A DNA stretch of 24,291 nucleotides, from the IMG/VR virus record IMGVR_UViG_3300008216_002947, positions 1 through 24,291 of that record. The stretch is one strand, 5' to 3'. The notes under the pieces were generated by a model. It ran no database searches and was not told the origin of the DNA. It saw nothing but the letters and a program-made list of their open reading frames with translations. The position numbers and the translations under genes are program-made. The DNA is from a virus. Its lineage: Duplodnaviria > Caudoviricetes. Shown here one piece after another: positions 1-24,291 of this stretch (within the stretch, counting starts at the first letter, position 1; every line of letters begins with the position of its first letter).

Positions 1-2029
1 GACTTGAATAGAGCCACCCATTAACGGCTCCTCCATCTACATTTATTTGTGCATCAGAGGCACATAATACTATATCGCCAGCAATATCCAGCTCCTTCGT
101 TGGAGCAGTCGTTCCGATGCCGACGTTTCCACCGGTTTCTATGACCATTTTCGGCAAAGCAAAGCTGCTCGTCGGAGAAAATACAAACGCATTGCTCAGG
201 CTGTAATCAACGCCAACAAACCAGTCCGCGTTTGTATTAAAGTGAATAGCAGCATCATAAGGGTCGTTAGGACCAAGGCGAAGCGTATTAGCCTCGCCTG
301 ACTTGGAAAGGTGGAGCAAGGCGTAGGGACTCGACGTGCCGATGCCTACGTTGCCGGAACCGAGAACAGTGATAAGATTCGTACTTAAATTGTTGACCTG
401 CAATACCGTCTCGGCATCTGCCAGCATCGCGACCCCCGTGCTCCCGTTCGACTTCCCTCCCCTGAGAAGGATTGCAGGAACAGTGTCGGTTGGATCGGTG
501 ACACCAATTAACCCAACCAGAGTCATACCAGAAATTCCAGCCGCGTCTGACGCGCCGTAGATCAAGCCCCCGCCATCAGCGGCGTTTGCGTCGCGCACGT
601 AGAATAGCGCATCTGTTGGCAGCTCGTTAGTGATTCCGTGAGCCACTCCCGAGAATGAGATTGCGAAGCCATTGTTTGTGGTCATCTTCAGGTCGAGCAA
701 CTTCGACGGACTCGACGTGCCGATGCCGACGTTGCCGTCGCCCCGAAGGACCAGCACATCGTTCACCTGAGTGCCTGAACCGCTTGAAATATCAAACGTG
801 AGATTGTTGCTTGCGGCTGTCCCTGAGTAAGTCGCGGATACAGAGTGAATGAAGTTGGCATCGAGTCCAATATTGATGTGATCGGCTCCCCCCCCTGCGC
901 CTTGCACGTGCAGGGGAGCCCCCGGGCTCGCTGTGCCGATACCGACGTTGCCGTTACCGATGATAACAAGAGCATTGGCGTTATTGATAGACGCATCCGA
1001 CGATTTAGTCGCAATTTTAAGGATTCCTGCGGTGCTGGCGTCAGTCCCATACGCAGCGAGTTGGCTGATATTAGAACCCTCAAAAGACAGCTTTGTGACG
1101 TTAGCTTCATTTACAAGGTTGTTGTCAGATGAAACAATAGCGCCACCCACAGTGAGTTCCCCTACAGCATCCACCGACACGACCTTGTCAGGCGTCCCGT
1201 CGCTCGCGCTCAACTCGCTGTGTCGATGTAGAGTATCAGCCATCGAGTTGTCGGTGAGGGTAGCCGTAACGGTGTTCAGCAAAGCCATCGTCCCGGTGAA
1301 GGCGACTCCGCCAAGCTGGAAGTTAGTGGCCGTGGCTACATTTAGAGTGCTAGCCATATGCACCGCACCGTCAATGTCAACGATGTCTAAGTTGGCGGTG
1401 CCATCAATGTCTGCATCTCCACTCACATCGAGAGATCCCGCATCTAGCTCTCCTGTTAGGGTGATGTTTCTCAAGGTGGAAATATCCTTATTGCCATCTA
1501 CGATTAGAGCCTTATTGGCAATGACTGTGCCGGCCGTAATATCATCGATAGCCTCTAGCTCAGCCTCGGCAATAACCGCACTACCAAGAGTTAAAGCATT
1601 CCCTGTAATTAACCCTGAAACCGTAATAGAGGATGCTGTAGTGACCGCCAGGGCCGAAGTCCCCGCCACCGTAAGACCTGCGGCACCTACCAGCTTCAAG
1701 TCGTCGGCACTCTCGTCCCAGAGCATATACGCATCGGCGGTGTCCCCCCAGAACTTCACGTCATGCCCGGTGCCGTTGACTCCTACGGTAAGAGTGCCGG
1801 CGAAGGTGGACGCCCCAGTCACCTCCAGGGAGCCGTGGACTATCTCGGTGACGATTACCGAGGCGTTTAAGGTAAATGGCGTTGAGTCTGGATTACTCAG
1901 CAGCTGCGACAGGGTCCAGCGATTGGCGTCTGCGTTTATTCGCGAGACGTTAAGGGCATCCTCAGAGGTCGGGTCCTCTTCGGACCAGCGAGTGCCGAGG
2001 GTCACATAGCTATATGGATTGGATGCCAT
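1..2029 (-). CDS. Tail fibre / receptor-binding protein with GNVGIGT repeats (partial, runs off the left edge; >676 aa)
   Basis: Not in the ORF track because it has no stop in the window. I translated it by hand from the ATG at 2029-2027 (TAATG overlap with the upstream stop): MASNPYSYVTLGTRWSEEDPTSEDALNVSRINADANRW..., open to position 1. It has four repeats: GNVGIGTASPGAPLHV, GNVGIGTSSPSKLLDL, GNVGIGTSSPYALLHL and GNVGIGTTAPTKELDI. It is G/T/S/A/D-rich and lies after the hub gene. Confidence 0.88.
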   Translation of the reverse strand, partial: MASNPYSYVTLGTRWSEEDPTSEDALNVSRINADANRWTLSQLLSNPDSTPFTLNASVIVTEIVHGSLEVTGASTFAGTLTVGVNGTGHDVKFWGDTADAYMLWDESADDLKLVGAAGLTVAGTSALAVTTASSITVSGLITGNALTLGSAVIAEAELEAIDDITAGTVIANKALIVDGNKDISTLRNITLTGELDAGSLDVSGDADIDGTANLDIVDIDGAVHMASTLNVATATNFQLGGVAFTGTMALLNTVTATLTDNSMADTLHRHSELSASDGTPDKVVSVDAVGELTVGGAIVSSDNNLVNEANVTKLSFEGSNISQLAAYGTDASTAGILKIATKSSDASINNANALVIIGNGNVGIGTASPGAPLHVQGAGGGADHINIGLDANFIHSVSATYSGTAASNNLTFDISSGSGTQVNDVLVLRGDGNVGIGTSSPSKLLDLKMTTNNGFAISFSGVAHGITNELPTDALFYVRDANAADGGGLIYGASDAAGISGMTLVGLIGVTDPTDTVPAILLRGGKSNGSTGVAMLADAETVLQVNNLSTNLITVLGSGNVGIGTSSPYALLHLSKSGEANTLRLGPNDPYDAAIHFNTNADWFVGVDYSLSNAFVFSPTSSFALPKMVIETGGNVGIGTTAPTKELDIAGDIVLCASDAQINVDGGAVNGWLYSS
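327..737. repeat. Direct repeat, 29/30 nt identical (327-356 and 708-737), encoding GNVGIGTSSP
   Basis: GGACTCGACGTGCCGATGCC(t/g)ACGTTGCCG occurs twice; more diverged copies lie near 110-134 and 933-955. Confidence 0.9.
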
Positions 2030-2355
2030 TACTCAAGAGCCTCCGTTAAGAACTCACGGTGCGGACCAGGGGGAAGGAAATCGAGGACCTCGGCGTTCCC
2101 TTCCCACCGATGGCGGTATATTACCCGCCTGTTGTTGGTGGACGATATGGCAGGACCCCACTCAACCCGAGAAGTGGGGGGGTCCAAGCTGTTTAAGGCG
2201 GTCACTCGCACCGCGGCGACGGTATCACCTGCCAGATCCACCGTACTCCCCCCCGGGGGAAAATCCACCTTCTTTGAAGGAAGCAGGGCCCTTTTTTCTA
2301 CCTCTGGGGACACCACCAGCCGCAGGTGACGATCCAATTCCTCAAACTGCGTCAT
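2029..2355 (-). CDS. Hypothetical tail-associated protein (108 aa)
   Basis: Coupled by 1-nt stop/start overlaps to the hub gene upstream and the fibre gene downstream; no recognisable motif. Confidence 0.7.
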   Translation of the reverse strand: MTQFEELDRHLRLVVSPEVEKRALLPSKKVDFPPGGSTVDLAGDTVAAVRVTALNSLDPPTSRVEWGPAISSTNNRRVIYRHRWEGNAEVLDFLPPGPHREFLTEALE

Positions 2356-5015
2356 CAGTAAACCCCCATATCGGGCCCACAGTGAGATATGGCCGAATAA
2401 ATGTCATTCTCCTCCACTCGGCCTGAATATAAGCAGCACCAGCCGCTCTGTGCTCTTTCAACGGCAGTCGCGGCGTCATAGGCCGGGTGGTCATCAGGAC
2501 AACAGCGCCCCACCGGCTTGTAAGAAATCGGCATCTCCTGCATTTCAATACGGACTTGCGCCTTCTCAACATCGACCTTAAGCCCGGTCACTTCCCAGCG
2601 AACGAAGTTAAGCCGCTTAAGGCCGGCGGCAGCACTGTGAGCAATGGCGACCGTCTGCGCCTGTGCTCTGACCACCGTTAAATTGCCGTTTGTCGCTACG
2701 GCAGTGACCTTGACGACCTCCTTGTCACTTACGAGGAGATAGTCATCTTCCCGAAAACAAAGCCCCGAAGAACACTCGAACACCGTAGAGGCATCAGTCT
2801 CAGCATTTGTCAACGTTCCAAGCTGAATCGGCCGCTTGGACGACGGCAGCCAGGGGTGATCAAACCAAGCCACATCCCCGAGCTCAACGTTAATCGCATT
2901 CATAAAGGTAGCGAATTCGATCACATAGCGCCGTTCAGACCGCCACTCTTCAAGGTGAGTTAAGAAATGCCCAGCCGTGGTTGAATCGCCAATCAAATCA
3001 GAAGAAAAGCCGCCGATGGCGCGAAAACCGCGGGTTTCTTCCCCCAGCGGGTTCGTCGTCTTATATCTCAGCTGCGACCTCTTCATAGCGCCGGTGAGAT
3101 TCGGCCCTGCATAGTAGGTCGTCCCGGCGTTAGCGTCATTGACCCCGAGCGCGTGCGTCAGCGTCAGCTGTGTTTCCGAGGTGACAGCTGAAACCGTGTA
3201 ATCTTTATCCCCGACGACGTAAGCAGTCTCGCCAACACCAACGCCATCAGTGACGAATTCCGCAGAGGCGTCTGTGAGCACGCCTGTACTGCCGACGACG
3301 GAACAGGTGCCTGTAACCCTGTGCCGGCCCGTGGCAGTTTCAAGGGCGGTGTACTCACCTGTGCCGCGATCCTTGCGATGCTTCAATACCACGTCATTGA
3401 TTATGTCACGGGTGGGGGTCTTGCCGAACGCTATATCGGGCTCCCAGAGGTGCTGGGGTTCTTCGGGGTTAGCGACCGCAATGTGTTCCGTACCGAGAAA
3501 GGCGTGGTCAGGCGTCCGGTCTTTCTCCATCGCCACCATTTTCCACTTGCCCTCGAAGGACATGAAAATGTGCATCCCGGCGGTGAACCCGAAATTGTTT
3601 AACCATTTTATCTGATCGATGGTATCGTCTTCGCTGAACCTGAACGACCAGCCGGTGCGAGCCGTGGCGGCCGTCGCCACGGCGGCTGCATCCACGTTAG
3701 CGGTTGGCAGCTCCAGAAGTGCCTTACCGCGTAGGGCCGCCCCGAGAACGTGAGCCGGGTTGTCCAGAGCGGCCCCAGAGCTGGAAAGGACCAAGCCGTC
3801 GGCATAATTCGTTGTGAGGTCTTCCCACCCGGTCACTTTTTGATGGATCGACAGTTCCTGCCGGTCAGTGGTCAGCTGGTCGTCAAAGGTCACCTCAAGG
3901 TAAATCTGCTTGATAGCAGCAGAAGCAGACCCGGCAATCTGCACCTCATACAGCTCGAAATCCCAATCGTCGGCGTGGTCCGTCGCGAAATTGCTTAAGG
4001 TAATGGTCTGGTTGCCAGTGACCGACCCAGCCGAAAAAATACTAACTGTTTTATACAGAATAGCGTAACCAAATGTGCCGGCCGCATTGATCTGTATCAG
4101 CCCAGAAATCACCGTCCCCAGCTTCGGCACACCCCCGATCTTAACGTCAAGGTTGTCGTCGCCGACAACTGAGACCGACGTGCTGTTATCTCCATCCATT
4201 ACCCGTGGATAAAGTGCCACGTCGTTCGTCCCAGACGGTAGAACGGGATACAGCCTCATTTCTCGCCGGCCGTCGGTGACGGTCAGGGTTTCGTCGCTTT
4301 GCGTCGAATTGACGATTTCAGCGTATCGGCGAGCGTGGTCGTAATACTGAAACGCCACCCCATAAGCGTCACATCGCTTGCCGGCAGTGTATTCTCGAAG
4401 GAATCCATTGGTCGTTCTACAGGGTGCGAGAAAGGCAAAAGCACCGGCGTCGTCATGCGGCCCGACGTTAAGGGCCCCGACCGCCCAGGGGAGGGGTAAG
4501 CCAAGGGCATCAAAAGGCGCATCGGGATACTCGATAAGGGTGATTAAGTCTCTCGGGAAAGCCTGAAAGTCCTTATCGCTGCCGTCGATGCAGTCGAGGA
4601 CCCAGTTTCGTATATCAAAGGGAGTGTCTTCAATAACTGACCGTGCAATCTGCACAGCGTCCGACTTCTCTTCATCGCCATCGGCGTTAACGAACGAGAC
4701 ATACAGCCGCACCTCGTCATTTTCCAGAAAGTAAGTGTCGCCGGTGTTGCTCTCGACGCCCTCATTTCGGATGGCGGCCTGTAGCGTTGCCACCGAAGCA
4801 AGACCCCCGCCCATCTTTATGCGGTTCCATGAGACCCTTAAACCATCTGGGACGAAGCTGTCGGTGTAGACCTTCGTTGACAGCGTGTATTTGCGAGAGC
4901 CAAAATACAGCGTAGCCGCCGCATTCGGTGAATCGGCGTCCACTTCAAGGAGCCAGACGATTTGAACCGCATCCTTGACTTTTTCAGCCAGAGCTTTGGC
5001 CGAAAGGGTTTTCAT
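2355..5015 (-). CDS. Baseplate hub / tail tip (Tal- or gpJ-like) protein (886 aa)
   Basis: Follows tape measure and distal tail; contains DNPAHVL (NPA motif), IINDVVLKHR and NAINVELGDVAWFDHP...WEVTGLKVD..VRIEMQE, typical of tail-tip hub proteins; ATGA overlap with the upstream gene. Confidence 0.75.
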   Translation of the reverse strand: MKTLSAKALAEKVKDAVQIVWLLEVDADSPNAAATLYFGSRKYTLSTKVYTDSFVPDGLRVSWNRIKMGGGLASVATLQAAIRNEGVESNTGDTYFLENDEVRLYVSFVNADGDEEKSDAVQIARSVIEDTPFDIRNWVLDCIDGSDKDFQAFPRDLITLIEYPDAPFDALGLPLPWAVGALNVGPHDDAGAFAFLAPCRTTNGFLREYTAGKRCDAYGVAFQYYDHARRYAEIVNSTQSDETLTVTDGRREMRLYPVLPSGTNDVALYPRVMDGDNSTSVSVVGDDNLDVKIGGVPKLGTVISGLIQINAAGTFGYAILYKTVSIFSAGSVTGNQTITLSNFATDHADDWDFELYEVQIAGSASAAIKQIYLEVTFDDQLTTDRQELSIHQKVTGWEDLTTNYADGLVLSSSGAALDNPAHVLGAALRGKALLELPTANVDAAAVATAATARTGWSFRFSEDDTIDQIKWLNNFGFTAGMHIFMSFEGKWKMVAMEKDRTPDHAFLGTEHIAVANPEEPQHLWEPDIAFGKTPTRDIINDVVLKHRKDRGTGEYTALETATGRHRVTGTCSVVGSTGVLTDASAEFVTDGVGVGETAYVVGDKDYTVSAVTSETQLTLTHALGVNDANAGTTYYAGPNLTGAMKRSQLRYKTTNPLGEETRGFRAIGGFSSDLIGDSTTAGHFLTHLEEWRSERRYVIEFATFMNAINVELGDVAWFDHPWLPSSKRPIQLGTLTNAETDASTVFECSSGLCFREDDYLLVSDKEVVKVTAVATNGNLTVVRAQAQTVAIAHSAAAGLKRLNFVRWEVTGLKVDVEKAQVRIEMQEMPISYKPVGRCCPDDHPAYDAATAVERAQSGWCCLYSGRVEENDIYSAISHCGPDMGVY

Positions 5016-5395
5016 GCGCTCATGTCCTTGGCGAGGCGTAGCCGCCCGAACCAGAGATTTTTACGACGACGAAAGTCGGGCAGGCCGCTTATATAGTGCA
5101 TGTTGGTGAAGGCGGTCCCGTTCCCGTCTGTAAATGTAAAAGAGCCAGACGACCAGCTCACCGTGTCCTGAATAAAGTCGCGTAAAGCCTCATAATCGGT
5201 ATTTGAAAGGCAGTATTGCAAGGTCTTATCGATATGATCGGTCGAGCCGTCCCCCAGGTCGGCCGTCTTCACCGCTCCACCCATCGTCCGCCCCACGAGC
5301 ATTGGGTAAGTTTCCCCCGGGTCCTCGGGATATAGAGCACTTGCAATGGTGACTGTGGCGCCTGCTCCCACTGGGTTAAATATGTTTGTCGGCAT
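5012..5395 (-). CDS. Probable distal tail (Dit/gpM-like) protein (127 aa)
   Basis: Immediately after the tape measure gene; the pattern LSNTDYEALRDFIQ....SFTFTD resembles small siphovirus Dit proteins. Confidence 0.6.
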   Translation of the reverse strand: MPTNIFNPVGAGATVTIASALYPEDPGETYPMLVGRTMGGAVKTADLGDGSTDHIDKTLQYCLSNTDYEALRDFIQDTVSWSSGSFTFTDGNGTAFTNMHYISGLPDFRRRKNLWFGRLRLAKDMSA

Positions 5396-5397
5396 TT

Positions 5398-8300
5398 TTA
5401 AAACGCCCCTCCCCGCTCTCTTGCTGGGCTCGTGACGGGCGAGTCACCTTCACGCCGGTTGCGGGTTATGCGTGACAGCGCCACCTCGACGAGGTCCTCG
5501 ATTTCGCCCAGGTCGAGAATATCGCCCAGGGAAAGTTTGCCGGTAAAGCGGATTACATCTGACAGAGGCACGTCCACGCGGGTCGCTGAGGTCACATCGA
5601 CCACACTAGCCCAGGAATGCACGCGACTGGCCTGCAAGCGAATGACCTGTGAAGCAAACACAGGAATTTGTTGCGGGCCGTAACCTCGGGCTCGGTCCTG
5701 ACTGCTTGTCCCGCCGAGTGTAACGAGTTGATTCCAGTGAGTGACTCCAAACTGTGCGATTGAAGCGGGGTCGTTGAACTTAAAAACATCGCTCCATGAT
5801 CTGTTGATTTTGCTCTCCAGCTTTTCCACAGCGATTACATCGTGCCAGCCTGTGAACGACCGCGCGCCTTCGACGTCGCCGCCCATCCCATACTTATTAT
5901 CGAGGTGAACGGCTTCCCACCAATCGCGCACGATTCTGTTCCCCGGCGCCAGCTTTTCGACAGCAATTACATCTTTCCACCCTACGAACGACCGCGCGCC
6001 CTCACCTTCACCACCCATGCCGTACTTGTGCCTTAGATGGACAGCTTGCCACCAATCGCGAACGATACGGTTACCCGGTCCAAGATTCTCGGTGTTGATT
6101 ACCTTAGACCAGCCAGCCAATGTGATTGGCGTGAACTTAAAAACATCGCTCCAGGATGTGGATGGCAACTTCGCCAGCCCTGTATATCCAACGTCGCCAG
6201 CGTCAATGATGTCCCCATACCCATTGACCCCAAATTTGCTCCATCCAGCCTTTTTGAACTCAATGGCCCAATTCCACGACTTGGCCGGGAGCTTATCCAG
6301 ATCCTCACCCTGCTCGATAATGTTAGTCCATCCCCCCACCCCAAACTCACTCCAAGGGGAAGCATCGAAGTTAATGGCCCAGGCCCACTGCTTAGTCGGG
6401 AGCTTATCCAGACCCTCACCCTGCTCGATAATATCCGTCCAGCCTCCCACTCTGAATTGGCCCCACGTAGAAGCCTCAAACTCGATGGCCCAGTGCCACT
6501 TCTTCATCGGGAGCTTGGTTAAGCCCTCCCCTTGCTCGATAAGATCACCCCATTCTCCCACCCCAAACTGGCCCCATGACGAGGGAACGATATTGATAAT
6601 GTCGGATGCTGGAACATCTACGGCCGGGATTTCGACCGCCGGCAAGGTAACAGCGGGGGCTCCCCCAGAACCCGGGGGAGGGGCAGGGGCAGCGGTCCCA
6701 TCAGCAGGAGCCCCGGTAGGGGGAGCGGCCCGTAGGGCCCGCAGGGCAGCGGCCTCCTCACTGGCCAGGGCCTTTATTTGTTTCCCCAGTGCAGCGATTA
6801 CCTTGGCCTGCTCGATGGGGTCAGCCCCGGTCTGTGCAAAAGCCCTCTGTGCGTCCCGCCTGAGCGCCATTTCTCGGGCATCATAGGTTATTGCCACGGA
6901 CCGATCCATCGTATTCGCCAGATCACGGGCCGCGTTGTTCATAGAAGAAAAAGCATCCTCGACACTAAGCACGCTAACAATCGCCTCCTGCCACGTCATG
7001 CCGAGATTGAGGAGGTCTGTTTGAAGTTGTTGGGCGTTTGTTCCCATTTGATCTAGCGCAGGCGCAACATCACTGCCCCACTCTGCAGGGTCAGCCCCCC
7101 AGTTCATTTCCACCAGACCGGCGAACCTCATCATTTCCGCCACTGATTTAGCTATGTCGTGCCTTTGGGGGGGGCCCTGTCGATCGTCTTTCTGTGGAAT
7201 GATTGTCTTTTGATCAAACCATTCTTGAATTCCTTCTGTCACCCTCTCAAGGGAGGCCTTATGAGCCTCTGGATCTAATTGTTTGGTTAAGGCTTCGCCT
7301 ATCGGGCGAGCTGCCGCCTCGGCCTGCGCGACGGTGTTGATTGTCCTTTGAAGAGAATCCGCTGCCTTTTGTGCTCCCGCTGCAAAATGATTAACAGCAA
7401 CTGACAATAAATCCGTGGCTAATTGAGCCTTGGTGCCACCTGTTGCAAAATTACCCACAGCCGAAGCCATCGCCCCCAGCTGGCTATTAAATTGTCCGAT
7501 TACCCCGCTTAATGCGGAGTAAAGCCTTTTTTGGTCGGCCAGCTCTTCTCTTTGCTCTGCTATTGCTTTTGTGCGGTCTTTTTCCGCCGCGCGGGCCGAA
7601 ACGGTTTCTCGTTTAAGGGCGGCCTTGATTCGTAAGTCAATGTCAAACTTTTTAAGCTCGGCGACGTGAGTATCTTCCATTATCGCCAGGGCGGTTGTTC
7701 CCGTATCGTTCACCAGCGCCCGCTTAACTTCAAATTTCTGTGCAACAACTATCCCCTCGCGAGTCGTCTTTGTAGACGCCATTTCCTGCCGTTCCAATAG
7801 GGCAAGCTGCTCGGTCAACTCCCCCGTGGAGCCCCTAAGCTCAGAGAGCTTTGTAGTTATCCCTTCAGTGGGTATAAAGGGGGCTTGGGGTTGGTCTATT
7901 GCTGTGCCTTTAGCCCAGTCGATGCCGCGCTGCTGAGGTGCACCCTGGAAGCCGCCCATGAAGCCGCCCTCCCTGCCCCTGGGTAACACAAACCCAGCCT
8001 CTGGGCGTTCGGCGCCGAACCTTGCTCCCTGGATGCCTTCGGGGCCAAAACCTTTCACGGTGATTCCAGACCCGCTTAACCCGCCGCCAATGGTAAGGCC
8101 GCGGGCCGCTCTCTGTTCAAACGTTTCTTCCCTTGCCGGCATGGGGCCCATACCCCGGGCCTCCTTAATAAAATCGTCCCATGCCTTTGTGGCCGCTGCT
8201 AAATTTGCGGCATCAAGGTCGGCTAACCTCTGTTTTTCTTTGGCTACTTTCGCTTCCTCGACAGCGTCATAACTTGCAAGGAAAGCGGCCCGCAATGCGT

Positions 8301-9483
8301 CGAGCGAGGCCGACTCTCCTTTAGCCGCCTGCAATTCAAGCGCCTCCCTTATTATTTGAACGTTTCCCTTTTCAGTGTCCGCCCACATGGGCGCCCCTGA
8401 GAACTGGTCGGGCCCCACGCCCTGGGCCCCTCTTCCCATCCTTTTGTCTTCCCAGTCTTTGAACCCAGCGGCCCACCCTTCCTCCTTTGAGCCTATCTCA
8501 AGAGCTTGGCCAAATCGCGCGAACCCCGACTGCCCCCCGTAACGCCTGCCTCCACCTTTCGGTCCCGAATCCCAGGCAAACCCCTGACCCGCCATCCAGT
8601 CAACCGCCCCCTGGTCCTGCGGGTTCACCAGCAGCTGTGATCCAGGGACTATTTCCTCGGGAGGGGCATGCAGCCCTTTAGCGATTAAGAGCATAGCCGC
8701 GGCGAGTTTTTCGGTCATGCCAATAGCCTTGTCAAACTCAGTGATATAGAGCCCGATGGCGTCCGTCATCACCTTCCACGCCGATTCAACGGTGGCCTCT
8801 ATTTGCCCATATTCGCTCGCAACCACCCCAGCTTGAGATTGCAACGCATCGATAACTTGAACGGCCGTAATCTTCCCCTCAGCGCCCAACTCTCGAAGGG
8901 CGCCGATTGCCACGCCCATACCGTTCGCTATCGCCATGGCAAGCCGGGGGGCCTGTTCAAGGACGCTGTTCAGCTCCTCACCGCGCAGCACGCCCGAGGC
9001 GAGCCCCTGCCCCAGCTGAACGACGGCGGCGTTAGCCGAGTCGCTGCTGCCGCCTGAGATTATGAGGGCTTGGTTAACGGTTTCAATAACGCCCGCCAGC
9101 TCCTGCTGTGAGAGCTTGAGGCTTTTGTTGGCGATAGAGAACTTTTGATATAGTGCCGTCGTCGACTCCATCGAGACGCGGGTGCGCTGCGATATGTCGA
9201 ACAGCATTTTACTGACCGCCGCGGTCTCTCGTGCCGAGGAGGTGAATAGCTTTATGCGGTTTTCGTAGCCCTTCCAGGCGTCTGCGATCTTGACCACCTG
9301 CATCGCCATCGCTGCCCCGGCCGCCGCTGAGAACGCAGCACCGACGGCGCGAAGAAGGGGGGCCATGCGTTTAAGCGTGGAATTGGTGCGATTGAGGTCG
9401 TTATCGAGCTGTTTTGTGCCCCTTTGAACGTCTTTGCCGTCCCATGTGGCAACGACGCGGACGTTGGCGGTTGTGGCTACCAT
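5398..9483 (-). CDS. Tape measure protein (1361 aa)
   Basis: N-terminal tape-measure domain motifs (LFDISQRTRVSMESTTALY; QLGQGLASGVLRGEELNSVLEQAPRLAMAIANGMGV); long Ala-rich helical stretches; follows the frameshifted chaperone pair. Confidence 0.95.
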   Translation of the reverse strand: MVATTANVRVVATWDGKDVQRGTKQLDNDLNRTNSTLKRMAPLLRAVGAAFSAAAGAAMAMQVVKIADAWKGYENRIKLFTSSARETAAVSKMLFDISQRTRVSMESTTALYQKFSIANKSLKLSQQELAGVIETVNQALIISGGSSDSANAAVVQLGQGLASGVLRGEELNSVLEQAPRLAMAIANGMGVAIGALRELGAEGKITAVQVIDALQSQAGVVASEYGQIEATVESAWKVMTDAIGLYITEFDKAIGMTEKLAAAMLLIAKGLHAPPEEIVPGSQLLVNPQDQGAVDWMAGQGFAWDSGPKGGGRRYGGQSGFARFGQALEIGSKEEGWAAGFKDWEDKRMGRGAQGVGPDQFSGAPMWADTEKGNVQIIREALELQAAKGESASLDALRAAFLASYDAVEEAKVAKEKQRLADLDAANLAAATKAWDDFIKEARGMGPMPAREETFEQRAARGLTIGGGLSGSGITVKGFGPEGIQGARFGAERPEAGFVLPRGREGGFMGGFQGAPQQRGIDWAKGTAIDQPQAPFIPTEGITTKLSELRGSTGELTEQLALLERQEMASTKTTREGIVVAQKFEVKRALVNDTGTTALAIMEDTHVAELKKFDIDLRIKAALKRETVSARAAEKDRTKAIAEQREELADQKRLYSALSGVIGQFNSQLGAMASAVGNFATGGTKAQLATDLLSVAVNHFAAGAQKAADSLQRTINTVAQAEAAARPIGEALTKQLDPEAHKASLERVTEGIQEWFDQKTIIPQKDDRQGPPQRHDIAKSVAEMMRFAGLVEMNWGADPAEWGSDVAPALDQMGTNAQQLQTDLLNLGMTWQEAIVSVLSVEDAFSSMNNAARDLANTMDRSVAITYDAREMALRRDAQRAFAQTGADPIEQAKVIAALGKQIKALASEEAAALRALRAAPPTGAPADGTAAPAPPPGSGGAPAVTLPAVEIPAVDVPASDIINIVPSSWGQFGVGEWGDLIEQGEGLTKLPMKKWHWAIEFEASTWGQFRVGGWTDIIEQGEGLDKLPTKQWAWAINFDASPWSEFGVGGWTNIIEQGEDLDKLPAKSWNWAIEFKKAGWSKFGVNGYGDIIDAGDVGYTGLAKLPSTSWSDVFKFTPITLAGWSKVINTENLGPGNRIVRDWWQAVHLRHKYGMGGEGEGARSFVGWKDVIAVEKLAPGNRIVRDWWEAVHLDNKYGMGGDVEGARSFTGWHDVIAVEKLESKINRSWSDVFKFNDPASIAQFGVTHWNQLVTLGGTSSQDRARGYGPQQIPVFASQVIRLQASRVHSWASVVDVTSATRVDVPLSDVIRFTGKLSLGDILDLGEIEDLVEVALSRITRNRREGDSPVTSPARERGGAF
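5775..6582 (-). repeat. Intragenic Trp-rich tandem repeats in the tape measure C-terminus (111-nt and 132-nt periods)
   Basis: About four 37-aa units (SxWGQFGVGxWxDIIEQGEGLDKLPxKxWxWAIEF), about 2.5 44-aa units (GWKDVIAVEKLAPGNRIVRDWWEAVHLxxKYGMGGxxEGARSF), and a 22-nt exact repeat at 5775-5796 and 6132-6153 (WSDVFKF). Confidence 0.92.
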
Positions 9484-9487
9484 AATA

Positions 9488-9814
9488 TCACTTAGAGGTC
9501 AGCTTTCGTATTTCCTCACGACACTGATCGTCATATATCCGAGTGTAACCACTGACGAATTTAACGGCTTGCCGCTCCTTGAAACTGAGCCGGCCAGGAG
9601 CACCAGTGAGCCCCAGTTCATGCTCAACCAGCCAGTCCAGGGCCATCTCAAAGAGCGGCGAGGTCTCTGCCTGGAGGTCGAGATATTCCTGGGTTTGCAG
9701 GGGGCATTCGTCACACGCTGAACCCCGCTCCGGGTCATGCCCGCATTCATCACCAAAACAGTCGGGCCAGTCACCCTGTGTCCGCTCCCGGTGAGCGCGG
9801 ACGGCCCGCTTTAG
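9488..9814 (-). CDS. C-terminal extension of the tail assembly chaperone, reached by -1 frameshift (gpGT-like, about 225 aa fused)
   Basis: The -1 frame after the slippery site reads (GK)LKRAVRAHRERTQGDWPDCFGDECGH... to a stop at 9488, 4 nt before the tape measure ATG. Confidence 0.85.
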   Translation of the reverse strand, partial: LKRAVRAHRERTQGDWPDCFGDECGHDPERGSACDECPLQTQEYLDLQAETSPLFEMALDWLVEHELGLTGAPGRLSFKERQAVKFVSGYTRIYDDQCREEIRKLTSK

Positions 9815-10164
9815 TTTCCCACTTCGTCCTCGCTCAGGGTCGCCCGCTCCTCGAAATAGATAGCAAAGGAGGCTTTCCAGTTCGGGGGGATCTGCGAGCG
9901 CCATCCCTGTATATCTGGTGTCAGCGGCGTGCCGTCCGTTGCCTCTACGTTCTCCACGCGCAGGCAGGTAGCGTTGAAGAACTTAACCCGGGCTTCATGG
10001 GTGCGGTCCTTCGCCTGCCCCCGCACAACGACCGAGCGGCCTGAACTGAGCTTTTTAATCGCCTCGGCCATACCCTCATCGGTGTAGCCGGGAAAAATCG
10101 CTCGCACTTCCTCGTCACCGATGAGAATGTTAACCTCTATTTCCTCTCCCAGTCTGACTGCCAT
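9811..10164 (-). CDS. Tail assembly chaperone (gpG-like, 117 aa)
   Basis: Lies between tube and tape measure, has a good RBS (GAGGAG) and ends at a slippery heptamer. Confidence 0.85.
   Translation of the reverse strand: MAVRLGEEIEVNILIGDEEVRAIFPGYTDEGMAEAIKKLSSGRSVVVRGQAKDRTHEARVKFFNATCLRVENVEATDGTPLTPDIQGWRSQIPPNWKASFAIYFEERATLSEDEVGN
9814..9820 (-). other. Programmed -1 ribosomal frameshift site G GGA AAC
   Basis: In-frame X XXY YYZ heptamer immediately before the chaperone TAA (GTG GGA AAC TAA); canonical position between tail tube and tape measure genes. Confidence 0.9.
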
Positions 10165-10188
10165 TTTAAGTCTCCTCGCTGTGAAGTT

Positions 10189-10431
10189 TTAGGGGGCTCC
10201 TTTTGATTCCAGCTTATTGATTGCTTCCAGCTTTGCCTCAACTATTGCGAGCTGGTTTTGCGCGAACGACGTATCCTTGTCCGCCAAATTCTCGCGGGCC
10301 GCGGTCAGCCCTCTCACCGAATGGCTGAGGCTACGGTCACCGCTGCTACATTTATAAACATCACCATAGCGATGCTCCGCCGTCCACGTAAGATGCGGCT
10401 CCTTCTCCTTCTTACTCCTGGCCTTTGCCAT
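10189..10431 (-). CDS. Hypothetical protein (80 aa)
   Basis: ATG with GAGGAGG RBS; fills the gap between tube and chaperone; basic N-terminus and helical C-terminus. Confidence 0.7.
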   Translation of the reverse strand: MAKARSKKEKEPHLTWTAEHRYGDVYKCSSGDRSLSHSVRGLTAARENLADKDTSFAQNQLAIVEAKLEAINKLESKGAP

Positions 10432-10442
10432 AGCTGCCTCCT

Positions 10443-11546
10443 CTACGCCATGTATGCGGCTTCTTCGTTGAACACGTCGAGATATACCGATTTGTGAACA
10501 CTGGAGTCGTCGTCCATAATCTGCCAGTTAGTCCGATTGACAAGGGTCCCACCATCATCGGCAATTTCAACATCGATCAGCTGCATGACCGGAAAAATCA
10601 AGCTAAACCCGTGATAATAATTTTCGTCTGAACCTTCTGCTCCTCGCACAATCATTTGGAACGAATACTCAGTCTGAGATTGCAGGGCGTCGACATATGC
10701 GTCCTGCTTCTCTCCACTGCCGCCCTCGTAATCGAAGTCCAGCTGCAACGTCTGCGTTCGGCCGCTGCGTTGCCCCACTGCCAGGAACAGCCCGCCGCCG
10801 ACTCGATACAGGTCGTCGGGACTGATATTGTTGGAGAAATCCCACGTTACCGACCGAAGGAGGTCTTTTAAGTCCACCACGGCCCCCGAAAGGTTGTAGA
10901 CGGTGGTATCAAGGTTCTGTGTTCGGTTTGCTGCCGTCGCATAATCGACATTAAGGGCATCGGGAACAAGCCAAACCCCAGCCGTCGAGGCGTTTAGCTG
11001 CGTTTCAGCTGGTTCCGTCACAGCAGCGCCCCCTGTAGCAACAGTCCCCGAGGCAATAATACCGGCGGTCATGTTGACCATACGATTCGCGCCCCGAGTC
11101 ACGCTCAGATTGAGGGTGTTCACCAATCCGCCGCTAAACTTGTTTTTGACCTCACTTGTTTTGAATTCCTCGAAAGTGAAGGAATTTAGTGCTCCGTCAT
11201 TAGCCACCGGCGTACATGCGTGCTGCTTGACCGTGATGGCCGGTGTACCCGTGTCGGCCACCGCTGAGGCAACGGCCCCCAGGCCGAAAGCACCAAAATG
11301 CCCGAGCGCGAATGGCTTAACCCGATTAATGCCGAGGTCATACGTCACATGCCGGGCAAACACAACGGCGTCCGTGGCTTCCTCAAAGCCGCCGACCTTG
11401 TCGTCATCGGACACCACCTGGGAAACCTCACGAGGTATCCCCCCGATGTTGACGTTTATGCGGTTGTCGATTGTCGCGGCCGTGTCGTATGCAGTTTCCT
11501 TGGCAGCCGACGCGACCTGAATCACGTAGTTACGAGAGAGTGCCAT
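10443..11546 (-). CDS. Major tail tube protein (367 aa)
   Basis: KETAYDTA start, NSFTFEE..KFSGGLVNTLNLSV and FSLIFPVMQL are typical of tube proteins; lies after the terminator and before the chaperone. Confidence 0.85.
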   Translation of the reverse strand: MALSRNYVIQVASAAKETAYDTAATIDNRINVNIGGIPREVSQVVSDDDKVGGFEEATDAVVFARHVTYDLGINRVKPFALGHFGAFGLGAVASAVADTGTPAITVKQHACTPVANDGALNSFTFEEFKTSEVKNKFSGGLVNTLNLSVTRGANRMVNMTAGIIASGTVATGGAAVTEPAETQLNASTAGVWLVPDALNVDYATAANRTQNLDTTVYNLSGAVVDLKDLLRSVTWDFSNNISPDDLYRVGGGLFLAVGQRSGRTQTLQLDFDYEGGSGEKQDAYVDALQSQTEYSFQMIVRGAEGSDENYYHGFSLIFPVMQLIDVEIADDGGTLVNRTNWQIMDDDSSVHKSVYLDVFNEEAAYMA

Positions 11547-11570
11547 CCTGTCTATTCCCTTTCAAAAAGG

Positions 11571-12086
11571 TCAATCGAAAACTAAAGTGAAGTCAACGGT
11601 TACCCCGAAACCAAGCACGGCCGCGCCTCGGAGGTTTCCTTCGACGGCACCACCACCGATTTCGGTGCTGGTATGTGTAACAATCACCGACCCTGCCTGT
11701 GCTTCAAGGAGGTCGGTGGGTACGTCGGCGAGCTGCTTCGTTGGATCGCCTTGCTGCCCCATCACGCGCTCAATTCGAGCCGCGAACGCCTTGACGGTCT
11801 TTTCTGTTTCGTCCTTTCTGCCGCCATCGGTTACCACCCATATACTCACTTCATACGAACGTCGAATTGAGCCAATCTGCTCGGTGCTTTCACCTGCACC
11901 ATCCACTGTGACAGCGACAACGGGCAGCTCATTGGCGTTATATAGCCCCGCATGCTCACGGAATTCCAGCTCCCATAAAGCAACGTCCAGGGCGCCGGCG
12001 TCGTCCAGCTTTGTATCGGCTTGGAGGGCCTCGATAACATGCTCCGCGAGCACGTTATAATAGTCGTCAGTCGAGAATGCAGTCAC
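11571..12086 (-). CDS. Probable tail terminator / tail completion protein (171 aa)
   Basis: Acidic; ELPVVAVTVDG...YEVSIWV...IERVM pattern; directly upstream of the tube gene. Confidence 0.65.
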   Translation of the reverse strand: MTAFSTDDYYNVLAEHVIEALQADTKLDDAGALDVALWELEFREHAGLYNANELPVVAVTVDGAGESTEQIGSIRRSYEVSIWVVTDGGRKDETEKTVKAFAARIERVMGQQGDPTKQLADVPTDLLEAQAGSVIVTHTSTEIGGGAVEGNLRGAAVLGFGVTVDFTLVFD

Positions 12087-12613
12087 AGGGGATTAACCGC
12101 TGTTTTGTGAAGTCGCCGAACGGCGATCTTAACCGCTTCCTGGGCGTCCTTCGGCGTGAAAAAGAGGAAGGGGCGCAGGCGATGCTGAAAGCCCGCATAC
12201 AAAACGCCCTGTGGGCCCAGGGTGAGCTTTTTGGGGCTCATCCGAACGACCAGGGCCGCCCGTGGGCGCAGAACATTGTTATCCTGCATTACAGAGTCAC
12301 CCGGCTTAACCCGCTTCCCAGAGGGCCGCTTACGGCCTTTAACCTGCCCCTTGCCGTGAATCTTCGGCACCCCACCAGCTGCCGGCACGAGAACCCCGTC
12401 TGTTTTGCGGCGATATTGTGGGGCGAAGTATTTCCACGTCACCCCCCGGTATGTGCCCCCGTGCCGTAGAGCTCGGAATGTTTTGTCGGTGACGGTCCTC
12501 ATATACTGCGCGAATTCGCGCCAGACCGGCTTAACGTCGCCCCCCAGGCTTTCCTCGACCTTATCGAGAACATCCTGTAGCTCTTTGGTATCGATCCTGA
12601 GTTTAGCGACCAC
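12083..12613 (-). CDS. Mu gpG-like virion morphogenesis (neck/tail completion) protein (176 aa)
   Basis: DVKPVWREFAQYMRTVTDKTF...TWKYFAPQY...YAGFQH..RPFLFFT matches the Mu-G/P2-S family pattern; very basic. Confidence 0.75.
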   Translation of the reverse strand: MVAKLRIDTKELQDVLDKVEESLGGDVKPVWREFAQYMRTVTDKTFRALRHGGTYRGVTWKYFAPQYRRKTDGVLVPAAGGVPKIHGKGQVKGRKRPSGKRVKPGDSVMQDNNVLRPRAALVVRMSPKKLTLGPQGVLYAGFQHRLRPFLFFTPKDAQEAVKIAVRRLHKTAVNPL

Positions 12614-12619
12614 GGGCGG

Positions 12620-13267
12620 CTATCTTTCCAGCGTTGCCATGCCTGAGCGCATCACCGGCGGGCTCTGTTTAGCATCGTCGGCTATATCGGTGTATGGCCA
12701 GGGGGCTCGCGTGGCGACCCCCCCAGTGACCCCGAGGGTGTCCCGGGCCATATCAAAGGCGGCCAAGGCGGCTTTGTCCTCTGGGTTCCGCCTGAGAAGC
12801 AAAATCCCCAAGCCGCACGCCCAGTGTGTGGCAGCAGTGCGTATGAGGAGCGGCGTTCCAAGGTAAATTTGGGCGTTGTCAGGGAAAATCGCATACCCCG
12901 AGCCTACCCAATCGGGCGGGCCGCTGGCGTAGGTTATCACGTTTGAACTGTAGGCGGTGACCGAATACCAGGTGTTTTGATTCTCGACCCTGAACAAATC
13001 GTCAACGGCTGGGTTTCCGGTGCCGCCGTCAATGGTTACGGTCGTGTCACCGGCGGCGTGGTCGCTCTGGTTAACGAGCCAGTCAACGGTCTGTGCTGCA
13101 ATGTTCGCAAACGGCGCCACCCCTGGGTAAACTGAGTCCACCCATGCCCGGGCCGCGGTCCTGAGCTTAATGTCCCGCTTTGCGGCCGTGTCGATTGGGC
13201 TCCCGGTCAGAGAGTCAGGCAGCTGATCGGTGAGGTCACCATCGCTGCAATAATACCGCGCCGGCAT
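12620..13267 (-). CDS. Head-tail adaptor (Mu gp36/gpJ-like) with an inserted beta domain (215 aa)
   Basis: N-terminal YCSDGDL, AARAWVDS, then PLLIRTAATHWA after an insertion of about 75 aa; lies after the capsid gene. Confidence 0.7.
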   Translation of the reverse strand: MPARYYCSDGDLTDQLPDSLTGSPIDTAAKRDIKLRTAARAWVDSVYPGVAPFANIAAQTVDWLVNQSDHAAGDTTVTIDGGTGNPAVDDLFRVENQNTWYSVTAYSSNVITYASGPPDWVGSGYAIFPDNAQIYLGTPLLIRTAATHWACGLGILLLRRNPEDKAALAAFDMARDTLGVTGGVATRAPWPYTDIADDAKQSPPVMRSGMATLER

Positions 13268-13270
13268 GGG

Positions 13271-13573
13271 TTATTCCTTTTTCGACCGAGGGCGTCCCCG
13301 CTTCGGTGCAGGGGCCGCCTTTGCCGCCTTGGCCGCATCAGCTACCGCTTGATCAGCTGCGGCCTTGTGGAGGGCCTTAACGGCCTCCTCGGCCTGCTTG
13401 TTCACAACATCCTCAGCTGTTTCGGTCGGGTCATAGCCGGGGACCGTGCCGTCACCATCCACCTCATGCACTGCATCGTCAAAGTCAGCGGCGGCGATTG
13501 TTAGCTTATTTCCGTCTTTTTTGCGGAGCACTGCAAGAACCGGAACTCCGAATTTCGTGCCATGCCATGCCAT
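13271..13573 (-). CDS. Small post-capsid protein with C-terminal AT-hook-like motif (about 100 aa)
   Basis: I prefer the ATG at 13573 (GGAAGG RBS) to the track's GTG at 13639, which lies in structured intergenic RNA. Contains IAAADFDDAVHEV, an Ala/Lys-rich helix and KRGRPRSKKE. Confidence 0.7.
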   Translation of the reverse strand: MAWHGTKFGVPVLAVLRKKDGNKLTIAAADFDDAVHEVDGDGTVPGYDPTETAEDVVNKQAEEAVKALHKAAADQAVADAAKAAKAAPAPKRGRPRSKKE

Positions 13574-13683
13574 TGAGCGTCCTTCCATTAAGCCGGTTAG
13601 ACCGGCGAGGGCTTTTTGAGCCGGCCGTGACCAATCCACCCCCGCCGGCGGAACCCCCCGCTTTCACGCGAGGAGAAAACAGC

Positions 13684-14874
13684 TTACCCCATAATGCGGC
13701 AGGCCAGCTCAGGGCGCGGGCATGAAACACCATACAACACGCTGAAACGCCATGTCGTCTGGAAATACTCCCGGCTCACTTCGAGCTGTAACGAGACGCC
13801 GGTCTGCGCGTCAGTGACCGACTCAATAATGTTCCCACCGCCGAAACTGTCAGGCGGTGCAGCCGGCGCAAACGCCAGAGCGAAAGCATTCCGGTGGAAG
13901 CCCAGATTGATCACATGATCGCCGGCGAAGGTCACCGCGGCGTTGTCAGCAAAGCCGCCTGTTGGAGCTGCCGGGTAAAAATTGATGCCGGTCAGAGCAT
14001 TGGAGCCCGCTGTGAGGGTCCCGTTGGTGACCATGAAATAACCAGTGACATTTGCGACGGTAAAGACATCACCAGTCACCAGCGTTCCCGACAGAGAGGA
14101 CTCATCAATCGCCATCGTGGTCGCGCCAGCGGATACGGCCGAGTTAATCAAGGCGGCCTTATTGGACCCATCCGTCAGTGTCCCGCCGGTGAACGTCGGC
14201 ACATTCTGATTCATCAACCACCGGGCGCCCAGCTTGCGGCCGATTTCGCCCTCAATCACCCCACCCTGGTCGCCGCGCTGATCGGCCTGAGTGAACAGTG
14301 AGAGAGACATCGCATTCCCCTCGGCACTCTCATCCATGACCACGAAGCGGTCAGCCTTGGGGGCAAGGGCGGTGTTCAGGAGTTTATTTGCCCCACCCTG
14401 CCATGTGGAATTGAGCAGCGCAGCAGTGGCGAACGGCGTGGTGCCGGCCGTGCCGACGTGCTGGGCGACGCCGTTGGTGTTGTCGACTGCATCGTATGCG
14501 GATGCAAACAAGTCGGCGTCGATCTGATTCGCCAGGGCGCGGACGGCCTCAGCGGACTGGGTGTTGCGATAGCGGCCGTTTTCAATCTCATGAGCGTCTT
14601 TGTCGCTCATATGGAAATCGGTCTTTTTCCAATGGTCCAATTTGATCACCACCGACGTCGGCGTCTGATCGGTGTTGGCGGGCGGCGTAATGGCGGGCGT
14701 AACTGCCGCGGCCGTCTGTGCAACAGGAACGGGGATCGTCACCGTGTCACCAGGACGGCTGGCCGCGGACGTGTACCCCTGGTTTACAGAGGTGATCGTC
14801 GCGGCGGTCTCACGAAGCACCTCAAGTGCCTCAGTGAGAATTTTGGGAATGAGGGCTGTGTATGTATTAGCCAA
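13684..14874 (-). CDS. Major capsid protein, P22 coat (gp5)-like (396 aa)
   Basis: MANTYTALIPKILTEALEVLRE, PGDTVTIPVP, LANQIDADL, NLGFHRNAFALAF and FSVLYGVSCPRPELACRIMG match P22-type coat proteins; strong RBS (AAGGAGAG). Confidence 0.95.
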   Translation of the reverse strand: MANTYTALIPKILTEALEVLRETAATITSVNQGYTSAASRPGDTVTIPVPVAQTAAAVTPAITPPANTDQTPTSVVIKLDHWKKTDFHMSDKDAHEIENGRYRNTQSAEAVRALANQIDADLFASAYDAVDNTNGVAQHVGTAGTTPFATAALLNSTWQGGANKLLNTALAPKADRFVVMDESAEGNAMSLSLFTQADQRGDQGGVIEGEIGRKLGARWLMNQNVPTFTGGTLTDGSNKAALINSAVSAGATTMAIDESSLSGTLVTGDVFTVANVTGYFMVTNGTLTAGSNALTGINFYPAAPTGGFADNAAVTFAGDHVINLGFHRNAFALAFAPAAPPDSFGGGNIIESVTDAQTGVSLQLEVSREYFQTTWRFSVLYGVSCPRPELACRIMG

Positions 14875-14934
14875 AGGGAACTCTCCTTAAAAGGTTGGCG
14901 TTAACTGTTGGAAATGCAACAAACGCCCCTCCTG

Positions 14935-14973
14935 AGAGCCCCCCGGGCCCTTGACTGACCCCCCGGGCCAGTC
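14935..14973 (-). promoter_or_regulatory. Tandem RNA hairpins with CGGGG loops in the capsid leader
   Basis: mRNA sense: GACTGGCC-CGGGG-GGTCAGTC (14973-14953) and AGGGCC-CGGGG-GGCTCT (14951-14935). Confidence 0.7.
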
Positions 14974-14996
14974 GCGGTGGGATTACATCTGTTTAT

Positions 14997-15737
14997 TCAA
15001 CCGGCACTGCCGGCCCTACCGTGGTCTCCTTCTGGCGACGAAACCACATCGTCGGTGTATCCGTCGACCCGGGCCGTGCCATCAGTAATCTGCTGCGAAA
15101 ATTTCCCTGAACGAAACTGCTCCCGGCTGATCACCCGAACCCCCCCGGGGCCCGTTTTCGTGGTGTCGCTGCCGCTTTCTCCTCCTCCGCCCCCGCTCGG
15201 GGCGAAGTAAAACGGCTTTAAAGCCGCCAGGGCCTCGAAGAACTCCGCAGGGCTCTCGTTCTGCCCTGCGTTTTTCGATGAGAGAACGGGCTGTCCATCT
15301 TCCATGCGGGTGAGCGCCCCGCCTTCGGCGACAAACTGCCCTTCGTAGGTCCTCACAACGTCATCAACGGCTTCGGCTCTCAGCCCCGCCTCTATACCGG
15401 CGGATTTGAGAACGCTGGTAACAGACACCTGCCGCAGACTGGCCGCCAGCTCATCGTGGGCCTCTTGAAGCGCCGTATAGCGCCTCTCGAAATCCTCAAC
15501 CAGCTTTTTCTCTTGCACGTCCAGCGCCGAATCAATGTCCTTTGAATCTACCAGCTCCTTGCGGTCACGCTGCCGCTTAAGCTCTGCCGCTTCCGCGGCG
15601 TCCTCGGGCGTGACACCACCGAACCGCTCCAGCTCGGCACTTAAGGACGAATTGTTGCCGCGAAACTCAGCAACCTTCGCCTTTTCAGCGGCCAGCTCTG
15701 CCTGCAACTGCTCAATATCGACGTCACTTTCGGCCAT
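14997..15737 (-). CDS. Capsid scaffolding protein (about 246 aa)
   Basis: Acidic coiled-coil (LAAEKAKVAEFRGNNSSL) with C-terminal KPFYFAPSGGGGGESG, directly upstream of the capsid gene. The likely start is the ATG at 15737 (MAESDVD), not 15779. Confidence 0.88.
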   Translation of the reverse strand: MAESDVDIEQLQAELAAEKAKVAEFRGNNSSLSAELERFGGVTPEDAAEAAELKRQRDRKELVDSKDIDSALDVQEKKLVEDFERRYTALQEAHDELAASLRQVSVTSVLKSAGIEAGLRAEAVDDVVRTYEGQFVAEGGALTRMEDGQPVLSSKNAGQNESPAEFFEALAALKPFYFAPSGGGGGESGSDTTKTGPGGVRVISREQFRSGKFSQQITDGTARVDGYTDDVVSSPEGDHGRAGSAG

Positions 15738-15739
15738 TT

Positions 15740-15778
15740 TCTGCCCCCGGCAGATTGTCCCCGCCCCCGGCGTGGACA
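15740..15778 (-). promoter_or_regulatory. Tandem RNA hairpins with CGGGG loops overlapping the scaffold translation-initiation region
   Basis: mRNA sense: TGTCCaCGC-CGGGG-GCGgGGACA (15778-15756) and TCTGC-CGGGG-GCAGA (15754-15740), ending 2 nt before the ATG. Confidence 0.7.
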
Positions 15779-15820
15779 TAAGTGGATAAAGAAAGCGTCA
15801 AAAAAACTGACCCACCTTCT

Positions 15821-15849
15821 AATATACTGACTCTTTTTTATCTCGGCCA
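15821..15849 (-). promoter_or_regulatory. Possible leftward (late) promoter for the scaffold-capsid-tail operon
   Basis: -10-like TATATT at 15826-15821 with a poor -35 (TGGCCG) 17 nt upstream, in an AT-rich gap. A promoter is plausible here because the inverted island interrupts the minus-strand run. Confidence 0.35.
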
Positions 15850-15881
15850 CCCAATAAGGGGTAAATAAGTGTCGATTTTCC

Positions 15882-15955
15882 TTGACTAATATGGGTGATT
15901 GCCTATATTATTGAGTAGTCGAGGGGCAATAAGGCTCCCGGCAAAAAGGAGACGG
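15882..15955 (+). promoter_or_regulatory. Sigma70-type promoter + stem-loop + RBS cassette, copy 1
   Basis: TTGACT-16nt-TATATT (or 18nt-TATTAT), then hairpin GGGGC-AATAAG-GCTCC, then AAAAAGGAG. Confidence 0.8.
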
Positions 15956-15962
15956 AAACAAA

Positions 15963-16253
15963 ATGGCAAAGAAAACCTTCACAGAGGGTGACAGGGTCAT
16001 CGTCACCAATCCTTGGACAGGCGACAAATCCAAGGCAATTGTCGTTGGCATAGATCAGCCTGTGTTCAAGGGTTCCTTCTGCGTCTACGGTGGTGAGTTA
16101 CTTGTACGCTTCGTCACCAGCACAACCGAGGTCGGTGCCATACTGGAGACAGCACGGATCGCAACTGAAGATGTCACGCTTTACGTTCCTTTCTGTGATG
16201 TTGACAAGGATCAGACCATCGAAGACGAGCACATGCGCCAGGGGAGCCTATAA
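15963..16253 (+). CDS. Hypothetical protein, possible SH3/KOW-like barrel (96 aa)
   Basis: Strong RBS and promoter; FTEGDRVIVT...KAIVVGI pattern. Confidence 0.75.
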   Translation: MAKKTFTEGDRVIVTNPWTGDKSKAIVVGIDQPVFKGSFCVYGGELLVRFVTSTTEVGAILETARIATEDVTLYVPFCDVDKDQTIEDEHMRQGSL

Positions 16254-16274
16254 TATAATGAAAGGGAGCCACAC

Positions 16275-16311
16275 CCTGACACCAGTTTTTTTTTAGAAAG
16301 TTGGTGTCAGG
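16275..16311. repeat. 10-bp perfect inverted repeat (terminator-like hairpin or operator) abutting promoter copy 2
   Basis: CCTGACACCA (16275-16284) / TGGTGTCAGG (16302-16311) around a 17-nt spacer containing T9. Confidence 0.75.
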
Positions 16312-16312
16312 C

Positions 16313-16385
16313 TTGACTTAATATGGGTGATTGCCTATATTGAGTTTCAGTGAGAGGGCAATAAAGCCCCCACTAAAAAGAGGAG
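16313..16385 (+). promoter_or_regulatory. Sigma70-type promoter + stem-loop + RBS cassette, copy 2
   Basis: TTGACT-17nt-TATATT; 23 nt identical to copy 1; hairpin AGTGaGaGGGC-AATAAA-GCCCCCACT; then AAAAAGAGGAG. Confidence 0.82.
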
Positions 16386-16392
16386 CAGCAAC

Positions 16393-16644
16393 ATGCCACG
16401 AGGACGCGGATGGCACATGAGCACGAACATCGTAGCGGCCAATATCGCCGGAACCGAGGTTGGTGCCATACTGAAGGCAGAACAGATTGCGAAGCGAGCG
16501 GCGGACATTATTGACGCCGTATACAAAGAGAAGAGGGAGCGGAATGCCCTGGGTCTGGGCGATGAAGCAATTCCCCCCAAGGATGAAGAGGGCAACAGCA
16601 TTGAAGATGTGCTGAACGGCTTGGATGAAGGGGGTGATAAGTAG
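16393..16644 (+). CDS. Hypothetical acidic protein (83 aa)
   Basis: GAGGAG RBS; shares a TEVGAIL segment with the preceding ORF. Confidence 0.75.
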   Translation: MPRGRGWHMSTNIVAANIAGTEVGAILKAEQIAKRAADIIDAVYKEKRERNALGLGDEAIPPKDEEGNSIEDVLNGLDEGGDK

Positions 16645-16648
16645 TTTG

Positions 16649-16903
16649 ATGGGGTTAACCCCCGCTGAGGGCTTCAGGGTGGCGCAGCTACGCTTAGACG
16701 CCGCGTCTGAAGCCCTTGAAGGTGTATCGGCGGAAGCACTTGCCGCCGCTCAAGCTGCCCTTGATGAAGCAAGGGAAAAGATGGAAAAGATGGAAACCCA
16801 GTGCCACCTCTGCGATGGCACTGGGTTTATTCACGAATGGCGACCAGGCAGTGGTGGAATGTGCCGCTGTGGGACTGGCGCCTCTTATTTTGACCCCAGT
16901 TAA
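16649..16903 (+). CDS. Small helical protein with CxxCxGxG zinc-finger motif
   Basis: Likely start is the ATG at 16649, 4 nt after the upstream stop; CHLCDGTG...CRCGTG resembles DnaJ-type Zn-finger repeats. Confidence 0.65.
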   Translation: MGLTPAEGFRVAQLRLDAASEALEGVSAEALAAAQAALDEAREKMEKMETQCHLCDGTGFIHEWRPGSGGMCRCGTGASYFDPS

Positions 16904-16917
16904 AAAGGAGACGGGAA

Positions 16918-17475
16918 ATGCATGCACCGCGGAATAGGATTAAGAGGTTTTTCACAGATACCGTCAATGATGCCCTGCGAAAAGACGAGAACCTTGAATT
17001 TGTAGCCAATGAACTTGAAAAACGTATTGGGACAAGGGCCTTTAAAATGGACCTCGAACCGCTGCCCTTCACGGCAGGCATTTCTCCTGAAGGTATCACC
17101 GGAGATTATATTCGTGAACTGCGCTGCTGTCTCGGTATCACGAAGAAAAAGATGGCTTGGCTTCTAAAGATCAGCCCTGACATTCTGGCCCGGGTCGAAC
17201 GAGGTCAGTATATCCTTGACCCCCGGCCTGCTTTGGAGTGCTGCAAAATCGGCGAAAAGTTCGCCATTGATGGAACTGTTCCACAGATCAAAGAACCGCC
17301 CCGGAAGTTTTCAGGGGGTGGTGAGCCGGTGGGTGGTCGTAAGAGGCGCCGAACCGTTTCAGTGAAAGACGCATTAAAGGAGCCTGGTTTTGCTGCCAGA
17401 GAGTTCGGCATTGGAATGGCAATCGGTGGCGGGATTCTTTTTGGAGTCCTGAGTCTCTTCCTTGCTATCTTCTAA
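16918..17475 (+). CDS. Cro/CI(Xre)-type HTH protein with C-terminal hydrophobic helix (185 aa)
   Basis: GDYIRELRCCLGITKKKMAWLLKISPDILARVERG is an HTH_3-like pattern; the terminal FGIGMAIGGGILFGVLSLFLAIF is TM-like; RBS AAAAAGGAG. Confidence 0.75.
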   Translation: MHAPRNRIKRFFTDTVNDALRKDENLEFVANELEKRIGTRAFKMDLEPLPFTAGISPEGITGDYIRELRCCLGITKKKMAWLLKISPDILARVERGQYILDPRPALECCKIGEKFAIDGTVPQIKEPPRKFSGGGEPVGGRKRRRTVSVKDALKEPGFAAREFGIGMAIGGGILFGVLSLFLAIF

Positions 17476-17968
17476 GGGCGACCTATTTGGCCCGTCCCTT
17501 ATGGAGGCCCGCACCGCACTCTTCTCAGGTCTGGGCGTGAGTAAGAGTGCGGTGCATTGCCCGTGTTGTGACCAGCACGTCCAGCAGTACAGAAGGCGGC
17601 TGTATAAAGGGCTTGCCGAGATGCTTGTGTGGATGTGTCGCACCTACTCACCGGAGACGGGGTGGATAGATGTCCCTCGGCAAGCCCCGCCAGGCATGGT
17701 CAGGGGCGGTGATTACGCCAAGTTGGAATGGTGGGGCCTTATTAAGCACAAGGTCCACGACAATGACCCGGCTCGCAAAGATTCGGGCCTGTGGATACCG
17801 TCAGAGCTTGGGCTGGAGTTTTGCTTCCATACGTGGCGTCGCATTCAGTCCCACGTTTTGATTTACAATAACGAGCTGCGCGGATTCGCCGGGGAACCTA
17901 TTAATATCATTGAAGCCCTCGGCGGTGACGGCTTTCATTATCAGAGGCTAATGGCTGGGGAGTGGTAG
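17462..17968 (+). CDS. Hypothetical phage protein with CPCC motif and probable winged helix (168 aa)
   Basis: HCPCCDQ..YRRRL and YAKLEWWGLI...SGLWIPSELGLEF resemble a wHTH recognition helix and wing. The start is uncertain (TTG 17462 or ATG 17501). It converges on the minus-strand gene with a 1-nt gap. Confidence 0.7.
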   Translation: MLSSKGDLFGPSLMEARTALFSGLGVSKSAVHCPCCDQHVQQYRRRLYKGLAEMLVWMCRTYSPETGWIDVPRQAPPGMVRGGDYAKLEWWGLIKHKVHDNDPARKDSGLWIPSELGLEFCFHTWRRIQSHVLIYNNELRGFAGEPINIIEALGGDGFHYQRLMAGEW

Positions 17969-17969
17969 G

Positions 17970-18323
17970 TCAGGTCAGAACGGCCAAATCCTTCGTCCAT
18001 CGCCGAGCATCGTTGTCCCAGCTTTCCCGTATATGACGCACCACGGCATCGGCACACTGGGCCACGGTCTTATACCTGTCAGTGTCATAGATGGGGCCGC
18101 GGTCCCCCATCTGTGGGGGGAGGGTGTCTGTGACGTGAAACTCCAGGAAGTCACGGGGGATCACTGCTTCACCCTGCATCCGTGCCATAACATCCCGTGC
18201 ATGGCCCCCACTTGCAACCGGGGAAGTGAATGCAACGGTCATGTTTGCCCCATCATCCACCCACACCCCCACCGGCCTATAATGCTCCTGCGGCCCATAC
18301 GTCCATTCAATCATAAACCTCAT
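17970..18323 (-). CDS. Hypothetical protein, candidate immunity/partner protein 2 (117 aa)
   Basis: ATGA overlap with the upstream gene; second small gene after the MuF-effector fusion. The function is inferred from position only. Confidence 0.7.
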   Translation of the reverse strand: MRFMIEWTYGPQEHYRPVGVWVDDGANMTVAFTSPVASGGHARDVMARMQGEAVIPRDFLEFHVTDTLPPQMGDRGPIYDTDRYKTVAQCADAVVRHIRESWDNDARRWTKDLAVLT

Positions 18324-18805
18324 GGGTCCACCGTTTCAGGCAATTCGTCTTCTTCTTCTTCCTCGTTCATCTCCGGTGGAGTCCACCCGGTGGCCATAAA
18401 TTTCCACTCTTCCAGCAGGTAAGCATCCACTCCTGACGTGTCTCCTGCCTTCCTACGCCATGCTTTGATTCTGGCCTGCTCCCTCTCAGTGGCTGGGGTG
18501 AGGCGCCACTGGTGAACGTCGTTGTAACTGGTCATTGTCAGAATATCCCCATCTGTTGACCATTCAGCCCCATGAATCATTTTAACTGAAGCCTCATCCT
18601 CCTCATATCCCAGGTGCTTGCACAGCAGATAAGGCACGACGCCGGTGATTTTCCCATCATGGTCATACAGCGGTTGGACCCTCACGACCACCACCTCAAC
18701 CAATAGCGCATACGGCTCGCCATCCAAGTCAAGGAATACCCCCTGCTTAAACGGCTTAAGAAGGGGCAGAATCACATCCCGGGTCAGCTTCTCCACGTCC
18801 GTCAC
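18320..18805 (-). CDS. Hypothetical acidic protein, candidate immunity protein 1 (161 aa)
   Basis: GTGA overlap with the MuF stop, GAGGAGG RBS, acidic tail EEEEEDELPE. The function is inferred from position only. Confidence 0.75.
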   Translation of the reverse strand: MTDVEKLTRDVILPLLKPFKQGVFLDLDGEPYALLVEVVVVRVQPLYDHDGKITGVVPYLLCKHLGYEEDEASVKMIHGAEWSTDGDILTMTSYNDVHQWRLTPATEREQARIKAWRRKAGDTSGVDAYLLEEWKFMATGWTPPEMNEEEEEDELPETVDP

Positions 18806-21800
18806 TTAACGACCTCCTCGATTGCACGACCATCTGGCAAAACATCCCACCCAGCGTCTTTATATGCTTTTATCACCTCTCGGCGCTCTGTGCTTGTCTT
18901 CGTTAAAATTACGTCAATGTCATCAATAAGGGACATCGACGTCTTAAAATCAGTTTCGTCATCGTCTCTTTTTCTGGCAATAGTGTCCCAATTACTCGGA
19001 GTTGGCTTACGGTTTTTAGTCTGAAAATCATTCCGTGTATCACCCCAAGCGTCGCCTTTATAAATGGCAGCATCCATTCGCCGAAGGTTTTTGCCCTTAA
19101 AGTAGAGCTGCCCCTTTCGCATCCCAGTCTTATGCCGCAGGCGGGTATAAAAGTAAACAGCACCTCCTTTTTGCATATCACCCCCAGGAGACATTCCACT
19201 AACTGGAATGCCGATCCTCATTTTTTCATTCGTCGAGGCCATGACACCGTTGTTCTGTAAATACTTACTGATGGATGCCGCCATGTCACCACCAGTATAT
19301 AAGCTATGCTGCAAGGTAAATCGGTCAGTGTCAGCATCGTCAAGGTCGAATCGATAAAAGGACCTGTAGCCTGCGCTTTTGGTGTAGTCAGGGCCCGGGG
19401 TGGACCTCTTTCCAAAGAAAGACGATTGAAATTCACCAGTGGGGTTGTAGTCTGGTAAATCTTGCAATTCAGTGACCCCTGCCGCCTTCATTTTGTCCTT
19501 GATCTTCTTTTTCTTTGACCAGTGCTTACGCATTGCAGCAATGCGCTCGCTCTGGCTTGCCCCCCTTGTGTTCAGGTCTTCAATCATAGAAATATATGAC
19601 GGCGTAATGTGTTCCTTGGTGCAGTATGCCTGCTTTTTTAAATACATGAGCTCAAAGTCATCCGGGGTGGCAACCTTCGTGTCCAGGCCCATTATTTTGA
19701 TTTTCTCAAGTATTTGATCCATTGTGCCGGCCCCCATGTCACCATTGACTGTCCCCTCAATGATTCCCTGCTGTGCCCTCCATCCGTCGTTATTTCCGTC
19801 ATACGGCCTATATCTGATGCGCGTCCCATCGTCAAATGTTATTTCATATTGGACGGTATCAGTATCGTAAAAGTTATTGTGCATGGAACTCCCACGAGCG
19901 CGGTCGTTATTAACGGTGAGGCCTCCATCGCCCCCCGGCGTCCTTTTCGTAAAATGGATTGTCTCACGGCGGACGGTAAAGCCAGCCGTCGGCGAGGGGG
20001 CTGCTGCTGCGGGCACGCTTCCCGGTGGGGGGTTCTGGCGTAGATAAGGCCCATACATCTTCCCAGAAAGATGCGGTGCTGGGTCCGTGACCCCCTCGGG
20101 GAAGGTTTTAAGGGCTGTTTTGGACAACACCCCTTCATTCACGTCATCCATCACCTTCATATAAGCCTTTGCCATTTTAGCCACTTCGGGGTCAGCATGG
20201 GTTGCCAGAAGGTTTAAGCTCGGCCTTTCAACATTCATGGCATTAAGCGTTGACTCATTAAAGTCAAAATCACCCGACTTGACGTGCATATTAAGGGTTT
20301 TAACTGCGGCCTCAATTTTCGGAAAAAACGTATCTTGGGCCATTGGTGTCCCCACCCTCTCACCCCCCACTGGGGTTGGCAGACCCCCTTCGATGTTTTG
20401 CTTGTTAATCCATTCCATGACCTTCTCACCCCCGGAATGCCTGACCTTAAGGTCGAGGTTGGCCCGGTCATGTCCTACGCCGGCGCTGTCAGTCATATGG
20501 TCGGCGTAATAAACTGCCCGGAGGTCTTCAATGTCTTCCCCATCAAGGTCTATGGCCTTCCCCTGCCACCCATGCTCCTCAGCTTCTTCGGCTACTTCGC
20601 GAAAGGCTTGCGGGAGAACCCCTTCAACGTCCACCGCCGGTGCTGCTTTCTGCCCAAACGTAAAAGTCTCATCCTTCAGGGCCCGCCGGTAATACCCCTC
20701 AAAGTCGGCCCGCAGCGCATTTTTCCGCGCCACGGCCAGATCAATGAATTCCACCCGCTGGGCCCTGGTGCGAAAGCGGTTTTGAGCATATCCTTCGAGC
20801 ATGTCCCGGTACTTAGTTTCAGGGATCGCCTCGAATTGCTCGATTGCCTTTAAGGTGACCACCGGGTCATAAAAATCAAGCTCTATATCCCCATCCCGAA
20901 GCGCCTTCATGGCCGTATTGTAAATCGGCTCAGATTCACCGAATGCACTATTCGGGTGATAATCAAAATCGAGTTTATCGTCACCCAGGAACTTGAATGC
21001 CTGCCCCTTGTCAATGCCGACAATGCGGCCATCTGGGAAAGTGATCAGCTGACCGGGGTGCCCGTCATGGTTGCTGATTAGCCAATCCAGAACATGCTCT
21101 TTCTGAATGGTCTCCAGCTGGGATGGGGTTAGCCCAGTGATCGGCTTATTTCTCAGGTTACCATCAGACCCCTCAATCCACCGCTGAATGCTGCCCCGGC
21201 GGCCATCGGACAGCTCCACAAAGCGAGCCTCAGCTGCAACGGGGTCCACGAGTCGTTGCAGCTTATAGGCAAACTCGTCCACCATCCCCCTATAAGTCGC
21301 TTCCTTTTTCGTTGCGTGGGGAAACGGCTTAAACATCCATTTGTCACCGCTTGGGTCAAGCCAGAATTCCTTAGAATGGGCCCCCCCGATATTGGCAACT
21401 TCTTTGAAGGTGAAGTGGTCGGCTGGATCTATGCCCTCCCATGCCTGGTCCACCTTTTTCCATTCGTCCAAGTGAGCCGTTGGTGAGGGCGGCGGAGCGG
21501 GTGCCTGGACTATAGCCGGGGAGGGCGGCCCCAGCTGGTCCTTGACGGTTTCTGAGGCTTGTTTAGCCTTGGCGCTCGCCTTCCCGACGAGCTTGCCGTC
21601 TTTGTATTTCTGGAGGATTTCGGCGGAATCAACAGGGGTGATCTTCTTCGAGGTGACCAGCTTCTCATATTCGAGGTGGAACGCCATCGCCTCGGGTGAA
21701 ACCAGGGCGGCGGCCTCATCCTCGGCGGCCTTAATCGCTTTCGCAACATCAGACGGCCCCCAGGAAGCCTTGTCAAAGACCGTTTCGTGTATGCCCCCTG

Positions 21801-23904
21801 GGCCCAGGGCGAGGTCTTTGGCTTTCTTCTTCGTCTTCTTCAATGCGGCCGCGGTCAGCTTTCCCTCGCTGATCGAATTAAGAAGGGCGGTATATTCCTC
21901 AATCTTTCCAACATTGGAGCTTGCCTTGCCCACATCAATCGCATCTTTAACTGCCTCGGAGACCCCCACCTTGTCTAATCCGAAGGCCATTGAATCAAGG
22001 TGAACGCCTTCGTCCCCCGCCTTAACGGCTTTTCTAATAAAGCCCTGAACATCAGGATTATTAGGGTCAGAACCCTCAATTTTTAAGATGAGCGCGTCAA
22101 AGTCGGTTTTTTTGCCGATTGCTTGGATCTGCCAGGAGTAGCCAAGGACTTGATCCTCATAAGGCTTCATCTGTAGGTCATTAAAGAGATTTGAGTGAAG
22201 CATTTCACTCCAAGCCGCCTTTGCTTCAGAGTGCACGTCCTCCAATGACTTAATGCCATCTTGAACCTTGGTGTAATCTGCGGCTTCCTGGAACTTGAGA
22301 ATTAGGGGGGTCTGCTTTTCTCCAATGGCTGCTGAAATCCTCTGCTCATATTGCTGCCCCCAGGTTGCCTTTATATTTAGGTCGGGGGACAGGGCTTGAG
22401 CTTCATCAAGAAGGGGCTTCAGCTTCGGATCAAATTCTATCTCTGCATGGACCCCTTGCCCCCATTCCTCCACCTGCTTTTTTGCCGCTGCTGGTATCTT
22501 AAGCTCAATGTCTTGGCTGACAATCTTGAACTTTGCACCGTTGATTCCATCGGTAACCAGCTTTTCCTTGACACCAAACTCATCAGCTGCTGCCACTGCC
22601 TTATACAGTAAAAGGTCTTCATCAAGCAGCTTTTCAAGGGGTTTCAGCGCCTGCTTCGCTTCCCAGATCGCCGGCGCAAGGCTTGCCTTTTCACCCCCTG
22701 GGAGCTTCAAGTCTGAGGCTTTGTGAAACTTAAGGGGGTCAATCTCCGACACCATGCTGAGAGTGCTGTCGATCTTCTGCCCGAGCTTGAGCTTCTTTCT
22801 CAGCGCCTCAAGGGCGGCCTTGGCGGCCGTATCAGCGGCCAGATCCTTCGCAGCAGCGATTGCCGCCTGTTGCAGGGCTTCCTGTGCGGCCTTAGTGGTT
22901 GCCCGGCTAACGGCGGCCTTAGAGGGTTTAAGGGGAACCCCTGTAAGAGTGGTCTTTGCCAGCCCGGCCCCTTGCAGCTGGGCCTCGGGGACATCGTCGA
23001 ACCACTCGGGGCGCCCGGCTATTAAGACGCTGCGACAGAGATGGAACGGACTGAGCCGCGGCGGGCGGCCATATTTGGAATTGTCCCACTGCTCCAGGGA
23101 CATCGCTTTCTGGGTGGAGGCCGATTCACAGATCCTTGTCGAGCGGGAATCCTGGGGGTTGCTGTTCCTAAAAACGGCCTCATCGCCAAGGGTTTCCTCG
23201 GCCAGGGCCTCATGGGTGCGGTTGATTATGCGGGTCGACTCGATGCGGGCAATGGCCTGGGCCCGCTGTCGGATCGAGCGGTGAATGGTCTTCCCGCTCA
23301 TCGACTTAATGGTAAGCGGCTTTATGCGGCCCCCTTGGATTAGCCTCGACTTCAGGCTATCGACGTTCGGGTCGTAGTGATCCACGGGAATTCCTTCAAC
23401 GACCGAGTCGAGCATGGTCTGCCGAAACCACGTCCCGACGTCATCGCCCACCGTGTTCATCACCTGATAACCCTGCTTGAACCCGACGGTTAGAACGCCC
23501 TTTTCGGCGATGGAGATGTTATCGAAGGCGCTTTTAACCAGCTCGGGCGACAGATCGCCGACGTCGAGGTTCACTGAGGCCAAGCGGCGCCCGGCTTTGT
23601 GCATCAGCGGGACAGTCTTTTCCGACCACGCCTTGCCCGGGCCCACGAGCACGCTGTCGATCTGGGGCTTTACAGTGTCACGGTAATAAGCCCCCGCGGC
23701 TTCAAGGTTCGCGGGGATGTTTTGTATCTTCCCATCAGCATCAGTGAGCAGCGCCTGAAACAGCTTCTCCTGCTTCGCCAGCTCGACCTCTGCAGCGCCG
23801 AAAATGCCCTGTAGCTCCACGGCAGCAGCCCCCACGACCTCCTTTTCGAGGGTGTCTCGAAGCTGGTGCATTTCCGCGATCATTGTGGGTATAGTGAGCG
23901 GCAT
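18802..23904 (-). CDS. MuF/SPP1-gp7-like head morphogenesis protein fused to a PI3K/HipA-like kinase and a putative ADP-ribosyltransferase domain (1700 aa)
   Basis: aa 1-300: RAQAIARIES...DSRSTRIC...PPRLSPFHLCRS (MuF). aa 840-970: GGAHS, WMFKP, DEFAYKL, GSIQRWI, LDWLISNHDGHPGQ, IDKGQAF (atypical kinase). aa 1530-1700: QHSL..YLQNNGVMAS, GGAVYFYTR, DETDFK (ART-like). Confidence 0.85.
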   Translation of the reverse strand: MPLTIPTMIAEMHQLRDTLEKEVVGAAAVELQGIFGAAEVELAKQEKLFQALLTDADGKIQNIPANLEAAGAYYRDTVKPQIDSVLVGPGKAWSEKTVPLMHKAGRRLASVNLDVGDLSPELVKSAFDNISIAEKGVLTVGFKQGYQVMNTVGDDVGTWFRQTMLDSVVEGIPVDHYDPNVDSLKSRLIQGGRIKPLTIKSMSGKTIHRSIRQRAQAIARIESTRIINRTHEALAEETLGDEAVFRNSNPQDSRSTRICESASTQKAMSLEQWDNSKYGRPPRLSPFHLCRSVLIAGRPEWFDDVPEAQLQGAGLAKTTLTGVPLKPSKAAVSRATTKAAQEALQQAAIAAAKDLAADTAAKAALEALRKKLKLGQKIDSTLSMVSEIDPLKFHKASDLKLPGGEKASLAPAIWEAKQALKPLEKLLDEDLLLYKAVAAADEFGVKEKLVTDGINGAKFKIVSQDIELKIPAAAKKQVEEWGQGVHAEIEFDPKLKPLLDEAQALSPDLNIKATWGQQYEQRISAAIGEKQTPLILKFQEAADYTKVQDGIKSLEDVHSEAKAAWSEMLHSNLFNDLQMKPYEDQVLGYSWQIQAIGKKTDFDALILKIEGSDPNNPDVQGFIRKAVKAGDEGVHLDSMAFGLDKVGVSEAVKDAIDVGKASSNVGKIEEYTALLNSISEGKLTAAALKKTKKKAKDLALGPGGIHETVFDKASWGPSDVAKAIKAAEDEAAALVSPEAMAFHLEYEKLVTSKKITPVDSAEILQKYKDGKLVGKASAKAKQASETVKDQLGPPSPAIVQAPAPPPSPTAHLDEWKKVDQAWEGIDPADHFTFKEVANIGGAHSKEFWLDPSGDKWMFKPFPHATKKEATYRGMVDEFAYKLQRLVDPVAAEARFVELSDGRRGSIQRWIEGSDGNLRNKPITGLTPSQLETIQKEHVLDWLISNHDGHPGQLITFPDGRIVGIDKGQAFKFLGDDKLDFDYHPNSAFGESEPIYNTAMKALRDGDIELDFYDPVVTLKAIEQFEAIPETKYRDMLEGYAQNRFRTRAQRVEFIDLAVARKNALRADFEGYYRRALKDETFTFGQKAAPAVDVEGVLPQAFREVAEEAEEHGWQGKAIDLDGEDIEDLRAVYYADHMTDSAGVGHDRANLDLKVRHSGGEKVMEWINKQNIEGGLPTPVGGERVGTPMAQDTFFPKIEAAVKTLNMHVKSGDFDFNESTLNAMNVERPSLNLLATHADPEVAKMAKAYMKVMDDVNEGVLSKTALKTFPEGVTDPAPHLSGKMYGPYLRQNPPPGSVPAAAAPSPTAGFTVRRETIHFTKRTPGGDGGLTVNNDRARGSSMHNNFYDTDTVQYEITFDDGTRIRYRPYDGNNDGWRAQQGIIEGTVNGDMGAGTMDQILEKIKIMGLDTKVATPDDFELMYLKKQAYCTKEHITPSYISMIEDLNTRGASQSERIAAMRKHWSKKKKIKDKMKAAGVTELQDLPDYNPTGEFQSSFFGKRSTPGPDYTKSAGYRSFYRFDLDDADTDRFTLQHSLYTGGDMAASISKYLQNNGVMASTNEKMRIGIPVSGMSPGGDMQKGGAVYFYTRLRHKTGMRKGQLYFKGKNLRRMDAAIYKGDAWGDTRNDFQTKNRKPTPSNWDTIARKRDDDETDFKTSMSLIDDIDVILTKTSTERREVIKAYKDAGWDVLPDGRAIEEVVK

Positions 23905-23907
23905 TTA

Positions 23908-24291
23908 TTAATTCTCTGACGGGTCCCTTGGGACCAGTAATTCATCGGGAATGAGTTGATCCATCCTCTGTTGTGGGATTTCTATGTGCAGCGAAGGCAG
24001 TGCTTCGTTCATCACATCGCGGGTCGAATGAAACAGCCGCCCCCCGTTAAGGCGGCGGTAGACGTAGAAGGTCGTTTTCCAGACGCCGATTCTGACAATC
24101 CTTGCGGGGCTGCCCTCTAATATTACAATTTCATCGACGACGTAGGTGCCGCTGCGCAGTACCATAATCGAGGTGACGAACGACTTGATCGTCTCCTTAA
24201 AAACGATTATCCCGACAAAAAGGCAGACCAGCCACCAAAATTCGCCGAGAATCACCATCACCTCCTCGGCCAGCGGGGAGGTGATTTTATC
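23908..24291 (-). CDS. MscS-like small membrane protein (TM helix + beta domain); N-terminus may lie outside the window
   Basis: FKETIKSFVTSIMVLRSGTYVVDEIVILEGSPARIVRIGVWKTTF parallels the MscS TM3/beta-domain consensus. The frame stays open from the track's GTG (24261) to the window edge. Confidence 0.65.
   Translation of the reverse strand, partial: DKITSPLAEEVMVILGEFWWLVCLFVGIIVFKETIKSFVTSIMVLRSGTYVVDEIVILEGSPARIVRIGVWKTTFYVYRRLNGGRLFHSTRDVMNEALPSLHIEIPQQRMDQLIPDELLVPRDPSEN

What the first reader, a model, noticed from the sequence alone, without database searches (positions are those of the whole stretch)
17970..23904. Head protein carrying two tandem effector enzymes (kinase + ART-like) followed by two coupled candidate immunity genes
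Seen: an N-terminal MuF domain (about aa 1-300) extended by about 1400 aa. The extension holds an atypical kinase and a C-terminal ART-like domain separated by Pro-rich linkers (GPPSPAIVQAPAPPPSP; NPPPGSVPAAAAPSP). Two small ORFs follow, chained by GTGA and ATGA overlaps, and the run ends where the opposite-strand island begins. Established: MuF proteins form a polymorphic toxin family, usually one C-terminal toxin plus one immunity gene; SPP1 gp7 is a minor head protein tied to portal and DNA ejection; T4 Alt is a packaged, injected ADP-ribosyltransferase. Inference: a virion-delivered dual-warhead effector that phosphorylates and ADP-ribosylates host targets at injection (takeover, anti-defence or competition), possibly with one antidote per warhead.
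Basis: partly seen in the sequence, partly recalled or inferred. Interest (0 to 1): 0.92.

Follow-up and report, generated by a model that had tools for sequence, protein, structure and literature searches.

The report
Phage head protein with kinase and DarT-like domains
An uncultured phage's 1,700-residue head-gene-cluster protein carries a kinase-fold domain and a DarT-like ADP-ribosyltransferase-fold domain as one widely conserved cassette, which is likely packed into the capsid and injected to modify host molecules, and it is always followed by two small genes whose role (possibly inhibitors or chaperones) is untested.

Summary
One 1,700-aa ORF (18802-23904, minus strand) is followed by a 161-aa and a 117-aa ORF joined by GTGA and ATGA overlaps.

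- **Kinase:** aa 815-1085 models as an atypical kinase. Nearest folds are PI4KIIalpha (Z 9.9) and CtkA (Z 9.3). The Lys / DxHxxQ / IDxG residues are invariant.
- **ART-like domain:** aa ~1519-1700 has no sequence-level family. In a search of 48,161 PDB chains its model's four best matches are all DarT (Z 6.2-6.5). Tpt1, SopF and CteC follow. Candidate H-Y-E residues are invariant.
- **MuF:** this assignment is weak for the window protein but firm in relatives.

The interpretation needs correcting. This is not a polymorphic toxin with a variable tip. The kinase + ART cassette (aa ~780-1700) is conserved as a unit. The C-terminal part (aa 1296-1700) defines a family of 1,628 50%-identity clusters, mostly ending MuF-headed multi-enzyme ("polyvalent") proteins of prophages from many phyla.

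Both small genes follow the cassette wherever enough flank exists (59 of 59 viral loci). They match no known immunity family. They are absent beside proteins that carry only the kinase or only the ART-like domain. Binding could not be tested.

Verdict: a new variant of a known kind. Activity, packaging and targets are inferred.

The parts
18802..23904 (-). Gene for the 1700-aa multi-domain head-cluster protein (P0001)
   Evidence: ORF and translation. Full-length homologues at 38-49% identity. Five identical copies in other viral contigs.
22990..23904 (-). N-terminal region, aa 1-305: divergent MuF-like head-attachment domain (weak assignment)
   Evidence: phrog_4728 and phrog_3517 'head morphogenesis' match aa 184-304 (E 3.4e-4 and 7e-3). 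No Pfam or NCBIfam hit. hhalign against relatives' MuF is in register at P 0.075. The gene lies after portal.
21475..22989 (-). aa 306-810: Ala/Lys/Leu-rich variable linker region, ending in Pro-rich linker 1 (aa 792-808, 21481-21531)
   Evidence: Composition. Not conserved in relatives that share only aa ~780-1700. No family hit.
20650..21462 (-). aa 815-1085: atypical protein-kinase-like domain (PI4K type II / CtkA / HipA-like). Invariant K859, E877, N945-H-D947-x-H949-x-x-Q952 and I-D965-K-G-Q968
   Evidence: AF2 model (pLDDT 76). Foldseek gave 17 hits at E<=1e-3, and every row listed is a kinase-fold protein. VIA: PI4KIIalpha Z 9.9 (rmsd 4.0, 213 aligned), CtkA Z 9.3. HipA_C sub-threshold in 21 of 23 members. 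Invariant columns.
20035..20649 (-). aa 1086-1290: conserved middle region (long beta-hairpin plus helices), fold unassigned
   Evidence: Model secondary structure. Weak HEAT_2 hits in 7 of 23 members. A stretch of it is also present in Pan1 gp15. The fold searches barely tested this part (note).
19990..20034 (-). Pro-rich linker 2, aa 1291-1305
   Evidence: Sequence.
19351..19989 (-). aa 1306-1518: beta-rich sub-domain plus helical bundle that pack against the ART-like domain in the model; fold unassigned
   Evidence: AF2 model pLDDT 81, pTM 0.80. Only short helical matches at Z <= 5.6.
18805..19350 (-). aa 1519-1700: ADP-ribosyltransferase-like fold, nearest DarT. Candidate H1533-Y1584-E1650 triad plus invariant R1563, D1576, T1587 and R1588
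   Evidence: pdb_via_wide ranks 1-4 are DarT (Z 6.5, 6.4, 6.3, 6.2; 142-150 aligned), then Tpt1 5.1, SopF 4.8, CteC 4.1. pdb_via gives DarT Z 6.9. Invariant columns. Residues kept in divergent members. Strand positions of H, Y and E.
18320..18805 (-). Small gene S1 (161 aa, acidic, net charge -17), GTGA overlap with the big gene
   Evidence: Homologue directly downstream of the cassette in 59 of 59 viral loci and 79 of 80 genome loci. No family hit.
17970..18323 (-). Small gene S2 (117 aa), ATGA overlap with S1
   Evidence: Homologue after S1 in 59 of 59 viral loci and 73 of 80 genome loci, with all 7 misses at contig ends. No family hit. Homologue search gave only unnamed proteins.

Best explanation
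The 1,700-residue protein is a multi-enzyme ('polyvalent') head-cluster protein whose conserved last ~900 residues hold a PI4K/CtkA-like kinase fold and a DarT-like ADP-ribosyltransferase fold. It is likely anchored in the capsid through a divergent MuF-like N-terminus and ejected with the DNA, where the two enzymes would phosphorylate and ADP-ribosylate host targets.

Shown here:
- the domain folds;
- the invariant candidate catalytic residues;
- the head-gene context;
- conservation of the kinase + ART cassette as a unit;
- the strict, translationally coupled co-occurrence of two small genes.

Inferred:
- packaging and injection, by analogy with MuF/SPP1 gp7, T4 Alt and the polyvalent-protein model of Iyer et al. 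2017;
- enzymatic activity;
- the target class. The nearest folds, DarT and Tpt1, act on nucleic acids, so DNA or RNA is as likely a substrate as protein.

The two small proteins are most likely dedicated partners of the cassette. They could be inhibitors that keep it silent in the producing cell, or chaperones or adaptors for loading it into the procapsid. Which of these is open.
For: Head context: terminase, portal, a 133-aa ORF, then this gene in a near-identical contig. Scaffold and major capsid genes lie downstream in the window.

Kinase fold and active-site pattern.

ART-like fold: all four top hits among 48,161 chains are DarT, and further ART-superfamily hits (Tpt1, SopF, CteC) fall on the same region. 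H1533 sits at a strand end, Y1584 within a strand and E1650 at a strand start. All three are invariant in 23 of 23 aligned sequences. In 12 more divergent rows (the window's own among them) E1650, R1563, D1576, T1587 and R1588 are kept in 12 of 12.

Cassette conserved as a unit: 80 of 80 fetched viral loci, and most genome loci.

Polyvalent architecture: of 25 long family members that I picked from the 150 listed, 19 have Phage_Mu_F and 1 has Phage_min_cap2 at the N-terminus. Two carry NUDIX and two carry Zeta_toxin between the header and the C-terminal module.

Precedents, read as passages: MuF-ART fusions and head-packaged ARTs (PMC9503650); polyvalent proteins with kinases and ARTs (PMC5512222).

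Small genes.
Against: - The window protein itself has no significant MuF hit (hhalign P 0.075).
- The ART assignment rests on middling Z scores (6.2-6.9), in a range the tool says can reflect only a common arrangement. Foldseek found nothing at E<=1e-3 in PDB or BFVD. No ART family appears by sequence.
- H1533 is replaced in 2 of 11 divergent rows, and Y1584 in 3 of 12.
- Nothing here shows packaging, processing, injection or catalysis.
- Pan1 gp15 has the C-terminal module with no S1 or S2 in the fetched 5-kb flanks. The mycobacteriophage proteins have the kinase without them. So the small proteins are not universal partners of either domain.
Confidence: 0.6

Rival explanations
1. Classical MuF polymorphic toxin with immunity. 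The C-terminal domains would be interchangeable toxins used for competition between bacteria. The two small genes would be cognate immunity proteins, one per toxin domain.
For: MuF polymorphic toxins with downstream immunity genes are described for temperate phages (PMC5576092, passages). A prophage ART with two immunity proteins exists: Bxa with Bsi and BAH (PMC11699363, abstract). The family sits in prophages of many bacteria. The small genes are tightly coupled to the big gene.
Against: There is no C-terminal polymorphism: the MuF, kinase and C-terminal parts are equally conserved, and the cassette is the constant part while the N-terminus varies. S1 and S2 are coupled to a late structural operon, so they are unlikely to be expressed in lysogens (inference). 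They match no known immunity, macrodomain or NADAR family. They are absent next to single-domain relatives.
Confidence: 0.12
2. Self-directed modification. The packaged enzymes would act on the phage's own DNA or virion proteins, inside the head or right after ejection, to protect the genome from host defences rather than to attack host targets.
For: The nearest folds, DarT and Tpt1, modify nucleic acids (PMC11543638 passages). In relatives, the gene after S2 encodes a D12 adenine methyltransferase fused to scaffold- or protease-like sequence, which suggests capsid-targeted DNA modification in this lineage.
Against: No evidence of modified phage DNA. Known head-packaged ARTs such as T4 Alt act on host proteins (PMC5512222 and PMC9503650 passages). 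A kinase partner is not explained.
Confidence: 0.13
3. Mainly structural cargo. The cassette would be an internal head or ejection protein whose enzyme-like folds are no longer catalytic, and S1 and S2 would be ordinary head-assembly factors.
For: MuF/gp7-type proteins have structural roles (PMC5576092 passage). One divergent member, P0016, has lost the kinase catalytic residues. S1 and S2 lie between the minor head gene and the scaffold gene, a place where assembly factors are often encoded (inference).
Against: Dozens of polar and charged residues at the expected catalytic positions are invariant over sequences only 35-57% identical.
Confidence: 0.08

Closest known systems
Polyvalent proteins of phages and conjugative elements (Iyer, Burroughs, Anand, de Souza, Aravind 2017, PMC5512222)
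   Same: A MuF-type header, several enzyme domains in one polypeptide, a virion-gene context, and ART and kinase domains among the cargo. Relatives swap in extra modules: NUDIX and Zeta_toxin.
   Different: The kinase here is nearest PI4KII/CtkA and keeps helices after the catalytic core. The paper's passages describe a kinase group that lacks the C-terminal subdomain; its alignment file was not seen. The C-terminal module matches no Pfam ART or LPD family. The paper passages I read do not describe a fixed pair of small downstream genes.
DarT (DarT1/DarT2) DNA ADP-ribosyltransferase toxins of DarTG systems
   Same: Best structural match for aa ~1519-1700 (Z 6.2-6.9, 142-150 residues aligned). 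Candidate H-Y-E residues and a conserved Arg occur in the same order as DarT2's (PMC11543638 passages).
   Different: No sequence-level relation. The domain is fused to the end of a 1,700-aa head-cluster protein instead of standing alone at about 200 aa. No macrodomain or NADAR antitoxin is adjacent. It is preceded by about 220 residues of extra sub-domains. Substrate untested.
MuF polymorphic toxins of temperate phages (Jamet et al. 2017, PMC5576092) and Bxa/Bsi/BAH (Alexei et al. 2024, PMC11699363)
   Same: A MuF-type N-terminus followed by enzyme domains, prophage carriage, and small genes directly downstream. Bxa shows that one phage ART can have two protective proteins.
   Different: The C-terminus is not variable here. 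The small proteins have no hydrolase or known immunity signature.
Mycobacteriophage minor capsid/ADP-ribosyltransferase fusion proteins (McProf gp54, Onyinye gp16)
   Same: They share the same kinase domain: 29-34% identity in tblastn, profile E 3.5e-50 and 5e-35. They also end in an ART domain, so the kinase + ART pairing recurs.
   Different: Their ART is ADPrib_exo_Tox, the Alt/VIP2-like type, which is unrelated by hhalign to this C-terminus. There are no S1 or S2 homologues nearby. McProf's N-terminus is a VG15 domain.
T4 Alt (packaged, injected ART)
   Same: The functional analogy of a head-packaged ART delivered with the DNA (PMC5512222 passage).
   Different: Alt belongs to the Alt/VIP2 ART family named in PMC9503650. 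The domain here is structurally nearest DarT and showed no relation to an ADPrib_exo_Tox profile, which stood in for that type. That Alt is of the R-S-E type and is not MuF-fused is recalled, not tested; Alt itself was not fetched.

Membership tests
Phage_Mu_F / SPP1 gp7 minor head protein | Match to the family profile above its curated threshold | tested here: not met
   No Pfam or NCBIfam hit for the window protein, whole or as the N-terminal 350-360 aa. Relatives that share the cassette do match: PF04233 at E 1e-12 to 1e-17, TIGR01641 at E 1e-17 to 1e-18.
Phage_Mu_F / SPP1 gp7 minor head protein | Remote similarity over the conserved core (ARxE ... C/D-rich ... P-x-H-x-x-C-R motif region) | tested here: inconclusive
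   phrog_4728 and phrog_3517 'head morphogenesis' at aa 184-304, E 3.4e-4 and 7e-3. hhalign is in register at P 0.075. The motif naming is from recall.
Phage_Mu_F / SPP1 gp7 minor head protein | Gene placed just after the portal gene in the head module | tested here: met
   L009 order: terminase (219-1607), portal (1564-3060, phrog_145 at E 3e-122), a 133-aa ORF, then the 1700-aa gene.
Protein-kinase-like superfamily (PI3/PI4-kinase, CtkA/HipA-like branch) | Bilobal kinase fold | tested here: met
   Foldseek: 17 hits at E<=1e-3, and every row listed is a kinase-fold protein. VIA: PI4KIIalpha Z 9.9 (rmsd 4.0, 213 aligned), CtkA Z 9.3 (rmsd 4.3, 202 aligned). All 50 rows shown are kinases.
Protein-kinase-like superfamily (PI3/PI4-kinase, CtkA/HipA-like branch) | ATP-binding Lys, catalytic D-x-H-x-x-N/Q loop and metal-binding Asp | tested here: met
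   K859, D947, H949, Q952 and D965 are invariant in 23 of 23. They are kept in McProf and Onyinye, with Asn for Gln952 in Onyinye. The assignment of roles is by motif analogy (recalled) and was not checked in 3D.
Protein-kinase-like superfamily (PI3/PI4-kinase, CtkA/HipA-like branch) | Profile match above threshold to a named kinase family | tested here: not met
   HipA_C matches only below threshold, in 21 of 23 members (best E 2.2e-4) and not in the window protein. PI3_PI4_kinase is sub-threshold in P0015.
ADP-ribosyltransferase superfamily (DarT-like) | ART fold (split beta-sheet core) | tested here: met
   Of 48,161 chains, ranks 1-4 are DarT at Z 6.5-6.2 with 142-150 aligned. Tpt1 5.1, SopF 4.8 and CteC 4.1 fall on the same region. 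DarT Z 6.9. The Z values are middling, so this is met with reserve.
ADP-ribosyltransferase superfamily (DarT-like) | H-Y-E (or R-S-E) residues lining the NAD pocket | tested here: inconclusive
   H1533, Y1584 and E1650 are invariant in 23 of 23 and sit at a strand end, within a strand and at a strand start. In divergent rows they are kept in 9 of 11, 9 of 12 and 12 of 12. No residue-level superposition on bound NAD was available.
ADP-ribosyltransferase superfamily (DarT-like) | Sequence-profile membership in a described ART family | tested here: not met
   No ART family among the Pfam hits of 23 members at E<=5. Nothing from the PDB profile search. hhalign against the ADPrib_exo_Tox domains of McProf and Onyinye is out of register.
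DarTG toxin-antitoxin system | Adjacent macrodomain (DarG) or NADAR antitoxin | tested here: not met
   S1, S2 and their homologues have no Pfam, PHROG or NCBIfam hit.
MuF polymorphic toxin system | Variable C-terminal toxin domains on a conserved N-terminal part among relatives | tested here: not met
   Mean pairwise identity among 17 representatives is 52% for MuF, 57% for the kinase and 53% for the C-terminus. The cassette is constant and the N-terminus varies.
MuF polymorphic toxin system | Downstream protein that binds and neutralises the toxin | not testable with these tools
Only co-occurrence is shown.
Polyvalent proteins (Iyer et al. 2017) | Two or more effector-type domains in one polypeptide behind a MuF or portal header, in a virion gene context, with module shuffling among relatives | tested here: met
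   Kinase + ART-like folds. Head context. Among the 25 relatives I picked, 19 have a MuF header, 2 carry NUDIX and 2 carry Zeta_toxin.

The most novel reading that the evidence does not exclude
The C-terminal module is a DarT-type nucleic-acid ADP-ribosyltransferase that phages carry in their heads and fire into the cell. On this reading, a fold known from bacterial anti-phage toxins serves as an offensive or genome-protecting phage weapon across more than a thousand protein clusters. It works together with a PI4K/CtkA-like kinase, and S1 and S2 are a new, non-macrodomain pair of antidotes or loading factors.
Probability: 0.2. Interest if true: 0.85.

Novelty: new variant of a known kind. Interest (0 to 1): 0.55.

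Why it matters
MuF-headed multi-enzyme proteins are thought to be injected first-strike tools of phages, but few cargo domains have been identified or tested. This work assigns folds to a large unannotated C-terminal module: 1,628 clusters at 50% identity, found in prophages from Desulfobacterota to Acidobacteriota and Gammaproteobacteria. The module pairs a DarT-like ART fold with an atypical kinase fold.

It also defines a strictly conserved three-gene unit that can be tested directly. If the ART acts on DNA or RNA, nucleic-acid ADP-ribosylation would extend from bacterial defence (DarTG) to phage offence or self-protection. The two small proteins would then be a new class of regulators.

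Tried and rejected
**Searches that found nothing**
- Pfam on the whole protein and on five pieces at E up to 10.
- phmmer and profile searches of PDB sequences with the whole protein, A2 and A3.
- Foldseek of the C-terminal model against PDB and BFVD: no hit at E<=1e-3. The ART relation appeared only with VIA-align.
- hhalign of the C-terminal domain against the ADPrib_exo_Tox domains of McProf and Onyinye: out of register. An Alt/VIP2-type ART is therefore not supported.
- ESM Atlas look-ups for aa 1480-1700 and for S2: no named or usable neighbours.
- Homologue search for a stand-alone form of aa 1476-1700 at 123-394 aa: one fragment only.
- S2 homologue search: ten unnamed proteins.
- jackhmmer and hmmsearch for S1 and S2 in the Pan1, McProf and Onyinye loci: nothing below E 0.05.

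- Complex prediction for S1/S2 with the C-terminal region was never accepted because the queue was full. Binding is untested.
- The middle region (aa 1086-1290) and aa 1306-1518 were barely tested by the fold searches, so I make no claim that they are new folds.

**Earlier findings and literature**
- Our earlier-findings index had nothing for this genome or sequence.
- A whole-word literature search for DarT + MuF + phage + ADP-ribosyltransferase returned only PMC9503650, where the read passages treat the two separately. A first search by word starts was swamped by unrelated words.

Full report
**1. What is in the window**

The window is a 24.3-kb fragment of an uncultured virus record, estimated 24% complete. 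Its minus strand carries a structural module:
- tail fibre-like gene;
- tape measure gene (PF20155, E 2e-57);
- major capsid gene (phrog_283, E 2.5e-69);
- scaffold gene (phrog_206).

A plus-strand island of five small ORFs follows at 15963-17968. Then come the three minus-strand genes of the finding:
- S2: 17970-18323, 117 aa;
- S1: 18320-18805, 161 aa;
- the 1,700-aa gene: 18802-23904.

In a near-identical longer contig the upstream order is large terminase, portal (phrog_145, E 3e-122), a 133-aa ORF, then the big gene.

**2. N-terminus**

The window protein gives no Pfam or NCBIfam hit at all, not even in pieces at E up to 10.
- Its first 360 residues alone hit two PHROG 'head morphogenesis' families over aa 184-304 (E 3.4e-4 and 7e-3).
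- A local profile-profile alignment to the MuF domains of relatives is in register over 87 columns but not significant (P 0.075).
- Relatives that share the C-terminal cassette have a clear Phage_Mu_F / SPP1-gp7 domain at about aa 160-280.
- In some relatives, such as L012, MuF is a separate gene just upstream of an ~1,180-aa cassette protein.

I read the N-terminus as a divergent MuF-like domain. By the profile criterion, membership is not met.

**3. Kinase**

Residues 841-1093 are 29-34% identical to the middle of mycobacteriophage 'minor capsid / ADP-ribosyltransferase fusion' proteins such as McProf gp54 and Onyinye gp16.

I built an alignment of aa 815-1295 with 22 relatives less than 85% identical to each other (A3). 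It shows these invariant residues:
- G841-x-H843-x-K845;
- K859;
- E877;
- N945-H-D947-x-H949-x-x-Q952;
- I-D965-K-G-Q968.

Of 23 members, 21 hit HipA_C below threshold (best E 2.2e-4). The AF2 model has mean pLDDT 76.
- Foldseek against PDB gave 17 hits at E<=1e-3. Every row listed is a kinase-fold protein: Fam20C, PknB, an aminoglycoside phosphotransferase, CtkA, actin-fragmin kinase, PI3K-like kinases and HipT.
- VIA-align re-scoring put PI4KIIalpha first (Z 9.9, rmsd 4.0, 213 aligned), then CtkA (Z 9.3), Fam20 (7.8), Vps34 (7.5) and MavQ (7.3). All 50 rows shown are kinases.

The catalytic-position residues are kept in the mycobacteriophage proteins and lost in one divergent member, P0016. 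'Atypical kinase' is confirmed at fold and motif level. Substrate and activity are not shown.

**4. C-terminal region**

Alignment A2 covers aa 1296-1700 with 22 relatives. It has 53 invariant columns, many of them charged. Sequence methods give nothing:
- Pfam on 23 members at E<=5;
- a PDB profile search;
- hhalign against the ADPrib_exo_Tox domains of McProf and Onyinye.

The AF2 model is good (pLDDT 81, pTM 0.80). Foldseek found no PDB or BFVD match at E<=1e-3.

VIA-align changed the picture.
- Among the top 1,000 Foldseek candidates (996 aligned) it put Thermus DarT with carba-NAD first (Z 6.9, rmsd 4.1, 142 aligned, model residues 230-405) and SopF next (Z 4.8). Unrelated rows scored Z <= 3.7.
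- The Foldseek-independent scan of 48,161 representative chains ranked four DarT entries first: 7omv Z 6.5, 7yk3_C Z 6.4, 7omu Z 6.3 and 8baq (DarT1) Z 6.2, with 142-150 residues aligned.
- On the same region, tRNA 2'-phosphotransferase Tpt1 scored 5.1, SopF 4.8 and CteC 4.1.
- The only other rows at Z>=5 are short helical matches to model residues 115-182.

The Z values are middling, and the tool warns that such values can reflect common arrangements. But every hit on this region is an ART-superfamily protein, and the four best belong to one family.

Residue positions fit an ART:
- H1533 ends a strand.
- S1557-T1558 follow a strand and open a helix.
- Y1584 lies in the strand GGAVYFYTR.
- E1650 opens a strand.

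This order matches the H-Y-E class to which DarT2 is assigned. The conserved R1563 could correspond to the conserved Arg of DarT (PMC11543638, passages read). That correspondence is inference.

In 12 more divergent rows (the window's own among them) the counts are:
- E1650, R1563, D1576, T1587 and R1588: 12 of 12;
- H1533: 9 of 11;
- Y1584: 9 of 12.

So 'ART-like' is supported at fold level, and the nearest relatives modify nucleic acids. It is not the Alt/VIP2 type.

**5. Distribution and architecture**

The part from aa ~780 to the end is conserved as one unit.
- In viral contigs, 221 stretches encode a relative and the best 80 were fetched. All 80 align over the kinase and, where the contig allows, the C-terminal region. 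Most sit in ~1,525-aa proteins with a different N-terminal 650 aa.
- In one genome per species, 154 stretches encode a relative. The 80 fetched lie in genomes labelled Desulfobacterota, Acidobacteriota, Armatimonadota, Nitrospirota, Planctomycetota, Verrucomicrobiota, Gammaproteobacteria and others. Several lie on multi-megabase chromosomes, which indicates prophages.
- A profile search of 1.84 billion representatives with A2 found 1,628 clusters at E<=1e-3, 1,051 at 1e-10 and 480 at 1e-30. In the long proteins among the 150 listed, the module ends the protein. By eye I saw three exceptions: P0055, P0108 and P0143.
- From those 150 I picked 25 long members for length and spread. Nineteen have Phage_Mu_F and one has Phage_min_cap2 at the N-terminus; five have neither. 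Two carry NUDIX and two carry Zeta_toxin in between.

This is the architecture of the 'polyvalent proteins' of Iyer et al. 2017 (PMC5512222, passages read). MuF-ART fusions are also described in PMC9503650 (passages).

Among 17 representatives the mean pairwise identities are 52% for MuF, 57% for the kinase part and 53% for the C-terminal part. There is no polymorphic C-terminus.

**6. The two small genes**

Of the 80 viral loci, 59 have the complete 3' end of the big gene and at least 900 bases downstream. All 59 have an S1 homologue directly after the big gene and an S2 homologue after that, mostly with 4-base overlaps.

In the 80 genome loci, S1 is found in 79 and S2 in 73. Every miss is where the contig ends.

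They evolve faster than the enzyme parts: 27% and 37% identity against 50-53% for the enzyme parts in the same four loci. S1 is acidic, with net charge -17.

Neither matches any Pfam, PHROG or NCBIfam family. S2's relatives are unnamed.

Neither is detectable in three contrasting loci:
- the fetched 5-kb flanks of Pan1 gp15, which has MuF, part of the middle region and the C-terminal module but no kinase;
- the fetched flanks (3-4 kb) of McProf gp54 and Onyinye gp16, which have the kinase plus a different ART.

That is three cases only. It argues against a simple one-antidote-per-domain scheme, and it shows that each domain can exist without them.

The genes are translationally coupled to a late structural gene. 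I therefore favour a role in the producing cell, either silencing or loading the cassette, over lysogen immunity. This is inference.

**7. Mechanism proposed**

- Shown: the folds, the invariant candidate catalytic residues, the head-gene context, cassette and three-gene conservation, and polyvalent architecture in relatives.
- Inferred: the protein is built into the procapsid through its MuF-like part and leaves with the DNA. The kinase and the DarT-like ART then modify host (or competitor) targets early in infection.
- Also inferred: the Pro-rich linkers allow the domains to act, or to be cleaved, independently. S1 and S2 handle the cassette before packaging.
- Because the nearest folds act on DNA or RNA, a nucleic-acid substrate is a serious possibility.

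**8. Comparison and novelty**

The closest known kinds are:
- polyvalent MuF-headed proteins, whose membership criteria are met;
- DarT, related by fold only, with sequence membership and antitoxin context not met;
- MuF polymorphic toxins, whose defining variability is not met;
- the mycobacteriophage kinase + ART fusions, which have the same kinase but an unrelated ART.

In the paper library, a whole-word search for DarT + MuF + phage + ADP-ribosyltransferase returned only PMC9503650. The passages I read there treat DarT and MuF separately. Supplementary alignments of Iyer et al. sit on an external FTP site and were not seen. They might already list this kinase or module under another name.

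I rate this a new variant of a known kind.

Noticed in passing
window 15963-17968 (+): Five plus-strand ORFs (96, 83, 92, 185 and 168 aa) are wedged between S2 and the scaffold gene. They end 2 bases from S2's stop. One has a weak HTH_31 hit (E 7.8e-4) and the last matches phrog_2693 of unknown function. Relative L081 goes straight from S2 to scaffold and coat genes, so the island looks like an insertion.
   Followed up: partly
window 23908-24291 (-); L009:3196-3597: A 133-aa ORF lies between the portal gene and the big gene. It has a hydrophobic stretch near its N-terminal half and no family hit. This is an unusual place for a membrane-like protein.
   Followed up: partly
L013:9546-11957; L012:5390-9571: In relatives, the gene after S2 encodes a D12 N6-adenine DNA methyltransferase fused to scaffold-like sequence (L012) or to sequence with a weak prohead-protease hit (L013); the proteins are 803 and 1,393 aa. 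This suggests a methyltransferase targeted into the procapsid.
   Followed up: no
L012:172-1035 and 975-4526; also L117, L147, L149, L156: In a sub-group, the MuF domain is a separate ~287-aa gene that slightly overlaps a ~1,170-1,180-aa protein holding only the linker and cassette. The header and the cargo can therefore be split.
   Followed up: partly
L113, L151, L152, L154 (one Bryobacterales chromosome): One genome holds four separate copies of the whole module (MuF-kinase-ART protein + S1 + S2), which implies several related prophages in one host.
   Followed up: no
P0016 (2,075 aa) and P0012, P0013, P0015 (2,800-2,900 aa): Giant relatives carry the kinase and C-terminal module after about 1,900 unannotated residues. 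P0016 has lost the kinase catalytic residues but keeps E1650, R1563 and H1533 in the ART-like part.
   Followed up: partly
P0044, P0152 (NUDIX); P0118, P0127 (Zeta_toxin): Some family members insert a NUDIX hydrolase or a zeta-toxin-type kinase between MuF and the C-terminal module. NUDIX next to an ART-like module hints at ADP-ribose processing.
   Followed up: no

Follow-up and report, generated by a model that had tools for sequence, protein, structure and literature searches.

Gene content and setting of the locus

The window analyzed here, meaning the whole stretch of 24,291 nucleotides, is a 24-kb phage fragment that corresponds to a virus record estimated to be 24% complete. Its scaffold, major capsid and tape-measure genes all lie on the minus strand, as does the gene of interest. 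That gene, the domains of its product and the two small genes next to it are as follows.

18802..23904, minus strand: 1700-aa polyvalent MuF-type head-region protein, with a divergent MuF domain, a low-conservation linker, a kinase-fold domain, unassigned domains and a probable DarT-like ADP-ribosyltransferase (ART) fold
22993..23355, minus strand: aa ~184-304, a probable MuF domain (head morphogenesis) of divergent sequence, from PHROG 4728 and HHalign
20650..21429, minus strand: atypical kinase-fold domain, aa 826-1085, from family search, conservation, model and fold matches
19345..20622, minus strand: conserved middle region, aa ~1095-1520, about 425 residues, well predicted
18805..19335, minus strand: C-terminal domain with a probable DarT-like ART fold, aa ~1524-1700, from VIA-align and conserved H1533, Y1584 and E1650
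18320..18805, minus strand: dn1, 161 aa, conserved behind homologues of the window's subclade, candidate immunity protein
17970..18323, minus strand: dn2, 117 aa, conserved behind homologues of the window's subclade, candidate immunity protein

On a near-identical longer contig (L008), the order is small terminase, large terminase, portal, a 133-aa gene and then the 1700-aa gene; in the window, scaffold and capsid genes identified by PHROG matches lie downstream. The gene has two traits of MuF polyvalent proteins and polymorphic toxins: it sits in the packaging module past the portal, and its C-terminal enzyme domains are followed by small ORFs. Published proteins of this kind (PMC5576092, PMC5512222; Bxa and Apk2 in PMC11699363) are described with a MuF-type N-terminus, which is probable in the window protein, and, as here, with a gene past the portal, C-terminal enzymes including ARTs, and small genes directly downstream. 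The earlier note had placed a kinase inside a structural protein. The head-region location is borne out, but the word ‘structural’ understates what appears to be a multi-enzyme cargo of the MuF type.

The MuF assignment of aa ~184-304 comes from a weak match to PHROG 4728 (E 0.0022) and from an HHalign comparison with MuF homologues that are themselves Pfam-positive (probability 71.7%, E 3.5e-5); the region has no Pfam match of its own.

Several neighboring features were also recorded. The 133-aa gene between the portal and MuF genes (23908-24291, minus strand, in the window; L008:5124-5525) has an N-terminal hydrophobic stretch and no family match, and among the loci compared it is present only in near-identical copies of the same phage. 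Four small plus-strand genes (15963-17968), one HTH_31-like and one matching PHROG 2693, separate the MuF cassette from the scaffold gene and oppose the direction of the structural operon. The tape-measure protein (5398-9483, minus strand) has a degenerate Trp-rich repeat run in its C-terminal part (aa ~975-1250).

Motifs and active-site residues of the kinase domain

Relatives were collected with phmmer against 1.84 billion representatives, which returned 1,401 proteins at E<=0.001, each standing for a cluster at 50% identity. The nearest 150 were analyzed; 52 of them have two copies of the domain, giving 202 copies in all. The counts below refer to these copies.

21382..21387, minus strand: glycine loop G840-G841 (G841 in 189/202)
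21328..21330, minus strand: K859, predicted ATP-binding lysine (195/202)
21277..21279, minus strand: D876, likely helix-C acid (acid at 876 or 967, never both, in 198/201)
21049..21066, minus strand: catalytic loop D947-G-H-P-G-Q952 (D947 in 199/202; position 952 Asn in 102, Gln in 93, other in 7)
21001..21012, minus strand: D965-K-G-Q968, DFG-equivalent with the family motif D-K-x-Q (D in 199, K in 197 and Q in 194 of 202)

The kinase region had been delimited from the letters as 20670-21430, which equals aa 825-1079, and every motif named there falls at its given residue of the 1700-aa ORF: IGGAHSKEFW at 839-848, WMFKP at 856-860, VDEFAYKL at 875-882, GSIQRWI at 904-910 and DKG at 965-967. 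The roles of K859, D947 and D965 are predicted from the order of the motifs and the secondary structure, and all three, as the predicted beta-3 lysine, catalytic aspartate and metal-binding aspartate, are conserved across the family (195, 199 and 199 of 202, respectively). The pattern D-x-H-x-x-[NQ]...[IVL]D-x-G has a single match in the protein and arises in 0.2% of 5000 shuffled sequences. Family-specific motifs are D-W-x3-N-H-D, D-K-x-Q and H-P-N. Q907, in the last N-lobe strand (model strand E79-84), is Gln in 177 of the 202 copies. In 30 copies, most of which are one half of a tandem, the loop is instead of the protein-kinase type, D-x-K-x-x-N.

One residue assignment has to be revised. 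The helix-C-like glutamate proposed within VDEFAYKL, E877, is Glu in just 96 of 202 copies. D876 is the more likely helix-C acid, judging from the alignment, since an acid is found at either 876 or 967 but never at both in 198 of 201 copies; it is at 876 without one at 967 in 127 copies, and three copies have neither. The variation at 967 distinguishes D-K-G-Q from D-K-E-Q loops. We considered whether the 876/967 swap reflects co-evolution and rejected this: the counts are near perfect, yet they reduce to one clade switch (one independent pair) and are no evidence for it.

Fold and affiliation

The AlphaFold2 model of the domain, built from a 36-row alignment, is a bilobed kinase fold (pLDDT 95.9, pTM 0.93), as the PI3K/PI4K/HipA-like reading of the letters had anticipated. 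When the model was compared by VIA-align with 48,161 chains, all 50 listed matches were kinase-fold proteins. PI4KII-alpha came first (Z 14.6, rmsd 3.7, 227 aligned) and CtkA second (Z 13.8, rmsd 3.5, 205 aligned), followed by MavQ (Z 11.6), actin-fragmin kinase (11.4), Fam20 (11.3) and HipA (10.2). Foldseek matches at E<=0.001 numbered 938, and among those listed CtkA had the best TM-score (0.54). On this predicted structure, PI4KII-alpha, a lipid kinase, and CtkA, a protein kinase, are tied, being less than one Z unit apart.

Sequence searches are less direct. The window’s domain has no Pfam match at E<=10, HipA_C and PF00454 included, and nothing above cut-off in Pfam, NCBIfam or PDB sequences; its best sub-cut-off match, TIGR03843 (E 0.0018), is far below that cut-off. 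It does match PHROG 6577 (E 2e-23), which has no assigned function. An 83-row family profile reached at best VPS34 (E 0.14), Fam20 xylosylkinase (0.91) and PI4KII-alpha (1.7). Among 83 family members, however, HipA_C is found at E<=0.05 in 35 (best 4.6e-9) and PI3_PI4_kinase (PF00454) in 10. The profile comparison proposed in the earlier note turns out positive for HipA_C and PI3_PI4_kinase in part of the family and negative for the window’s own domain; Act-Frag_cataly is absent among the Pfam matches of both. Model, fold matches and family profiles together place the domain within the atypical PI3K/PI4K/HipA/AFK/Fam20 group, where it is claimed by no single named family. HipA toxins have a HipB-type HTH antitoxin gene upstream; there is none here, the 133-aa gene without a family match and the portal gene taking that place.

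The structural neighbors of this fold include PI4KII-alpha, Helicobacter CtkA, Legionella MavQ, actin-fragmin kinase, Fam20 and HipA/HipT (205-234 residues aligned, Z 9.3-14.6). They share the D-x-H-type loop with the window kinase, but identity is 9-17%, and the window kinase has its own motifs, an Asn/Gln toggle and a phage cargo context.

This ranking bears on the substrate. An active kinase might phosphorylate a small molecule, such as a nucleotide, a sugar, a precursor of the cell wall or the head group of a membrane lipid. PI4KII-alpha is the top structural match, with MavQ, a lipid kinase, and the Fam20 xylosylkinase close behind, and the Atlas neighbors of the family include PI3_PI4_kinase and LepB_N clusters. 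Against this, CtkA ties for first place, the protein-kinase-type D-x-K-x-x-N loop occurs in 30 of 202 copies, and, as regards lipids, the family is spread over many bacterial phyla, most of which are not known to make phosphoinositides. The precedent for glutamine in the catalytic loop, POMK, is itself a sugar kinase (PMC5142810), which favors a small-molecule substrate; overall, we regard such a substrate as unlikely.

Asparagine and glutamine alternate at position 952

The residue that first drew attention to this domain is Q952, which stands where the group usually has Asn and had been taken as the mark of an altered enzyme. Whether homologues keep it can now be answered: Gln (93 copies) is about as common as Asn (102), and an amide is present in 195 of 202. 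Among 80 representative loci, 41 have H..N and 31 have H..Q. The sample is the nearest 150 of 1,401 proteins, so the ratio may differ further out. On a FastTree phylogeny built without the loop columns, and with rough support values, there are at least 21 changes between Asn and Gln, and both states occur inside well-supported small clades. The trio K859, D947 and D965 is intact in 91 of the 93 copies with Gln and in 99 of the 102 with Asn. None of the columns among the 202 copies co-varies strongly with Gln952, as might be expected of compensation; the largest divergence was 0.36.

Codons were counted in 315 distinct domain DNAs from the relatives’ loci, in which Gln952 is encoded by CAG in 159 and CAA in 37. 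For pairs of 70-98% identity with unsaturated synonymous sites, the median dN/dS was 0.092 over 75 disjoint Gln-Gln pairs and 0.054 over 29 Asn-Asn pairs, thus somewhat higher in the former; the window’s own nearest pair is saturated. By this measure, the Gln copies are under purifying selection. In addition, POMK is an active kinase whose Gln212, at the place equivalent to Asn171, binds the second metal (PMC5142810).

Taken together, the counts, the repeated switching, the retained Lys/Asp/Asp, the selection and the POMK precedent indicate that position 952 requires an amide and takes either, Gln being one of two interchangeable states of the family. The view of Gln as the sign of an altered enzyme is not upheld, although a small effect on metal geometry may exist. 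The accompanying judgment, that the enzyme is probably active, gains from the residues kept in Gln copies and from the selection on them. POMK (SgK196) is instructive here, as mutation of its own catalytic-loop Gln position (Q214A) lowers activity; it is nonetheless an animal enzyme that phosphorylates a sugar, its catalytic loop exceeds that of PKA by five residues, and its geometry need not carry over (PMC5142810).

These data also bear on whether the domain is a pseudokinase or an ATP-binding scaffold, in which Gln signals loss of the second metal site. The loop does deviate from D-x-H-x-x-N, the helix-C Glu is not fixed (E877 in 96/202), and Asn171 replacements are common among pseudokinases (PMC4718504). 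However, the three catalytic residues persist in nearly all Gln copies, position 952 is limited to amides with repeated switching, selection is purifying, and POMK is active with Gln (PMC5142810). We therefore consider a dead enzyme most improbable, and an active Mg-ATP kinase very probable on the strength of the conserved residues.

The probable C-terminal ART and the middle region

The middle region (aa ~1095-1520) gave no informative fold match in Foldseek or VIA-align when searched within a larger model. It also occurs in a split Streptomyces plasmid gene.

For the C-terminal domain, within a 615-residue model, the top four VIA-align matches are all DarT (Z 7.7-8.4, rmsd 3.4-3.7, 143-152 residues), and Foldseek matches are weak. 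No Pfam or NCBIfam match lies above cut-off, and the ART family appears to be unannotated. We assign a DarT-like ART fold with moderate confidence, based on the model. No DarG-like gene was recognized near the ART in the window.

Partners and spread of the family

A MuF domain was detected in 42 to 46 of the 150 nearest matches, the lower count being from an HMM that excludes the window’s own clade; most have no detectable MuF. An ART is on the same chain in 106 of the 150 (80 DarT-like, 26 VIP2-type), as counted with two HMMs that were both built from members of this same set. Of the 44 without, seven are under 500 aa and two, P0066 and P0132, have DRAT matches. Many tandem-kinase proteins are without a detected ART. 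Other partners, in 58 proteins scanned, are NUDIX, SLT, topoisomerase IB, HINT and WXG100.

Tandem-kinase proteins (52/150; P0012, P0020, P0005, P0036 and others) usually combine a D-x-K-x-x-N with a D-x-H-x-x-N copy, or a Gln with an Asn copy, which suggests two specificities on one chain. In P0045 (2406 aa), a WXG100-like N-terminus precedes two kinase copies and VIP2-type ART domains; this kinase probably rides a type VII secretion anchor.

The family is found in prophages of many phyla; the best 80 of 147 relatives in genomes include members from Desulfobacterota, Acidobacteriota, Gammaproteobacteria and other groups. It is also present in 12 mycobacteriophage and 28 actinobacterial plasmid records. 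The same kinase domain, at 29-35% identity, is present in mycobacteriophage McProf gp54, in the prophiFS/FV prophages, in Onyinye gp16 and in Phrappuccino gp195; the Gln loop is that of McProf gp54, whereas Onyinye gp16 and Phrappuccino gp195 have Asn. These proteins are annotated as minor capsid/ART fusion, ART or hypothetical, and the ARTs detected in them are VIP2-type, as opposed to the DarT-like one of the window. In the two Streptomyces plasmids examined, the kinase and the ART module are separate adjacent genes. There (L395:6201-11095 and L396:6201-11095) the unfused genes lie behind ParB and DUF4417 genes, and one kinase copy has the Gln loop, the other the Asn loop.

The frequent pairing raises the possibility that kinase and ART act sequentially on one target, such that a phosphate made by the kinase on a nucleic-acid end or protein is then ADP-ribosylated, or that the kinase serves as an on/off switch for the ART. 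The two share a chain in most of the nearest matches and remain adjacent when split. Moreover, the ART-fold matches of the C-terminal domain include Tpt1 (Z 6.2), an enzyme that acts on phosphates. However, the partner ARTs are of two unrelated kinds, plus the DRAT-like domains of P0066 and P0132, which speaks against a common chemistry; no ART was detected in many of the tandem-kinase proteins, and the co-occurrence count is inflated by shared descent. We consider such coupling quite unlikely.

Small genes downstream

Of 80 representative loci, 15 have homologues of dn1 and dn2 behind the kinase gene, and these 15 belong to the subclade that shares the C-terminal module; other clades have different small genes downstream. 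Links between dn1/dn2 and those families are weak, with HHalign probabilities of <=41%. Co-occurrence was tried as a means of matching dn1 or dn2 with the kinase or the ART and was rejected, as both follow one subclade only. In other clades, a family of ~120-140 aa lies directly behind the kinase proteins at 24 representative loci (e.g., L313:7448-7813, L258:7607-8029), mostly behind those with a DarT-like domain. It is weakly dn1-like (HHalign E 0.005) and is a candidate for ART immunity.

Comparison with described kinases

No description of this kinase family was found in the literature searched, although supplements or subscription papers may hold one. The word ‘kinase’ does not occur in the main text of PMC5576092 or PMC11699363, and the accessible portions of PMC3482391, PMC9503650 and bioRxiv 10.1101/2025.01.14.632903 contain no description of it.

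Three reported phage kinases deserve comparison. First, the polyvalent-protein kinase of Iyer et al. 2017 (PMC5512222) is described as having lost the whole C-terminal subdomain and as having an insert between the catalytic His and Asp. The window kinase, in contrast, has five C-lobe helices after DKGQ in the model, and its H946 and D947 are adjacent. A conserved Gln in the last N-lobe strand (Q907 here) is common to both. Compared by text description, the window kinase thus differs in two of three features. Second, the HipA-family kinase of the ‘Gratiaviridae’ (Benler et al. 2021, PMC8008677) likewise lies, in tailed phages, between the genes for portal and major capsid. It is accompanied by an upstream AAA ATPase and a glycosyltransferase, and the text available for that paper has no mention of MuF; it is set apart by description and may share the family. 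Third, the T7 kinase gp0.7/JSS1_004 (PMC13645617) offers a functional model but belongs to a different family (PHROG 2828, against PHROG 6577 for the window) and, as described, has a DPV motif, a shut-off domain and no MuF fusion, unlike the window protein.

Proposed function

The reading we favor, at about even chances, is that the protein is a virion-packed MuF cargo kinase, active, and phosphorylating host proteins early in infection beside the ART. Its parts differ in strength. Packaging in the head and delivery into the host are probable. Given activity, a protein substrate with a role in host takeover or anti-defence is slightly favored.

Mechanistically, K859 and D965 would hold Mg-ATP, D947 would be the catalytic base, and Q952 would replace the usual Asn as amide ligand to the second metal. 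Through the MuF domain, the head would receive a single copy or a few, on the model of SPP1 gp7, a MuF member found in the capsid (PMC5576092). The chain, or fragments of it, would enter the cell with the DNA in the manner of T4 Alt, MuF cargo being a further precedent (PMC5512222). There, the kinase would phosphorylate host proteins, much as the T7 kinase does, weakening defence systems (PMC13645617), and the ART would modify its own target. In the producer cell, dn1 and dn2 might restrain the enzymes, as Bsi and BAH protect the producer from Bxa (PMC11699363), a precedent from MuF toxins only.

It could instead be that the kinase works in the producer cell, either in the lysogen or at a late stage of infection, for superinfection exclusion or for phosphorylation of head proteins at assembly, and is not delivered. 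The late-gene position fits this, such a role has been proposed for the Gratiaviridae HipA-like kinase between portal and capsid genes (PMC8008677), and Bxa acts outside injection (PMC11699363). On the other hand, the kinase is fused to MuF, and the MuF protein gp7 of SPP1 is in the capsid (PMC5576092); the WXG100 anchor and the polyvalent partners NUDIX, SLT, topoisomerase IB and HINT likewise fit a delivered cargo. We consider action confined to the producer very unlikely. Head packaging is not universal in the family, however, since some of its genes are found away from head-gene clusters or on plasmids.

Returning to the favored cargo kinase, a bolder version is that virion-delivered kinases form a fixed two-enzyme unit with an ART, in which a target, perhaps a nucleic-acid end or a defence protein, is first primed by the kinase and afterwards modified by the DarT/Tpt1-like domain. 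This is speculative and improbable, but, if true, the host would be disarmed in the first minutes, before phage gene expression, by a class of phage kinase standing beside T7K.

Significance

MuF cargo proteins are an established kind; the interest here lies in a large family of probable phage cargo kinases, unannotated and often joined to an ART, that is hidden under the labels ‘minor capsid’, ‘ADP-ribosyltransferase’ and ‘hypothetical’. The Gln itself is minor, the lesson being that D-x-H-x-x-Q should not be taken for a dead kinase. Phage kinases have been little studied, and the one from T7 has turned out to act broadly against host defences (PMC13645617). The present family is testable in cultured M. 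smegmatis phages, and a ready-made kinase, if injected, would act ahead of phage transcription.
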